From an uncultured Acidobacteriota bacterium (GTDB taxonomy: Bacteria; Acidobacteriota; Vicinamibacteria; Vicinamibacterales; Fen-181): DNA of 64,000 nt. Position numbers and translations under genes: made by a program. The stretch covers positions 167,854 to 231,853 of the forward strand of contig CAVUJA010000003.1 in NCBI GenBank assembly GCA_963741715.1. The letters are read 5' to 3'. The notes beneath the pieces are model-generated. The model ran no database searches and was not told the DNA's origin. It saw only the letters and a list, made by a program, of their open reading frames with translations. Position 1 is the stretch's first letter. The number at the start of each line of letters is the position of its first letter. Positions 1-64,000 of this stretch are shown piece after piece.

Positions 1-1389
1 GGCGCGGGCCACGTGGCGCTCCTCGGTCCGCAGGTTGCCCACCGCCAGCCGCAGCGTGAACCGGCCATTCAGCTTGGTGTGCGACAGGAACACCTCGCCG
101 GTGGCGTTCAGCGCATCGAGCAGGCGCTGGTTGAGGGTGTCGAGTTCGGCCTCGGCCCACTCCCGGCCGCGCGGACGCGCACGAAAACAGACCACGCTGA
201 ACGGGACCGGCGCCAGCCGCTCGAAATCGGGCTCGGCGTCCACCCAGGCGCCGAAGAGCCGCGCCAGCCGCATGTGCTCGACCAGCCGCGCGCGAATGCC
301 CTCGGCGCCGAAGAACCTCAGGATCATCCAGAGCTTCAGCGCGCGAAACCGTCGGCCGAGCTGGACGCCGGTGTCCATCAGGTTCTTCACCGCGCCCTCT
401 TCGGTCGTTCGCAAGTACTCGGGCGTGAGCGAGAACGCCTGACGGAGCAGGTCCATCCGGCGACAGTAGAAGGCGCTCAGGTCGAACGGCGTGAACAGCC
501 ACTTGTGCGGGTTCATCACCATCGAGTCGGCGCGCTCGACGCCGTGCAGGATGTGGCGATGCTCGGGAACGATCGCCGCCGACCCGCCGTACGCGCAGTC
601 CACGTGCAGCCACGCCTGCTCGCCGGCGCAGATGTCGGCGATCGCGTCCACCGGATCGACGCTCGTCGTGGACGTCGTCCCCACCGTGGCCACGACCGCC
701 ATGGGCACCAGTCCCGCCGCGCGGTCCTCGGCCATCGCGCGCCCGAGCGCGTCGGGCCGCATGCGGAAGTCGGCGTCCGACTCGATCCGCCGCAGGTTCT
801 CGTGCCCGAGGCCGAGCAGGATGACCGCCTTGTCGATCGACGAGTGCGCCTGATCGGAGCAGTAGACCCGGTATCGCGGCAGCTCGGGCCGGCCGGCCAT
901 GCCGGCCTGCCGCACGCGGGCAATCGCCGCCTCGCGCGCCGTCGCCAGCGCGTGCAGGCTGGACATCGACGCGGTGTCGTAGATCACGCCCTCGAACGAG
1001 TCGGGCAGTCCCACGAGCTGGCGGAGCCACCCGAGCGCGACTGCCTCGAGCTCGGTGACCGAAGGTGACGTGCGCCAGAGCATGCCCTGGGCGTTCAGCG
1101 CGGCCGACAGGAACTCGGCCAGCACGCCGGGACCGCTGCCGGTGATCGCGAAATACGCGAAGAAGCCCGGGTGGTTCCAGTGCGTGATTCCGGGAACGAT
1201 CAGCTTGTCGAAGTCCGCGAGAATCGCGGCGAAGTCCTCGGCCTGCTCGGGGGCGTGCGCGGGCAGCGACCGCTCGATGTCGCCCGGCTTCACCCGCGAC
1301 AGCACCGGGTACCGTTCCGGGTGGGCGAAGTACTCGGCAATCCAGTCGACGACGCGATAGCCTTCCCGCCGGAAGACCTCGGGGTCCAT
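1..1389 (-). CDS. PLP-dependent group II decarboxylase (aromatic-L-amino-acid decarboxylase family), 3' end outside window
   Basis: Not in the ORF track. Manual translation from ATG 1389 gives MDPEVFRREGYRVVDWIAEY...PGITHWNHPGFFAYF...HVDCAYGG...NPHKWLF (PLP lysine motif). An in-frame GTG at 1419 overlaps the upstream stop and is an alternative start. Confidence 0.9.
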   Translation of the reverse strand, partial: MDPEVFRREGYRVVDWIAEYFAHPERYPVLSRVKPGDIERSLPAHAPEQAEDFAAILADFDKLIVPGITHWNHPGFFAYFAITGSGPGVLAEFLSAALNAQGMLWRTSPSVTELEAVALGWLRQLVGLPDSFEGVIYDTASMSSLHALATAREAAIARVRQAGMAGRPELPRYRVYCSDQAHSSIDKAVILLGLGHENLRRIESDADFRMRPDALGRAMAEDRAAGLVPMAVVATVGTTSTTSVDPVDAIADICAGEQAWLHVDCAYGGSAAIVPEHRHILHGVERADSMVMNPHKWLFTPFDLSAFYCRRMDLLRQAFSLTPEYLRTTEEGAVKNLMDTGVQLGRRFRALKLWMILRFFGAEGIRARLVEHMRLARLFGAWVDAEPDFERLAPVPFSVVCFRARPRGREWAEAELDTLNQRLLDALNATGEVFLSHTKLNGRFTLRLAVGNLRTEERHVARA

Positions 1390-1415
1390 GTCTCCCGTGT
1401 CGCGCCGACCGTCCG

Positions 1416-2021
1416 TCACGGACGCCCCTTGGCGTGCGCCTTGATGTAGTCGAGGATGAACGTCCGCAGCGGCTCGCTGGCGTTCTTCGACAAGTCGGGA
1501 AGCTCGTTCATCGCCTTCTCGACCGGCCAGCCGTCGATCAGCACGCGCTTGACGGCCCAGAACTGCGAGGCCCGGGTGCCGCTGGCGCAGTGCAGCATCA
1601 TCGGCTGGTTCTCGGGAGCCGCCACCAGCCTGAGGAACTCGTCGAGCTGTTTCGGATCCGGCTTCGCGGTCACGAAGGGCAGGTGGTAGTACTTCAGCCC
1701 GGCCTCCTTCGCGTACTTCTGTGCCTCCTCGACGTTCACCCCCGCCTCGGACGCGTCGCGGAGATTGACGATGGATGCGTAGCCGGCCTGCTTCAGCGCG
1801 GCATAGGCCTCGGGCGACAGGGCGCCCCCGCAGGCCAGGGTGGCATCGACTTTCGTGTAGTTGCGGACGCCGGCCACGGCGTCCTTCGCGGGCGCCGGTG
1901 CTTGTGAGGCGGCCTGCGGCGCGGCGGCCTGGCGCGCTTCGAGCGGCGCCGCGGCGCCGATCAGGGTGAAGACGGAGAGGAAGAAGAGGACGGAGCGGGC
2001 ATGGCGGTTGATGGTCGACAT
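1416..2021 (-). CDS. Secreted DUF442/Blh-like (PTP-fold) sulfurtransferase/phosphatase-like protein
   Basis: Signal-peptide-like N-terminus, IVNLR motif and HCASGTRA (CX5R-type) loop. Confidence 0.7.
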   Translation of the reverse strand: MSTINRHARSVLFFLSVFTLIGAAAPLEARQAAAPQAASQAPAPAKDAVAGVRNYTKVDATLACGGALSPEAYAALKQAGYASIVNLRDASEAGVNVEEAQKYAKEAGLKYYHLPFVTAKPDPKQLDEFLRLVAAPENQPMMLHCASGTRASQFWAVKRVLIDGWPVEKAMNELPDLSKNASEPLRTFILDYIKAHAKGRP

Positions 2022-2046
2022 GCCCGCATTGTAGCCAATCCGGCGG

Positions 2047-3126
2047 CTACTTTTCGACGGTCACCGCGATCGGCGCCTGGGTTCGGACGCTCACCGTCGT
2101 GCCGGCGGGAAGCACGACGGCCATCCGGTCGGAGGTCATCGCCGCTGCCGTGCCGCCGGCGGCCCCGATGCCGCTGCCTATCGCCGCGCCCTTGCCGCCG
2201 CCGATGATCGCGCCGATGATCGCGCCGCCAATCGCAGCGCCGCCGATCTTCGCCGAGGCCTTGTTTCCCGGCGATTCGCTCTCCCGGTAGAGCGTGTCGG
2301 TGCTGATCGGCATCTTGGTGCCGTCGGCGAGCACGAGCGTGTGAAAGCGGATGCCGATCCGCGCCCGATCCTTCATCTTGCCGCCCCGCTCCACCAGCAT
2401 CACCGAGCCGACCACGCGAGCGCCGGCCGGGATCGCCACCCGGCCCCTCACGCGCACGTCGCGCGTGACGTGCGCGTCCACCCGGTCCTCGAGCCGAGCC
2501 TGTTCGGTGTTCAGCGTCGATTCGAGCTGCAGGCCCAGCACGGACTCGGCGGGGACCACCAGTTCTTCCCACAGGTTCACGTTGTCGTGCACCTGGGCGT
2601 CGAGGTCGGGCCGAACGGGCTCGGCGCTCCCGAAACCGCCGGAAACGGGCACCGCGGTGGTCGTTGGGGGACCCGGCCACGGCCGCTGGGCGACCGAGCC
2701 AGGATCGACGGGGACCGGCTGGGGCGCCGGCACGGCCACCGGGCTGGTGCCCTGAGCCGCCAACGGCAGATCGGTCGGTTGGGCCGTCACAGGGGGAGCC
2801 TCTACCTTCGGTTCACGCCTCGCCTGCGCCTTCTGGTCGGACTTTGCGGGCGTCGCCCGCGTCGGAGCGCTGGCGGCAGGCGCTTCAAAACCGCCAACCC
2901 GGGCCGTACCCTGGTCCCCGGCGGCACTCGGAACGGTAGGAATTGTGGACGTCGCCTGTCCTGACTCTACGGGTAGGGGCGCAGAGGGGATGGCAGGCGC
3001 GCGCGCCGACGCCGCCGCCGACGCCGCAGAGCGGGCATTATGCAGTGTGGCGACGTAGGCGCCGCCTCCGGCCGCGACCACGCACGCGCCAACGAGGAGG
3101 CCAAACGCCAACGGCTTGGATACCAT
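2047..3126 (-). CDS. Membrane-anchored hypothetical protein with Pro/Ala linker, TrbI/VirB10-like beta domain and glycine zipper
   Basis: ATG 3126 with GGAG upstream. N-terminal TM, low-complexity linker, IPAGARVVGSV and GGAAIGGAIIGAIIGGGKGAAIG. Confidence 0.6.
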   Translation of the reverse strand: MVSKPLAFGLLVGACVVAAGGGAYVATLHNARSAASAAASARAPAIPSAPLPVESGQATSTIPTVPSAAGDQGTARVGGFEAPAASAPTRATPAKSDQKAQARREPKVEAPPVTAQPTDLPLAAQGTSPVAVPAPQPVPVDPGSVAQRPWPGPPTTTAVPVSGGFGSAEPVRPDLDAQVHDNVNLWEELVVPAESVLGLQLESTLNTEQARLEDRVDAHVTRDVRVRGRVAIPAGARVVGSVMLVERGGKMKDRARIGIRFHTLVLADGTKMPISTDTLYRESESPGNKASAKIGGAAIGGAIIGAIIGGGKGAAIGSGIGAAGGTAAAMTSDRMAVVLPAGTTVSVRTQAPIAVTVEK

Positions 3127-3327
3127 GGAGAACTCCTGACATCTTCCGCCAGAGCAATAGCCGTACCCGGGCCCGCCGCCGGATTCCCGCGGTTTTCGCA
3201 AGCCGGAGGCAATCTTGCGAGGTTTTCGGTCAATCGGTCGTCACCCTCAGTGGTCAGCCTGTCTCCGGCGGGGGAATGGGGCGTCGCCTGTCCCCGTCGC
3301 CCCCGATTCGTGCGATCATCGTGTGGC

Positions 3328-4101
3328 GTGAAGCTGCTCGACGAGATTCCCCGTTCCGGCGACGTGCTCTTCCGCTGGCGGGGCCAGCTGCCCCTCCTGT
3401 TGCTGCCCCTGTTCCTGCTGGGCCTGGCCGACGCGCGGCTGCCGGCGACGCTGCCGCCGGCGCTGCGGGCGTGGCAGCTGGTGTCCCTGGCGATCGCGCT
3501 CTCGGGGCTCGCGGTGCGCGTCGCCGCCATTGGCACCGCCCCGGCGGGGACGTCGGAGCGGAGCACCACCAACCCCCGCGCCTCGATGCTGCGCACGACG
3601 GGGCTCTACTCGGTGGTGCGGCACCCGCTCTACCTGGGCAACACGCTGACCGCCATCGGCTTCGCCTGCTTCACGACGACGTGGTACGTTCCTATTCTCG
3701 TCGCGCTGCTCGGCATCCTCTACCACGAGCGGATTGCGGCGCGCGAGGAAGTCTTTCTCGAGGGCCGGTTCGGGGACGCGTTCCGCCGGTGGGCCGAGCG
3801 TGTGCCCGCGATGATTCCGCGGTGGTCGCTCTTCGAGCGGTCCGCCACGCCGTTCGTCTGGCGCCGGGTTCTCGGACGCGAATTCCACGGCCTGCTCGTG
3901 ATCGGATCGGTGCTCCTCGTCCTGGACCTCGCGCGCTCCGCGATGGCGACCGGCCGGACCGTGTTCGACCCCTTCTGGACCGGCTTCTTCCTCCTCACCG
4001 CCGTCGTCTTCGTCGTCTGCAGCCTGCTGAAGAAGCACACCGCCGTTCTCAGAGTGGACGAGCCGGGCGAAGACGCACTGGCCGCAGGCAACCAGACGTG
4101 A
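3328..4101 (+). CDS. Isoprenylcysteine carboxyl methyltransferase family membrane methyltransferase (LmtA lipid A phosphate O-methyltransferase-like)
   Basis: GTG 3328. LFRWR N-terminus, GLYSVVRHPLYLGN motif, REEVFLEGRFG, multiple TM segments. Confidence 0.75.
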   Translation: MKLLDEIPRSGDVLFRWRGQLPLLLLPLFLLGLADARLPATLPPALRAWQLVSLAIALSGLAVRVAAIGTAPAGTSERSTTNPRASMLRTTGLYSVVRHPLYLGNTLTAIGFACFTTTWYVPILVALLGILYHERIAAREEVFLEGRFGDAFRRWAERVPAMIPRWSLFERSATPFVWRRVLGREFHGLLVIGSVLLVLDLARSAMATGRTVFDPFWTGFFLLTAVVFVVCSLLKKHTAVLRVDEPGEDALAAGNQT

Positions 4102-4165
4102 TTGGCCGGACCGCTCCTTGAGGCCGACGTGCTCCTGCGGCCCGCGAGCCGCTTTCGAGGTCCCC

Positions 4166-4450
4166 ATGTCCCTGCTGACTCCCGACGACATCGGGCGGCG
4201 CTTGGCGTCGCTCGCCGGCTGGCGCTTCGACCGCGGCGCCATCGTGAAGACGTTCACCTTCGGCGGCTTCCCCGAGGCCGTCGCGTTCGTGAGCCGGCTG
4301 GTACCCGGCGCCGAGGCGGCCGACCACCATCCAGACATCGAGATCCACTACAAGCGGGTGACGCTGAGCTACTCGACGCACAGCGAGGGCGGCGTGACGG
4401 AGAAGGATCTGGCGGGTGCCTCGATGGCCGACGGACTGGCGGCGGCCTGA
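4166..4450 (+). CDS. phhB: Pterin-4-alpha-carbinolamine dehydratase
   Basis: AEAADHHPDI, STHSEGGVTEKD motifs; GAGG RBS before ATG 4166. Confidence 0.9.
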   Translation: MSLLTPDDIGRRLASLAGWRFDRGAIVKTFTFGGFPEAVAFVSRLVPGAEAADHHPDIEIHYKRVTLSYSTHSEGGVTEKDLAGASMADGLAAA

Positions 4451-4541
4451 GCGGCGGGCCCGGTGAGGTTGGCGCGGGGTTTTCCCTTGTGCTATAACCC
4501 GCGGGTCTGACTTTCCCCTTGCGGACAACAGGAGGTTTCCG

Positions 4542-7482
4542 ATGCTCACGCGCCTCGAGCGCTTGTTCTTCATCGTCTGCCTGCTCGGGCTTGCCGTCGG
4601 CGGAACGCCGGTCGGTACTGTCGGGCACCGGCGCCCTGCAGGCCAGGCCGGCGGCGGCCGGGCAGAAGATCGACGCCGAGTACACCGCCAAGATCAAGGA
4701 ATACACGCAGGATCCGCGGATCCTGACCGAGCTGGTCGATCACCTGCCCGCCTCGGCCACCGTCCCCAGCCCGATGAAGTTCCTCGGACGAATCGTCGGG
4801 ACGCCGGACGAGCTGACGTACTACAAGGACATCAAGGCCTACTTCGAAGCGCTGGCCAAGGCCGCGCCCGGCCGCGCCAGGCTGTTCACGATCGGCAAGA
4901 GCGAAGAAGGCCGCGACATGATCGTGATGGCGATTGCCGACGAAGCCACGATCAAGGCCCTCGACAAGTACAAGAAGATCCTGGCCGACCTGACGGACCC
5001 GCGGAAACTGACCGATGCGCAGGCGAGGGCGCTGGTCGCGTCGGGCAAACCGATCTACTGGGCGAGCGGCAACCTGCACTCGAGCGAGACCGGCAGCGCC
5101 GAAATGCAGATGGAGCTCGCGTATCGCCTGCTGGTCGAGGAGACGCCGTTCATCCAGAACATCAGGAACAACGTCATCGTCTTCCTGACGCCGGTGGTCG
5201 AGGTGGACGGCCGCGAGAAGGTGGTGGACAACCTCTACTACCAGAAGAAGACCGGCAAGCGCATGCCGCTGATCTGGTGGGGCCAGTACGTCGCGCACGA
5301 CAACAACCGCGACGGCCTCGGCCTCGGGCTGAACATCACGCGCACCTTCCTGAAGACCTACCTCGAGTGGCACCCGACGGTCCTGCACGACCTGCACGAG
5401 TCGCAGGACTACTTGTATGCCTCCACCGGCGCCGGGCCCTACAACACGGCGGTGGACCCGGTGCTCACCAACGAGTGGTGGCAGCTCGCGGAATACGAGG
5501 TCGCCGAGATGACCAAGCGCGGCGTGCCGGGCGTGTGGACCGGCTCGTTCTACGACGGGTGGACGCCGAACTACCTGTTCTGGATCGCCAACCTGCACAA
5601 CTCGATCGGGCGCTTCTACGAGACCGAGAGCTACGGCCCGCAGAACCGCGAGCTGACGACCGACCTGAGCAGGGAGTGGTATCGCCCGAACCCGCCGCTC
5701 CGGACCATCAAGTGGGGCCCGCGCAACAACGTCAACATCCAGCAGTCGGCGCTGCTGCTCGCGCTGCAGTTCACCGCGAAGAACCGCGAGATGCTGCTCG
5801 AGAACTACTGGCTGAAGAACAAGCGCGCGGTCGAAATGGGCAGGAGCGAGACGCCGAACGCGTGGGTAATCCCGGCCGGCCAGCGGCGGCGGGGCGAGGC
5901 GGCGAACTTCGTGAACCTGCTGCGGCTCGAGGGCGTCGAGGTCCACACGGCCAACGCGGCCTTCACGGCCGGCGGCATCAGCGTCGCGAAGGGCGATTAC
6001 GTCGTGCGGATGGATCAGCCCTACAGCCGCTGCGCGGTCAACTTCCTCGACACGCAGTTCTTCTCGCCGGCCAACCCCAGCCCGTACGACGACACCGGCT
6101 GGGCCATCCCGCTGGCGCGCAACGTCAAGGTGTCGAAGGTCGCCGACAAGACCGTGCTCGATCAGCCGATGACGCTGGTCGCTGCCGACGTGAAGATCCC
6201 CGGCGCCATCGTCGGCACCGGAAACGTGATCATCGTCGATCACAACGGCGACACGAGCGTTGCGCCGTTCCGCTTTGCCAACAAGGACGTGAAGATGCTG
6301 GCGGCGGAAGAAGCGTTCGAGGCGGGCGGCCGGAAGTTCGGCGCCGGCGCGTTCATCATTCCGAACGCGGACCGGGCGAAGATCGAAGCGTCGATCGACC
6401 AGTTCGGCCTCAGCGCGGTCGCCGTGGCGTCGGCGCCGACGGTCAAGTCTCACGAGCTGACGGTGCCGCGGATCGCGTTCGTGCACTCGTGGTCGAACAC
6501 GCAGAACGAGGGGTGGGTGCGCCTGGCCTTCGACAAACTGAAGATTCCCTACACCTACATCGGGGACACGAAGCTGCGCGAAGCCGGGCTGCGCCAGAAG
6601 TACGACGTGATCATCTTCCCGCACGTCGGCGGCACAGCCGAAGCGCAGGTGACCGGCGTGCAGGGCGCCGAGCCGATCCCCTACAAGAAAACGGAGTTGA
6701 CGCCCAACCTCGGCGTGCAGGACTCCGCGGACGACATCCGCGGCGGGATGGGGTTCGAGGGGCTGATCAACGTGATGAAGTTCGTGCAGGACGGCGGACT
6801 GCTGATCACGGAGGGATCGACCTCGACGATCTTCCCCGAATACCACCTGGTGAGCGGCGTCACCGTTGAAGAGCCGGCCGGCCTTTTCGCCCGCGGCGTG
6901 ATCCTGAAGGCGCAGTTCGCCGACCGCAAGAGCCCGATTGCCTACGGGTACGACAGCGACACCCTCGCGGTCTACTTCAGCCAGGCACCGGTGCTGAACG
7001 CGGGCGGCGGCGGATTCGCAGGCGGCGGCGGACGCGGCGGCGGCGCGGCCATCCCCGGCGTGGGGATGAACCTGAACCCTAATGCCGTGGCGCCTACGCT
7101 TGCGACGCTGGACGGCCCTGTCCCGGCGGCGGGCGGCGGGGGCCAGCGCGGCGCGATGCCTGGCGCTGCCGCGACGGGCCAAGGGCGGGGCGGGGCCGGC
7201 GCGGCGCCAGCCAACGCGTCCACCCGGCCGCGCGTCGTCCTGCGCTTCCCGGCCGATCCGAACGACATGCTGCTGAGCGGCGGGCTCGTCGGCCAGCAGG
7301 CTCTCACCGGGCGCGCGGTCGTGGTGGACTCGCCGCTCGGCCAGGGTCACGTGGTGATGTTCGCGAGCCGCCCGTTCTGGCGCTACCAGACGCACGGCAG
7401 CTTCAACCTGGCCTTCAACGCCATCCTCAACTGGAACCACCTGGAGGCGGGGCGGGAAGCGGCGCCTGCGGCCGGGCAGTAG
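4542..7482 (+). CDS. Secreted M14 zinc carboxypeptidase-family protein (apparent +1 frameshift at about 4614)
   Basis: GGAGG+ATG 4542 encodes a signal peptide (MLTRLERLFFIVCLLGLAVGG). The body (GKSEEGR, LHSSE, HDNNRD, HDLHE) is in the next frame. Deleting G4614 joins them. Confidence 0.8.
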
Positions 7483-7514
7483 GCGGCAGGCAGCAGACTG
7501 GCTGCCTGCTGTCG

Positions 7515-7563
7515 CTTGCGGCCTGCGGGCTGCGACTTGCGGCTCGCGACTTGCGGCTCGCGG
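7515..7563. repeat. Heptamer tandem array (CTTGCGG family, 7 units)
   Basis: cttgcgg cctgcgg gctgcga cttgcgg ctcgcga cttgcgg ctcgcgg, preceded by a GC hairpin (about 7483-7513) just after the stop codon. Confidence 0.85.
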
Positions 7564-7728
7564 CCGCGTCGCGTTCGTCGGCTGCGGCTCGGGCCTTCGG
7601 CCGGCTCGACATCGCGCGCAGGCAGATCATCACTCGCGGCCAGCTGACGGCTGACTGCTTTCCGGCGGACCCCGGCCCGCGCTGCAGAATCGTCCGCGGG
7701 CCATGCCGCCCGCTCGAAGGAATCTTCC

Positions 7729-8901
7729 ATGGACCACAAGTACGTCGTTCTCGGTGCCGGGCGCCAGGGTGTGGCGGCGGCCTACGATCTCGCGGTGTTC
7801 GGACGCGCGGAGAGCCTGGTCCTGCTCGATATCGACCCTGCCCTGGCGCAGGCTGGCGCGGCCAGGCTGAACGGGCTTCTCGGGAAGAAGGTCGCCTGCG
7901 GCTACCGGGTGGACGCTGCCGACGTGGCGGCGGTCGCTCCCCACCTGGACGGCGCAACCGGCCTCATCAGCTCGGTGCACTACACCTTCAACCTCGAAAT
8001 GACGAGGCTCGCCATCGCGAAGAAGGTCCATATGACCGACTTCGGCGGCAACACCGGCGTCGTCCGCCAGCAGTTGGCGCTCGACGCGGAGGCGGCCGCG
8101 GCGGGCGTGACGATCGTCCCTGATTGCGGCATGGGCCCCGGCCTGAACATCTCGCTCGGCACCTACGTGATGGAACTCGTGGAGGTGCCGGAGGAAGTGT
8201 TGATCTGGGACGGCGGCCTGCCGCAGGACCCCCAGGCGCCCTGGAACTACGTCAGCACGTTCAACCTCGGCGGCCTGACCAACGAGTACGACGGCGACGC
8301 GTTCTTCCTGCGCGACGGCACGGTGACACCGGTGCCGTGCTTCTCGGGCTACGAGGTGCTGGAGTTCCCCGAGCCGCTCGGCAAGCTCGAAGCCTTCGTC
8401 ACGTCGGGGGGCCTGTCGACTTCGCCGTGGACGTTCGAGGGCAAGCTGAAGCGGCTCGAGAACAAGACGCTTCGCTACCCGGGCCACGTGGCGCAGTTCA
8501 AGGCGTTTTCGGACCTCGGGCTGCTCGGCCTCGACGCGATTGCGGTCGGCAATCAACGGGTGGTGCCTCGCGATGTCTTCCACGCGCTGCTCGCGCCGCA
8601 GATCTGCAGAAGCGAGGTGAAGGACGTCTGCGTGATGCGCGTAAAGGGCGTTGGGACCACGAAAGGCAGGAAGGCCGAAGCCGTGGTGGAACTCGTCGAT
8701 CGCTACGACGAGAGGACCGGGTTCACCGCCATGCAGCGCCTCACCGGCTGGCACGGCTCGATCGTGCTGATTGCCGCGGTGAACGGCATGGTGCGCCGCG
8801 GGGCGGTGCCGGTGGAACTCGCGGTGCCTGGGAAGACGGTCGTGGACCAGTGCAAGCGTCGCGGGTTCGCGATCGCGGAACGGGTGACGGTGGGTCTGTA
8901 G
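7729..8901 (+). CDS. Saccharopine dehydrogenase / lysine 6-dehydrogenase family oxidoreductase
   Basis: VLGAGRQG Rossmann motif, PDCGMGPG, GGLPQDP, FVTSGGLST, KTLRYPGH. Confidence 0.85.
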   Translation: MDHKYVVLGAGRQGVAAAYDLAVFGRAESLVLLDIDPALAQAGAARLNGLLGKKVACGYRVDAADVAAVAPHLDGATGLISSVHYTFNLEMTRLAIAKKVHMTDFGGNTGVVRQQLALDAEAAAAGVTIVPDCGMGPGLNISLGTYVMELVEVPEEVLIWDGGLPQDPQAPWNYVSTFNLGGLTNEYDGDAFFLRDGTVTPVPCFSGYEVLEFPEPLGKLEAFVTSGGLSTSPWTFEGKLKRLENKTLRYPGHVAQFKAFSDLGLLGLDAIAVGNQRVVPRDVFHALLAPQICRSEVKDVCVMRVKGVGTTKGRKAEAVVELVDRYDERTGFTAMQRLTGWHGSIVLIAAVNGMVRRGAVPVELAVPGKTVVDQCKRRGFAIAERVTVGL

Positions 8902-8907
8902 AGGGGG

Positions 8908-9001
8908 GCTGGCGGCCGACGACTTGCGGCTGGCGGCCGATCGCACGCGTGACACGCGTAACGCGGCCGCAGGCCAAAAGCCGCAGGTCGCAGGCCGGAC
9001 G
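8908..9001. repeat. Inverted pair of heptamer arrays around central palindrome CACGCGTG
   Basis: gctggcg gccgacg acttgcg gctggcg ... cacgcgtg (8944-8951) ... ccgcagg ccaaaag ccgcagg tcgcagg. Confidence 0.75.
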
Positions 9002-9020
9002 GCGGCCGTAAGATGGTGCG

Positions 9021-9992
9021 ATGACATCCGAGGTAGCGGCCGCGACCGGGGAACTGCTGGAGGAGATCCTCGACGGGACCTTCCCGGTTTGGGGGGAAGG
9101 TCTCACGCGGGAGGCCTACGGCAGGTACAACCGGGCCCAGCTCGCCACCCCGTGGGGCGCCGCCCACCTGCAGCGCGTCGCCCTCGTGGATGGCGGCCGG
9201 CTGCTCGCCACGGCGAAGCGCTATCGGCTCGAGGCGCTCGTCGAGCACCGGCCCGTGAAGATGCTCGGGCTCGGGGCGGTGTTCACGCCCGAGGCCAGGC
9301 GCGGCCACGGCTACGCGGGCGAGCTGCTGCGCCGCATGCTCGAGAAGGCGGCCGAAGACGGCTACGGCCTCTCGCTGCTGTTCTCCGAGATCGACCCGCA
9401 CTACTACGAGCGCCTGGGCTTCCGCCGGCTTCCAGTCAACCAGGTGGCGCTGTCCGTCGGTCCGCTCAGGCGGCCGGGCACGCCCGCCATCCCGATGCGC
9501 TCGGGCGACTTCGGCGACCTCCCGTCTATCGTCGAGATGAACCGCGTCCAGGCCGGGCGATTCCGCTTCGCGCTGTCCCGCGAGCCCGACTACGTCCGCC
9601 ACGCCATCACCCGGAAGCGCCTGCTGGCCGCGTGCGGCCCCCCCGGCCATCGCAAGGTGGAGTTCTTCGTCGTCGAGGAGGGCGGGCGCGCGGCCGCCTA
9701 CGTGGTCCTGCTCGAGGTCGGCGAGTTCTTCATGATCACCGAGTGCGGCGACCGCGACCCGTCGGGCGCGCGCGTCGGGGCGATGCTGCAGGCGATCATC
9801 GCGCGAGACCCGGCAAGGGTCATGCGCCTGCGCGGCTGGCTGCCGCCGGGGTTCCTGCCGCCGCAACTCGAGATCTCCGCCCACGAGCTCTCGCCGGTAA
9901 CGATGATGATGCGCCCGCTGGGAGCGAAGGTATGGCCCGCTGCGCCGCTGGGTCCGCACGAGATCGCGTGGTGGCACGCGGACGCCTTCTGA
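9021..9992 (+). CDS. GNAT family N-acetyltransferase
   Basis: LGAVFTPEARRGHGYAG acetyl-CoA motif A; LFSEIDPHYYERLGF. Confidence 0.85.
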   Translation: MTSEVAAATGELLEEILDGTFPVWGEGLTREAYGRYNRAQLATPWGAAHLQRVALVDGGRLLATAKRYRLEALVEHRPVKMLGLGAVFTPEARRGHGYAGELLRRMLEKAAEDGYGLSLLFSEIDPHYYERLGFRRLPVNQVALSVGPLRRPGTPAIPMRSGDFGDLPSIVEMNRVQAGRFRFALSREPDYVRHAITRKRLLAACGPPGHRKVEFFVVEEGGRAAAYVVLLEVGEFFMITECGDRDPSGARVGAMLQAIIARDPARVMRLRGWLPPGFLPPQLEISAHELSPVTMMMRPLGAKVWPAAPLGPHEIAWWHADAF

Positions 9993-9994
9993 GC

Positions 9995-10060
9995 GACCTG
10001 CGGCTTGCGACCTGCTTTCGACCTGCGGCAGAACGACCTGCGGACTTCGACACTGCTCAG
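9995..10060. repeat. Degenerate GACCTGC/GGCTTGC heptamer array
   Basis: gacctgc ggcttgc gacctgc tttc gacctgc ... gacctgc directly after the GNAT stop. Confidence 0.65.
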
Positions 10061-10157
10061 GTGGAGGGCGCCGGCCGGCCGGCGACGTCCGCCTCTCCGC
10101 TCTCTGGTATCCTGAAGTTCCAGGCATCACCTCGGACCGATTCCGGCGGAGGCGCGA

Positions 10158-10535
10158 ATGTCCCCGGCCAGCGTTGCCCTCGAGTCGATCGGTCAGATCT
10201 CGATCATCGTGAAGGACGTCGAGCGCGCGAGGAACTTCTATCGCGACACGCTCGGCATGAAGTTCCTCTTCGAGTTCCCGGGCATGGCGTTCTTCGACTG
10301 CGGCGGCGTGCGGCTCTACCTTGCGCGCGCCGACAAGCCGGAACTCGGCACCTCCATCCTCTACTACCGCGTGGCCGACATTCGGGCCGCGGTTTCGGGG
10401 CTGGAGGCGCACGGCGTCACCTCCCTGCAGCAGCCGTCGAAAGTCCACGAGGACGACCGCCACGAACTCTGGCTCGCGTTCTTCAAGGACTCGGAGGAGA
10501 ACACGGTCGGGCTGATGAGCGAGGTGGCCAGGTAG
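10158..10535 (+). CDS. VOC/glyoxalase family protein
   Basis: IGQISIIVKDVERARNFYRDTLGM; AFFKDSEENTVGLMSE. Confidence 0.85.
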   Translation: MSPASVALESIGQISIIVKDVERARNFYRDTLGMKFLFEFPGMAFFDCGGVRLYLARADKPELGTSILYYRVADIRAAVSGLEAHGVTSLQQPSKVHEDDRHELWLAFFKDSEENTVGLMSEVAR

Positions 10536-10629
10536 CGTTCCGGTCGGTCGCCACAGACGGGGCCGGTTCCGGCCTTCCTGTTGAGCGATAATGGGATGAT
10601 CCCATCGTCAACCGGGGACGGAGGAGTCG

Positions 10630-11059
10630 ATGGCCAACGAGCAGCTCGCGGCGTTCATCGATCGCCACACAATCGCATGGAACCAGCATGACGCCGCGGC
10701 GCTCTGCGATCACCATGCCGAGCACGGGGTGGTCTACAGCCCGATGTTCGCGCGCATCGAGGGGCGGTCGCAGAATCTGCGGGAGCTATTCGGCGCTCTT
10801 CGTAGTGTTCCCGGACTGGCGCCTCGACTTCGGCCCTCCCATCATCGACGGCAATCGCATCGCCTTGCCGTTCTCCGTCACCGCCACCCACAAGGGAGAC
10901 TTCATGGGATTGCCGGGCACCGGCAGGCGGTGCGAGTTCGAAGGCGTCTCGCTCATCGAGCTGGACGATGACCTGCTGATCCGTGAGGAGCGGCGGGTGT
11001 ACGACTTCACGGGTCTCCTGACGAGACTGGGCGTCCTGAAGGTCAAGCCCGGCGTCTGA
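10630..11059 (+). CDS. SnoaL-like/ester cyclase NTF2-fold protein (apparent +1 frameshift at about 10774)
   Basis: GGAG+ATG 10630 (AWNQHDAAAL) continues in the next frame as FPDW...THKGDFMGLPGTGR...YDFTGLL. Deleting one A in CAGAATC joins them. Confidence 0.8.
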
Positions 11060-11166
11060 CGCGCCCCACTCCATCCCCTCGATGTCGCCGAGGTCCGTCG
11101 CCCGTCCGGTGGCCCGTCACCCTGGGACGTCCGTGGAGGGACGTCATGGGCGACGAACGCTCGCAC

Positions 11167-11364
11167 CTATCCGCCGGAGATCATGTGGATGACCTGCACG
11201 TCCGCGCCGTCGGGCACGACCGCCTTGTCGTACGTCCCCCGCTTGACGAGCTCGCCGTTCACCTGCACGGCAATCATGCGGAAGATGTAGTTGCGGATCT
11301 TCAGGATGTCCGCGATGGTCATCCCTTCGCGCCACGGCATGGGTTCGGTGTTGACGGTGATCAT
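11167..11364 (-). CDS. thiS: ThiS/MoaD-family sulfur carrier protein
   Basis: 65 aa, IAVQVNGELV, C-terminal ISGG. Could be the AOR-associated MoaD-like paralog rather than thiamine ThiS. Confidence 0.8.
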   Translation of the reverse strand: MITVNTEPMPWREGMTIADILKIRNYIFRMIAVQVNGELVKRGTYDKAVVPDGADVQVIHMISGG

Positions 11365-11367
11365 GGG

Positions 11368-11884
11368 AGGAGTCGGGAGTCGGGAGTCAGGATTCAGTTC
11401 GCCCTCAGCGCCTCGGCTTCGTAACCGTCTGGGCCTCGGCCAGTTCTTTCAATCGACGAATCAGGCCGTGGAGCATCCGACCGCATTCGGCGGCGGCGGC
11501 GAGCACCTCTTCCGCTGCAGGCGTCTCCGCAAACCCGAGTCGGACGGCCAGTTCGACCTGCGTCTCGAGCTCCATGAGAGATCCGTGAGCAATTGCGAGG
11601 TGGTGCAGGTACTCGCGCGTGATGGAACGGCCGTGCCCTTCGGCCACATTCGATGGAACAGACACGGCGGACCGATGAATCTGGGCGCGTAACCCGAACT
11701 GTTCATGCGCCGGAAACGGCTCGGTGAGCCGATAGGCGGCCACGGCGAGGTCCATTGCCTTCTGCCACACCTCGAGATCGCGATAGCTCTCGACCTTCCC
11801 TGGCATTGCGAGAACCTCGTCGTGACTGGCCTGAATCCAGTATCCCGAATCCACCTGAATCCTGAATCCCGACTCCCGAATCCT
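11368..11884. mobile_element. Putative cassette: four-helix-bundle gene bounded by 30-bp heptameric terminal inverted repeats
   Basis: Left 11368-11397 aggagtcgggagtcgggagtcaggattcag; right 11855-11884 ctgaatcctgaatcccgactcccgaatcct; 28/30 complementary. Mobility is inferred only. Confidence 0.55.
11405..11806 (-). CDS. Four helix bundle protein (23S rRNA IVS protein / Avd-like family)
   Basis: SYRDLEVWQKAMDL, FPAHEQFGLRAQIHRSAVSVPSNVAEG, IAHGSLMELETQ; GAGG RBS before ATG 11806. Confidence 0.92.
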   Translation of the reverse strand: MPGKVESYRDLEVWQKAMDLAVAAYRLTEPFPAHEQFGLRAQIHRSAVSVPSNVAEGHGRSITREYLHHLAIAHGSLMELETQVELAVRLGFAETPAAEEVLAAAAECGRMLHGLIRRLKELAEAQTVTKPRR

Positions 11885-11894
11885 GTCAGTGGTC

Positions 11895-14093
11895 TCAGAG
11901 ATGCGGCGTCACCACCGCGACCACGTCGGGAAAATCGATCTTGAACTTCTTCAGCGTCTCGAGCGTCGGGATGGCGTTGTTCGTCCAGCCGCGGCGGGCG
12001 TAGACCGCGTCGCACAGCTTGTTGTAGCGGTCTTCACGCCACTTGCGGTGCAGCGCAATCTTCTCGTCGGTCGACTTGCCCTCCGGATCGATGCCGATCA
12101 GGTCCGCGAGCTGCTTGTCGTAGCGCTCGGCGCGCGACTCGTACTCTTCCCTGGTCAGCGGGCCCATCGAGCGGTAGGGCGGCCAGTCGCTCTTGCGCCC
12201 GCCCATGCCCATGCGCAGGTTGAACACGCGCTGGAAGTTGTAGACGCCTTCCGACATCCGGATGAAATCGTCGATCGTCGCTTCCTGCCCGGTGATGCCG
12301 GCGTAGAGCTCCTGGTAGTTGTGGACGTGCTCGGGCACCTTCGCCGCGTTCTTCCCGTGCTTCGCGTTGTCCTCGGGCTCGATGTCGTTCCACGGCAGCT
12401 TGCAGAGGCCCATCAGGCCGAACCAGGTGCGGAACAGCGGGAAGTAGTGCAGCGCCTCCGCCTTGTCCTCGAAGGTCGGGATCTGGTTGTTGACCATGTC
12501 CATGAAGATCAGCCAGGCCTCGTCGTGCTGGGGCCCCTTGTTGGTCAACGCGTAGCCGCCCTGCTGCGCCAGCGACTCCTTCGACTGGTACTGCGAGTAC
12601 TCGAGCCCTTTCACCTGCATGCCGAAATCGCGCATGAACTGCAGGTCGCCCCAGCCCCGCTCGGCGAAGTGCTCCTGCATGTCCTTCACGCCCTGGCCGA
12701 CGACCAGGCCGAAGCCCTCCCCGCGCGCCATCTGGTGCAGCAGCTCGACGTGCGACTCGCCGTTGCCCCAGCTGAGGTCGAGGCCGCCGGTCCGCTCCGC
12801 GTTCAGGATGCCGCGCTGCCAGCACTCCATCGCGAACGCGCAGCAGGTGCCGAACGAGATGGTGTCGATGCCGTAGGTGTCGCAGTAGAAGTTCGATTCG
12901 AGGATCCAGTCGGGTTCGAAGATGCCGCAATTCGACCCGAGGCCGGCGCACGTCTCGTACTCCGGGCCGTCCACCGTGACGATGTGGCCCTTGTAGGGGC
13001 CGGTCATCACCTTGTGGCAGTCGGCGCCCTTCGCGCACGCCATGTGGCAGCCGTACCAGCAGCCGTCGAAGATCCCCTGCGTGAACCGCTTCTCCCACAC
13101 GGTCGACTGGATCTTGTCGATGTCCGGGTGGCTGCCGTACTGGAAGTTGTGCACCGGCAGGAGGTCGTAGGCGTCCATCACTTCGACCAGGTGCGCCGTG
13201 CCGATCTTTCGCATCTTGCACTGCTGGTCGTCGAAGTCGTGGATCTCCTTCGCCAGCACCCGGCCGACCTTCGTGGTGCGCGCGACATCGGCCGCGCGGT
13301 TGTGGTCGCCCTTCATCTTCGGCCCGTGCACCACCAGCGCCTTGATCTTCTTGTCGCGGAACACCAGGCCGATGCCGCCGCGCCCCGCCTGCTTCAAGCG
13401 GGCGGCGCCGCGCCTGGGGTCGAACCACGAGAAGTTCAGGCAGCCGATCCGGCTGTGCTCGGCCCCCTTGCCCGCCGACACCACCGACACGTTCACGAAG
13501 TCCTTCTCGTCGTCCGCGTACTGGTGCATGAACACTTCGGACGCGACGTGGCTGTCGGGGTTCTCCTCGGGCGCCTCCTCGATGGTGATCGTCTTCTTCG
13601 GGCCGTCGATCACGACGATGACGTCGCGCGCGGCCTTCCCCTGGATCTCCAGCGCGTCGTAGCCGCAGAACTTGAGGAGCGGGCCGAAGTAGCCGCCGAC
13701 GTTGCTGTCGATCGGAATGCTGGTGAGCGGCGACAACGTGACGACGAGCGACTTGCCCGAACCGGCGTACGCGGTGTTCCCGGCGAGCGGCCCGGGGCTG
13801 ATGATGATGTCGTTCTCCGGGTCGTTCCACTTCGTCGTCGGGGTGATCGCGTGCCAGAGGTACCAGAGGCCGAAGCCGCGCCCGCCGATGAAGATGTCCT
13901 TCATCTGCTGGGTCACCGCCTTCTCGCTCACGGTCAGGGTGGAGAGGTTGATGTGCAGCGTACGATTCGTGTAGCCGCGCTCCGGCAGGCTCGGTTCGAA
14001 GCGGTGCTGCAGCAGGACCTTGTGCGCCGCTTTCTGCGCGGCCGCGTCCTCGGTGTACGAGGTGCGGGTCTTGTAGTCGTACCCGACTGACAT
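11895..14093 (-). CDS. aor: Aldehyde:ferredoxin oxidoreductase (W/Mo-pterin AOR family)
   Basis: AAGGAG+ATG 14093. FIGGRGFG, DSNVGGYFG, QAGRGGIG, CWYGCHMAC, GPEYET, YGIDTIS. The ORF-track extension to 15563 is spurious. Confidence 0.9.
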   Translation of the reverse strand: MSVGYDYKTRTSYTEDAAAQKAAHKVLLQHRFEPSLPERGYTNRTLHINLSTLTVSEKAVTQQMKDIFIGGRGFGLWYLWHAITPTTKWNDPENDIIISPGPLAGNTAYAGSGKSLVVTLSPLTSIPIDSNVGGYFGPLLKFCGYDALEIQGKAARDVIVVIDGPKKTITIEEAPEENPDSHVASEVFMHQYADDEKDFVNVSVVSAGKGAEHSRIGCLNFSWFDPRRGAARLKQAGRGGIGLVFRDKKIKALVVHGPKMKGDHNRAADVARTTKVGRVLAKEIHDFDDQQCKMRKIGTAHLVEVMDAYDLLPVHNFQYGSHPDIDKIQSTVWEKRFTQGIFDGCWYGCHMACAKGADCHKVMTGPYKGHIVTVDGPEYETCAGLGSNCGIFEPDWILESNFYCDTYGIDTISFGTCCAFAMECWQRGILNAERTGGLDLSWGNGESHVELLHQMARGEGFGLVVGQGVKDMQEHFAERGWGDLQFMRDFGMQVKGLEYSQYQSKESLAQQGGYALTNKGPQHDEAWLIFMDMVNNQIPTFEDKAEALHYFPLFRTWFGLMGLCKLPWNDIEPEDNAKHGKNAAKVPEHVHNYQELYAGITGQEATIDDFIRMSEGVYNFQRVFNLRMGMGGRKSDWPPYRSMGPLTREEYESRAERYDKQLADLIGIDPEGKSTDEKIALHRKWREDRYNKLCDAVYARRGWTNNAIPTLETLKKFKIDFPDVVAVVTPHL

Positions 14094-14301
14094 GGCGACT
14101 CCTTGCTGGTCTGCCGGCCGTGGTCCGCCGCGCGTCGAGAGAGCGCCCGCTCGAATGGCATGTTTCTCGGGAGCGCGGCCGGAGAGATCCCCGTGGGGAG
14201 GGTGAACCGGCCGGACGCTGCTATTTTCCGCCAGAAGCGGGTGGTGCGGCAAGTCTCGGACAGGGCGGAAAACGATGCCGACGTTCCTGCGAGGCCGAAA
14301 A

Positions 14302-14341
14302 CTGAACGGCCGAACGGCCAAATCACCAAAAGACTGACGGA
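14302..14341. repeat. Degenerate 8-nt-period array
   Basis: ctgaacgg ccgaacgg ccaaatca ccaaaaga ctgacgga between the ALDH stop and the aor start. Confidence 0.5.
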
Positions 14342-14383
14342 ATCGCCGCGTTCCTCGGGCTGCCAGCTCTTCAGCGGCCTCGC

Positions 14384-15970
14384 CTATCGCACCCTGGTCC
14401 TGCTCTGTTCGCGGAAGAACTGCTGCAGGTAGTGCGGGCCGCCCGTTCCCTTGCCCGTCGAGCCGCTGGCCTTCCAGCCGCCGAAGGAGTTCTGTCCCGG
14501 CCACGCGCCCGTCGTCGCGCCGGCGCGGCGGTTGGCGTAGGTGACGCCGGCCTGGATCCGATCGAAGAACTCTTCGATTTCCCGCTCGTCCTGCGAGAAG
14601 ATGCCGGCCGTCAGGCCGTACTCGGTCCTGTTGGCCAGGTCGATCGCCTGGTCCAGCGTCAGCACGTCGGCGACGACAACGATGGGCACGAACAACTCCT
14701 CGGAGAACAGCGGGTGGGCGGCCGGAAGCCCGTCGATGACGGTCGGCTCGACGAAGTAGCCGTGGTTGAACGGCTCCTCGGTGATCCGATGTCCGCCGAC
14801 GATGACCCGGCCGCCGTCCCGCTTCGCGCGGGCGATGGCGTTCTCGAAGTTCCGGACCGCCCGCTCGTTGATGAGGGGCCCCGCCCACACGTCGCGCTCG
14901 AGCGGGTTGCCGACCTTGATCTTCTTCGTCTTCTCGACGAGCAGCTCCACGAACTGCCGGCGCACGTCCCGGGACACGTACACGCGCGAGCAGGCGGAGC
15001 ACTTCTGGCCGGTGGCGCCGAACGCCGACCGCAGCACGCCGTCCGACGCCTTCTCGATGTCGGCCGACGCCATGATCAGCGCGGGGTTCTTGCCGCCCAT
15101 CTCGATGATCAACGGGCGCGGGACCGGCCGCGCCCCGTTCTCGCGCAGCAGCTTCATCCCCACCGCCATCGATCCCGTGAAGACCACGCCGTCCACGCCG
15201 GGGTTGTCCGCGATCTCCTGCCCCACCGGCACGCCCGGCCCGTTCACGAGGTTGAAGACGCCGGGCGGCAGCATGTCCGCCAGCAGTTCGTAGAAGCGGA
15301 CGCCGACGAGCGCGGTGTCCTCTGCGGCCTTGCACACCACGGTGTTGCCGGCGAGCAGCGCTGCCGCCGTCGGTCCGGCGGCGAGGGCGATCGGGAAGTT
15401 GAAGGGCGCGATGATGCCGAAGACGCCGTAGGGCCGGAGCACGCTGCGGCTCTCCTCGACCGAGCCCGGCATGCCCATCAGGTTCTGGAAGCCGTCGGTC
15501 TGCTCCATCCGGTCGCAGTAGTAGTCGAAGAAGTCCGCCGCCTCCTCGACTTCGCCGACGCACTCGAGCCGGCTCTTGCCCGTCTCGTAGCCGACCAGCG
15601 CCGACAGCTGCGCGCGACGCTCGCGGATTCTCCGGCCAATGGCGCGGACGCTGTGGACGCGTTCTCCCCAGGGGAGGCGGCTCCAGGCGGGAAACGCGGC
15701 GCGCGCGGCGGCGATGGCGTCCTGCGCCTGCTCGCGGGTGGCCGAGGTGAAGCGCCCGATCAGGATGCGGGTGTCGATCGGGCTGCGGTCTTCGAACGTC
15801 TCGCCCGCGCCCTCGACGGCCCGCCCGTTGATGAACATCGGGTGGGACTGCCCGAACCCTTTCCTCGCCTCCTCGATCGCCGCGTCCAGGTCGCGGTGCA
15901 GCCCGCTCATCTGGTCGACGCTCATCGTCGCGTAGGTGACCTTCGCCTGTGCCGGTCTCACGCTCTCCAT
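14384..15970 (-). CDS. Aldehyde dehydrogenase (1-pyrroline-5-carboxylate dehydrogenase-like)
   Basis: PFNFP, FTGS, EMGGKN, GQKCSAC, EELFVP, YGLTAG, FGGWKASG. Confidence 0.9.
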   Translation of the reverse strand: MESVRPAQAKVTYATMSVDQMSGLHRDLDAAIEEARKGFGQSHPMFINGRAVEGAGETFEDRSPIDTRILIGRFTSATREQAQDAIAAARAAFPAWSRLPWGERVHSVRAIGRRIRERRAQLSALVGYETGKSRLECVGEVEEAADFFDYYCDRMEQTDGFQNLMGMPGSVEESRSVLRPYGVFGIIAPFNFPIALAAGPTAAALLAGNTVVCKAAEDTALVGVRFYELLADMLPPGVFNLVNGPGVPVGQEIADNPGVDGVVFTGSMAVGMKLLRENGARPVPRPLIIEMGGKNPALIMASADIEKASDGVLRSAFGATGQKCSACSRVYVSRDVRRQFVELLVEKTKKIKVGNPLERDVWAGPLINERAVRNFENAIARAKRDGGRVIVGGHRITEEPFNHGYFVEPTVIDGLPAAHPLFSEELFVPIVVVADVLTLDQAIDLANRTEYGLTAGIFSQDEREIEEFFDRIQAGVTYANRRAGATTGAWPGQNSFGGWKASGSTGKGTGGPHYLQQFFREQSRTRVR

Positions 15971-16146
15971 GGGAGCCTCATTCGTCCGCGGGTTCGCTGG
16001 CAGCCGGCCGGCCGACGGGAATGGCACGAGAGGACGCAGCAGGGCCGAACGGGTTCCGTGTCCGCTGAAGGGGGCCGGCAGATCATGGCTGAGATCTCGA
16101 TGATACCATGTCACAGGATCTCGACATCTCGACAGTGGCTGTTTTC

Positions 16147-17382
16147 ATGAGCAATTCACAGGCTTTTCGCGACCCGTCCGCCCGCCGGCGCCTGTTCGCC
16201 GCGGCGGCATCGGCGATGTTCGTGTTCGGCATGATCGTCTCGATGCTCGGCGCGCTGTTCGGCCTGCCGGCCATGCGAGAGCGCCTGGGCGTCGACCTGG
16301 CCCAGCAGGGCGACTTGTTCAGCGTGCTGGCCATCGGCCTGCTGGTCTCGACCGCGGTCGTCGGCCCGACGCTCGACAAGTTCGGCAGCAAGCTCGTGCT
16401 CGTGTCCGCCTCGGCGATGGTGACGGTGGCGCTGCTCGCGTTTGCGCTCGCGCCCGGGTTCGGGGCCGCGGCGATGGCGGCGCTCCTGCTCGGCGTCGGC
16501 GGCGGCTGGCTCAACACCGCCACCAACGCGCTCGTGTCCGACGTGTTCCACGACGACCGCGGGCGCATGCTGAACCTGCTCGGCACGTTCTTCGGGTTCG
16601 GCGCGCTCTTCGTCCCGGCGGTCATCGCCGTCGGGTTCGGCGCGCTCTCGGTGGCCGGGACGATGGCGCTGTGCGCCGCCGTGGCGGCGGCCAGCACGGC
16701 CTTCTGCGCGGCGTTGCCGTTTCCGCCGCCGCACGAAGGCGCCGCGTTCTCGTTCGGAGGCATGCTGGGCGTGGCGAAGGATCGCGGCGTCCTGCTGTTC
16801 GCCGGTCTTCTGCTCTTCCAGGGTGGCAACGAGGCGGCGCTGAGCGGCTGGACGTCCACCTACGTCAACTCCGTCGGATGGTCTCCGCGCGTCGCGACGC
16901 TGATTCTCCTCGGCTACTGGGTCACCGCCATCGTCGGGCGCGCGGCGTCGTCGCGGGCGCAGGCCTGGACCGGGAACGAGCGCCTGGTGGTGATCTGTGG
17001 CGCGCTGTCGATGGCCGGCTGCCTGGTCCTGCTGGCCGCCGCGGGCTGGCTGCCCGGACTTGCCCTCGGCGCGCTGGTCACGTCGCTGGGGTTTTCGGCG
17101 ATCTTCCCCACGGTGCTGGCGATGGCCGGCGACCGCTACCGCCGCTTCGCCGGGACCGTCTTCGGCTTTCTCTTCACGGTCGGGAACGTCGGCGGCGTCG
17201 TGTTCCCGTGGGCCCTCGGCCACCTTTCGCAATCCTTCGGCGTGCGGCTCGGGATGCTGGTCCCGATGGCCGGCACGCTCGGGGTGATGGGGTGCGCGCT
17301 CGCGGTGCGTGCGAACGGCAGGCGGAAGGCCGAAGACAGGGAGAGGATCGAGACCTCATCGCGGGCACCCGATCCCCTGTAA
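16147..17382 (+). CDS. MFS transporter
   Basis: About 12 hydrophobic segments; GPTLDKFGSK motif A. Confidence 0.85.
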   Translation: MSNSQAFRDPSARRRLFAAAASAMFVFGMIVSMLGALFGLPAMRERLGVDLAQQGDLFSVLAIGLLVSTAVVGPTLDKFGSKLVLVSASAMVTVALLAFALAPGFGAAAMAALLLGVGGGWLNTATNALVSDVFHDDRGRMLNLLGTFFGFGALFVPAVIAVGFGALSVAGTMALCAAVAAASTAFCAALPFPPPHEGAAFSFGGMLGVAKDRGVLLFAGLLLFQGGNEAALSGWTSTYVNSVGWSPRVATLILLGYWVTAIVGRAASSRAQAWTGNERLVVICGALSMAGCLVLLAAAGWLPGLALGALVTSLGFSAIFPTVLAMAGDRYRRFAGTVFGFLFTVGNVGGVVFPWALGHLSQSFGVRLGMLVPMAGTLGVMGCALAVRANGRRKAEDRERIETSSRAPDPL

Positions 17383-17391
17383 GATCCCCCG

Positions 17392-18207
17392 ATGCGGATC
17401 GCCCTCGTCCAGCAGCGCGCCACTCTCGACAAGCAGGCCAACGTTGCCGCGGGCCTCGCCGCCCTGGACAGGGCAGCGGCCAACGGCTCGCAACTCGTGT
17501 GTTTTGCAGAACTGGCGTTCGAGCCGTTCTACCCGCAGCACCCCGCCGGCCCCGACTTCGCGAGCCTCGCAGAGCCGGTGCCGGGCCCGATCACCCGGGC
17601 GTTCCAGGCCAAGGCCGCCGAGCACGGCGTCGCCGTCGTGCTGAACCTGTTCGAGCGGGACGGGGCCCGGACCTTCGACAGTTCGCCGGTGATCGATGCC
17701 GACGGCGGCCTCCTCGGCCGCACTCGCATGATTCACATCACCGAGTATCCGTGCTTCCACGAGCAGGGGTACTACACGCCCGGCGACACCGGCGCGCCCG
17801 TCTACGACACGGCGATTGGAAAGCTCGGCGTGGCGATCTGCTACGACCGGCACTTTCCCGAGTACATGCGGGCGCTGGGGGTCGGCGGTGCCGAGGTCGT
17901 GGTGGTGCCGCAGGCGGGCGCGGTGGGCGAGTGGCCCGCGGGCCTGTACGAAGCCGAGATGCAGGTGGCCGCGTTCCAGAATGGGTACTTCACGGCGCTG
18001 TGCAACCGGGTCGGCGAGGAGGAGTGCCTGACGTTCGGCGGCGAGTCGTTCGTGTGCGCGCCGAACGGGGAGGTGATCGCGAAGGCGCCGGCGGGAGCGG
18101 ACGCCATCCTGTACGCCGACTGCGACCTGCCGAAGGTCGAACGGTCGCACGCGCGGAAGCTGTTCCTGAAGCACAGGAGGCCGGACCTGTACGGGCGGTG
18201 GATTTGA
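17392..18207 (+). CDS. Carbon-nitrogen hydrolase (N-carbamoyl amidohydrolase/beta-ureidopropionase-like)
   Basis: FAELAF, FHEQGYYTPGDTG, ICYDRHFPE, CNRVGEE, RRPDLY. Confidence 0.88.
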   Translation: MRIALVQQRATLDKQANVAAGLAALDRAAANGSQLVCFAELAFEPFYPQHPAGPDFASLAEPVPGPITRAFQAKAAEHGVAVVLNLFERDGARTFDSSPVIDADGGLLGRTRMIHITEYPCFHEQGYYTPGDTGAPVYDTAIGKLGVAICYDRHFPEYMRALGVGGAEVVVVPQAGAVGEWPAGLYEAEMQVAAFQNGYFTALCNRVGEEECLTFGGESFVCAPNGEVIAKAPAGADAILYADCDLPKVERSHARKLFLKHRRPDLYGRWI

Positions 18208-18210
18208 CCG

Positions 18211-18292
18211 GCTGACGGCTGGCGGCCTGCGGCTGGAGACAGTGCCGCGTCACCGGTGCCTTCGCCGCAAACTGCAGGTCGCAAGCCGTGCG
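18211..18292. repeat. Inverted pair of heptamer arrays around central palindrome CACCGGTG
   Basis: gctgacg gctggcg gcctgcg gctggag ... caccggtg (18251-18258) ... ccgcaaa ctgcagg tcgcaag, between convergent genes. Confidence 0.7.
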
Positions 18293-18308
18293 CGGGCGCC
18301 AGCCGGCG

Positions 18309-19724
18309 CTACAACTGCGCGAGCGCGTCGATCGTCCGGTCGACGACGTGCGCGGGGAAGACGCCGCCGGCCTCGAACGACGCGCGGCGGTCGCGCAGGC
18401 TGTCCGACACCTCGACGAAGCTGCGCGGCACGGGCAGCGCCGATCCCTTCTGCGCCAGGGCCGAGGTCTGCTCCAACAGCCGGTCGAGGTCCGCGATCCC
18501 CCGCCCTGCGATCATCGTCTGCGCGATGCCTGCAAGCAGGAGGTGAGGGTGTGCCGATCCGTCCGGGAGCCGGAACTCGACCGTTTCCGGGCTGACCGAG
18601 CGGCCTTCCTCGTCGCTGGCCACGATCGGCAGGCGAATCAGGGCGCGGCGGTTGTAGCGGCCCCACGTCACCGTGCTCGGCGCCTCCTTCGCCTGCAGCA
18701 GGCGCACGAACGAGTTGGTGGCGCGGTTGCCGAACGCCATCAGCGCGCCGGCGTGCTGGACGAGGCCGGCAATCAGCCAGCGGGCGACGCCGTCGAGGTG
18801 TCCGTCCGGCGTCGAGTGCTTCTGGTGCACGCCGTCCACGACCGGCGAGAAGTGGAAGTGCAGGCCGCTGCCCGCGTGGCCCTTCCGCAGGATTGGATCG
18901 AAGCTGCAGCGCCAGCCGGCCTTGTGCGCGAGGTTGCGCAGCAGCCACTGCGCCACCAGCACCGAGTCGGCCGCCTGCGGCAGGGGCTGCAGCGCCAGCT
19001 CGATCTCGTGCTGTTCCCAGATCCGCGCGTCCACTTCGTCGGGCTGGATGTAGCCGACTTCGCTGTGGCCGTACTTCACCGGGATCCCGATCTCCGACAG
19101 CATGACCATCGCCCGTCGTCGCAGCGGCTCGCCGAAGACGAACGGCGAGCTGGCGTGGTAGCCGCGCTCGGTGGCGCCATAGATGTCGGTCTCGTCGGGC
19201 CGCTTGCCGAGGAAGAACTCCACCTCGCCCAGCGCCTGCAGCTCGACGCCGACCTCCGACTGCAGCCGGTCGGCCGCCCTTCTGACGATCGTGTCGGGCG
19301 ACTCGGGGAGCGGCGCGCCGTCGCGCCCGAAATGCGCGCAGAACACCACGAGTGTCGGGAACGTCGCGAACGGATCCACGAACGCCGTCGAGAGCCGCGG
19401 GCGCAGCACGACGTCGGACGCCGTCACCTGGACGCCCATGCTGCCGAACAGGCTCGACCCGTCGGCCCGCTCGCCGAACGACAGGACCTCCCGGAGGTGA
19501 GGCAGGTCGCGCGGCACGAAGTCGAGCGTCTTCAGCCAGCCGTCGCCGCCGACGTGCATCAGGCTGACGAGCCGGATTCCCAGCGCGCCGACGACGCCGA
19601 CGAGGTCGTCGACCGTCCACTGCTCCGAGGGCTTGCCAATCAGGCGGGTCAGCCGGCACGCGGGCCACGGCTGCATCTCGGTGCCGGCCGGGCCGGCGGC
19701 GTCGATCCTGGCGGTGTCTGTCAT
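18309..19724 (-). CDS. Glutamine synthetase family protein
   Basis: DGSS, GEVEFF, HSEVG, QHEIE, AGSGLHFH, WGRYNRRALIRLP, VEFRLPD. Substrate (ammonia or an amine) not determinable. Confidence 0.88.
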   Translation of the reverse strand: MTDTARIDAAGPAGTEMQPWPACRLTRLIGKPSEQWTVDDLVGVVGALGIRLVSLMHVGGDGWLKTLDFVPRDLPHLREVLSFGERADGSSLFGSMGVQVTASDVVLRPRLSTAFVDPFATFPTLVVFCAHFGRDGAPLPESPDTIVRRAADRLQSEVGVELQALGEVEFFLGKRPDETDIYGATERGYHASSPFVFGEPLRRRAMVMLSEIGIPVKYGHSEVGYIQPDEVDARIWEQHEIELALQPLPQAADSVLVAQWLLRNLAHKAGWRCSFDPILRKGHAGSGLHFHFSPVVDGVHQKHSTPDGHLDGVARWLIAGLVQHAGALMAFGNRATNSFVRLLQAKEAPSTVTWGRYNRRALIRLPIVASDEEGRSVSPETVEFRLPDGSAHPHLLLAGIAQTMIAGRGIADLDRLLEQTSALAQKGSALPVPRSFVEVSDSLRDRRASFEAGGVFPAHVVDRTIDALAQL

Positions 19725-19855
19725 GTCGGGCGCCGTTTCGAAAGACCGTCGATCACGAGTGCAGCATGCGGAGGCAGAACGGCTGGTCCGTTCCGCGGCC
19801 TGCCGGGGAAAGCATTATATGCCGGTGGAGGACCGGGAGCGCCCGTCCCTGGCGG

Positions 19856-20599
19856 CTACTTCGCCGTCGCCATCTTGAACCGCGCGTCGTCGATCGGGAC
19901 GTTGAGTTCGACCTTCTTGAAGGTCATCTTCTGGCGCTGCGGGCTGCCCTTCTGCCACGATTCCATGGCAAAGGCGATCATGAGGCCGTCCACGTCCCTG
20001 TAGTCGCCAATCGACGATTCGCTCTGCATCTCGGTGCCGCGAATCTTCACCGTGGCGTCCATCCGGACCTCGAGGAACCGCTCGGCGTCGATGTAGTCGT
20101 AGAGCGTGTCGCCGCTCTTCAAGGTGATCTTCAGCTTGTACGCGTCGCGGCCATCGACCTTCTCCTTGCCCATCAACTCGACCTTCGAGCCCTTGGCCTG
20201 GTAGTCGACGAGGGGGCCGTCGATGCTGTCCGCCTGCAGGTCGATCTGTTTCAGCGCGTCCTCCGGCAGCGGCTCGGGCTCCTTGCGCCCCTGCAGCGGG
20301 TTCGACTGCCAGGCCGTCTTGCCGTCGTACGCCTGGACGACCGTCATGCCCTGGACGGTGACTTCCATGCGCATCGAGTTCGGCCGCTTCAGTTCCATCG
20401 TGAACGGCACCTCCATGCCGGGCCCGATCGTCATCGTGCCGACGGTGCGGGTCGTCTTGATCGCCTTGATCTTCTCGAGCCCGCCCCTCGCCTGGACGTT
20501 CTTGGCGATGATCTCGTCCACCGTCTGGGCGGACGCGGGAACGGCCACCAGCATGGCCAGGGCGCCCAGGGCGATCCCGGCGAACATCTTGCGGAACAT
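19856..20599 (-). CDS. Secreted LolA-like / outer-membrane lipoprotein-sorting family protein
   Basis: AAGGAGG+ATG 20599; signal peptide; QTVDEIIAKNVQARGG, KRPNSMRME, DYRDVDG. Confidence 0.75.
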   Translation of the reverse strand: MFRKMFAGIALGALAMLVAVPASAQTVDEIIAKNVQARGGLEKIKAIKTTRTVGTMTIGPGMEVPFTMELKRPNSMRMEVTVQGMTVVQAYDGKTAWQSNPLQGRKEPEPLPEDALKQIDLQADSIDGPLVDYQAKGSKVELMGKEKVDGRDAYKLKITLKSGDTLYDYIDAERFLEVRMDATVKIRGTEMQSESSIGDYRDVDGLMIAFAMESWQKGSPQRQKMTFKKVELNVPIDDARFKMATAK

Positions 20600-20629
20600 C
20601 GAACGGCCTCCTTGATGAGTCGGGAAACC

Positions 20630-20702
20630 GGGGTCGGAGCGCATTCTGCTACGGACAATCCTGTAAGACAGAATTGTCGCAATCAGAATGCGCTCCGACC
20701 CC
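20630..20702. repeat. REP-like long hairpin (perfect 19-bp inverted repeat plus inner stem)
   Basis: ggggtcggagcgcattctg (20630-20648) / cagaatgcgctccgacccc (20684-20702); inner gacaatcctgt/acagaattgtc. Overlaps the 3' end of the reductase CDS. Confidence 0.85.
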
Positions 20703-21938
20703 ATTACAGGACGAAAGGGCCACGCGCGCAAGGCGGAACGCCACGCGGGGAAACTGCCGCAGCAGGCGGCGTCGCGCCCGGCGGTACGAAATCGTCCCCA
20801 TGGCGTAGGCGACGATCATCTCGGCCACCTCGCGAAAGTCGGAGGCACCGGCCACGACGCCGTCGATGCGCGCCGGCTCACGGAAGAGGTATTTCTGGAT
20901 CAGTACCGAGTCGCGGAGTTCGGGGCCGATCTCCTCGCGCCAGGCGCGACCGTATCGTGCCGCCGCCGTCGTGCCGCGGCGCGGGTCGTCGAACGCCGCG
21001 TCCTCGAGGATGGCCCGGCCGGCCAGTTCCCCGGACACCATCGCGTAGTAAATGCCTTCCGCGGTGTAGGCGTTCACGAAGCCCGCCGCATCACCCACCA
21101 CGAGGACGCGCCCGCGGGCGGTCCGTCGGATCGGCCCCCCCACGGGGATGTGACACGGCGTGAAGTCGCAGCGGCTCGACGCGCCTTCGACAACGCCCCG
21201 CCGCCGAAGGTCGTCCACGAACCGCTGCTGCATCTCGTAAGGCCGCGGGCCGACGGCCTCCCGGAAGCACTCGAGCAGGCAGCCGATCCCCACGTTGACG
21301 TGGTGGCGCTTGGGAAAGATGTAGCCGTAGCCGCGGGTGCCGCCGGCCCCGTACGACACCCACAGCGTGTCCGGCTCCAGCGTCCGGAGCCGCTCCTGGG
21401 GCGTCTCCTCCATCATGTCGAGCGCGAGGCCCGCCCCGTCCCATCCCGCGTGCATGCCGAGCCGACGCGTCATCACTCCGTTCACGCCGTCCGCCGCCAC
21501 GAGGTAGGGCGCCTCGAACGCCCGGCCGTCCCGCGTCGTCACCCGCGCGCCGTCGCCGTCCGCCAGCGCCTGCGACACCCACGCGTCCTCGACCAACTCC
21601 GCGCCGGCCTCCACGGCGAGATCCGCGAGCAAGGCGTCGAACTCGATTCGCCGGACCAGGACGACGGCTGGCGCCGGCGACGTCAACGTGACGCCCTGTC
21701 CCGAGGGCCCTTCGAGGTAGAGCTTCGAGACCCAGTGGGTCGAGATTCGCCCAAGTGCGGCTTCCAGGTAGGAGAACCGGCGGAGCGCACGCGTGGTGAT
21801 TCCGCCCCCGCACGGCTTGTTGCGCGGGAAACGCGCGCGCTCCAGCAGCCGCACCCGCGCCCCGCCAAGCGCGAGCGCCCGCGCGGCGGTGGCGCCGGCC
21901 GGCCCCGCCCCCACGACGAGAACATCGGCGTCGGTCAT
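20649..21938 (-). CDS. Geranylgeranyl reductase family FAD-dependent oxidoreductase
   Basis: VVGAGPAGA, FPRNKPCGGG, AADGVNG, GYGYIFPK, VGDAAGFVN..TAEGI. Confidence 0.88.
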   Translation of the reverse strand: MTDADVLVVGAGPAGATAARALALGGARVRLLERARFPRNKPCGGGITTRALRRFSYLEAALGRISTHWVSKLYLEGPSGQGVTLTSPAPAVVLVRRIEFDALLADLAVEAGAELVEDAWVSQALADGDGARVTTRDGRAFEAPYLVAADGVNGVMTRRLGMHAGWDGAGLALDMMEETPQERLRTLEPDTLWVSYGAGGTRGYGYIFPKRHHVNVGIGCLLECFREAVGPRPYEMQQRFVDDLRRRGVVEGASSRCDFTPCHIPVGGPIRRTARGRVLVVGDAAGFVNAYTAEGIYYAMVSGELAGRAILEDAAFDDPRRGTTAAARYGRAWREEIGPELRDSVLIQKYLFREPARIDGVVAGASDFREVAEMIVAYAMGTISYRRARRRLLRQFPRVAFRLARVALSSCNGVGAHSDCDNSVLQDCP

Positions 21939-21954
21939 CACTACCGTGGCGACA

Positions 21955-24642
21955 CTACTTCGCCCTGCCAAGACTGATCAGGTTGGCGAGCAACTGGTAG
22001 GCGCCGTCGGTGCCGGCCGGCAGCTGCCGCCACAGCCCGAGCGCCACGTAGACCCAGTGTCCCTTGCCCACCGTCGCTTCGACGAGCGCGCCGCGCTTCA
22101 CGCCGGCGTTCGCCGGGAAGGGGTCCTGCATCTGGACGAGGTCCGTGTAGTGCGGGTCGTCCGTCCCGAGGAAGTAGGTGCCGCGCTCCTGCACCCAGCC
22201 CTTCCACGCGGCGTCACCTATCCTGTTGGGGAAGGTGAAGATCGGGTTCGCCGGCTGCAGCACGTCCACCGGCGCCGTTTCATCGGTGACGCGGTTGTTC
22301 GTGATCTTCGCGGGGTAGGGGCCGTACTGCGCCTCGTTGAATCCGGTCCGGTTGTACTGGAGGATCAGCGTCCCGCCCTTTGCCACGTAGTCGAGCAGCC
22401 TCTGATTGCTGGCCTTCAGGTCGGCGCGCTTGTCGTAGGCCCGGACGCCCGTCACGATCGCGTCGTACTGCGCGAGGTTGCCCCAGGCGAGCGCGTCGGC
22501 ATCGAGCAGGTCGACCTGCGCGCCGAGCTGCGCAATGGCCGACGGCACGTCGTCGCCGACGCCCATCACGTAGCCGACCTTCAGCTTCGGGGCGACCTTC
22601 ACGTCGATCAGCTTGACCCTCGTCTCGGCCGGGACGATGCGGTGGCGCCGGTGGATGTGCGGGTATTCGATGACCTCGTAGCCCTGGCTGAACGACTCGC
22701 CGCCGGCCTTCACCACCGCCTTCACGTCGTACTCGCCCGGCTTCGCCCCGGGCGCGGGCGTCACGCGGAATCGGACGGTCTCCGCGCCGTCTTCGCCCGC
22801 GAACGCCATCGGCGCCGTCGCCGGCGACACCTTCCACCCGGCGGGCACCTCGAGCGACGCCACTGCCTGCGCCGGCCCCTTGACGGCGCTCGTGACCGTC
22901 ACGCGCAACTCGCGGTCCGGCACCGGCGGAGCGCCCTTCGCCGCGCCGGCGTCCGCCGCCGCGCCCGACGACCGCGCCGCCAGCGGCACGATGGCGATTT
23001 CCGGCGTTTCCCTCACCGAGAAGCGAGGCACGACCAGCAGTTCCATCCGCTTCTCGCCGCTGAAGATGTTGCCCGCGTATCGATACTCGACCGGCTGGTC
23101 GACCGTCACGTCGGTCCCGCCGCTGTCGAGGACGATCGTCGCCCTGAACGGCGTGGGGCGGAAGGGAAGACCGAACGGCGCATCGGCGTCGAACTCGTAG
23201 CGCTCCGCATCGGGCAGCGGGTGCCAGTAAGGCGTGCTCAGCCTCGCGCCAGCGGGGATCCTGAGGCTCGCGTCGCACCGCGGCATCACGGCGCCAGGCT
23301 TCACGACGGCGGACGGGCACGAGGCGGTCCCGTCGAATCCCGACAGGGAGATGGATTTCACCGAGAGGTCCGAGGCCCCGCGATTCGCGACGATCGTCTG
23401 CACGCGAATCGGCTGGCTGCCAAACACCACCCCGTCGTCCGCGAGGACGTCGATGCGCACCGCCTGCGCCAGCACGGCCGCTTTCTGGAACTGGTCCTCC
23501 TTCGTCTTCAGGCGATAGTCGATTTCGTACCGCGCCGTGTCGTCCAGCGGAAGCGACGGAAGCTGCGCGCGCAGCGCCCTGACGGCCGCAAGGCCGGCCA
23601 GGATCGGGTCCCGCGCGGCGGCAGGGCCGTGGGCGTTGAACGCGTCACGCGCCCGGTCCACCTGCACGCTGATGGCGGCGAGGCCCGCGACGAGCGCGTC
23701 GGGCGGGGGCGCCTTCGCGAACTGCGCGAGGCTGCCGATGCTCGTATCGACGCCGTCGAACATCGTCGTCTCCGAACGGCTGACGCCGCCGGGCAGTGTG
23801 GTGTCGCCGAGCCGGTAGGTGGAGGAACTCGGCGACCCGGGCAGGAAGAGCAGCTGGGCCATGCCCTGGCACTTGTGGTTGCTCCTGGCTTCGAGGCCGA
23901 TCTCCGCGAAGGTCTGGCCGAGCAGCGGGTCGTAGACGTCGGTCCTGACCATGACCTGGCCGGGCGGCGGCGACGCGTTGTCGGCCACCATGAAGGATTC
24001 CTGGTAGTAGAGCTTGCGAGCCTGCCATGGGCGCAGGCCCTCCCTGATCTGGTCGGGGAACGCCGCCGGGTCGGCGGCGAGGCGGAATGCGTCGCCGGTG
24101 ATGCGCGCCTGCGCCTGGTGGTGCGCCCCGCCCATTTCGCCCTCGGGCCGCATCGTCACGATGACGTCCGGCCGGATCGTCCGGATCATCCGCACGTAGT
24201 CCGAGAGGATCTCCTGGCGACCCCACTTCCTGTACGTCTCGTCCACGCTGAAGGAGTAGCCGAAGTCGATCGCGCGGGCGAAGTACTGCTCGGTGCCGTC
24301 GAAGCGGTGCACCGAGGCGAGTTCCTCGGTGCGGAGGACGGCGAGCGACTCGCCCAACTCCGGGCCGATCTCGTTCTGGCCCCCGGTGCCGCGCGTGGCG
24401 GTCAGCAGTGTCGTGCGGATACCCTGGCCTCGGGTCAGCATTGCCAGCAGCGCGCTGTTCTCGTCGTCCGGGTGGGCCGTCGTCTGCATGAAGATGCCGA
24501 CGTTGCCCAACTCGCGGAGGGCGAGGCCCACGCCCACCTCGCCGCCGAGGCCGGCAAGGCCGCGCGGCTGCGCCTTCATCGGCGAGCCCAGCGCAACGAG
24601 AGAGAGGAGGAGCACCAGGGGGAGGAGGCGGTCGAGTCTCAT
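21955..24642 (-). CDS. Secreted PIG-L (LmbE-like) deacetylase with NEW3/GATase-like C-terminal domains
   Basis: AHPDDE, TRGTGGQNEIG, RTEEL, DFGYS, HHQA; signal peptide. Confidence 0.88.
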   Translation of the reverse strand: MRLDRLLPLVLLLSLVALGSPMKAQPRGLAGLGGEVGVGLALRELGNVGIFMQTTAHPDDENSALLAMLTRGQGIRTTLLTATRGTGGQNEIGPELGESLAVLRTEELASVHRFDGTEQYFARAIDFGYSFSVDETYRKWGRQEILSDYVRMIRTIRPDVIVTMRPEGEMGGAHHQAQARITGDAFRLAADPAAFPDQIREGLRPWQARKLYYQESFMVADNASPPPGQVMVRTDVYDPLLGQTFAEIGLEARSNHKCQGMAQLLFLPGSPSSSTYRLGDTTLPGGVSRSETTMFDGVDTSIGSLAQFAKAPPPDALVAGLAAISVQVDRARDAFNAHGPAAARDPILAGLAAVRALRAQLPSLPLDDTARYEIDYRLKTKEDQFQKAAVLAQAVRIDVLADDGVVFGSQPIRVQTIVANRGASDLSVKSISLSGFDGTASCPSAVVKPGAVMPRCDASLRIPAGARLSTPYWHPLPDAERYEFDADAPFGLPFRPTPFRATIVLDSGGTDVTVDQPVEYRYAGNIFSGEKRMELLVVPRFSVRETPEIAIVPLAARSSGAAADAGAAKGAPPVPDRELRVTVTSAVKGPAQAVASLEVPAGWKVSPATAPMAFAGEDGAETVRFRVTPAPGAKPGEYDVKAVVKAGGESFSQGYEVIEYPHIHRRHRIVPAETRVKLIDVKVAPKLKVGYVMGVGDDVPSAIAQLGAQVDLLDADALAWGNLAQYDAIVTGVRAYDKRADLKASNQRLLDYVAKGGTLILQYNRTGFNEAQYGPYPAKITNNRVTDETAPVDVLQPANPIFTFPNRIGDAAWKGWVQERGTYFLGTDDPHYTDLVQMQDPFPANAGVKRGALVEATVGKGHWVYVALGLWRQLPAGTDGAYQLLANLISLGRAK

Positions 24643-24673
24643 AGTCGTCTCGAGTGGCAGGCGGCAGACGCGC

Positions 24674-25660
24674 CTACCGTCCGTTTCGTCGTATTGCCAT
24701 CACCGTGATGTCGTCGGTCCGCCGCGCGGCCTTGCGGAACGCGGCGACGTCCGCCACGCACGCATCGACGATGACCTGCGGGTCTTCGCGGGCCGCGCGT
24801 CGGACGAGCTGCTCCAGGCGGTCCTTGCCGTATTCCTCGTCGGCGAGGTTTCGCGCCTCGGTGACGCCGTCGGTATAGAGCACGAGGACGTCGCCCGGGG
24901 CCATCGTGAAGGTCCTGACCCCGTAGTCCTTCACGCAGAACAACCCGACGGGCACGCCGGTGGCTTCGATCGCCGCGACCTGGCCGCCGCCGACGTGAAG
25001 CGGCGGGCAGTGGCCGGCATTGCAGATCTCCACCGTTCCCGTGTCGGAGAAGCGGGCGGCCACCAGCGTCGCGTAGTGGTTGGCCATCGTGCTTTCGCAG
25101 AACACGCGGTTGGCGCGCTGGATCAGCTGCGGCAGCGGGAGGCCGAATCCCAGCAGCGTGCGCAGGCTGGCGTGCAGGTGCGCCATCAGCATCGAGGCGG
25201 CCACGCCCTTTCCCGAGATGTCGCCGAGCATGACGACGAGGCCTTCGCCCGAATCGGCCGCACGGACGGCGTCGCAGTAGTCGCCGCTGACGAGGCCGAG
25301 CGGCTGATACTGGTAGGCGAGTTCCCAGCCGCAGTCCACCATCAGCGACGGCGGCAGCAGCGTCTGCTGAACGCGGCCCGCGAGATCCAGGTCCTGCTCC
25401 AGGGCGCGGGCTTCGGTGGCCGTCAAGTGGTCGATGCAGAAGCGGACGAGCGGGTCGGCGACCAGGCGGTCCGACTCGATTGGGTCCCCGCACGTCTCGC
25501 AGATGCCGTAGGTGCCGTTCGACACGCGCTCCAGCGCGCGATCGACTTCCCGCAGCAACCCCTCCAGCTGCACACCGTCGCCGCCGCGGCGCATCACGTC
25601 TTCGAGTCGGTCGCGGCGCAGCAGCAGCTGTGCCTGGACCTCGGTTGCAGGCGTCGCCAT
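24674..25660 (-). CDS. SpoIIE/PP2C phosphatase with N-terminal DksA/TraR-type zinc finger
   Basis: GTYGICETCGDPIESDRL...FCIDH, then SGDYCD, GDISGKG, NAGHCPP, YTDGVTEA, DDIT. Confidence 0.85.
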   Translation of the reverse strand: MATPATEVQAQLLLRRDRLEDVMRRGGDGVQLEGLLREVDRALERVSNGTYGICETCGDPIESDRLVADPLVRFCIDHLTATEARALEQDLDLAGRVQQTLLPPSLMVDCGWELAYQYQPLGLVSGDYCDAVRAADSGEGLVVMLGDISGKGVAASMLMAHLHASLRTLLGFGLPLPQLIQRANRVFCESTMANHYATLVAARFSDTGTVEICNAGHCPPLHVGGGQVAAIEATGVPVGLFCVKDYGVRTFTMAPGDVLVLYTDGVTEARNLADEEYGKDRLEQLVRRAAREDPQVIVDACVADVAAFRKAARRTDDITVMAIRRNGR

Positions 25661-25691
25661 GAGCTGAAACCTCCGGGCCAGTTCCTCTATT

Positions 25692-26789
25692 CTACGCCGA
25701 GCTCTCGGAGCGGCCGGACGGCCGTCTGGCGGATGAGCTGGCGGCCAGATCGCGCTCGATCTGCTGCAGCCGCTCCTTGCGGGAGGTTCCCCAGTGGTAA
25801 CCGCCGGCGCCGCCGCTCTTGGCCACGACGCGATGGCAGGGAATGACCAGCGCGGCATGGTTGGACGCACAGGCGCGGGCCACGGCCCGCGCGGAACGGG
25901 GCTGTCCGATGACGCGCGCGACCTCGCCGTACGATTGCGTGGTGCCCAGCGGAATCCGGCCGAGCGCGGCCCAGACCCGGCGCTGAAACGCCGTGCCCTG
26001 GACGTCGAGCGGGAGGTCGGCCGGCGGCCGGCGGCCCGCGGCGAACTCGACGAGCGCCGTCACCGCGGGCGAAAGCCTGCCCAGGTCGCGCGTGATCGTC
26101 GCGTTGGGATACTCCCGCCGCAGGTCTTCTTCGAGCGGGCGCGGCCCGTCGCCCATCTTGATGCTGCAGATGCCGCGCTCGGTGGCCCCGACGAGCAGGT
26201 GGCCGAGCGCCGATCGAACGACGACGTAGTGGATGTGCATGCCTCGTCCTCCGCGGCGGTAGACGTCGGGTGTCATGCCGAGTTCCGAGTCGGTGCGTTC
26301 GTAGAGCCGGCTGCTGGACCCATATCCGGCTTCGTAGAGCGCGGTGGTCACGGGTTGGTTCTGCTTGAGCAGCGCCTTCAGCCGGCCGGCGCGGAGCGCC
26401 TCGGCGTACTGCTTCGGCGTGATGCCGAGCGCGGCCTTGAACGCGCGGTGCAGTCGCGCCGCGCTCACGCGCAGGCGTGCGGCGAGCGCGCCCAGCGAGA
26501 GCGGCCGGTCCGCCCCGGGCTGGGCGAGGAGCCGGCAGGCGCGTTCGACGAGCGCGGTGGCCGGCAGGTTTTCGGGTTGCGGCCGGCCGCCGCAGCGCGC
26601 GCACGCGCGGAAGCCGGCCCGCTCGGCGTCTGCGGGCCCGACGAAGAACCGAACGTGGCGGCGAAGCGGCCGCCGGCTCGAGCAGGAAGGACGGCAGTAG
26701 ATCCCGGTGGACTGGACGCCATAGACGAACATGCCGTCCGACGCAGAATCGCGGTCGAGCACGCGCCGCCACATGGTGTCACTGGTCAC
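25692..26789 (-). CDS. ada: Bifunctional Ada transcriptional activator / O6-methylguanine-DNA methyltransferase
   Basis: TGIYCRPSC, GFRACARC, AraC HTH, GTAFQRRVW, IPCHRVV. Start is approximate (GTG 26789 or ATG 26774). Confidence 0.92.
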   Translation of the reverse strand: MTSDTMWRRVLDRDSASDGMFVYGVQSTGIYCRPSCSSRRPLRRHVRFFVGPADAERAGFRACARCGGRPQPENLPATALVERACRLLAQPGADRPLSLGALAARLRVSAARLHRAFKAALGITPKQYAEALRAGRLKALLKQNQPVTTALYEAGYGSSSRLYERTDSELGMTPDVYRRGGRGMHIHYVVVRSALGHLLVGATERGICSIKMGDGPRPLEEDLRREYPNATITRDLGRLSPAVTALVEFAAGRRPPADLPLDVQGTAFQRRVWAALGRIPLGTTQSYGEVARVIGQPRSARAVARACASNHAALVIPCHRVVAKSGGAGGYHWGTSRKERLQQIERDLAASSSARRPSGRSESSA

Positions 26790-26924
26790 GAACCCATTCT
26801 GGCCTGCCGGCCCCTGGTGGTCTATCCGGATCTTGCCGGCAATTCGTCGGCTCGGCTCGAACCACAGAGTGGGCAGAACACAGAGGCGCCCAGTGATGGC
26901 CAAGAGGCGCGCGGCAGACGACGG

Positions 26925-27338
26925 CTACTTCGTCCGCATTGCTGTCACCTGCTGTGCGGCGGGCTGCGCCGCCGCGCCCGGCGGTGAAGCACCGGTGACC
27001 GAGAACGCGATCTCGTCGCCGGACGGGGACATCGTTCCTTTGTACGTGGTCTTCACCGGCCGGTCGGTGCCCGTCCAGACGTAGAACGAGATGGTCTCGC
27101 CATCCACCTTCCCGCCCCAGACCTCGTCGTTCACCGGCGAGTTGGTCCCCGCGTCGATCCGCACCGAAATCGTCCCGGTGACGACGTCGCCCGCCTGAGT
27201 CAAGGTCAGGACGGTTGGCTCGCGACGGCCCCCGCCTCGGCCCGATGGGCCCTGGATGGCCCACTTTCCCGAGAAGTTGGCGGCCGATGCCGGGATGGCG
27301 GCGGCGAGAAGCAGGACACCGCACACGATTGTTCTCAT
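26925..27338 (-). CDS. Small secreted hypothetical beta-rich protein
   Basis: AGGAGG RBS; signal peptide ending ASA-A; NFSGKW. Confidence 0.7.
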   Translation of the reverse strand: MRTIVCGVLLLAAAIPASAANFSGKWAIQGPSGRGGGRREPTVLTLTQAGDVVTGTISVRIDAGTNSPVNDEVWGGKVDGETISFYVWTGTDRPVKTTYKGTMSPSGDEIAFSVTGASPPGAAAQPAAQQVTAMRTK

Positions 27339-27356
27339 GTCTCGACCTCCTGGCGC

Positions 27357-28787
27357 CTACTTTGCCCGCACCGTCAGGATGACCCGCGCGTAGCGCGTGA
27401 TCGGCGGCTTTCCCGAATCCGTGACTTCGGCGATGAAATGGATCGTCTCGCCCGGCTTTGCGTCGGCCGGTACCTGGGCGTAGGCCACCGCCTTGTCCGC
27501 GTCGCGAATCGCGGCCTCGCCCCGGTAGGTGCCGGGCTCCCGGTACTGCCACCAGTTGAATCCCAGCTTGTCGCCATCGGGGTCGGTGGACCCGGCCACG
27601 CTCAGCGTGACGGTGGCGCCGGGGGCGGCTTCCACGTCCTTGGCCACGGCGAGGTTCACGATGGGCGCGTGGTTCGCCTCGCGGTAGGGCTTCACGCACC
27701 AGTCCGCCCGCGCGGCCCAGTCGTTCTGGAACGCGTCGGCCCATCTCCAGATCGGCTTGAACATGTCGCCGTCGTCCCCGACGTTCGTCCAAACGTTCGT
27801 CTTGCCCGGCTTCTCCTCGACGAACCGGCCGCCCCAGCCGCCGTAGCTCGGCTTCTCCGTGCTTCGCAGGCCGACGTCGATCTGGTGCATGTACGAGGGC
27901 GAATCGCCCTCGGAGCGAAAGGCCCCGTTGTTGGGCACGTATGCCGCGGCGAGAGGGCCGCGGTCCACGGTGATGTTGCCCTCCAGCCAGGGCCGCTCGA
28001 AGAAGATCCTCATCGCGGGCGGCATCCCCGTCGCCCAGCTGTAGGCCATCACGCCGAACTGGCGGAAGCTGCCGAGGACCTGCAGCTTCGGCCAATTCGG
28101 TTCGATGTACTTCCGGAACGTCTCGTCCTGGTCGAGGATGATGTAGACGACGGCCTTCTGGCTGACCCGCTCGACCTCCGACGGATGGTTCTTCTGGATG
28201 GTCGAGAGCGCCTTGGCGATGGTGTTCGTGCCGCCCCAGGCCTGGAGGTAGACCGGGCCGGGCTGATCGTCCAACAGGACCTGCACGATGCGGTCGGCGC
28301 CGGGCGAGTCCTGTTCCATTTCCCCGACGTTGGTGATGTTGCCGACATAGACCTTCCGCTTCAGGTCGGCCGGAGCCGGGTACCCGTCGGCATTCTGCCG
28401 GAGGTGATCGTAGACTCTCGCGTACTGATCGACCTGGTTGTTGATCCACTCGACGCCCGACCATGTCTGGCCGAGCCAATGAAACCTCGAACTGCTGTGG
28501 ATCAACCCTTCCACCTGGAACTCGTTCGCGTACATCAGGAAGCGGACCATGGAGCAGAAGTCGTCGATCTCTCCGTCCGTCGTGACGATGACGCGCGGCT
28601 TGGCCGCGGCTGCCGGATAGCGGGGCCCTTGCGGGGCGCCCTGGGGGGTCGGCGCCGGAACCTGTGCCCGGGGGTGTGCACCGAGCGCCAGGACCAATAC
28701 GGCGATTCCCGCCAGGCCGAGGCTCGAGCATGCCAGCGCGGACCGTGTCTTCCCGGCGCCCGCCGGCGTTCTTCGATGATGGCTCAT
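27357..28787 (-). CDS. DUF1593 nucleoside-hydrolase-like secreted protein
   Basis: KPRVIVTTDGEIDD, QAWGGTNT, EGDSPSY, PSYGGWGGRF, FQNDWAARADW, NHAP, DPDGD. Confidence 0.85.
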   Translation of the reverse strand: MSHHRRTPAGAGKTRSALACSSLGLAGIAVLVLALGAHPRAQVPAPTPQGAPQGPRYPAAAAKPRVIVTTDGEIDDFCSMVRFLMYANEFQVEGLIHSSSRFHWLGQTWSGVEWINNQVDQYARVYDHLRQNADGYPAPADLKRKVYVGNITNVGEMEQDSPGADRIVQVLLDDQPGPVYLQAWGGTNTIAKALSTIQKNHPSEVERVSQKAVVYIILDQDETFRKYIEPNWPKLQVLGSFRQFGVMAYSWATGMPPAMRIFFERPWLEGNITVDRGPLAAAYVPNNGAFRSEGDSPSYMHQIDVGLRSTEKPSYGGWGGRFVEEKPGKTNVWTNVGDDGDMFKPIWRWADAFQNDWAARADWCVKPYREANHAPIVNLAVAKDVEAAPGATVTLSVAGSTDPDGDKLGFNWWQYREPGTYRGEAAIRDADKAVAYAQVPADAKPGETIHFIAEVTDSGKPPITRYARVILTVRAK

Positions 28788-28857
28788 GCGGAGAACGATA
28801 CCCCAGAATCCGGGCCGCGGCGATCAGTGACGAACCGCGGTGGTCGAGAGCCCGACC

Positions 28858-29679
28858 CTACTTGATGTCGGGGCAGAAGCCCTGGTCGAACCCCCGGGCG
28901 TTCTGGCGCCGCGCAAGCGGGTCTGCCGGCAGCGGGGCGGGCAGCACGCCAAGCTGCACGAGTTGCCGGCGGTACTCGTAGCGAACGTCGATCGACGCCG
29001 CCGGACGCTCTTCGAGGTCGAGGTGCACCATGGCAACCGGGTGGTCGGTCCGTTCGCCGATGCCGGTGGCCGCGAACTCCTCCTGGTTGGCCAAGGCCGA
29101 CTCGGCCTTCGCCACACCGCCCGCCGCTCGCTGCTCCGCCGGGGCCGGCGCGTCCCGTGCCGCGTCGCGGCGCCCCGCGCCGCCCGCCTGGCCGAGCGCC
29201 AGGGCCGAGACGAGGGGCCCGCGTTCGCGGAAGAACACCGCGCTGATCACGCCGATGTTCTCGGGCTGCCCGAGCCGCCCGGCGTAGGACCGCTCCTCGC
29301 TCGTGAAGAAGAACCGGCGGGCCTGGGCCATCGACGTCTGCCATCCCGAGATGGTGATGGTCTGGTGCGGATCGATCACCCACTTCCGGCCCGCCGCGGC
29401 GGTGGTGCGCCGCGCGTCGATGGTGTTCAGGCCGTCGACCGAGAGCGCGACCGCGACGCGCACGTCGAAGGGGTTGTGGAGGCGGATGGCGTAGGCCTTC
29501 CCTTTCACCGCCTCGACGTAGCGCGCGTCGGGCGTGCGATACTCGGCCGCCACCCGGCCATCGACGAGGACTTCGAGACGGCACGCCGACACCGGACCGG
29601 CCGCACGGAGACCGGACGGCGCCGCGGATGCCAGGGCCAGCACGGACAGGACAGCGGACGCTCGATGGATTCGAATCAT
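28858..29679 (-). CDS. Secreted hypothetical protein
   Basis: GAGGAGG RBS; signal peptide; YAIRLHNP, SVDGLNTID, NIGVISAVFFRE, AATGIG. Confidence 0.7.
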   Translation of the reverse strand: MIRIHRASAVLSVLALASAAPSGLRAAGPVSACRLEVLVDGRVAAEYRTPDARYVEAVKGKAYAIRLHNPFDVRVAVALSVDGLNTIDARRTTAAAGRKWVIDPHQTITISGWQTSMAQARRFFFTSEERSYAGRLGQPENIGVISAVFFRERGPLVSALALGQAGGAGRRDAARDAPAPAEQRAAGGVAKAESALANQEEFAATGIGERTDHPVAMVHLDLEERPAASIDVRYEYRRQLVQLGVLPAPLPADPLARRQNARGFDQGFCPDIK

Positions 29680-29748
29680 GGACGACCTCCTCTTGTCCTC
29701 AGAACGAGGAGGCCGCCGAATCTTGCATCCACCGAGTCTGGCGCAGCC

Positions 29749-32700
29749 CTATGTCTTGAAGTAGCGCGCTGCCGGGTGGTGCACGAGCAGCGTGGCCGTG
29801 GACTGCTCGGGCACGAGCTGGCCGGCGCTCGTCAGCGACATCCCGAGGTCCTTCTCGGCTGGCAGCAGGTCGAACACCTTGCGGTGCTCCTCGACGTCGG
29901 GCAGCGCGCCGAAGCCCCAGGCGAAGCGCACGCCGCGTTCGGGCGGCAGGCCGAGCTCGCCGCGCATCTGCAGGAACAGGTGCTCGGTGGCCGCCTCGGC
30001 GGTCTGCACGGCCAGCCCGTGGAGGAAGAACGCCTCGCTGTATTCGTTCTTGGCGTCCATCGCGTCGAAGCGGGCTGTGGCGGCAGCCCCCACCGTCACG
30101 ACCTGCAGGGCCAGCACGTCCATCGCCTCCGAACCGATTGGCAGGAAGTAGTCGGCCAGGCACAGGCGGTCCTCGCCCCGCTGCCGCGGGAACGAGAACC
30201 GCGCGATCAGCTTCGCGCGGTCGCCGGGGTCGAACACCAGGACCTGGTTGCCCTCGGACTGTGCGGGGAAGTAGCCGTAGACGGCGGCGGGCGCGAGCCA
30301 GCCCTGGTCGACCGCCTGCTGCTTCATGCGCGCCAGGCGCTCGACGAACCCGGCGCGCAAGCCCTTCCACTCCGGTTTCGCCTGCGCGCGCACCTTGCCC
30401 ATGAGCGCGGCGTCGCCCCGTCCCTGCGATCCTCCCCCGCCCCACGTCGTCTTGAAGAGGCGCGTCTCGTTCAGGTGCTGAAAGACCTCGTCGAGCGGCA
30501 TCGCGCCGACGGTGCGCGTGCCCCAGAACGGCGGCACGGGCACGTCGGCCGCGCGGGTCTCGACAGCCGATCTGACGATCGCCGCCTCGTCGCTTGCCAC
30601 CGGGATCCTGCGCACCTGTGCCGCGCGCCTCTCGCCCTCCAACAACTCACGCCGAGCGGCCGGATCCACCAGCCGGTCCACCGCCTCCAGGCCCTCGAAC
30701 GCGTCGCGGCAGTAGAGCACGCCGCCGGAGTACGGCCGTTCCTCGATGAAGGTGATGTCGCGGCCGAACTCGCGGTTGATCGCGGCGCCGCCGACGAGCA
30801 CCGGGATCGCCAGGCCGCGTCGATCCAGCTCGCGCACGACCAGCGGCATCTGGCGCGACGTGGACACGAGGAGCGCCGAGAGGCCGATGACGTCGGCCTT
30901 CAACTCAACCGCCCGGTCGACGATGTCGTGCACGGGCACCTGCTTGCCGAGGTCGTGGACCTCGTAGCCGTTGTTCGCGAGGATCGTCTTGATCAGGTTC
31001 TTGCCGATGTCGTGCACGTCGCCGTACACCGTCGCCAGCACCACCCGGCCCTTGGCCGTTCCCTCGTTCTTCTCGAGGTACCGCTCGAGGTGCGTCACCG
31101 CCCGCTTCATCGACTCCGCCGACTGCAGGACGAACGGCAGGATCAGCTCCCCGCACCCGAACTTGTCGCCCACTTCCTTCATCGCCGGCAGCAGCACCTG
31201 GTTCAGGACGCGCACCGCCACCTGCGACGTGTCGGCGTTCGGGTAGGTGTAGCCCGGCTGCATCGGGAAGTTCGCGATGCCCGTGACCTCGCGGACGCCC
31301 TCGGCGACGACCGCGTCGATGTCGGCTTCGCAGCCTTCCGGCTGCCGGTGGAGGATCCGCCAGCGCAGCCGCTCGGCGGGCGGCATGCTCGCGGTCGCGT
31401 CGGCCGCGGCCGCCTGCCGCTGCTTCGCCCCCTCGAAGAACGCGATGAAGCGCGCCGCCGCATCGGGCCGGCGGTTGAACAGCAGGTCCTCGGCCAGTTC
31501 GCGCTGGGCGGCCGGGATGTCGGCGTAGGGCGTCACCTGCTTGGGGTTGACGATCGCCATGTCGAGGCCGGCCTGGACGGCGTGGTACAGGAACACCGAG
31601 TTCAGCACCCACCGCGCGGCCGGCTTGAAGCCGTACGACACGTTCGACACCCCGAGCGAGGTCAGCACGCCCGGCAGTTCCGCCTTGATGCGCCTGATGC
31701 CTTCGAGCGTCTCGACCGCCGTGACGGCGCTCTCCGCGTCGCCGGTGGCCAGCGTGAACGTGAGCGCGTCGAAGATCAGCGCGTCCGGCCGCAGGCCGAA
31801 TTCGCGGGTTGCGATGTCGTGGATCTTCCTGGCGATCTCCACCTTCCGGTCCGCCGTCCGCGCCATGCCGTGCTCGTCGATGGTGAGCGCGATGGTGGCG
31901 GCGCCGTAGTCCCGCACGAGCGGCAGCATGGCGTCGAGGCGCTGTCGCCCGTTCTCCATGTTGACCGCGTTGACGATCACGCGGCCGGGCGCCGCCTCGA
32001 GCGCCACCTCGAGCACCTCGGCCTCGGTGGTGTCGATCACGAGCGGTGCTTCCACGGCCTGGCTCAGCTTCCTGACCACCTGCGACATCAGGTACGTCTC
32101 GTCGCGGCGCTCCGTCATGGCGACGCAGATGTCGAGCGTGTGCGCGCCGCCATCGATCTGCTCGCGGCCAAGCGCGACGATGCCGTCGTAGTCCTCCGTC
32201 AGGAGCAGTTCCTTCATCTTCTTGCTGCCCTGTGCGTTGAGCCGTTCGCCGATGAGCATCGGCGGAGGATTCTGGACGAGGGCGGCCGTCGTCATGCCCG
32301 AAGACACGAGCGCGAGGGGCGCCTGGACCCGCGCACGCGGCCGGCGCGAGGCCAACTGCCCGGCCAGTGCGCGGATGTGCGCAGGCGTCGTCCCGCAGCA
32401 GCCGCCGGCGGCGTTCAGGTTGAATCGTTCGACGAAATCGGCCATCTCCCGCGCGAACTCGCGCGGCTGCAGCGGGTAGACCGCCCGGCCGTCGACGTTC
32501 TGCGGGAGCCCGGCGTTCGGCAGGCACGACACCGGGCGGGACGAGTGCTCGCCCAGGTATCCCAGGGGCGCCCGCATGTGTTCGGGCCCGGTCGCGCAAT
32601 TGATCCCGATCACGTCCACGGGCATGCGCTCGAGCGTCGTGAGCACCGCGGCCACATCGGTGCCCAGCAGCATCCGCCCGTTCGGGTCGAGCGTCACCTG

Positions 32701-34806
32701 GACCTGCAGCGGGATCTTTCGGCCGCTGCGCGCGAAGGCGTCCTGGACTCCCATGATCGCGGCCTTCACCTCGAGCATGTCCTGGGACGTTTCGATCAGC
32801 AGCAGGTCGCAGTCACCGTCGAGCAGCGCCTCGGCCTGCTCCGCGAAGACGGCGGCCAGGTCGCCGAACGAGATGTCCGACAGCTCGGGGTCGGACGACG
32901 AGGGCAGGCGGCCGGTCGGGCCGATGGAGCCGGCCACGAAGCGACGCCGGGCCGGGGTCGAGAACCGGTCGGCCGCGCGGCGCGCCAGGGCCGAGGCGGC
33001 GCGGTTGATCTCCGGCACCCGATCATCGAGGCCGTACTCGGCCATCGTCAGGCGATTCGCGCGGAACGTGCAGGTCTCGATCACGTCGGCGCCCGCCTCC
33101 AGGTAGGAGGCGTGAACGCGTTCGATGACCTCCGGCTTCTGGATCACGAGGTAGTCGTTGCAGCCGGCCAGACGTTCGCCGCCGAAGTCGGCGGCGGTCA
33201 ACTCCTGCTTCTGCACCTCGGTGCCCATGGCGCCGTCGAACACCAGCACCCTGGTGGCCAGCGCATCGAGGTAGCCGCGTTCCGTGAAGTCGGCGGGAGG
33301 ACGAGCCGCGGCTCGCGCCGCCCGGCTCCTCGTCCGGATCGTCAGTGCTTCGACGGCGGGATCCGTCAGGCGCGCGGGCAGTTCCTTCAGGGACGCCTCC
33401 CGGACCAGGCGCGGCACGATCAGCTCCCACCCGACGGCCATGATGTGCACGCCGCGGACACCCTGGAGCTTCCGGATTCGCTCGATGATCTCGAGCGAGA
33501 TCTGGAAGCCTTCCTCCTGGGGGTCGGGGGAACGTTCGAGACGGCTGATCAGTGCCTCCGGAATCTTGATCCCCGGCACCTGCGTCATCATCCGCGCGGC
33601 GCGGGCGCTGCGGATGGGCGTGATGCCCACGAGGAAGGGCGTGCGCGACAGCGCCCCGCTCTTGTCGAGCGCCTCGAGGTACTGCTGGAAGGCGTCCACG
33701 TCGTAGACCAGGTTGCTCTGGAAGAACTGCGCTCCCGCCTGCGACTTCTTCAGCTCGCGCTGCGCCTGGGTGTGAAGCGTCGAGGCGAAGGGCGACGCCG
33801 CGGCGCCCAGGAACAGTCGCGGCGGATTGGCGATGCCGCGGCCATCGAGCCACATCTTCGCGTCGCGCATGCGGCGGAGGATCCACAGCATCTGAATCGA
33901 GTCGAGGTCCCAGATGTCCATGCGGCCGTGGGGCGCTGGCCCCATGCGGGAGTGGTCGCCGGTCAGGCAGAGCACGTTGCGCACGCCGAGCGCCGCGGCG
34001 CCGAGGACCTCGGCCTGCAGCCCCATCCGCGTGCGGTCGCGGGCGGCGATCTGCATCACCGGCTCCACCCCCTGCTGGATCGCGAGCGCCGAACAGGCCA
34101 GCGACGACATGCGCGGCGTGGCCGACGGGTTGTCGGTGAAGTTCGCGGCGTCGATGTAGTCTCGGAGGATGTTCAGGGTGCGGGTCAGTTCGTCGGGGGC
34201 CACCGACAGCGGTGGCGCCACTTCGCTGGTCACGACGAACTGTCCGGCAGCCAGCTTCTGCTCGAGCGTCGAAACCGGCTGGTGCGGCGGCGCGGGGTGC
34301 GGCTGGTCGTCTCCCATCCACCAGACCGGCTGCCGGATCTCGCGGAAGATGGGGTCCCAGAATTCGCGACGCGTCTTCGGCGGCCTCGCGAGGCTCTTGG
34401 CCGCCGCGCCGAGGCCGCGTTCGCGCGCCTTCTGCAGGACCTCGGCCCACGTCTCCCGGCCGGTCCTGGACCAGTCGAGCGGCGGCAGGACCTCGAGCAG
34501 CCTGGAGGTCGTGCCGCGCCGCTCGGCACGCTCGTAGATGCGGTGCCAGATACAGGGACGCGTGGGATCGACGTAGCAGCCCTCGGGACTCGAGCCGCCG
34601 CAGGGGCCGTTGCGCAGGCCTTTCGGGCACTCCATCGGACAGATGAACGCCGTCTCCTGCAGGAGGCAGTTCCCGCACATGCGGCAGCCGAACAGGGCGC
34701 CCTTGACGCGGCGCTCGATCATCGCGAGCGCACGTTCCCAGAACGGGCGGCGCGAGAACGGGAAGTAGGGGGGCTGGAAGCGGCGGCCTGGCGTGAGTCC
34801 GGGCAT
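29749..34806 (-). CDS. metH: Fusion of MetV (MTHFR_C) + MetF (methylenetetrahydrofolate reductase) + cobalamin-dependent methionine synthase MetH, 1685 aa
   Basis: AGGAG+ATG 34806. CRMCGNC/CPMECPKGLRNGPCGG (MetV); FTDNPSATPRMSS, LCLTGDH, GVHIMAVG (MetF); DGAMGT, GSIGPTG, NCATGP, GGCCGTTP (Hcy domain); GERLNAQGSK, GVSNVSYG (pterin domain); GDVHDIGKN (B12); FPRQ, PEQST (activation domain). Confidence 0.88.
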   Translation of the reverse strand: MPGLTPGRRFQPPYFPFSRRPFWERALAMIERRVKGALFGCRMCGNCLLQETAFICPMECPKGLRNGPCGGSSPEGCYVDPTRPCIWHRIYERAERRGTTSRLLEVLPPLDWSRTGRETWAEVLQKARERGLGAAAKSLARPPKTRREFWDPIFREIRQPVWWMGDDQPHPAPPHQPVSTLEQKLAAGQFVVTSEVAPPLSVAPDELTRTLNILRDYIDAANFTDNPSATPRMSSLACSALAIQQGVEPVMQIAARDRTRMGLQAEVLGAAALGVRNVLCLTGDHSRMGPAPHGRMDIWDLDSIQMLWILRRMRDAKMWLDGRGIANPPRLFLGAAASPFASTLHTQAQRELKKSQAGAQFFQSNLVYDVDAFQQYLEALDKSGALSRTPFLVGITPIRSARAARMMTQVPGIKIPEALISRLERSPDPQEEGFQISLEIIERIRKLQGVRGVHIMAVGWELIVPRLVREASLKELPARLTDPAVEALTIRTRSRAARAAARPPADFTERGYLDALATRVLVFDGAMGTEVQKQELTAADFGGERLAGCNDYLVIQKPEVIERVHASYLEAGADVIETCTFRANRLTMAEYGLDDRVPEINRAASALARRAADRFSTPARRRFVAGSIGPTGRLPSSSDPELSDISFGDLAAVFAEQAEALLDGDCDLLLIETSQDMLEVKAAIMGVQDAFARSGRKIPLQVQVTLDPNGRMLLGTDVAAVLTTLERMPVDVIGINCATGPEHMRAPLGYLGEHSSRPVSCLPNAGLPQNVDGRAVYPLQPREFAREMADFVERFNLNAAGGCCGTTPAHIRALAGQLASRRPRARVQAPLALVSSGMTTAALVQNPPPMLIGERLNAQGSKKMKELLLTEDYDGIVALGREQIDGGAHTLDICVAMTERRDETYLMSQVVRKLSQAVEAPLVIDTTEAEVLEVALEAAPGRVIVNAVNMENGRQRLDAMLPLVRDYGAATIALTIDEHGMARTADRKVEIARKIHDIATREFGLRPDALIFDALTFTLATGDAESAVTAVETLEGIRRIKAELPGVLTSLGVSNVSYGFKPAARWVLNSVFLYHAVQAGLDMAIVNPKQVTPYADIPAAQRELAEDLLFNRRPDAAARFIAFFEGAKQRQAAAADATASMPPAERLRWRILHRQPEGCEADIDAVVAEGVREVTGIANFPMQPGYTYPNADTSQVAVRVLNQVLLPAMKEVGDKFGCGELILPFVLQSAESMKRAVTHLERYLEKNEGTAKGRVVLATVYGDVHDIGKNLIKTILANNGYEVHDLGKQVPVHDIVDRAVELKADVIGLSALLVSTSRQMPLVVRELDRRGLAIPVLVGGAAINREFGRDITFIEERPYSGGVLYCRDAFEGLEAVDRLVDPAARRELLEGERRAAQVRRIPVASDEAAIVRSAVETRAADVPVPPFWGTRTVGAMPLDEVFQHLNETRLFKTTWGGGGSQGRGDAALMGKVRAQAKPEWKGLRAGFVERLARMKQQAVDQGWLAPAAVYGYFPAQSEGNQVLVFDPGDRAKLIARFSFPRQRGEDRLCLADYFLPIGSEAMDVLALQVVTVGAAATARFDAMDAKNEYSEAFFLHGLAVQTAEAATEHLFLQMRGELGLPPERGVRFAWGFGALPDVEEHRKVFDLLPAEKDLGMSLTSAGQLVPEQSTATLLVHHPAARYFKT

Positions 34807-34844
34807 GCGGTCTCCTAATCGGCTGCGGCAAACGGGCGGGCCGC

Positions 34845-36458
34845 CTATTTCACCGGGCTCAGCGGCAGCGTCTGCCGTTTCGCCAGGCGAAGGAACGGAA
34901 ACAGGGCACCCTGCTCGGGAACGAGCTTGAACGCGCGGTACCGGATGAGGCCGAACGCGGCCTGCGGTTCGAGCAGGTTCGGGATGAGGTTCGCGGCCGC
35001 CTGGGCGCCGCTCACGTAGTAGTCGCCCCTCCGCACGGTCACCGTCACCGCCTTCTTCGTGACCGCGATGCTCTCGGGCGCCACGTAGTCCTCGGCGGCC
35101 GGCTTCACGGCGTCCACCCGGTACTGCTCGACCTGGACCGGCGCGTCGCTCGCGAAGGACCGCACCACGATGCCGTGCGCGCGCAGCGTCTCGACGACCG
35201 CCTGGTGCGCAGCCGGAATGATGTAGCCGTAGGCTCTCGGAACGGACAGCGTGACCTCGACGGCCGGGAACCAGTTCCGGACCGCCCCGCTGACCACCGT
35301 CGGCGGCGCGGCCGCCGCCGCGCCACCCGCGGGCCTGTCGAACGCTTCGAGCACGATCTCGGGCTGCTTGGGGTCGCGCGCGTAGACCATCCGAAGGTAA
35401 ACGAGGTCGTTCGGGGCCGGCGCCTGCGCCCTCGCCAGCAGCGCCGCCCTCGCCGACTTCACGATCTGCAGCACCTGCGCGGCGTTGCGCGCCGTCGACT
35501 GCACGAGCGCCTTGATCCCGAGGTACTGGTCGGCGGTCCGATCCTGCAGCGTGGGGATGTCGTGACGCGACGCACCCTCCTGGATGAAGGAGATCGTCTC
35601 GTAGATGCCGAGGCTGTTCCGGCCGTCGTTCAAGTCGGTGGTGCTCGGCCGCGTCAGCGTCTCGCGCCGGCTCTCGTCGGCCTGCGCGGGCGCGCCGGCC
35701 GCCCCCTGGCTGCCCATCGCCTCGGTGACCAGGTACTCGTGCCAGGTCGATCCGTTCGCCTCGACCAACGCCTCGGTGTCCTTGAAGACCGTGTCCATCG
35801 AGAAGCGCCGGATGGCGGCGGCGATGTTGGGGTTGGTCACGCAGCCGGTGGTCACGCGGTAGTAGTCGTCGCCCTTCTCGTGCACGTCGAGCGTGACCTC
35901 CGGCGTCCACTGGGCGAAGACCGCGTGGATGGCGCGCGTCTCGGGCGATTCGAGCTTCACGTGATCCCGGTTGAGGTCGAGGCCCTGCTCGTTCGCTCGC
36001 CGGTCGACGAAGTTGCCGTAGGGATTGGTCTGCGGCATCACGAGGACGTTCACCCGCTTCAACAGCGGCTGGAGGTCGCCGACCGCGAGGTCGCGGATCA
36101 GCGCGAGCGCCGCCTCCTTCCCCGACTGCTCGTTGCCGTGCTGCGCGGCCATCACGAGGATCGTCGGCTTCTTCCGGTCCAGCTCCTGCGGCGACGCGGT
36201 GCCGTTCTCGGAGATGACCGCCAGATAAACGGCGGCTGGCGGGAAGTCCGGCGCTTCAGCGGTCCTTCCCACCTCCAGCACCCTCACCCGCCGCGATGCC
36301 CCGCTCACCGTCTCTAGAAACGCCCAGATGTCGCGGTTCTGCGTGTAGCGTCCGAAGTCCGTCTGCTCGGCGGGCGTGCGGATCGGCGGTTGTGCCGAGG
36401 CGCTGGACCCGACGGCGGCGGATGCCGCGAGGATGAATGCCGTCAACGCTGTGCGCAC
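34845..36458 (-). CDS. Secreted M14 zinc carboxypeptidase-family protein
   Basis: GGAG+GTG 36458; signal peptide; QHGNEQSGKE, NPYG, DLNRDH, LDVHE. Confidence 0.82.
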   Translation of the reverse strand: MRTALTAFILAASAAVGSSASAQPPIRTPAEQTDFGRYTQNRDIWAFLETVSGASRRVRVLEVGRTAEAPDFPPAAVYLAVISENGTASPQELDRKKPTILVMAAQHGNEQSGKEAALALIRDLAVGDLQPLLKRVNVLVMPQTNPYGNFVDRRANEQGLDLNRDHVKLESPETRAIHAVFAQWTPEVTLDVHEKGDDYYRVTTGCVTNPNIAAAIRRFSMDTVFKDTEALVEANGSTWHEYLVTEAMGSQGAAGAPAQADESRRETLTRPSTTDLNDGRNSLGIYETISFIQEGASRHDIPTLQDRTADQYLGIKALVQSTARNAAQVLQIVKSARAALLARAQAPAPNDLVYLRMVYARDPKQPEIVLEAFDRPAGGAAAAAPPTVVSGAVRNWFPAVEVTLSVPRAYGYIIPAAHQAVVETLRAHGIVVRSFASDAPVQVEQYRVDAVKPAAEDYVAPESIAVTKKAVTVTVRRGDYYVSGAQAAANLIPNLLEPQAAFGLIRYRAFKLVPEQGALFPFLRLAKRQTLPLSPVK

Positions 36459-37843
36459 GATGGTGTCTCCGGGGGGCCCGGTTCGGCCGTCTCGAACCAG
36501 TTGAGTTTCTCGCGTAATCCGACCACGTCGCCGATGACGATGAGCGCCGGCGGCTGGACGCCGTTCGCCGCCGCCAGGTCCGCGATCTCGGTCAGGGATC
36601 CTGTCACGGTTCGCTGCGTCTGCAGCGTGCCGTTCTCGATGACGGCCGCGGGGCACCGGGGATCGCGGCCGCGCTCGAGCAGCTCTCGGGCGATCGCGCG
36701 GAGATTGTGGAGGCCCATGAAGATGACGAGCGATGCCGACGACCTCGCGTAATGGCTCCAGTCGACCGGCGAGGGATTGGTCACGCACTCGTGGCCCGTG
36801 AGGAAGACCAGCTCCGAGGTGACGTCGCGGTGCGTCAGCGGGATCCCCGCGTAGGCCGGGACCGCGACGCCGGCAGAGACGCCGGGCACGACCTCGAAGC
36901 GGATGCCCGACCGCCGGAGCGCCTCGGCCTCCTCGCCGCCGCGGCCGAAGATGAACGGGTCGCCCCCCTTGAGGCGCACGACTCGCCGGCCGGCTCGCGC
37001 CTCCTCGACGAGCAGCGAATTGATCTCGTCCTGCGGCAGCGTGTGGCGCTTGTCGCGCTTGCCGACGAAGATCCGCGCGGCATGCGGCGGGCACAGGTCG
37101 ATCAGGCCCGGGTCCACGAGCGCGTCGTAGACGACGGTGTCGGCGCACTCGAGCAGCCGGCGTCCTTTGACGGTGAGCAGCTCCGGGTCGCCAGGGCCGG
37201 CGCCGACGAGGTAGACGACGCCGGCCTGCCCGGCTTGCGCCCTTCGACTCCCGCTCGAAGCGGCCCGCGCGCGGTCGAGGGGCGGCTCGTGACCGGCGAC
37301 TTGCGGCATCGCATCCGGCGTGGCGCGGGCCTTCAGGCCCGCGAGCCTCTCGTCGCGCTCTCTGCCCGCCTCCTCGACGAGATCGGCATACTCCGGACCG
37401 AACTGCCGCTCGAGGTCCTGCCGGATCCGCCGAGCAAGCCCAGGGCAGCGCCCGTTGGTCGAGATCGCGATGGTCAGGTTTCCGCGCCGCACGAGCGCCG
37501 GCGTGACGAAGTCGCAGAGCTCGGGCTGGTCGACGGCGTTGAGCCAGACACCCTCGACGCGAGATTCCACGCGCACGGCCCGATTCACCGCGCGGTCCGA
37601 CGTCGCGGCGTACGCCATCCTGAAACCGCGCAGGTCGCCCGCTCGATAGGGGCGCGCCTTCCAGTCCAGGCGGCCTGCACGGGACCAGCTGATGATCGGC
37701 CCGGTGGCTTCCGGACTGACGACCGTCACCAGGGCGCCGGCCTCGAGCAGGTTCTCGACCTTGCGCTCGGCCACGGCCCCCCCGCCTACCACAATCGCGC
37801 GCTGCCCCGTGAGATCGACGAAGATCGGGTGGAGCCAACTCAT
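36443..37843 (-). CDS. cysG: Siroheme synthase (precorrin-2 dehydrogenase/ferrochelatase + uroporphyrinogen-III C-methyltransferase)
   Basis: VVGGGAVAERK, ISTNGRCP; VYLVGAGPGDPELLT, RLKGGDPFIFGRGGEE, PGVSAG. Confidence 0.93.
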   Translation of the reverse strand: MSWLHPIFVDLTGQRAIVVGGGAVAERKVENLLEAGALVTVVSPEATGPIISWSRAGRLDWKARPYRAGDLRGFRMAYAATSDRAVNRAVRVESRVEGVWLNAVDQPELCDFVTPALVRRGNLTIAISTNGRCPGLARRIRQDLERQFGPEYADLVEEAGRERDERLAGLKARATPDAMPQVAGHEPPLDRARAASSGSRRAQAGQAGVVYLVGAGPGDPELLTVKGRRLLECADTVVYDALVDPGLIDLCPPHAARIFVGKRDKRHTLPQDEINSLLVEEARAGRRVVRLKGGDPFIFGRGGEEAEALRRSGIRFEVVPGVSAGVAVPAYAGIPLTHRDVTSELVFLTGHECVTNPSPVDWSHYARSSASLVIFMGLHNLRAIARELLERGRDPRCPAAVIENGTLQTQRTVTGSLTEIADLAAANGVQPPALIVIGDVVGLREKLNWFETAEPGPPETPSCAQR

Positions 37844-37860
37844 GGAACCCTCATATCCGG

Positions 37861-37881
37861 CTTGCGGCTTGCGGCCTGCGG
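37861..37881. repeat. Heptamer array (CTTGCGG x3) between dsrN and cysG
   Basis: cttgcgg cttgcgg cctgcgg. Confidence 0.75.
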
Positions 37882-37895
37882 CTGCCACGTTGAGG

Positions 37896-39326
37896 TCAGG
37901 CCTTCAGCCGCGAACGATACCTTCGCGCCGCGGCGGCCATGCCGTCCGCCCACTCCGGCAACCCCGACGCGTGAACGTGCGCGTAGCTCGCCCAGACGCT
38001 GCCGGCGACCAGCGCGTCGCGGCCGGCGCCGCAGCCCGTTCCCCGCACGACCGCGCAGGCCGTCGGCGGCAGCGGCGAGACGATTCGCGAGTAGTGGAAC
38101 TCGTGCCCGCGAAGCAGCAGCCCGGGGGCGAAGAACGGGTTCGCCGCCTCCACCCGCAGCGACATATAACCGTGGCCCTGCGGCGACGCCGCCACCTCGA
38201 CGTCCGCGTCGAAAACGCCCGCCATCGCGTGTCGCTGGCCGCGCCACGCCACGCTCCTGGCCAGCAGCATGAGGCCGCCGCATTCGGCGTAGATCGGCAG
38301 GCCGCCGGCCGCCGCGTCGCGAAGCGACCGCAGCAGCGGGGGGTTGGCGGCGATCGACTCGGCATGCGTCTCGGGAAACCCGCCGCCGATGTAGAGCGCG
38401 TGAAGCCCCGGCGGCAGGCTGGCATCCGTCAGCGACGAGATAGGGACCAGTCCCGCACCCCTGGCCTCGAGCGCCTCCAGGTTCTCGGGATAGTAGAAAC
38501 TGAAGGCAGCGTCCGCAACGTAGCCGATGACCACGTCGCGCTCTGCGGCCGTCGACTGGTTGCCTGCGGCCTCGCCGCGACCGGCGCCGCCGACGCTTGG
38601 CGTCGACGCACGCGGCGCCGCCGCGCGCACGATGGCCTCGAAGTCGAGATGGTCGCACGCAACCTGCCGGACGAGGCGCTCCGTCCGGTCGAGGTCCTGG
38701 TGTTCGCCCGGCGGCACGAGGCCCAGGTGCCTTCCGGGCAGGGCGGACGCGTCGTCGAATCGAGGGATGGCGCCGACGACGGGAACGCCGCAGAGGCCCT
38801 CGATGGCCTCCCGCGCCACCGCCTCGTGACGCCGCCCGCCGACGTGGTTCAGCACGACACCCGCGAACCGCAGCGTCGGGTCCAGCGCCTGGCAACCCCG
38901 GACGAGCGCCGCGGCCGTGCCCGTCGTCTTGCGGACGTTGACGACGAGCAGCACGGGCGCGTCGATCAACTCGGCCAGCGCGGCCGTGCTGTGCGTGCCG
39001 GCCGCGTCCAGCCCGTCGAACAGTCCCCGGTTTCCCTCGACCACGTTCAGCGCCCGCCGCGCCTGGCCGGCGGCCTCCACCGCTGCGTGGCGGGCGAACG
39101 TCTCGGCCACGACCGAGGGCTCGGCCAGGAACGTATCCAGGTTCCTCGCCGGCGTGCCGGCCGCCCACGTCAGCCAGGCGGCGTCGATGTAGTCGGGGCC
39201 CTTCTTGAACGCGCGAACGTCGAAGCCCCGCTGGCGGGCGGCGTGCACGAGCGCGAGCGACACCAGCGTCTTGCCCGAATCGCCGGAAAGTCCGGCTACG
39301 ACCACCCGAGGCGCGCGAATCGCCAT
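37896..39326 (-). CDS. dsrN: Siroheme amidase DsrN (cobyrinate a,c-diamide synthase CbiA family)
   Basis: GLSGDSGKT, FKKGPDYID, VEGNRGLFDG, GGGFPE, AECGGLM, GHEFHYS. Position after dsrP supports dsrN. Confidence 0.85.
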   Translation of the reverse strand: MAIRAPRVVVAGLSGDSGKTLVSLALVHAARQRGFDVRAFKKGPDYIDAAWLTWAAGTPARNLDTFLAEPSVVAETFARHAAVEAAGQARRALNVVEGNRGLFDGLDAAGTHSTAALAELIDAPVLLVVNVRKTTGTAAALVRGCQALDPTLRFAGVVLNHVGGRRHEAVAREAIEGLCGVPVVGAIPRFDDASALPGRHLGLVPPGEHQDLDRTERLVRQVACDHLDFEAIVRAAAPRASTPSVGGAGRGEAAGNQSTAAERDVVIGYVADAAFSFYYPENLEALEARGAGLVPISSLTDASLPPGLHALYIGGGFPETHAESIAANPPLLRSLRDAAAGGLPIYAECGGLMLLARSVAWRGQRHAMAGVFDADVEVAASPQGHGYMSLRVEAANPFFAPGLLLRGHEFHYSRIVSPLPPTACAVVRGTGCGAGRDALVAGSVWASYAHVHASGLPEWADGMAAAARRYRSRLKA

Positions 39327-40480
39327 CACCGCCCGTCCGCCCTGATTTCCGCGGTGATCTTGAAGAAGCCGGTCACCATGGCCGCGCCAACCGCCCAGAT
39401 GCCCACGGTGATCGCCGCCTCGCGCCACGTGGGCGCGTAATCGGAGACGCGCCCGAGCGGCGAGGGCACGAATCCGCCGACCACCAGGCCAAGCCCCTTG
39501 TCGATCCAGAGCGAGACGAACAGGCAGGCGCAGGCGGCGGCGAGCGTGGCGTGACGCCGGCGCGTGCCGGGCACGAGCAGCAGGGCGAGCGACACGATGG
39601 CCAGCGCCGACGACAGCCACATCCAGGGCGCGAGGCCCGCCCCTCCGTCGAGGCCCGCGTAGAGATATCGGAAGTGCGCCTCGGGGTCGGGCACCTGGCT
39701 GTAGAAGACGGTGAACACCTCGAGCAGCACGAAGAACACGTGCACGGCCATCGCGTACGCGACGACCACCGCGATGGTCCGAATCGCCTGGTCCGGGACC
39801 CGCAGCTGCCACCAGCGGCGCGCGGCCAGGCACACGAGGACGAGGAGCGCGGGGCCCGCGGCGAAGGCCGAGGCGAGAAACCGCGGCGCGAGGAGGGCCG
39901 TCAGCCAGAACGACCGCCCGGGCAGCCCGTTGTAGAGGAATGCCGTCACCGTGTGGATGGCGATCGCCCAGGGGATGGAGATCACGATCACGGGCGTCAG
40001 CCAGCGCGGCGGCGCCACACCGTTGCGCTCGGCATCGAGGGCGATCCGCGTGATGACGACGTTCAGCGCCAGGTAGCCGCCGAGCGCCACCAGGTCCCAG
40101 AACATCATCGACCGCGGCGACGGGTACAGCATCACGTTCAGCACGCGCGAGGGCCGGCCCAGGTCGACGAGGATGAAGGCCATGCACATGACCACCGCGG
40201 ACACCGCGAGGAACTCGCCGAGGATCGTCACGCGGCCGAACACCTGGTGATCGTGGAGGTAGTAGGGCAGGACGACCACCACCGCGGAGGCCGCCACGCC
40301 GACGAAGAAGGTGAATTGGGCGATGTAGAGGCCCCAGGTGATGTCGCGGCTCATGCCCGTCACGCCGAGCCCGGTGCGGAGCTGCTCCGCGTAGGCCCAG
40401 GCGCCGAGGCACACGAGCGCCGCGAGGGCCGCCATCCAGGCCCAGTAGCCGCGCGAGCCGTGCAGTGCCTTTTCGAACAT
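39326..40480 (-). CDS. dsrP: DsrP (NrfD/PsrC family membrane subunit)
   Basis: MFEKALHGSRGYWAW, GMSRDITWGLYIAQFTFFVGVAA, SIPWAIAIHTVTAF, RFLASAF. Confidence 0.93.
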   Translation of the reverse strand: MFEKALHGSRGYWAWMAALAALVCLGAWAYAEQLRTGLGVTGMSRDITWGLYIAQFTFFVGVAASAVVVVLPYYLHDHQVFGRVTILGEFLAVSAVVMCMAFILVDLGRPSRVLNVMLYPSPRSMMFWDLVALGGYLALNVVITRIALDAERNGVAPPRWLTPVIVISIPWAIAIHTVTAFLYNGLPGRSFWLTALLAPRFLASAFAAGPALLVLVCLAARRWWQLRVPDQAIRTIAVVVAYAMAVHVFFVLLEVFTVFYSQVPDPEAHFRYLYAGLDGGAGLAPWMWLSSALAIVSLALLLVPGTRRRHATLAAACACLFVSLWIDKGLGLVVGGFVPSPLGRVSDYAPTWREAAITVGIWAVGAAMVTGFFKITAEIRADGR

Positions 40481-40499
40481 GTCGGTCAGCCTGCGGACC

Positions 40500-41249
40500 T
40501 CAGCGGATCAGATGAAGTAGGTACACCTGCGGCCTCGTCCCCAGTTCCGCCTTCCGCCGGATTGAGTACCGCTCCTTCAGTGCGGCCGCGATCCCGGACG
40601 AGGGATCGCGCAGATCGCCGAACAGCATCGCCTTCGCCGGGCACGACTCGACACAAGCCGGCAGACGCCCGGCCGCCAGGCGCTCCTCGCACAGGTTGCA
40701 CTTCTCGACCACGCCGCGGGCGCGCGTCGGGTAGTCGGACGTCGGCCGCGCGAGGTACGGCCGCGGATCCACCCAGTTGAAGCTCCGCGAGCCGTACGGG
40801 CACGCGGCCACGCAGTACCGGCAGCCGATGCACCGGTGTTCGTCCATCGCCACGACGCCGTTGTCCCGCTTCCACGTGGCCTGCGTCGGGCAGACGCGGA
40901 CGCACGGGGGATTGTCGCAGTGGTTGCAGAAGACGACCACGGGCCCTGCTCGATACGGCTCGGCAACCGCGTCCGGCTCTTCGACCGCGAATGCCCGCTC
41001 GAACGGCTCCTTCCAGATCCACTTCACCTCGTGGGCGGCGTCGGGAATGCTCGGCACGTTGTGCGCCGAGTGGCAGGCGTCGATGCAGGCGCGGCAGCCC
41101 TCGTGCTCCAGGCAGCGGCGGACGTCGATGGCGATCGCGACCCGGCTGCGCGACGACGCTGCGGGGCGGCATCCCAGGGCGGCGCCGGCCGCGGCCGCGG
41201 CGGCCGCACCGCCGGCCATCCGAAGGAACGAGCGGCGCGAGCCGCTCAT
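40500..41249 (-). CDS. dsrO: DsrO periplasmic 4Fe-4S protein
   Basis: Tat motif SRRSFL; CRACIDACH..HNVP, CNHCDNPPCVRVCP, CIGCRYCVAACP, EKCNLC. Confidence 0.93.
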   Translation of the reverse strand: MSGSRRSFLRMAGGAAAAAAAGAALGCRPAASSRSRVAIAIDVRRCLEHEGCRACIDACHSAHNVPSIPDAAHEVKWIWKEPFERAFAVEEPDAVAEPYRAGPVVVFCNHCDNPPCVRVCPTQATWKRDNGVVAMDEHRCIGCRYCVAACPYGSRSFNWVDPRPYLARPTSDYPTRARGVVEKCNLCEERLAAGRLPACVESCPAKAMLFGDLRDPSSGIAAALKERYSIRRKAELGTRPQVYLLHLIR

Positions 41250-41267
41250 CGCGCGCCCCCGGTCTGC

Positions 41268-41494
41268 AGGTCCAGCGAGGCTGGCCTCGGACCGTCGAGC
41301 ATGTCCGGGCGCGCCTCGCTAGACCTAGAAACGCTGTTGGCTGGCCCCGCGAAGCGCGGGGCTCTAGATGCCTTGAGGGGCCCGGATAGCAGCGCGAAAA
41401 CTTGACTCATTCGCAAGGATTCCAGCCCCTCAAGGCATCTAGCGAGGCGGGCCTCGGACCGCCAAGCATGTCCGGCGACGCCGGCCGCCTCGCC
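41268..41494. repeat. Composite palindromic (REP/MITE-like) element between and overlapping dsrJ and dsrO
   Basis: Two direct copies of an approximately 55-nt hairpin unit (agcgaggc..gcctcggaccg..agcatgtccgg..gcctcg) flank a perfect 18-bp IR, ctagatgccttgaggggc (41364-41381) / gcccctcaaggcatctag (41425-41442), plus the hairpin gccccgcg-aag-cgcggggc. Confidence 0.8.
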
Positions 41495-41922
41495 GAGCCC
41501 GAATCGCGCGGCACGCCCGCCGGCTGCCCGCTGCCGGCTGCCGGCTCGCCGCTGCCGTCCAGGTGACAGTCCCAGCACGTCGGCCTCACGTCTGCGTAGT
41601 CGTGGCAGCGGTCGCAGAACTTCCTCTTGTCGGTGTGGCACTGGCGAAGGCAGGTGCCGGTCAGGCTCATGCGAAAGGTCCGCCCGTCGGCGGCGGTGTA
41701 GGTTCGCACCCCGTTCCGCACGACCGCCTCGCGCCACTGCCCGAGCAGCACCATGTGTGACGCGCGCATGTAGTCGGTCGGCGCGACGCACCGCGTCGCC
41801 TGCGCCGGCCGGGCGAGATCGGGCGGCACCGGCGGCGCCGAGGCGAGCGTCCGCCACGCGGGCCAGGTGAACGCGCCCAGGCAGAGCGCGAGGCCGCCGA
41901 GGATCAGGGTGCGGCTACGCAT
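41407..41922 (-). CDS. dsrJ: DsrJ triheme cytochrome c
   Basis: N-terminal TM; RCVAPTDYMRASHM; CLRQCH, CDRCH, CWDCH. The C-terminal tail is repeat-derived. Confidence 0.9.
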   Translation of the reverse strand: MRSRTLILGGLALCLGAFTWPAWRTLASAPPVPPDLARPAQATRCVAPTDYMRASHMVLLGQWREAVVRNGVRTYTAADGRTFRMSLTGTCLRQCHTDKRKFCDRCHDYADVRPTCWDCHLDGSGEPAAGSGQPAGVPRDSGSARRPASPDMLGGPRPASLDALRGWNPCE

Positions 41923-43529
41923 CCGCGCCTCCCCCGGGCAGCGGTTCGCCGCGCAGGTCGGTCGTGCGCGGCTTCTCGCCTTTCATGACCAGCGCGTTCC
42001 CGAGCAGTTCGTGCACGCCCGCCACCTCGACGCCGGGCACCCAGAACTCCAGGAGCGGCGGCAGCGTGGCCTTGTCCACCGCGCAGATGCAGGCGAGGCA
42101 GTTCGTGCCGTGGCGCTGGCGGACGTCGTTCACCGCCATCGCACGCGGCCGCCCGCCGCGCATCCGCATCTCGAAGTTCTCGTCGGCGCCGAGTCCGGCG
42201 CCGCTGCCGCAGCAGAGCGTCCGCTCGCGGATCGTGTCCTCGGCCATCTCGTGGAAGTGGTTGAGGACGCCGCGCAGGATGATGCGCGGCTCCTCGTACA
42301 GCCCCATCCCGCGCGCCGGGTTGCAGGAATCGTGGAACGTCACGTTCCAGCGGTCGTTGCGCGCCTTGTCGAGCGCCAGCTTCCCGTGCGCGATCAGGTC
42401 GGCGCTGAACTCGCAGACGTGGACCATCTTCGTCGAGGCCGCGTGGTCGAACCGCGTCCCGGTCACGGGCGACACCGGCACCTCGAGGAACTCGGCGGGG
42501 CCGTTCATCGTCCCCATGTACTGGTGCACCACGCGCCACATGTGGCCGCACTCGCCGCCGAGAATCCACTTCACGCCGAGCCGTTTCGCCTCCGCATAGA
42601 TCTTGGCGTTGAGCCGCTTGGCGAGTTCGTGCGACGAGAACAGGCCGAAGTTCCCGCCCTCCGACGCGTAGGCGCTGAACGTGTAGTCGATGCCCGCCTC
42701 GTGCAGCACCATCAGGTAGCCGAGCAGCGTGAAGTAGTGCGGCGAGCCGAAGTAGTCGGCGGAGGGCACCACCAGCAGCACCTCGGCGCCCTTGCGGTTG
42801 ATCGGGATCTCCACCCTGACGCCGGTCAGCTCCTCGCAGGTCGGCGGCGGCGAATTCCAGGCTGTCCCTGAACGCGTGCGGCTGGATGCCGAGGTGGTTG
42901 CCGACCCGGTCGCAGTTCGCGGCCGGCTCGACGATCCACTGAATGTTGCAGCCGACCAGGTTCAGCAGTTCGCGGGCGACCATCGTGATCTCGGCGGTGT
43001 CGATCCCGTAGGGGCAGAAGACCGAGCACCGGCGGCACTCCGTGCACTGGTGGAAGTAGTAGAACCACTCCTTCAGCACGTCCTCGGTCAGGTCGCGCGC
43101 GCCTGCGAGCGGGCCGAACGCCCGCCCGGCCGCGGTGAAATAGCGGCGGTAGACGGACCGGAGCAGCTCGGCGCGAAGGACCGGAGTGTTCTTCGGGTCG
43201 CCCGAGCCCAGGTAGAAATGGCATTTGTCGGCGCACGCGCCGCATCGCACGCAGATGTCCATGAACAGGCGGAACGACCGGTAGCGATCGAGCCGGTCCT
43301 TCATCCCGTCGAGGACGATCTGCTTCCAGTTGGACGGCAGCTTCCAGTCGATGTCGGCCGGCCTCCAATCGCGCGGGTTCGGGAGGCCGAGAGCCTCGGC
43401 GTGCCGGCGCGGCGCGGAGTGGCTGTAAGTCCCCTTGCGGAACTCGACGCGCGGATCCTGCCACCCGCGTCGTGGAGGGGTGTCGTCCACGTGCGCCAGC
43501 TGCGCCGGATCCGGCTTCTGCTGCGCCAT
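41915..43529 (-). CDS. dsrK: DsrK (HdrD-like, CCG domain), apparent +1 frameshift at about 42836
   Basis: CVRCGACADKC, CTECRRCSVFCPYGIDT in one frame; EGGNFG, GECGHMWR, FHDSCNPAR, CCGSGAG, CICAVDKA in the next. A single-base deletion in CTG-C-GAG joins them. Confidence 0.9.
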
Positions 43530-44510
43530 CTATCCGCCCGAGCCCCGAGGCCAGAGCCCCGAGCCGCGAGGCTCGAGCCCCGGGCCTTCGACTGGCAGGC
43601 GCGCGACGTCGAGCTTGTCGCGGAACTCCTGCTCCCACTCGCCGTACGTGTGATAGGGGGCAGGCCGGTTCCACGGGTTGACGTAGCGCCGCCTGCGCGT
43701 GTCGTTCGGCTGGTTCCGCGTGGGACTGAGCCACACGCCGGCCGCGTGCATCATCTTGGTGAACGGCATGATGGCGAGCAGGAAGGACACCGAGAGGAGG
43801 TGGACGACGAACCACGGCCCCGCATCGGGCATCACCGGCCAGGCCGCGGCCCCGACCGGGAACGCGGCCAGGCCCAGGCTGTAGGTTCGCAGCGCCACCA
43901 GGTCGGTCCTCCCCACGTATCGCATCCCGATCCCGGAGCCCACGACCACGAGCAGCGTCCCCAGCGCCAGGTAGTCCGCGGGCAGCGACAGGTACCGCAG
44001 CAGCGGGTCGCGAAGCCGGCGGAGGAGCAGGTAGAGCAGCGCCACGCTCACCACCACGTCGCTCGCGTACCAGACCGGCAGGCCGGCCTCGAAGAACCCG
44101 TCGGCCGCCGCGGCAACGCTCGCGAGCGCCGGCACGGGGTCGACGAACAGCCGCAGGTGACGCACCACGATGACGAGCAGCGACCAGTGGAAGGCGAGGG
44201 CGCCCAACCACAGGCCCTTGCGTTCGAAGAACACCGGGGGCGGGCACAACGCCGTGGAATCGCTTCGGCCGGGGGCCGAGTTCCGGAACAACGAGCGGAA
44301 CAGGAGCACCTCGAGGAGCATCCTGCCGACGACGCCGGCGTGGGTGGCTGGGCTCTCGATCCGCGAGTGGCGGATCCCGGCCACGCTCCTCTGCTGTCCG
44401 CTCGTGGTCGGGATCCGGAACGGCTCGGGCGTGCGGGCCCATCGCGCGACCCGCCACGCCAGGCCACAGAGGAAGATCGCGGCGCCGAGGTAGAGCGGAC
44501 CTGTCAGCAC
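43530..44510 (-). CDS. dsrM: DsrM (NarI-like membrane cytochrome b)
   Basis: PFRIPTTSGQQRS, RMLLEVLLFRSLFRN, WLGALAFHWS, FVVHL, PFTKMMHAAGVWLSPTRN. Start GTG is approximate. Confidence 0.92.
   Translation of the reverse strand: MLTGPLYLGAAIFLCGLAWRVARWARTPEPFRIPTTSGQQRSVAGIRHSRIESPATHAGVVGRMLLEVLLFRSLFRNSAPGRSDSTALCPPPVFFERKGLWLGALAFHWSLLVIVVRHLRLFVDPVPALASVAAAADGFFEAGLPVWYASDVVVSVALLYLLLRRLRDPLLRYLSLPADYLALGTLLVVVGSGIGMRYVGRTDLVALRTYSLGLAAFPVGAAAWPVMPDAGPWFVVHLLSVSFLLAIMPFTKMMHAAGVWLSPTRNQPNDTRRRRYVNPWNRPAPYHTYGEWEQEFRDKLDVARLPVEGPGLEPRGSGLWPRGSGG
43538..43586. repeat. Heptamer array (CCGAGCC family, 7 units) inside the dsrM 3' end
   Basis: ccgagcc ccgaggc cagagcc ccgagcc gcgaggc tcgagcc ccgggcc; encodes GPGLEPRGSGLWPRGS. 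Confidence 0.8.
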
Positions 44511-44543
44511 GGCGGGGTCCTCTGGGCTGGGCCCGTGTCAACG

Positions 44544-44708
44544 CAGAATGAAGAATGCAGAATGCAGAACTCTTCGTCATGCGAGCCCGTCGCGGCGCAC
44601 GCGTGCTGGCGTTCTTCATTCGTCATTCTTCATGCTCCATTGACGGCGAACGCAGAGGACCGTCGCGCTCCTGTCTGCCATCCTGTGTCTTCTGCCTTCT
44701 GCCTTGCC
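44544..44708. repeat. Inverted pair of CAGAATG/CATTCTT arrays around GCACGCGTGC, plus a TTCTGCC array
   Basis: cagaatg aagaatg cagaatg cagaact ... gcacgcgtgc (44597-44606) ... cgttctt cattcgt cattctt catgctc; then ttctgcc ttctgcc next to the dsrC stop. Confidence 0.85.
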
Positions 44709-45026
44709 CTACACGCACCCTGTCGGCTTCGGGAGGCCCGCAACCTTGCACGCGCCCTTGGCCGGACCCGACGGGAACATCTCGTATATCTCGTTCAACT
44801 TGAACCCGGTCTCCTTGCACACCTTCCTGATCATCGGCGCGATGCCGAATTCCAGGTAATAGGTGCGCAGGTAGTTCACCAGCTTCCAGTGGCCCTCGGA
44901 GAGCTGCGCCACGCCTTCGGTGGAGGCGAGGTCGACGGCCACCTGTTCGTTCCAGACCGCGGGGTCCTCGAGGAAGCCGTCCTCGTCCACCGCGTAGGCA
45001 TGTCCGTTCAATTCGATCGTCGGCAC
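44709..45026 (-). CDS. dsrC: DsrC sulfur carrier
   Basis: VDEDGFL; C-terminal GPAKGACKVAGLPKPTGCV with both conserved Cys (CX10C), so DsrC rather than TusE. GAGGAG RBS. Confidence 0.95.
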   Translation of the reverse strand: MPTIELNGHAYAVDEDGFLEDPAVWNEQVAVDLASTEGVAQLSEGHWKLVNYLRTYYLEFGIAPMIRKVCKETGFKLNEIYEMFPSGPAKGACKVAGLPKPTGCV

Positions 45027-45043
45027 GTCGTGCTCCTCCTCAA

Positions 45044-45080
45044 TCCCTCTTCCCTCTTCCCTGTTTCAGTTTCAGTCCTG
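45044..45080. repeat. Short TCCCTCT/TTCAGT periodic tract
   Basis: tccctct tccctct tccctgt ttcagt ttcagt at the dsrD stop. Confidence 0.5.
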
Positions 45081-45323
45081 CCCCTTCAGCTCCGGCTGTG
45101 GCAGCTCGATGTAGCTGCCGCCGAAATACGTGTAGATGCAGCGGCCCGAATCGATCAGCTCGCGGATGGCCTCCTTGCAGGCGCCCTTGCCGCAGCGGTT
45201 CGCGCCGAAGCGCTCGATCATCGCCTTGCTGACGTCGTTCGGCTTCAGCTTGCGCACGCCCTGCGCCTCGCTGATCATCCTGAACATCGCGTCGGCGAGT
45301 TCGGTCACCGTCACCGGTTCCAT
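45072..45323 (-). CDS. dsrD: DsrD (DsrAB allosteric activator), divergent type
   Basis: 83 aa winged-helix-like MEPVTVTELADAMF...KLKPND...CKEAIRELIDSGRCIYTYFGGSYIELP; GGAG RBS; immediately downstream of dsrB. Confidence 0.75.
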   Translation of the reverse strand: MEPVTVTELADAMFRMISEAQGVRKLKPNDVSKAMIERFGANRCGKGACKEAIRELIDSGRCIYTYFGGSYIELPQPELKGQD

Positions 45324-45347
45324 CACTGTTCTCCATGTGGCTCGAGA

Positions 45348-45427
45348 CCGGCGGCCTGCAACGGGCGGCCTCGTCACGCGTGACGCCGGCCAGGCCGCAA
45401 GCCGCAAGTCGGCAGCCGCAAGCCGTC
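45348..45427. repeat. Inverted pair of CTTGCGG-family arrays around the 14-bp palindrome CGTCACGCGTGACG
   Basis: ccggcgg cctgcaa cgggcgg ... cgtcacgcgtgacg (45372-45385) ... ccgcaag ccgcaag tcggcag ccgcaag. Confidence 0.75.
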
Positions 45428-46510
45428 CTACCCCTTGAGGTGCGTCGACCGCTTGAACGTCGTTTCCGCGTGGCGGAAGTCGTCGATGTGCTGCTTGGTG
45501 AACTCGATGCCGGTCAGCCGGAAGAAACGCGGCCAGCCGATCCGCTCGATCCACTCGCCCATCCGCTCGTAGGGCCTCGCGTTGGCCGCCCACACGTCCA
45601 CCAGCTTCCGCACCGCCGCCACCACCTCGGGCCAGCGGGGCGGGTTGTTCGGCAGGAAGGGGATGGCGAGCTTCGAGAACGCCGGCTCGGAGCGCGCGTT
45701 GCTCACCTTGCCGCCGACCCAGATGGACACGCCGTCGTTCAGCGGGTCGTTGAGCGGCATCGCCGGGCAGACGGTGTAGCAGTTGCCGCAGAACATGCAG
45801 AGCTCCTCGGCCACCTCCACCGTTTCCCTGCCTTCCCTGCGCACGGGCTTGATGGCCGCCGTCGGGCACGACGCCACGACCGTCGGCAGCTCGCACACCT
45901 TCGGCAGCCGGTCGTGCGCGATCTTCGGCGGGCGCCGGTGGACGCCGAGAATCGCGATGTCGGAGCAGTGGACGGCGCCGCACATGTTCACGCAGCAGGC
46001 GAGGGCCACGCGCAGCTTGCCGGGCAGGTCCCTCGACGTGAAGTGGCCGATCAGCTCGTCCATCAGCGCCTTGACGATGCCCGAGGCGTCGGTCGCGGCG
46101 GAGTGGCAGTGAATCCACCCTTGCGTGTGCACGATGTTCGAGAGCGCGTTGCCGACGCCGCCGACGGGGAAGCCGGCGGCCGCGAGGTCCGCGATGAGCG
46201 GGTCGATCTTCGCCGGATCCGTCAGCAGGAACTCGATGTTGTGGCGGCTCGTGAAACGCAGGTAGCCGTCGCAGTAGGTGTCGGCGAGGTCGCAGATCTC
46301 GCGGATCGTCTGCACGCTGAGCAGCCGCGGCGACCCGGCCCTCACGGTGTAGAGGCGATCGCCGGACTCGCCCACGTGGACGAGCACGCCGGGGCGCGGG
46401 ATCTCGTGGTACTTCCACTTCCCATAGTTCGCCTTGACGATCGGCGGCAGGAACTGTTCGTAGTGCGGCGGACCGATATCCGTCTTGCGCCTCGCGGTGG
46501 TGTCGCTCAT
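45428..46510 (-). CDS. dsrB: Dissimilatory sulfite reductase beta subunit
   Basis: [63 protein letters not shown]. Confidence 0.97.
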
Positions 46511-46516
46511 ATTCGG

Positions 46517-46572
46517 CTCTCGGCGTGCGGCCTGCGGCTTGCGGCTCGACTCTCGACTGTCGACTCCCGACG
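46517..46572. repeat. Heptamer array switching family mid-array, between dsrA and dsrB
   Basis: ctctcgg cgtgcgg cctgcgg cttgcgg ctcgact ctcgact gtcgact cccgacg, in unbroken 7-nt phase. Confidence 0.85.
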
Positions 46573-46579
46573 CGGGCCG

Positions 46580-47764
46580 CTATCCCTTGGGCTCTTCCTC
46601 GTAGTACTCCTCGTAGAAGACGTACGGGTTCTCGCGTGGATGCTTCACCATCTCGGGCTTCGGGTCGAGGCCGATCGCCTCGAGGAAGTTCCCCAGGCCG
46701 ACGCGCTGGATGAACTCGCCGACCCGCTCGCGGTTCTTGCCCTCGTCCGCCCACAGCTCGAGGATCTTCGCGACGAGCTCCTTCAGCTCGGCGTAGGGCG
46801 GCTCCATCTTCATGAAAGGCACGAGCACCGCCGACAGCATCGCGCCCGACACGATGGGCGCCTTGCCGCCGATCAGGATGCAGGCGCCCCGCTCCCTGCC
46901 GGGCCGGAGCGCCTTGGGCATCACGTTGATGCAGTGCATGCACTTCGCGCAGGCGCCGCTGTCGACGGCCAGCGTCCTCCCGTCCCAGTCCATGCACTTC
47001 GACGGGCACCGCTCGCAGACGGCGGCCTGCACGTCCAGGCCGCCGGCCGCGTACTCGGCCACCGCCGCCTGGTCCACCTGGATCGCATCGCGCCAGATGC
47101 CGATCACGCTCAGGTCGGCGCGCGCAATGGACGCGACGCAGTCGTTCGGGCAGCCCGACGCCTTGATCTTGAACTTGTACGGAAGCGACGGCCGGTGGAT
47201 CTCGTCCTGGTAGTGCTGCGTCACGTCGTAGGTGAAGTCGAGCGTGTCGAAGCACGCCCACTCGCAGCGGGCCGGCCCGACGCAGCAGCTCGGCGTGCGC
47301 ACGACGGATCCCGACCCGCCGAGGTCGAAGCCGTTCTCGGTCAGCTCGGCGAACGCCGGCTCCAGTGACTCGGTCTTCGTCCCGAGCAGGATGATGTCGC
47401 CCGTCGCGCCGTGCAGGTTCGTCAGCCCCGACCCGTGCTTCTCCCACAGGTCGCAGATCTTGCGCAGCGCGTCGGTCGTGTAGAACCACCCGGCCGGGTG
47501 ATTCACGCGCATCGTGTGGAACTGCGCGATCTCCGGGAACTGCTCGGGCACGTCCGAGTAGCGGCCGATGACGCCGGCGCCGTAGCCGCGAACGCCGACC
47601 ACGCCGCCGTGCTTCCAATGACCGACGCGGTCTTCGTACGAGAGTTCGAGGACGCCGAGCAGTTGGCCCGCCATGGCATTCCCCTCGGCGGCCCGCTTCA
47701 TCTCGCGCACGAAGCTCGGCCACGGCCCCTGTTCGAGATCGTCCAGCTTGGGTGTTGGCTTCAT
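46580..47764 (-). CDS. dsrA: Dissimilatory sulfite reductase alpha subunit
   Basis: [41 protein letters not shown], siroheme motif CVGPARC...GCPNDC, CMHCIN.MPKAL, HPRENPY. Confidence 0.97.
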
Positions 47765-47840
47765 CCCTGATCCCCGATTCCCGATCCCTGATCCCTGATC
47801 GATCCCCAACTGAATCCCGAATCCTGAATCCCGAATCCTG
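47763..47840. repeat. Heptamer arrays (ATCCCTG and AATCCCG/AATCCTG) filling the dsrL-dsrA spacer
   Basis: atccctg atccccg attcccg atccctg atccctg ... aatcccg aatcctg aatcccg aatcctg. Same family as the arms of the 11368-11884 cassette; abuts the dsrA ATG. Confidence 0.88.
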
Positions 47841-47841
47841 C

Positions 47842-48921
47842 CTACCGCATCTCGATGTAGTTGGTCGGGCACTGCTCCGCGCACTTGTTGCAGCCCTGGC
47901 AGAACTCCAGCTTGAACCGGTACGGCTGCCCCTTCTCGAGCGGCCTGACCACCGCCTGATCGGGGCAGTACTTCCAGCAGTTGTCGCAGTCGAAGCACGC
48001 GCCGCACGTCAGGCATCGCTGCGCCTCGTGGACGGCCGCCTCGGGCGTCCACGTCTCGCCCGCCGCCTCCGTCCGCGGCGACCTGGCGTGGTAATCGAGG
48101 AGGATCTTGCTCTTGTCCACCGGCGGCAGCCCCGGCCTCGGCTGGATGGCGGCGCCCCGGGCTTCCGCGTCCAGGAGCTCCGCGGCGTGCCGGCCGAAGT
48201 GGACCGCGGCAGCGATTCCGCCGAGTGCCACGGCCGTGCCGCTCTCGTAGACACTCGTCTTGATGACGCGGCCCGGCGCCGTTCTCTCGGCTGCGGCGAC
48301 ATCCGACGAGCCGGCGAAGGTCACGCCCAGGGCGAGGATGCGTTCGACCTCCGCGTCGAGCACCGGCCGCGGCAGCCGTTCGGCAGCCACACCGTAGCGC
48401 AGTTCGCCGCCCGCCTCCGGGTGCGGATCGGCCAGCCTCACCTCGTGGCCGCGCCGCGCCAGCTGATACGCGGCGGACAGGCCTGCCGCGCCCGCCCCCA
48501 CCACGGTCACCGTCACGGGCGACGGCGCCGGCTCCAGCGTCCGCAGCGGCCAGGCGGCGTTGATCGCGGCCTCGGCAATCGCCCGTTCCACCTGACTGAT
48601 CGACACGCCGCCGTCGTACGGATCGCGCGTGCATCCGGTTTCGCAGTGGTGCGGGCACAGGCGCCCGAGGACGGCGGGAATGGGATTCCTGTCGGCGATG
48701 ACGTAGAACGCCTCCTCGATCGCCTGCGCCTGGGTCAAGCCGCGCTCTCCGCCTTTCGCGAGCGCGGTGAGGAAGCCGCGCACGTCGGTGCCGCACGGGC
48801 AGGCGTGCGAGCACGGCGGCTCCTTCGCCACGAACACCGGCCGTGCCGACGACGTTTCACGCGCGCCAGCGCCTGCGCCCCCCCGCGCCCCCAGCTTCCT
48901 GACCTTCTTCACCAGCGCCAT
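47842..48921 (-). CDS. dsrL: Short DsrL-like iron-sulfur flavoprotein lacking the NAD(P)H-binding domain
   Basis: [35 protein letters not shown]; C-terminal [19 protein letters not shown] / [12 protein letters not shown]. Only 359 aa, with no second GGGN Rossmann fold or YRR motif. Confidence 0.75.
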
Positions 48922-48952
48922 AGTGGTCTCACCTTCTCCGAGCAGCCGCGGT

Positions 48953-49831
48953 TCAGACCGCCGGGCCGCGCCTCGCGATTCGCCCCGCGGCCAGGCCGGC
49001 CGCGTCGCCGGTCCGCCCGCACACCCACACCATCCTCGCTTCGTCGGTCGCCGAGGGGTTCAGCCAGCGGTGGCCCTTCGTGCTCTCGAACCAGAAGCTG
49101 TCGCCGGTCCCCAACTCGAAGTGCTCGTGCTCGTCGAGCCAGATCTCGATGGACCCGGACAGCACGTAGACGAGTTCTTCGCCGTCGTGGACGTAGGGCC
49201 CGGCGGTGCCCGACCCCGGGGCCGCCCTGAACAACATCGACTCGAGCCGGCTCGATGAGGGCGCGAGCAGCTCGATGTTCACGCCCGGCTGGGCCTGCAG
49301 CACCTGCCGGTCCGACGGGCGAAGCCGGCGCCCGGACCTGCCGGGCAGGTCGAAGAACTCGAGCACCGACGTGCGATACGCCGTGCTCAGCCGCTGCATC
49401 GTCGACACGGACGCGGTGGCCAGCGATCGCTCCACCGCGCTCAGGAAGCCGGCCGAGATCCCGGCCGCGCGCGCCGCCTCGGCGATGCCCAGCCCGCACC
49501 GGCGACGCGCCTCCCGCAGCTTGCCGCCGAGCGTCGCCAGCTCGTACCGCCCCGGGTTCTCGGCGCCGGTCCTGCCCAGCGCCTCCTTGATGGCGGGCAG
49601 ATTCAACCGCCGGACATCGCGAAGGTACTTGATGCGTTTGAGGACGGCGAGCGATTCCGGGTCGTAGAGCCGGTAGCCGCCGGCGTTTCGGACCGTGCGA
49701 ACGAGACCCGCGTGCTCCCAGAGGCGCAGCGTCGAGGCGCTGACGCCGACGATTCGCGCGGCCTGTCCAACGGTGAGGAGACGGCGGCGCGGGGCGCGTC
49801 GAGCGGTCGGTCGGCGGGTCGGTCGAGCCAC
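48953..49831 (-). CDS. MerR-HTH + XRE-HTH + cupin transcriptional regulator
   Basis: LTVGQAARIVGVSASTLRLWE..RNAGGYRLY; LGGKLREARR..GISAGFLSAVER; HDGEELVYVLSG..GDSFWF..HRWLN. Confidence 0.88.
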   Translation of the reverse strand: MARPTRRPTARRAPRRRLLTVGQAARIVGVSASTLRLWEHAGLVRTVRNAGGYRLYDPESLAVLKRIKYLRDVRRLNLPAIKEALGRTGAENPGRYELATLGGKLREARRRCGLGIAEAARAAGISAGFLSAVERSLATASVSTMQRLSTAYRTSVLEFFDLPGRSGRRLRPSDRQVLQAQPGVNIELLAPSSSRLESMLFRAAPGSGTAGPYVHDGEELVYVLSGSIEIWLDEHEHFELGTGDSFWFESTKGHRWLNPSATDEARMVWVCGRTGDAAGLAAGRIARRGPAV

Positions 49832-49839
49832 GGTTTGTG

Positions 49840-49864
49840 GACCTTACCATAAAAATGCAAGGTC
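49840..49864. promoter_or_regulatory. AT-rich imperfect palindrome, candidate operator/promoter of the regulator-dsr transcript
   Basis: GACCTTaccATaaaaATgcAAGGTC, 8 nt upstream of the regulator GTG, in the divergent spacer with ftcD. Confidence 0.45.
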
Positions 49865-50020
49865 GCGGTGAGCCGCGTGCCGAGACCCGCGTGGCACGGC
49901 CGGCTTCGGGCCCGGAGGCCGCGCCCGGCGGCGGCCGCGCGCGCCTGCCGCTCCGCCTGTTGCTCCGCCTTCCGCCTCCCGCTCGTTAGTGGTACGCTGA
50001 CCTCTTTTCGGAGGGCACCG

Positions 50021-51695
50021 ATGGCCAGGCTCGTTGAATGCGTCCCCAACTTCTCCGAGGGCCGGAACCGCGCGGTGATCGACGCGATTGCCGACGCGAT
50101 CAAGGGCGTCGCCGACGTGAAGCTGCTGGACGTCGACCCCGGCGCCGACACCAATCGCACCGTCTACACGTTCGTCGGCCCCCCCGACGCCGTCGCCGAC
50201 GCGGCAGTCAGGGCCGCCCAGCGCGCCCACGAACTGATCGACATGGCCAAGCACCGCGGCGCGCACCCGCGGATGGGCGCGATGGACGTCTGCCCGATCG
50301 TCCCGATCTCGGGCGTGACGATGGAGGAGTGCGTCGAGATCTCGAGGGGTATCGGCCGGCGGATCGCGGCCGAGCTCGGCCTCCCGGTCTACTTCTACGA
50401 GTACGCGGCCACCTCGGAGGCGCGGCGCAGCCTGGCGAACATCCGCGCCGGGGAGTACCGAAGGACTCGAGCGGAAGCTCCAGGACCCGGCGTGGGCCCC
50501 CGATGCCGGACCCGCCCGCTTCGACCCGAAGTTCGGCGCGCCGGTCGTGGGCGCGCGCGAATTCCTCATCGCCTACAACGTCAACCTCAATACCCGCGAC
50601 CGGAAGCTGGCCAACGAGATCGCCCTCAACATCCGCGAAGGGGGACGGCTCGAGCGCGACAAGGCCGGCAGCCCGGTGGTGGATGCACGCGGCAACCAGG
50701 TGAAGGTGCCGGGCAGGCTGAAGGCGGTTCGCGCCATTGGCTGGTACATCGAGCAGTACCGCCAGGCGCAGGTCTCGATCAACCTGATCAACTACAAGGT
50801 CACGCCGCTGCACGTGGTCTTCGAGACCGTCCGCGAGGAAGCCGCGATGCTCGGGCTGATCGTCACCGGCTCCGAGCTCGTCGGCCTGATGCCGCTGCAG
50901 CCGCTGCTCGAGGCCGGCCGGTTCTACCTCCGGAAGCAGGGAAAGTCGGCGGGCGCGCCCGAGCGGGAGGTGGTGGAAACCGCCGTCCGCTCGCTCGGCC
51001 TCGACCAGCTCGGGGCATTCGATCCCGACAAGAAGGTGATCGAGTACCAGTTCCGCAAGCGTGGGTCGCTGGTGTCGATGGCCGTGGACCGCTTCGTGGA
51101 TGAAGTGTCGTCGGAGTCGCCGGCGCCCGGCGGCGGGTCGGTGGCCGCGCTGGCGGGCGGCCTGGCCGCCGGCCTGGCGGCGATGGTCGCCAACCTGACG
51201 GTCGGCAAGAAGGGTTACGAAGCGGCCTGGGGCGAGCTGTCCGACCTCGCCGAGCGCGCGCAGGCGGTCAAGGATCGGCTGCTGCGTGCCGTCGACGACG
51301 ACACGGACGCGTTCAACGCGGCGATGGCCGCGATGCGAATGCCGAAGGCCACGCCCGAGGAGCAGGCGGCGCGCAACGCGGCGCTCGAAGCGGGTTACCA
51401 GCAGGCGGCGCGCGTGCCGCTCGAGACCGCCAGGGCCTGCCTGGAAGCGCTGCGGCTGTCGCTCGTGGTCGCCGAAAAGGGCAACACGAACTCCGCCTCG
51501 GACGCGGGCGTCGCGGCGCTGATGGCGCGGGCGGGCGTCGAGGGCGCCGTGCTGAACGTGCTGATCAACCTCGGCTCGGTCAAAGACGACGGCTTCAAGC
51601 AGGCGTGCCGCGCGGAGACGGAGACGCTCTCGAACGACGCCGCCGGGCTCTGCACGCAGGTGGTGGCGCGAGCGAGGGGCACGTTCCAAGCGTGA
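50021..51695 (+). CDS. ftcD: Glutamate formimidoyltransferase / formiminotetrahydrofolate cyclodeaminase (apparent +1 frameshift at about 50459)
   Basis: LVECVPNFSEGR, HPRMGAMDVCP, IRAGEY|EGL, FLIAYNVNL, SPAPGGGSVAA, SASDAGV. Confidence 0.9.
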
Positions 51696-51743
51696 GGGGA
51701 ACCATCGAGATGCTGGAGCCGGCCGTCCGCTGACCCCTTCGCC

Positions 51744-53108
51744 ATGCAGTCGTCCGCATCGACCCACCCGTACCTCGTGCTCGCCACCTTGACCGCCGTG
51801 TGCCTTGCGGCGTTCCTCGCGGCCATCCCGATACCGAGGGCCGACGGCCAGTTGCTGACCGCCGACGGCTTCGGCTACTACGCCTACCTGCCCCCGCTGG
51901 TTCTCGACCACGACCTGGATGTCCGAGACCAGTTCGCGCCGCGCGCGGAGGCGCGGAGCGGCACCGCGGGGCCCGCTCGAGCACAGGCCGCGCCGCCCCC
52001 CTGGACGATTGGCACGGCGCTCCTGTGGCTGCCGTTCTTCGTGCTCGCCCACGCCCTGGCACTCGCGCTCGATGCGTTCGGCGCCGGAATCCGGCTCGAC
52101 GGGTTGGGCTACTGGCACCAGGCCTTCGTGCTGGCCGGCAGCATCGTCTACGGGGGCCTTGCGCTGGTCTTCGCGTTCGACGTCGCGCGTCGCGTCGCGT
52201 CCGCGGCAAGCGCGTTGTGGGCGACGGTGCTGCTGCTGTGCGCCGGCAACCTCGTCTACTACATGACGGCGGAGCCGTCGATGGCGCACGCGGTCTCGGC
52301 GTTCGCCGTCGGCCTGTTCTACGTGCTGTGGATGCGCTGGCGGGGCGCGTGGGGACCGGGGCGGTGCCTGCTGCTCGGCGCCTCGCTCGGCCTGATTGCC
52401 CTGGTGCGGACCCAGGAGGTGCTGCTGGCCGTCGTTCCGCTCGCGACGGAGCTGGGGGACGCTCTCCGTCGGCGACCGGCGGACGGCGGGAAGGCTGTGA
52501 GGTCCTGGCTGCGCGGCGTGCTGCTGGTCGCCGCGGCGGCGTGCGTCACGTTCCTGCCGCAGGCGATCGCCTCGCACGCGCTGCTCGGGGCCTGGTGGCG
52601 CCTGCCTCAACTCTCCGCGTCATTCGGGCCGAACCCGACGGCGTTCTCCTGGTCCGCGCCTCATTTCGCCGACGTCCTCTTCTCGGCCCGCCGCGGTCTG
52701 TTCTCCTGGCACCCGGTGTACCTGATCGCGCTGCTCGGACTGGTCCCCCTGTGGCGCAGGGACCGGGCGCTCGCCGCGGCCGTGCTGCTGGGGGTGGCCG
52801 GACAGGCGTATGTGATTGGCTCCTGGTTCTACTGGTGGCAGGGCCGGTCTTTCGGGGGACGCACGTTCATCGGGTGCATGCCGCTCTTCGCGGCCTCGCT
52901 CGCGGCGCTGCTCGATTGGGCCTTGGAGCGGTTTGCCAATCGACGCAGGATGCTCGCGAGGCTCGGGGTGGCCGTCGCGGGGTTGCTGGTGCTCGCGAAC
53001 CTGCTCCTCTTCCTCGAGTACCGTGTCGTGCTGTCGTGGACGGACCGCGCGGCGACGTGGCACGACCTGGGGGTCGGCAGGCTCACCTTTCTCTCGCGTC
53101 GTCCCTGA
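51744..53108 (+). CDS. Polytopic membrane protein, probable GT-C fold glycosyltransferase
   Basis: DGFGYYAYL..D.DLD, EPSMAH, RGLFSWHP, WWQGRSFGGR; many TMs. Confidence 0.6.
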   Translation: MQSSASTHPYLVLATLTAVCLAAFLAAIPIPRADGQLLTADGFGYYAYLPPLVLDHDLDVRDQFAPRAEARSGTAGPARAQAAPPPWTIGTALLWLPFFVLAHALALALDAFGAGIRLDGLGYWHQAFVLAGSIVYGGLALVFAFDVARRVASAASALWATVLLLCAGNLVYYMTAEPSMAHAVSAFAVGLFYVLWMRWRGAWGPGRCLLLGASLGLIALVRTQEVLLAVVPLATELGDALRRRPADGGKAVRSWLRGVLLVAAAACVTFLPQAIASHALLGAWWRLPQLSASFGPNPTAFSWSAPHFADVLFSARRGLFSWHPVYLIALLGLVPLWRRDRALAAAVLLGVAGQAYVIGSWFYWWQGRSFGGRTFIGCMPLFAASLAALLDWALERFANRRRMLARLGVAVAGLLVLANLLLFLEYRVVLSWTDRAATWHDLGVGRLTFLSRRP

Positions 53109-53112
53109 ACTG

Positions 53113-54345
53113 TCAGGACCTCTGGCCCGTGGTGCCGGTCATCTTCATCAAGTGCCGGGCGGCGGCGCGTGCGCCGTCGCCGCGCACCGCAGCGGCGATG
53201 GATTGTGCGCGGCCGGCCACGTCGGGTCGGAGGGCGTGCTCGAGAGCGTCCGCCAGCGAGTCGGCGGTCGGGGTTCGGGGTGCGTGCGCGGTTCCGATGC
53301 CGAGGTGGTCGACGCGTTGGGCCCAGTAGTGCTGGTCGTAGTGCTGCGGGATGACGACTTGCGGTGTGCCGGCCCGCGCCGCTGCCGTCGTGGTGCCCGC
53401 GCCGCCGTGGTGGACGACGGCCGCGACCCGCCGGAAGAGGGCCTGCACGTTGACCTCGCCGATGGCCAGGCAGTCGGGTGCGTCGTCCACGGGCGACAGG
53501 TCGGCCCACCCCCGGGACACGATCGCACGGCGTCCGAGCGTCCGGGCTGCGTGGATCATCACCTGGCCGAGGTCCTGCGGCGCGCGCGTGCTGCCGAAGC
53601 CGAAGTAGACGGGCGGTTCGCCGGCGCGGAGGAACGCCTCCAAGTCGGGTGAGAGTGGACGCTCGTCCGGCAGAATCCAGGCGCCCGTCTGGAGCACGGC
53701 CTCGTCGGCGGGGTCGGGCCAGGGCCCCAACGTCGGGTCGGCGGCCAGCCAGGGCCGGTCGGTGAGGATGTAGCTGCGCACGTCACGGACGGGGGACAGG
53801 CCGCGCGACGCCCGGTGGGAGTTGAGGGCGGCGCCGAACGAGGTGTTGAAGCGCTCGGCATCCCGCGCCCACAGCCCGGCGTAGTCGGACGGTGCAGCCG
53901 CCGGCGAGTCTCCCAACGTGGCCAGGACGGGCGGGGCGTGGTGGAGCGACGGCAGAACTGCCGGGCAGTAGGCGGCGAAGACGTAGGGGATGCCCATCAT
54001 CTCTGCAACCGACGGAGCGGCGATCTGGAGGGCCGTGGCTCCCACGATGACGTCGCAGTCCCGGGCGGCCGCGGCGATCGTCTCGAATTGCGTGGCGACC
54101 GTGCCTTCCATCATCTGACGCCGCTGCTCGGGCGAAGGCGGCGCGGCCGGTCGGCCGGCGACGGCGAAGCTGCGCACCTCGGGACCGATCGGCGCGACGG
54201 CGATGCCGAGGCCCTCGATCCACTCCCGGAAGTCGGGGGGCACGCAGAGGCGGACCTCCTGGCCGACGGCTCTCAACTCCAGCGCCAGCGCCACCAGCGG
54301 CTGGACGTCGCCCCGCGACCCGATTGTCGACAGCAGTGCGCGCAT
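53113..54345 (-). CDS. GT1 glycosyltransferase of the glycopeptide Gtf / rifamycin Rgt type
   Basis: MRALLSTIGSRGDVQP, TDRPWLAADP, QTGAWILPDERPLS, PPVYFGFGS, GEVN.QALF, HHGGAGTT, DQHYWA. Confidence 0.82.
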   Translation of the reverse strand: MRALLSTIGSRGDVQPLVALALELRAVGQEVRLCVPPDFREWIEGLGIAVAPIGPEVRSFAVAGRPAAPPSPEQRRQMMEGTVATQFETIAAAARDCDVIVGATALQIAAPSVAEMMGIPYVFAAYCPAVLPSLHHAPPVLATLGDSPAAAPSDYAGLWARDAERFNTSFGAALNSHRASRGLSPVRDVRSYILTDRPWLAADPTLGPWPDPADEAVLQTGAWILPDERPLSPDLEAFLRAGEPPVYFGFGSTRAPQDLGQVMIHAARTLGRRAIVSRGWADLSPVDDAPDCLAIGEVNVQALFRRVAAVVHHGGAGTTTAAARAGTPQVVIPQHYDQHYWAQRVDHLGIGTAHAPRTPTADSLADALEHALRPDVAGRAQSIAAAVRGDGARAAARHLMKMTGTTGQRS

Positions 54346-54378
54346 GAGCACTCCCTCTCGTGACGCCAGGTTTCCGTC

Positions 54379-56542
54379 CTACCGCGCCAGCACCTCGACC
54401 TTCTTCATCGCGTCGCCCTCGAGGATCCGGTCGACGACGTCCATGCCGCGAACGACCCGGCCGAAGATCGAGTACCTCGTGATCGAGGCGCGGCGAGTCG
54501 ACGAGGTTGATGTAGATCTGGCCGTCGCCGGTGTCGCGGCCGCGGGTGGACATCCCGACCGTCCCGCGCACCTGCGAGTCGCGGCCGGGCTCGTCGACGA
54601 TGAAGCGGCTGCCGCCCGCGAACTCGTTGGCGCCAGGGCTTCCGCCCTGGATCAGGAAGTTCGGCAGGATGCGGTGGAACGTCAGGCCCGTGTAGTAGTT
54701 TCGAGCCGCGCGGTCGACGAACGCCGCCCACGACACGGGTGCCAGGTCGGCCAGCGGCTTCACGTCGAATTCTCCGCCGCTCGACATGGTGATGCGGACG
54801 GTCGTCTTGGACAGCCGCTGCAGGTCGTTCTCGGTCAACAACGCCGGCGGCGCGGCCGGACGGGGGCGGGGAGACGCCGCGACGGCGGTGCCGGTCCACT
54901 CCGACAGCGCGCGCGCCGCGCGTTCGGCCACGCGCGGGTCGACGTCGGCCAGATACGGCTTGAGGGCGTCGGCGTTCGCGGCGGAACCCAGCTGCTGGAG
55001 CCGCTCGAGGATCGCCACGCGCGGGTCGCGCGAGGTGTCGCTGTCGAGCGCCGTCAGGCGCGAGAGCGCCGCGAGCAGCGCGGGAATGGCGGCTGCGCGG
55101 TCGGGCGTGCCCGCGAGAGAGGCTGCCGCCGTCATCACCACCTGGAAGTCGTTCGCCGCCAGCGCGCTCACGTAGACCGCATCCGCATCGTGCCCGACGG
55201 TCCGGGACAGGCCGGCGATCGCCGCGTCGCGCACGTTGTCGTTCGCGTCTCTCGCCAGGCGGCGCAGCGCCTCGGCGTCGCCAACCTGCGCGGCCGCCCG
55301 TGCCGCGTACATTCGGCCCTGCCACGGCCCGCCGTCGACAAAGCGCTCGACGTAGGGCCGCGCCCTCACCGGGGCCGCCGTTGCCAACGCCACCAGGGCG
55401 TGCGCCGGGCGATGCCACTGCGGTTCGGGCCCCGCCAGGGCCAGGTCCAGCAGGGTCTCGACCGCCTTGTCCTCGGGATGGCAAGGATTGGCGAGCAGGT
55501 CGATGGCGAGCAGCGACACGTGATCGGTCTGGTTGCCGATGGCGGCAAGGATCGGCGCGCATCCCTTGGCCTGCTGAAAGCGGCGTCCGTAGACGCGCAG
55601 CGCCTCGTAGCGGACGAGCCAGGCCGGGTCGGTCAGGGCCCGTTCGATGGCCTCGCTGTCCGCCGCGGCCGCCGTGACCGCGAGCCTCCTCACCTGGAGG
55701 TCGGGGTCGCTCGAGGCGCGCAACGCGAGCGCCGGGTCCACCGCGTTGACCGGCAGAAGGCACAGCAGCGCCAGGCGCCTGGCGCGGGCGGCGTCCTCCT
55801 GGCGGCTCTTGCCCTGCGCGGCGGGGCCGGTCGTGGAGGGATCGACGGTCACCACCTCGCCCAGGCGGGCGATTGTTCGAGCAGAGAGCGTCTGCTGCGC
55901 GCGGGCCTTCGCCCGCGCGAGCGATTCCAGCCCCCGGAGCGCGCCGAGCAGCGCCGGCATGGGGACGAGCGCCTCGCGGGTCGGTGTCAGGGTCAGCCCC
56001 ACGATCCGCCCGCCGGCCGCCTGCTTTTCGAGGCGGCTGGTGACCTCCCTGAGCGACGCGATGTCCACGAGCGCTCTCTCGACCTGCTGCGCCGCCGCCG
56101 GGGTGTCGAGCGGCATCCGGCCCAGCGCTTCGCCGATCGCGCCGCGGACGTCCGCATCGCGCTCTCCGACCAACCGCGCCAGCATCGCCTCGCGCACGCG
56201 GCTGGCGGCAGCCGGATCGTCGCCGACGGACATGGCGAGGGCGTCGGCGGCCTCCGCGCGGGCGCCCGGCTGCTCGGCCTCGAGGATGGGGAGCAGCGTG
56301 TCGATGAGGCTCAGGCGTTCGAGGCGACCGAGCGCCCTCACGGCGACCGGCTGCAGCCGCGAGGCGGACGTGGCAGCGCGGATCAGCAGCTGCAGCTGCT
56401 CCGGCGTCGCCGCGCGGGCGGCCTCGGCCTGGATCAGGGCGGGGCGCGACAGCACGAGACGGTCGCGGTCACCCTGCGCGTGGGGATGTGCGCCGAGCAG
56501 GGACAGCACGAGGATCGGCAGGAGGAGCGCCCAAGGTCGCAT
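54379..56542 (-). CDS. Secreted HEAT-repeat protein with C-terminal cyclophilin-type peptidylprolyl isomerase (apparent +1 frameshift at about 54476)
   Basis: HEAT repeats; YYTGLTFHRILPNFLIQGG, RGTVGMS..DTGDGQIYIN..PRLDHE|YSIFGRVVRGMDVV in the next frame, ending at TAG 54379. Confidence 0.82.
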
Positions 56543-56603
56543 ACGCCGAAATCGTGGGCGGTGGCGCGCGGATTGTCAATGGCGCCACCCCGCGTCCGAT
56601 GGG

Positions 56604-58529
56604 TTAGGCGGGACGCTTTCCCGAGTACTCGAGCATCTGCGCCGCGAAGTCGAGCGGGTAGGTGATCGCGACGTCCTCGATCGCGCCTGCCGCGCTGCGG
56701 ACCGGCTGGAGCTTCGGCATCACGAATCCGGTGTACGACGGCAGGTCCAGCTCTTCGACCCTCGCCACCACCTCGTCCCTGAGCGCCGGATCGAAGTGGA
56801 CGCCGTGGGTTTCGAACAGGCCGGCGGCCGCGTCGTAATCCCCGGTGGCCTTGATCCGCTGCACCTCGGCCAGCAGACGGCCCACGCCCTGGCGAAACGC
56901 CGCCGCGTCGGTCATCACGTAGTAGGTCTTCCCGTCACGCTTGCGCACGTCGATCGCCCTGGTGTTCGCAATCAGCCAGTGGACGACCATCTGGCGGTTG
57001 CGCATGTGGTCCTCTTCGATCTGCGATCCCTCGCGCATCCGGCGGAGCTGCACCAGCACGTTGCGAGAGTAGGCTTCGTATTCGGCGAGGACGACCTCGG
57101 CATGGTCAGCCGCCGATACGAGGCCCAGCTCGACCACCTTGGGGTCGGCCATGAAGTAGAGCCCGACGAGGTCGGCGCGGGTCTCTTCGAGCGCCGAGAA
57201 GTGCTCGCGCAGGAACGCCTGGGGATTGCCATTCAGACGCGGCTCGACCTTGCCCGACCCGTGGCCGATCACCTCGTGCATGTTGGTCATCAGCTCGCCG
57301 GCGAACACGGCCCACTTCTCCGCGCGCTCCGCCTCCTCGGGCGTCCACGAGAATTCCTTTCGGAAACCGCGCGGGGTCGCCTTCTCGTGGGCCTCGGTGA
57401 CATTGGAGAGCGACACCGACTTGCTGCCGTGCCGCTCGCGGACGTGCTGATCGTTCGGGAGGTTGATGCCGACTGGCGTCACGGGGCCGGCGTGGCCGCT
57501 CTCCACCACCACCTCGACCGCGTTGCCCGTCACGCCGCGGACGCCCTCCTTTCGGTAGACGGCCTCCCACGGCATGTGGTCCTCGAACCACTGCGCCTCG
57601 CGCGCGAGGGTGCGGATGGCCTCGGTCTTCTCGTGGTTGACGTAGTAGACCAGCCCCTCCCACGCCCCCTTCACCCCGCGCGCGTCGAGGTAGACCTCGA
57701 TGAACCCGTTGATGGTGTCCACCGGCGACTCGCGGTCGGACACCCAGGCGATGTCGTACGCCTCGCGGTCGGCGGTCTCCCCGGTGCGGTAGAACCTGAC
57801 GAGCGCCGACAGAGCCGCCGCCATCGCCGGGCTGGCATAAGGAACGGCCCGCTCGAGGTGGCCGACAATGGCGTCGATCTCCTTGCCGTACTTTCCGCCC
57901 GACCGGTAGACCTCCTCGACGAGGGTGTCGCCGCGGCGAACGAGCCGCGAGTTCAAGGGGTAGCGCTCCGCAAAGCCCGCGAGCCGCGCCATGTTCACAC
58001 CCCGGTAGAGGTTGTTCGCGCTCGCCTCGAGGATGTCGCGGCCCCCGCCGGGTGTCTTGCTCGTGCAGAGGGGTTCGAACGCGAGGTCGAAGAACAGCGG
58101 CTGCAGGCGCGCGAGCATCTCGTCGAGGGACTCGCCCTGGCGCGACGGAAACCGGGCGCCGTTCTTCCGGGCCCTGCGGGCCGCGGCGGCGAACGCCGCC
58201 GGCGCGCAGCGCATCACGAACTTGCGCGCCGTCAGGTTGTTGAACGGGCCGGTGTTCAGCCAGAACAGCTTGGTGTAGCGCAGGATCTCGGCGAGCGTCG
58301 CGGCGTCAATCCCCTCCTGGTGCGTGAGAATCTCCTCCAGCACCTCGCGCATCTCCAGGTTGTGGGCGTAGCGCTGGTCGTAGAAGATGTCGCGCCCTGC
58401 GAGCGCCGCGTTGTAGAGATGCCAGACGAGGACCTTCTCGCGGAGCGGCAGCGCGGAGAATCCGTCTGCGTAGAGCTGAGCGACGGCGGCTTCGTCAACT
58501 CGTTCGAGAAGGTAGGAACGGTCGGACAT
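56604..58529 (-). CDS. Dipeptidyl peptidase III (M49 family)
   Basis: HEVIGHGSG (HEXXGH), EETRAD, GFIEVY, GINLPND, EEDHMRNR. Confidence 0.9.
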   Translation of the reverse strand: MSDRSYLLERVDEAAVAQLYADGFSALPLREKVLVWHLYNAALAGRDIFYDQRYAHNLEMREVLEEILTHQEGIDAATLAEILRYTKLFWLNTGPFNNLTARKFVMRCAPAAFAAAARRARKNGARFPSRQGESLDEMLARLQPLFFDLAFEPLCTSKTPGGGRDILEASANNLYRGVNMARLAGFAERYPLNSRLVRRGDTLVEEVYRSGGKYGKEIDAIVGHLERAVPYASPAMAAALSALVRFYRTGETADREAYDIAWVSDRESPVDTINGFIEVYLDARGVKGAWEGLVYYVNHEKTEAIRTLAREAQWFEDHMPWEAVYRKEGVRGVTGNAVEVVVESGHAGPVTPVGINLPNDQHVRERHGSKSVSLSNVTEAHEKATPRGFRKEFSWTPEEAERAEKWAVFAGELMTNMHEVIGHGSGKVEPRLNGNPQAFLREHFSALEETRADLVGLYFMADPKVVELGLVSAADHAEVVLAEYEAYSRNVLVQLRRMREGSQIEEDHMRNRQMVVHWLIANTRAIDVRKRDGKTYYVMTDAAAFRQGVGRLLAEVQRIKATGDYDAAAGLFETHGVHFDPALRDEVVARVEELDLPSYTGFVMPKLQPVRSAAGAIEDVAITYPLDFAAQMLEYSGKRPA

Positions 58530-58582
58530 CGGGGCCTCGGCGACCGCCACAGGGGAACCTGTCGGCGCAGAAGTGAAGGATG

Positions 58583-59968
58583 CTACGGCAGCTCCACCGC
58601 CTGCAGGTAGTCGGGCACGACCACCGGCCAGCGCAGCTCGCTGCGGATCTTGCCGGCCAGCGCGTCGGCCGCGGCGGGCTCGCCGTGCACGACACAGGTC
58701 AGCCGGGGGGGGCGGGTGAAGCCAGACAGCCACCGCATCAACTCGGCGGCGTCGGCGTGCGCCGACATCGAGTGCAACTGCGCGATCTCGGCGTTCACCG
58801 CCACCATCTCGCCGTGGATCTTGACCGCGCGCTCGCCCTCGAGCAGCCTCCGTCCGCGCGTGCCCTCGGCCTGGTAGCCCGAGAACAGCACCGTGTTCCG
58901 CGCGTTCGGCAGCGCCGCCTTGAGGTGGCCGAGCACGCGCCCTCCCGTGGCCATCCCGCTCGACGAGACCACGATCGACGGGACGCGGGAAGCGGCGAGC
59001 TCGGCGGATTGGCGCGGCGTGGCGACGGTCTGAAACCGCTTCGTCATGAACGCCGACACCTGTCCCCGCGCCGGCACGATGTCGGGGTCGAGCTCGTCGG
59101 CCCGGTCCGAGTAGTGCTCGAGCGCCTCGACCGCCATCGGGCTGTCGAGGTACACCGGCACCACGGGGATGCGGCCCGCGTCCTCGAGCTTCTTCAGCCA
59201 GTAGATGACTTCCTCGACCCGGCCGATGGCGAACGCCGGCACGATCACTTTTCCGCCGCGCTCGACGGTCCGCGAGACGATCGACGCCAGCGCCGCGCCG
59301 TCGTTGTCGGGCTCGTGCAGCCGGTCGCCGTAGGTCGACTCGACGATCAACGTGTCGGCATGCTCGACGCGCAGCGGGTCGGGCAGGATCGGCCGGTCGT
59401 ATCGCCCCACGTCGCCGCTGAACACCACCTCGCGGCCGCCGTCCACGTCGAGGCCAAGCGCTGCAAAGGCCGATCCGAGCAGGTGCCCGGAGTTCACGAA
59501 CCGGACGATCACGCCGTCGGTGACGGGAACCGGCCGGTCGAAGCCCACCGGCTGCAGCTTGGCCAGCACCCGATAGGCGTCGGCCTCGGTGAAGAGCGGC
59601 AGCGCGGGGCTGTGCTTGGTGTAACCGTGGCGATTCGCTTCGCGCGCGTCTTCCTCCGCGATCCGTCCCGCATCCGGCAGCACGATCTTGCACAGGTCGG
59701 CCGTGCCCGGCGTGCAGAAGACCCGGCCCTGGAATCCCTCGGCGAACAGTCGCGGCAGAAACCCGCTGTGATCGATGTGGGCGTGGGTGAGCACGACCGC
59801 GTGGATGGTCGCTGCGGGCACAGGCAGCGGCTGCCAGTTCCGCTCCCGCAACTCCTTGAGCCCCTGGAACAGGCCGCAGTCCACCAGCACCCGGCGGTCG
59901 TTGACCTCCAGCAGGTACTTCGAACCGGTGACCGTGCGCGCGGCGCCGAGAAACGTCAGCGAAGGCAT
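58583..59968 (-). CDS. MBL-fold beta-CASP ribonuclease
   Basis: LTHAHIDHSG, SGHLLGS, FSGDVG, ESTYG, PAFAIGR, SSGMATGGR, SAHAD. Confidence 0.92.
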   Translation of the reverse strand: MPSLTFLGAARTVTGSKYLLEVNDRRVLVDCGLFQGLKELRERNWQPLPVPAATIHAVVLTHAHIDHSGFLPRLFAEGFQGRVFCTPGTADLCKIVLPDAGRIAEEDAREANRHGYTKHSPALPLFTEADAYRVLAKLQPVGFDRPVPVTDGVIVRFVNSGHLLGSAFAALGLDVDGGREVVFSGDVGRYDRPILPDPLRVEHADTLIVESTYGDRLHEPDNDGAALASIVSRTVERGGKVIVPAFAIGRVEEVIYWLKKLEDAGRIPVVPVYLDSPMAVEALEHYSDRADELDPDIVPARGQVSAFMTKRFQTVATPRQSAELAASRVPSIVVSSSGMATGGRVLGHLKAALPNARNTVLFSGYQAEGTRGRRLLEGERAVKIHGEMVAVNAEIAQLHSMSAHADAAELMRWLSGFTRPPRLTCVVHGEPAAADALAGKIRSELRWPVVVPDYLQAVELP

Positions 59969-59974
59969 GCGCCA

Positions 59975-60967
59975 CTATAACGCGAAAATCCCGACCTGCC
60001 CGCCCGTGTGCCAGAACAGCGCCGTCGCGTCGGCCGGGACCCGCCCCTCTCGCAGCCAACCGATCATGCCCGCCAGCGCCTTGGCGGTGTACGTGTGGTC
60101 CACCACCAGCGCCTCGGTGCGGGCCAACAGCGACTGCGCCTCGCGTGACGCCTCGCTCGCCACACCGTAACCCTCGCCGACGAACCGGTCATCTGCCTCG
60201 ACGGGCCGCGACGCCGCGAACGGGGCGCCGTCGACACCGAGCAGGGCGCCGATGCCCGCGACGATGCCGCCGACGGTCGCCTGGAGGCTCGCCACGGTCT
60301 CGTCGGCGCTGATCCCGATGACGCGCGTGGCGAGCCCGCGGACGGCGCAGCCTGCGACCAGCCCGGCTTGCGTCCCGCCCGACGAGGTGGAGTGGAAGAT
60401 GAAGTCCGGCGGCTCGGGCAGCTGCGCCACCAGCTCGCCGACCGCGCGGACGAAGCCGAGCGCGCCGAGCGGCGTGGACGCGCCCAGGGGAATCACGAAC
60501 GGCCGCCCGCCGCGTTGGCGCCACTCGGCCGCCGCCCGCTCCATGCCGGGCGCCCGATCGTCGCGCGACGCCACGTAGCGCACCTCCGCGCCGTACATGG
60601 AGTCCAGCAGCGCGTTCCCCGACAGCGTGTCGGGACGAGCGCCGTTGGCGACGATGACGCACCGCATGCCGAGGCGCGCGGCCGCGGCGGCCGTCGCGCG
60701 GCAGTGATTCGACTGCACGCCGCCCGTGGTAATCAGCAGGTCGGCGCCCTCCGCTCGCGCGCGCGCCGCCACCATCTCGATCTTGCGCACCTTGTTCCCG
60801 CCGAACCCGAACGCGATCGCATCGTCGCGCTTGACGAGCAGGCGGGGACGGCACCCGAGTGCCGAGCGGAAACGGGCGACGTCCTCGACGGGGGTCGGGT
60901 AGTGGCCGAGCGCGAGCGACGGCACCCGGTCGAGGGCGGCGAGCGCGGCGGCGTCGGGGGTCGGCAT
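59975..60967 (-). CDS. D-cysteine desulfhydrase / ACC deaminase / cysteate sulfo-lyase family PLP enzyme
   Basis: PTPV, KRDD, GGNKVRK, GGVQSNHCR, SSGGTQAG, DHTYTAKA, FWHTGG. Confidence 0.88.
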   Translation of the reverse strand: MPTPDAAALAALDRVPSLALGHYPTPVEDVARFRSALGCRPRLLVKRDDAIAFGFGGNKVRKIEMVAARARAEGADLLITTGGVQSNHCRATAAAAARLGMRCVIVANGARPDTLSGNALLDSMYGAEVRYVASRDDRAPGMERAAAEWRQRGGRPFVIPLGASTPLGALGFVRAVGELVAQLPEPPDFIFHSTSSGGTQAGLVAGCAVRGLATRVIGISADETVASLQATVGGIVAGIGALLGVDGAPFAASRPVEADDRFVGEGYGVASEASREAQSLLARTEALVVDHTYTAKALAGMIGWLREGRVPADATALFWHTGGQVGIFAL

Positions 60968-61025
60968 CTGGCGGTATTGTATACTCGCGGAATCGTCCGT
61001 TCCGCCCGAAGGGAAGCCGTCTTCC

Positions 61026-61974
<949 letters not shown>

Positions 61975-61990
61975 GGTCAGCGAAGCACCC

Positions 61991-63199
61991 ATGTCCCACT
62001 TCTTCGACACCGTACCCTTCTCCGGGATCATCCGCATCCGCGACATGATGTACGCCGTCGACCGGCCGTTCCGCCTCGACCAGGGCGACGTGAGCTTCGA
62101 CGCGCCCGAGACGGTCAAGGCGGCGATGGCCCGGGCGATCGCCGACAACCGGTCGCACTACCTGCAGACGGCCGGCGTTCCGCGCCTCCAGGAGCTGCTG
62201 GCGCGGAAGCTCGGCGAGAAGAACGGCATCCCGGTGGCCACCCCCGACGAGGTGCTGGTGACCAACGGCGGCATACACGGCCTGTTCATCCTGTTCCAGG
62301 CGCTTCTCGATCCCGGCGACGAGGTGATCATCCCGGACCCCCAGTGGCCGCCGGCGGCCGGCACGATTCTGTCGGCGCGGGGCGTGGTGGTGCGCTGCCC
62401 GGTCCACGAGGCCCTGGGCTGGCGTTTCGACCTGGAGGAACTGGCGGCGCGCGTCACGCCGCGAACGCGGGTGATCTACCTGAACTCGCCGCAGAACCCG
62501 ACCGGGGGCGTGCTGACCTCCGCCGACCTCGAGGGGATCGCCCGCCTGGCGCGCGAGCACGGCTTGTGGGTCGTCTCCGACGAAGCCTACGAGGACGTCG
62601 TCTTCGGCGCGCAGCACGTGAGCGCGGCGTCGCTGCCCGGGATGTATCCGCGCACCATCCCCGTCTACACCTTCAGCAAGTCGTACGCGATGACCGGCCT
62701 GCGCCTCGGCTACATGGCGGTGGCCGATCCGGCGCTGCGGGACCGGATCAGGAAGGTGCTGTTCTTCACGACGAGCAACGTGTCGTCGGTCGTGCAGTAC
62801 GGCGGCATCGGGGCGCTCGAAGGATCGCAGGCGGTCGTGGAGCAGTATCGGGCCGAGCTTCAGATCCGCCGCGACTTGTTCTACGCGGGCATCGAGACGC
62901 TGGGCGGCGTGCTGAAGGGACGGCCCCCGGCCGGCGCCTTCTACGCGTTCCTCGAGTTCGACCCGGCGTGGAAGGCCCGGCGGGCCAAGGGCGCAGGCCG
63001 CGCGACGCCAACATCCGGCGGGAGCGCGGCGTCCGCCTCGTGGGAACTCGCGGAGTACCTGATCTCCGAGGGGCGAATCGGCTGCATCCCGGGCGCCGAC
63101 TTCGGGCCTGCGGGCGAGGGGTACCTGCGATTCTGCTTCGCCCGCGACCGCGCGGAACTCGACGGCGCGCTGGCATCTCTGCGCGGACTGTTCGTGTGA
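61991..63199 (+). CDS. Class I/II PLP-dependent aminotransferase
   Basis: NSPQNPTG, SDEAY, FSKSYAMTGLRLG, GAFY, YLRFCFA. Confidence 0.92.
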   Translation: MSHFFDTVPFSGIIRIRDMMYAVDRPFRLDQGDVSFDAPETVKAAMARAIADNRSHYLQTAGVPRLQELLARKLGEKNGIPVATPDEVLVTNGGIHGLFILFQALLDPGDEVIIPDPQWPPAAGTILSARGVVVRCPVHEALGWRFDLEELAARVTPRTRVIYLNSPQNPTGGVLTSADLEGIARLAREHGLWVVSDEAYEDVVFGAQHVSAASLPGMYPRTIPVYTFSKSYAMTGLRLGYMAVADPALRDRIRKVLFFTTSNVSSVVQYGGIGALEGSQAVVEQYRAELQIRRDLFYAGIETLGGVLKGRPPAGAFYAFLEFDPAWKARRAKGAGRATPTSGGSAASASWELAEYLISEGRIGCIPGADFGPAGEGYLRFCFARDRAELDGALASLRGLFV

Positions 63200-63271
63200 A
63201 GGCGTCCTGGCAGCCCACTCCACGACCCGGTCGCGCGCCGGCCGGCTGCTACGACGTTCCTCCGCCGGCGG

Positions 63272-64000
63272 CTACTCGAGGTGCCGGCCGCCGTCGACGC
63301 GAATCACCTCGCCGGTCATGAAGTCGGTCTCGATCAGCGCGATCACGGCCTTCGCGATCTCGGCGCCGCCACCCCACCGGCCCAGCGGCGTCGCCTTCTC
63401 GACCGCCTCGAGTTCCGACTCCGCGAGGTCGGGGGGCGGCAGGATGGGTCCTGGTGCGACCGCATTCACCAGGATCTGATCCTCGGCCAGTTCCAACGCG
63501 AGCGCCTCGGTCAGGCCGATGACGGCCTTCTTCGCCACGTAGTACGACAGGAATCCCTTGTAGCGCGGGCGCTGGCTGACCGCCAACCAGTCGGAGAAGT
63601 TGATGATCCGCCCGCCGCCGGCGGCCCGCATGTGCGGCACCGCCGCCCGCGCGCACAGGAACGCCGACGAAAGGTCCACGTCCAGGTTGGCCGTGAACTG
63701 CTCGGCCGACAGCGCGTCGAACGGGATCGAGCGGTACATCGACGCCATGTTGACGAGGACGTCGAGCCGACCGAGCTGCTCGACGGCCGCCGCCACCAGC
63801 GCCTCGCACTCGGCGGCATTCGCGACGTTGGCCTGCCAGACGATCGCACGGCGGCCGGCGGCCCGCACGGCGTCGGCCGCCGCCTCGGCCTCGCCGCGCG
63901 ACCGGTTGTAGCCGAGCGCCACGTGCGCGCCGCGGCGCGCCGCCTCGACGGCGACACTGGCTCCGATCCGCTTCGCCCCGGTGATCAGAACGACCCGGTC
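63272..64000 (-). CDS. SDR oxidoreductase, pteridine reductase (FolM/PTR1)-like, 5' end outside window
   Basis: VLITGAKRIG (read at the window edge), VNMAS, YYVAK, VNAVAPGPIL, TPLGRWG, VDGGRHL. Confidence 0.8.
   Translation of the reverse strand, partial: DRVVLITGAKRIGASVAVEAARRGAHVALGYNRSRGEAEAAADAVRAAGRRAIVWQANVANAAECEALVAAAVEQLGRLDVLVNMASMYRSIPFDALSAEQFTANLDVDLSSAFLCARAAVPHMRAAGGGRIINFSDWLAVSQRPRYKGFLSYYVAKKAVIGLTEALALELAEDQILVNAVAPGPILPPPDLAESELEAVEKATPLGRWGGGAEIAKAVIALIETDFMTGEVIRVDGGRHLE

Follow-up and report, generated by a model that had tools for sequence, protein, structure and literature searches.

Introduction

Tandem heptamers have been noted for decades as over-represented in bacteria, and we know of no established origin, partner or function for them. 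PF05635 is, to our knowledge, a large protein family of no known function, familiar chiefly from the intervening sequences of rRNA and from its relationship to Avd. A gene and a dispersed repeat belong together in REP/RAYT systems (REPtrons), in which the gene is flanked by inverted short repeats that are also scattered between genes by the hundred, frequently paired as inverted doublets, and in which paralogues of the gene pair with different repeat types.

In the 23S rRNA intervening sequences of Leptospira and Coxiella burnetii, a PF05635 (‘S23p’) ORF occupies an insert of ~430–450 nt, with inverted repeats of ~28–30 bp that form a stem. According to the portion of the Coxiella report available to us (PMC4990558), the stem is 28 bp long and is cut in its middle by RNase III, tandem GACAGAT heptamers lie upstream of the S23p ORF, the 5′ RNase III cut falls at the first heptamer, and the authors doubt that S23p is produced at all. 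Dispersed heptamer repeats have been described in Xanthomonas and Nostoc (PMC4692102) and in Beggiatoaceae (PMC4679880). In the main texts of these two papers the repeats are often convergent inverted pairs, are scarce between divergent genes and are of unknown function and partner, and the terms ‘helix bundle’, ‘S23’ and ‘intervening’ are all absent. A preprint on the heptamer repeats of Nostoc recF/recO (10.1101/2022.06.06.494920) reports regulatory effects with a partner ‘yet to be identified’, and ‘helix bundle’ is absent from the text of it available to us. Apart from the Coxiella remark, our literature search found nothing that links PF05635 to dispersed heptamers, supplements and subscription papers (the Leptospira original, STRR) lying outside its scope.

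Here we analyse a four-helix-bundle (4HB) gene of this family in the window, the whole 64,000-nucleotide stretch taken from contig CAVUJA010000003.1 of an uncultured Acidobacteriota bacterium (GCA_963741715.1). Like the rRNA insertions, it consists of a PF05635 ORF in an insert of similar length between inverted repeats, here arms of 30 nt that are 93% complementary; it sits between the protein-coding genes aor and thiS, whereas the 23S rRNA intervening sequences lie in helix 45 or helix 9. A reading made from the sequence alone had first described the locus; its observation holds, and the finding is more general than that reading supposed.

Results

A PF05635 gene enclosed by complementary heptamer arrays

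Read along the minus strand, aor is followed by a heptamer array, an ORF of 133 aa, a second array complementary to the first, and thiS (Table 1). The arms match at 28/30 positions and lie 457 nt apart, and TRF resolves them as period-7 tandem arrays of 4.3 copies (11368–11397) and 6.9 copies (11833–11883, 72% matches). The sequence-only reading had given the same count of complementary positions, and had put 10 nt between the aor stop and the 5′ arm and 3 nt between the 3′ arm and the thiS ATG, with no Shine-Dalgarno sequence; the sequence agrees on each point (TGA at 11897–11895, ATG at 11364–11362, with C/T-rich sequence and no Shine-Dalgarno-like purine run before the ATG), and profile matches bear out the three gene identities that it proposed. 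Its symmetric 30-nt arms hold for the paired core, while the arms as a whole are unequal (~54 versus 30 nt), because the 5′ array runs inward in degenerate form to ~11830; weaker inverted pairs occur in this inner extension. A GAGG-type ribosome-binding motif precedes the 4HB gene, and the cassette codes for the 4HB protein alone.

Table 1. Features of the aor–thiS junction, in window coordinates.
Feature	Position	Strand	Evidence
aor, aldehyde:ferredoxin oxidoreductase, 732 aa, upstream operon gene	11895..14093	-	AFOR_N E 1.2e-28, AFOR_C E 4.4e-99
5′ arm of cassette, four heptamers of RGGAKTC type, G/purine-rich	11855..11884	-	inverted repeat, period-7 array, RNA fold
Inner degenerate extension of 5′ heptamer array, unpartnered in 3′ arm	11830..11854	-	TRF 11833–11883
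4HB gene, PF05635/TIGR02436, 133 aa from ATG	11405..11806	-	profile matches
3′ arm of cassette, four heptamers of GAMTCCY type, C/pyrimidine-rich	11368..11397	-	complements 5′ arm, repeat and fold
thiS/moaD-like sulfur-carrier gene, 65 aa	11167..11364	-	PF02597 E 2.9e-8

Pairing of the arms goes beyond chance, since the locus has a stem score of 25, compared with a best of 11.5 among 30 shuffles of the downstream flank under the same scoring, and 3/1500 random 400-nt pseudo-cassettes from the same genome score at least 18. Folding of the transcript, which the sequence-only reading had suggested as a check, places the arms as the closing stem of the 554-nt minus-strand RNA in both the MFE and the centroid structures (z = −3.24; 0/100 shuffles as good), and the thiS AUG falls within the predicted stem base. 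No promoter-like or terminator-like sites were found between aor and thiS, Rfam gave no match over positions 10900–12300 at E up to 1, and PADLOC gave no match. The genome has an RNase III gene.

The product matches PF05635 over the whole profile (positions 1–106 of 106, 120.5 bits, cut-off 33.8, E 4.6e-35) and the NCBIfam model TIGR02436 (119.1 bits, cut-off 24). Its nearest solved structure by sequence similarity is Xcc0516, a PF05635 protein encoded by X. campestris (PDB 2gsc, E 7.5e-25); PDB 2rld is also matched (E 3.7e-4), and both entries contain 5 chains. Comparison of intact copies with orthologues gave dN/dS of 0.08–0.12, with dS near saturation, and the protein is under purifying selection. 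Invariant polar residues (Q, S, N, E, S and E) are conspicuous in the alignment.

The same anatomy recurs at most PF05635 loci

All six PF05635 matches of the genome (5.67 Mb, 3 contigs, 69% G+C) proved to lie between an upstream tandem array and its downstream complement, with stem scores of 17.5, 20, 25, 30, 32 and 36.5. The repeated unit differs in each of the six and is a heptamer in five and an octamer in one. The survey was extended to 46 loci: 28 from the search of related genomes, 13 from plasmids, four other genes of this genome and one further aor–thiS locus (L046). PF05635 is present in 25/31 related genomes, which returned 30 loci, and the flanks of the 28 that matched the window's 4HB protein by tblastn were read; the plasmid loci were drawn from 32 matching tblastn records, mostly cyanobacterial. 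Flank-to-flank stems scoring at least 13, and above all 30 shuffles, were present at 39/46 loci, including 11/13 from plasmids, so that family-wide flanks, whose absence the sequence-only reading had named as grounds for rejecting it, are the rule.

Stem-positive loci came from Anabaena, Nostoc, Calothrix, Geminocystis, Pseudanabaena, Picosynechococcus, Gemmatirosa and Riemerella, and heptamer-armed PF05635 cassettes occur in four phyla overall, among them Cyanobacteriota, Gemmatimonadota and Bacteroidota. In Azospirillum, one lies inside the LSU (23S) rRNA gene, as an intervening sequence. The heptamer unit varies from locus to locus. Seven loci lacked a stem (L004, L007, L001, L019, L021, L056 and L061): at L004 the contig end leaves 56 nt downstream, at L007 another ORF displaces the upstream arm, L056 has a downstream array alone, and L061 is flanked on each side by arrays that share one strand.

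The arms also have a preferred polarity. On the sense strand the upstream arm has more G than C in 32/39 cassettes and is purine-rich in 31/39. The upstream gene is co-oriented with the cassette in 20/26 callable loci, and in most annotated plasmid loci as well. Operon-resident cassettes were seen between cas6 and cas4, between cas10 and cmr3, between ribonucleotide reductase subunit genes, and between aor and thiS; many cassettes elsewhere precede a convergent gene or run antisense to their neighbours.

Empty, decayed and replaced cassettes at one junction

With the C-terminal 200 residues of AOR as query, 19 places were found in 17/31 genomes, 17 of them with thiS in the examined stretch. 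The cassette is intact at this junction in G000, G003, G008, G001, G017, G012 and G018, and also in G009, where an unrelated ORF intervenes after aor. In G013 (aor and thiS 214 nt apart), G016 (218 nt) and G014 (405 nt) the ORF has decayed and the arms are retained, the remnants being judged by eye. All that remains in G015 (187 nt) is the 3′ arm and a C-terminal 4HB remnant (tblastn E 2.9e-8), and G011 has a bare hairpin (124 nt) whose loop resembles, by eye, the end of a 4HB gene. In G006, G002 and a second G011 locus, a 5′ array precedes an insert of another kind, which these loci share. Arrays are absent from G020 (202 nt) and from G004, which has a 59-nt empty spacer. The empty site that the sequence-only reading asked for was thus found in a relative, and the empty allele and every stage of decay exist at this junction. 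Wherever an arm abuts thiS in the relatives the gene lacks a Shine-Dalgarno sequence, while a purine-rich motif precedes the ATG in the empty G004 spacer and in G017 (both by eye).

Six RNA runs contained at most 0.10 of the sampled words. At 85% likeness, four runs covered aor and thiS, through contigs of relatives alone, and are uninformative on expression, transcript ends or processing. In one RNA-run contig thiS (11340) and aor (11902) are separated by 66 other letters, a low-likeness metagenome joint that fits a relative without the cassette.

At the aor–thiS site, 4HB proteins enclosed by GGATTC-type arms share 81% (G000–G012), 75% (G000–G008) and 77% (G008–G012) identity, those with ACGAGGG-type arms 76% (G003–G009), and those with related AGGCGGAK types 67% (G001–G017). 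Across heptamer types identity falls to 50–63%, although the AOR C-termini of the same genomes are as much as 94% identical (G008–G009, G012–G009). A site between histidine-kinase and response-regulator genes (neighbours named by eye) repeats the pattern: G000 carries a TAGTGGC cassette there, and G003, G002 and G011 carry AGCTGG-type cassettes that share 70–89% identity with one another and 53–56% with that of G000. The cassette therefore behaves as a replaceable module, the type of 4HB protein tracking heptamer type and not host relatedness, and at the aor–thiS site protein and arms have been inherited and replaced jointly. Across different sites, proteins of higher identity tend only weakly to have more similar arms (rho 0.14, a value that 61/2000 permutations reached).

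Dispersed arrays share the units of the cassettes

Heptamers stand out among the tandem repeats of the genome: TRF (at least 3.5 copies, score at least 40) returned 354 arrays of period 7, while periods 6, 8 and 9 yielded 18, 70 and 33 arrays respectively. A strict, non-redundant count gave 412 7/8-mer arrays in 5.67 Mb. The six commonest array families (the AATGCAN, TAGTGGC, AGTCGAG, GGATTC/GGAGTC, GCCGCAR and AACTGGGN groups) are the units of the six cassettes, and the dispersed arrays belong mostly to these families. Orphan families, with no cognate 4HB gene, are ACTGCCT (18 arrays), ACGAGGG/AAGAGGG (20 arrays) and AAGAATG (7 arrays), the last of which mixes with AATGCAG. A tblastn search of the genome with 28 proteins for further 4HB remnants that might account for the orphans returned only four known genes and one false match, in a radC-like gene (named by eye).

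Neighbouring arrays are inverted complements of each other in 76/606 pairs (score of at least 14), against 21/600 random pairs, and these inverted pairs fall into two gap classes, below 100 nt (54 pairs) and 300–600 nt (9 pairs, 5 of them enclosing a 4HB gene). At a looser threshold about 70 hairpin-only elements were found, built from the same unit families as the arrays. With placement relative to flanking genes inferred from GC3 phase, 47 hairpins lie between co-directional genes (G-rich arm first in 18, C-rich arm first in 29), 13 between convergent genes and 3 between divergent genes, with 7 unclear. Solo arrays (n = 287) divide into 145 flanked by co-directional genes (91 with G in the sense strand, 54 with C), 50 convergent, 18 divergent and 74 unclear. 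Four genes of other kinds also lie between inverted arrays of one family, namely rpsJ and ybaB-like, purE-like and TPM-like ORFs (named by eye), two of them with a complete hairpin on each side and not a split hairpin. As a sign of other cargo genes these were rejected, four cases being close to chance expectation given 9 inverted among the 49 neighbour pairs with a gap of 300–600 nt.

Among sampled genomes, heptamer arrays are nearly confined to those with PF05635

Strict arrays were counted in 15 genomes, at most 200 kb being sampled from each on grids fixed before inspection. PF05635 copy number and array density were correlated with Spearman rho 0.92, a value that overstates the independence of the comparison because the genomes are kin. 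Among PF05635-negative genomes, period-7 arrays numbered 0 per 100 kb in G004, G027, G021, G029 and G023 and 1.0 in G020; the five array-free relatives, out of six negatives, have a G+C content similar to that of the genome. G015, with one weak PF05635 remnant, had 1.5 per 100 kb. Genomes with at least three PF05635 matches had 1.4 (G026), 3.5 (G000), 4.0 (G028), 8.5 (G009), 9.5 (G014), 14.1 (G024), 15.5 (G012) and 16.5 (G016), the genome-wide density of 7- and 8-mers together in G000 being 7.3 per 100 kb. No PF05635-negative genome exceeded any genome with at least three matches. G026 combines three matches with few arrays. Counts of period-6 and period-9 arrays were 0–5 in all sampled genomes. 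Arrays are thus found almost only in genomes carrying PF05635 genes. The cleanest contrast, being within the genus, is G004, a single 7.04-Mb contig with no PF05635 match and no arrays. The array families sampled in G012 and G016 are mostly units that flank the genome's own 4HB genes; in G009 and G014 this holds only in part.

Two other sources of the arrays were considered and rejected. A reverse-transcriptase (telomerase-like) origin conflicts with the distribution of RVT_1, which was not found in the array-rich G012, G009 and G014 and is present in the array-free G004; nor were arrays consistently found near the 8 RVT_1 genes of the genome. A RAYT-driven origin fares no better, the genome's single Y1_Tnp match having no arrays nearby.

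Discussion

A probable RNA-level cassette within an operon

We regard it as somewhat more likely than not that the aor–thiS locus holds an intervening-sequence-type cassette that resides in an operon, is transcribed by read-through from aor and is bounded by a stem cut by RNase III. The 4HB gene with its inverted heptamer arrays would then be an element of the type seen in those intervening sequences of 23S rRNA that bear ORFs. The cassette would have no promoter of its own and would depend on transcription from aor. Once transcribed, its G-rich 5′ and C-rich 3′ arms would pair into a duplex of ~30 bp, which RNase III, by analogy with the Coxiella intervening sequence, would cut, so that the insert could be tolerated inside the transcript and the 4HB mRNA released. 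The 4HB protein may act on heptamer arrays of its own type. The sequence-only reading had seen an inserted, discrete cassette of this kind, with a PF05635 ORF enclosed by a stem of ~30 bp. The discreteness stands; the insertion is neither recent nor isolated, and is one member of a genome-wide, cross-phylum system of matched arrays.

In favour of an RNA role we counted the predicted fold, the polarity of the arms, the co-orientation of upstream genes, the lack of a promoter or terminator found between aor and thiS, the RNase III gene and the Coxiella cut. Counted against it were hairpins in both orientations and the near-equality of two kinds of mismatch: the surveyed stems contain, on the sense strand, 56 G–U and 51 A–C mismatches, and with no excess of G–U over A–C the complementarity of the arms looks derived from DNA rather than selected in RNA. 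The simplest origin for the arms is as the two halves of a single palindromic array, either homogenised or of recent derivation, and we conclude that the RNA duplex which results makes the insert tolerable within transcripts. Further points that weigh against the favoured explanation as a whole are the seven loci that lack a stem, the orphan array families, the incomplete match of units to cassettes in G009 and G014, the few arrays of G026, the weak coupling of protein to arms across sites, the kinship of the genomes compared and the doubt of the Coxiella authors over S23p.

The same mismatches would suit an account at the level of DNA, in which hairpins seeded about the genome, each made of a G-rich array, a short loop and a C-rich array, serve as landing pads that a 4HB cassette enters and leaves by homologous recombination or gene conversion through its arms, with arm complementarity a by-product and the RNA stem unselected. 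The existence of ~70 hairpins that enclose no gene and share the unit families of the cassettes, their occurrence in both orientations, the restriction of inverted pairs to two gap classes, the different cassette types that close relatives carry at one site and the bare hairpin of G011, with its loop like the end of a 4HB gene, can all be read in this way, and no transposase would be required. We nevertheless consider it unlikely as the main explanation: it accounts neither for the spread of hairpins to new sites nor for the absence of arrays from PF05635-negative genomes, it gives no reason for the fixed polarity (G-rich arm upstream in 32/39) or for upstream co-orientation (20/26), and the element also occurs in rRNA, where a stem for RNase III is functionally needed.

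A second account makes the protein one that would bind tandem heptamers of RNA or DNA in a sequence-specific way, with the dispersed arrays as its regulatory targets, the arrays beside its own gene serving autoregulation, and the cassette-like appearance secondary. Each 4HB paralogue of the genome has a unit family to itself, in keeping with such a regulator, and the co-occurrence of arrays with PF05635 across genomes, the purifying selection on the protein, its invariant polar residues and the regulatory effects described in the available text of the Nostoc preprint, with a partner yet to be identified, are compatible with it, as are the depletion of solo arrays between divergent genes (18/287) and their bias towards G on the sense strand (91 versus 54). 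Dozens of independent origins of one and the same heptamer array by selection alone seem unlikely, however, orphan families exist, the coupling of protein to unit across sites is weak, and neither PADLOC nor Rfam gave a match; we think this account quite improbable.

No better prospect, in our judgement, attaches to translational coupling, by which the stem would loop out the 4HB ORF and let ribosomes reinitiate at the thiS ATG, ~13 nt from the aor stop. The close fit of stop and start codons to the two ends of the stem invites it, as do the pairing of the thiS AUG into the predicted stem base and the lack of a Shine-Dalgarno sequence at arm-abutted thiS genes where G004 and G017 have a purine-rich motif. 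This argument is purely geometric, though; the majority of other cassettes do not lie between coupled genes, and cutting of the stem by RNase III would part the two cistrons. Chance or generic slippage, through which common heptamer microsatellites would happen to flank a 4HB gene, has on its side the sheer abundance of arrays (412 strict) and the about-chance number of ordinary small genes (four) between same-family inverted arrays, and it is refuted by the stem scores (6/6 PF05635 genes enclosed, 3/1500 random sites), by the absence of arrays from five of six PF05635-negative relatives of similar G+C and by the recurrence of the pattern in four phyla.

A possible partner for dispersed heptamers

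Beyond the operon-resident cassette that we favour, the genome comparison prompts a broader and more tentative proposal, in which our confidence falls short of even: PF05635 proteins may be the missing partner of dispersed tandem heptamers, among them the cyanobacterial STRR-type repeats, Xanthomonas GGGAATC and the arrays of this genome, each cassette type specifying, binding, and maintaining or spreading its own unit. Two puzzles, that of the heptamer repeats and that of PF05635, are tied together by the anatomical rule that the gene lies between complementary arrays, seen in four phyla, and by the co-occurrence of genes and arrays at the level of genomes. If true, the proposal would describe a relation like that of REP and RAYT, built on a helical-bundle protein that does not look enzymatic. 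The 23S rRNA intervening sequences would be a special case of a heptamer-armed element, resident in rRNA, and rRNA would be recast as one habitat of a general cassette that lives in operons as well. Both heptamer repeats and the function of PF05635 would become open to ordinary experiments.

Comparison with known systems

Two features separate the aor–thiS cassette from the intervening sequences of Leptospira and Coxiella: both of its arms are explicit tandem-heptamer arrays, and its unit family is dispersed at ~45 other sites in the genome. The 4HB protein belongs to a fold family homologous to DGR Avd (PF22296 bAvd-like, E 4.4e-5; NF033474, E 3.6e-8) but falls below the curated cut-offs (24.4 versus 40 bits and 33.7 versus 80 bits, respectively). 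Avd moreover belongs beside a reverse transcriptase with template and variable repeats, and no reverse transcriptase is near the cassette, all 8 RVT_1 matches being on other contigs. Among dispersed tandem heptamers, the cyanobacterial STRR-type repeats, the Xanthomonas GGGAATC repeats and the Beggiatoaceae TAACTGA repeats are, in the portions of their descriptions available to us, intergenic 7-mers as here, and the Xanthomonas unit as given there is nearly identical to that of the aor–thiS cassette. As in repeats of STRR type, tandem 7-nt units are dispersed genome-wide and exceed other periods. With REP/RAYT the cassette shares a flanking inverted repeat whose family is dispersed in the same genome. 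The differences are that its gene encodes a small helical bundle with no HUH/Y1 motif, and not a Y1 transposase, and that its repeats are tandem heptamers where REP sequences are single imperfect palindromes.

Solo arrays and hairpin-only elements

Arrays of this genome's heptamer families were also present elsewhere in the window (table below). The ACGAGGG/AAGAGGG family, which occurred as 20 arrays on contigs C1 and C2, had no cognate four-helix-bundle (4HB) gene in the genome; its members were solo arrays, with the CCCTCGT strand nearly always on the + strand. The same unit forms the arms of the aor-thiS cassette in two related genomes, G003 and G009.

The short loops of hairpin-only elements (two inverted heptamer arrays without a 4HB gene) shared, genome-wide and independently of heptamer family, a palindromic motif. 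CGCGTGA was found in 11/70 loops (0.65 expected; maximum 3 across 200 controls), and GTGAC in 23/70 (4.8 expected). A word resembling GTCACG comes after the 5′ arm in the aor-thiS cassette as well.

Other heptamer arrays in the window, and example hairpin loops
Feature	Coordinates	Sequence	Remark
GCCGCAR-type arrays	7514-7564 and 8965-8997	window	either side of ORF 7729-8901
AATGCAG-type hairpin	44543-44641	window	
Heptamer array	45394-45425	window	
Composite array, GCCGCAR and AGTCGAG	46521-46571	window	
ATCCCTG and GAATCCC arrays	47763-47840	window	
TAGTGGC array	61864-61919	window	six units
Hairpin loop	C1:2675552-2675628	genome (G000)	
Hairpin loop	C2:133512-133680	genome (G000)	
Hairpin loop	C2:250247-250325	genome (G000)	

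Eight matches to the reverse transcriptase profile RVT_1 were recovered from the genome, on C1 (7 places) and C2 (1–2 places). Seven of the eight span the full profile with near-identical scores. The set points to a retroelement present in multiple copies, for example a group II intron; a connection between this element and the heptamer arrays was considered and rejected, the two being unrelated.

Contents of armed loci and of the aor-thiS site

At locus L063 (C2:45070-45702), a 147-aa ORF, TPM-domain-like as judged by eye, is tightly bracketed by AATGCAC-type arms in the fashion of a 4HB gene. This enclosure may be due to chance, or the locus may be a cassette carrying other cargo.

Among relatives, the aor-thiS spacers of G006 (L033), G002 (L036) and the second locus of G011 (L048) share a conserved insert that differs from the 4HB cassette, is ~150 nt or more in length and is placed after the 5′ heptamer array; a G/T-rich run lies immediately 5′ of the thiS ATG in all three. 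In G009 (L007/L043, C3 ~173–175 kb), a long and unrelated reading frame, open over 456 aa and by eye resembling a transposase or integrase, separates aor from the 4HB cassette; it has eliminated the cassette's 5′ arm.

Heptamer-armed 4HB cassettes are also found on cyanobacterial plasmids (loci L050, L058, L060 and L051), including within CRISPR-cas operons. The order cas6, 4HB cassette, cas4 is found in plasmids of Anabaena sp. 90 and Pseudanabaena galeata, and a Picosynechococcus plasmid carries the cassette between cas10 and cmr3; in a Nostoc edaphicum plasmid, an antisense 4HB cassette is flanked by the two ribonucleotide reductase subunit genes.
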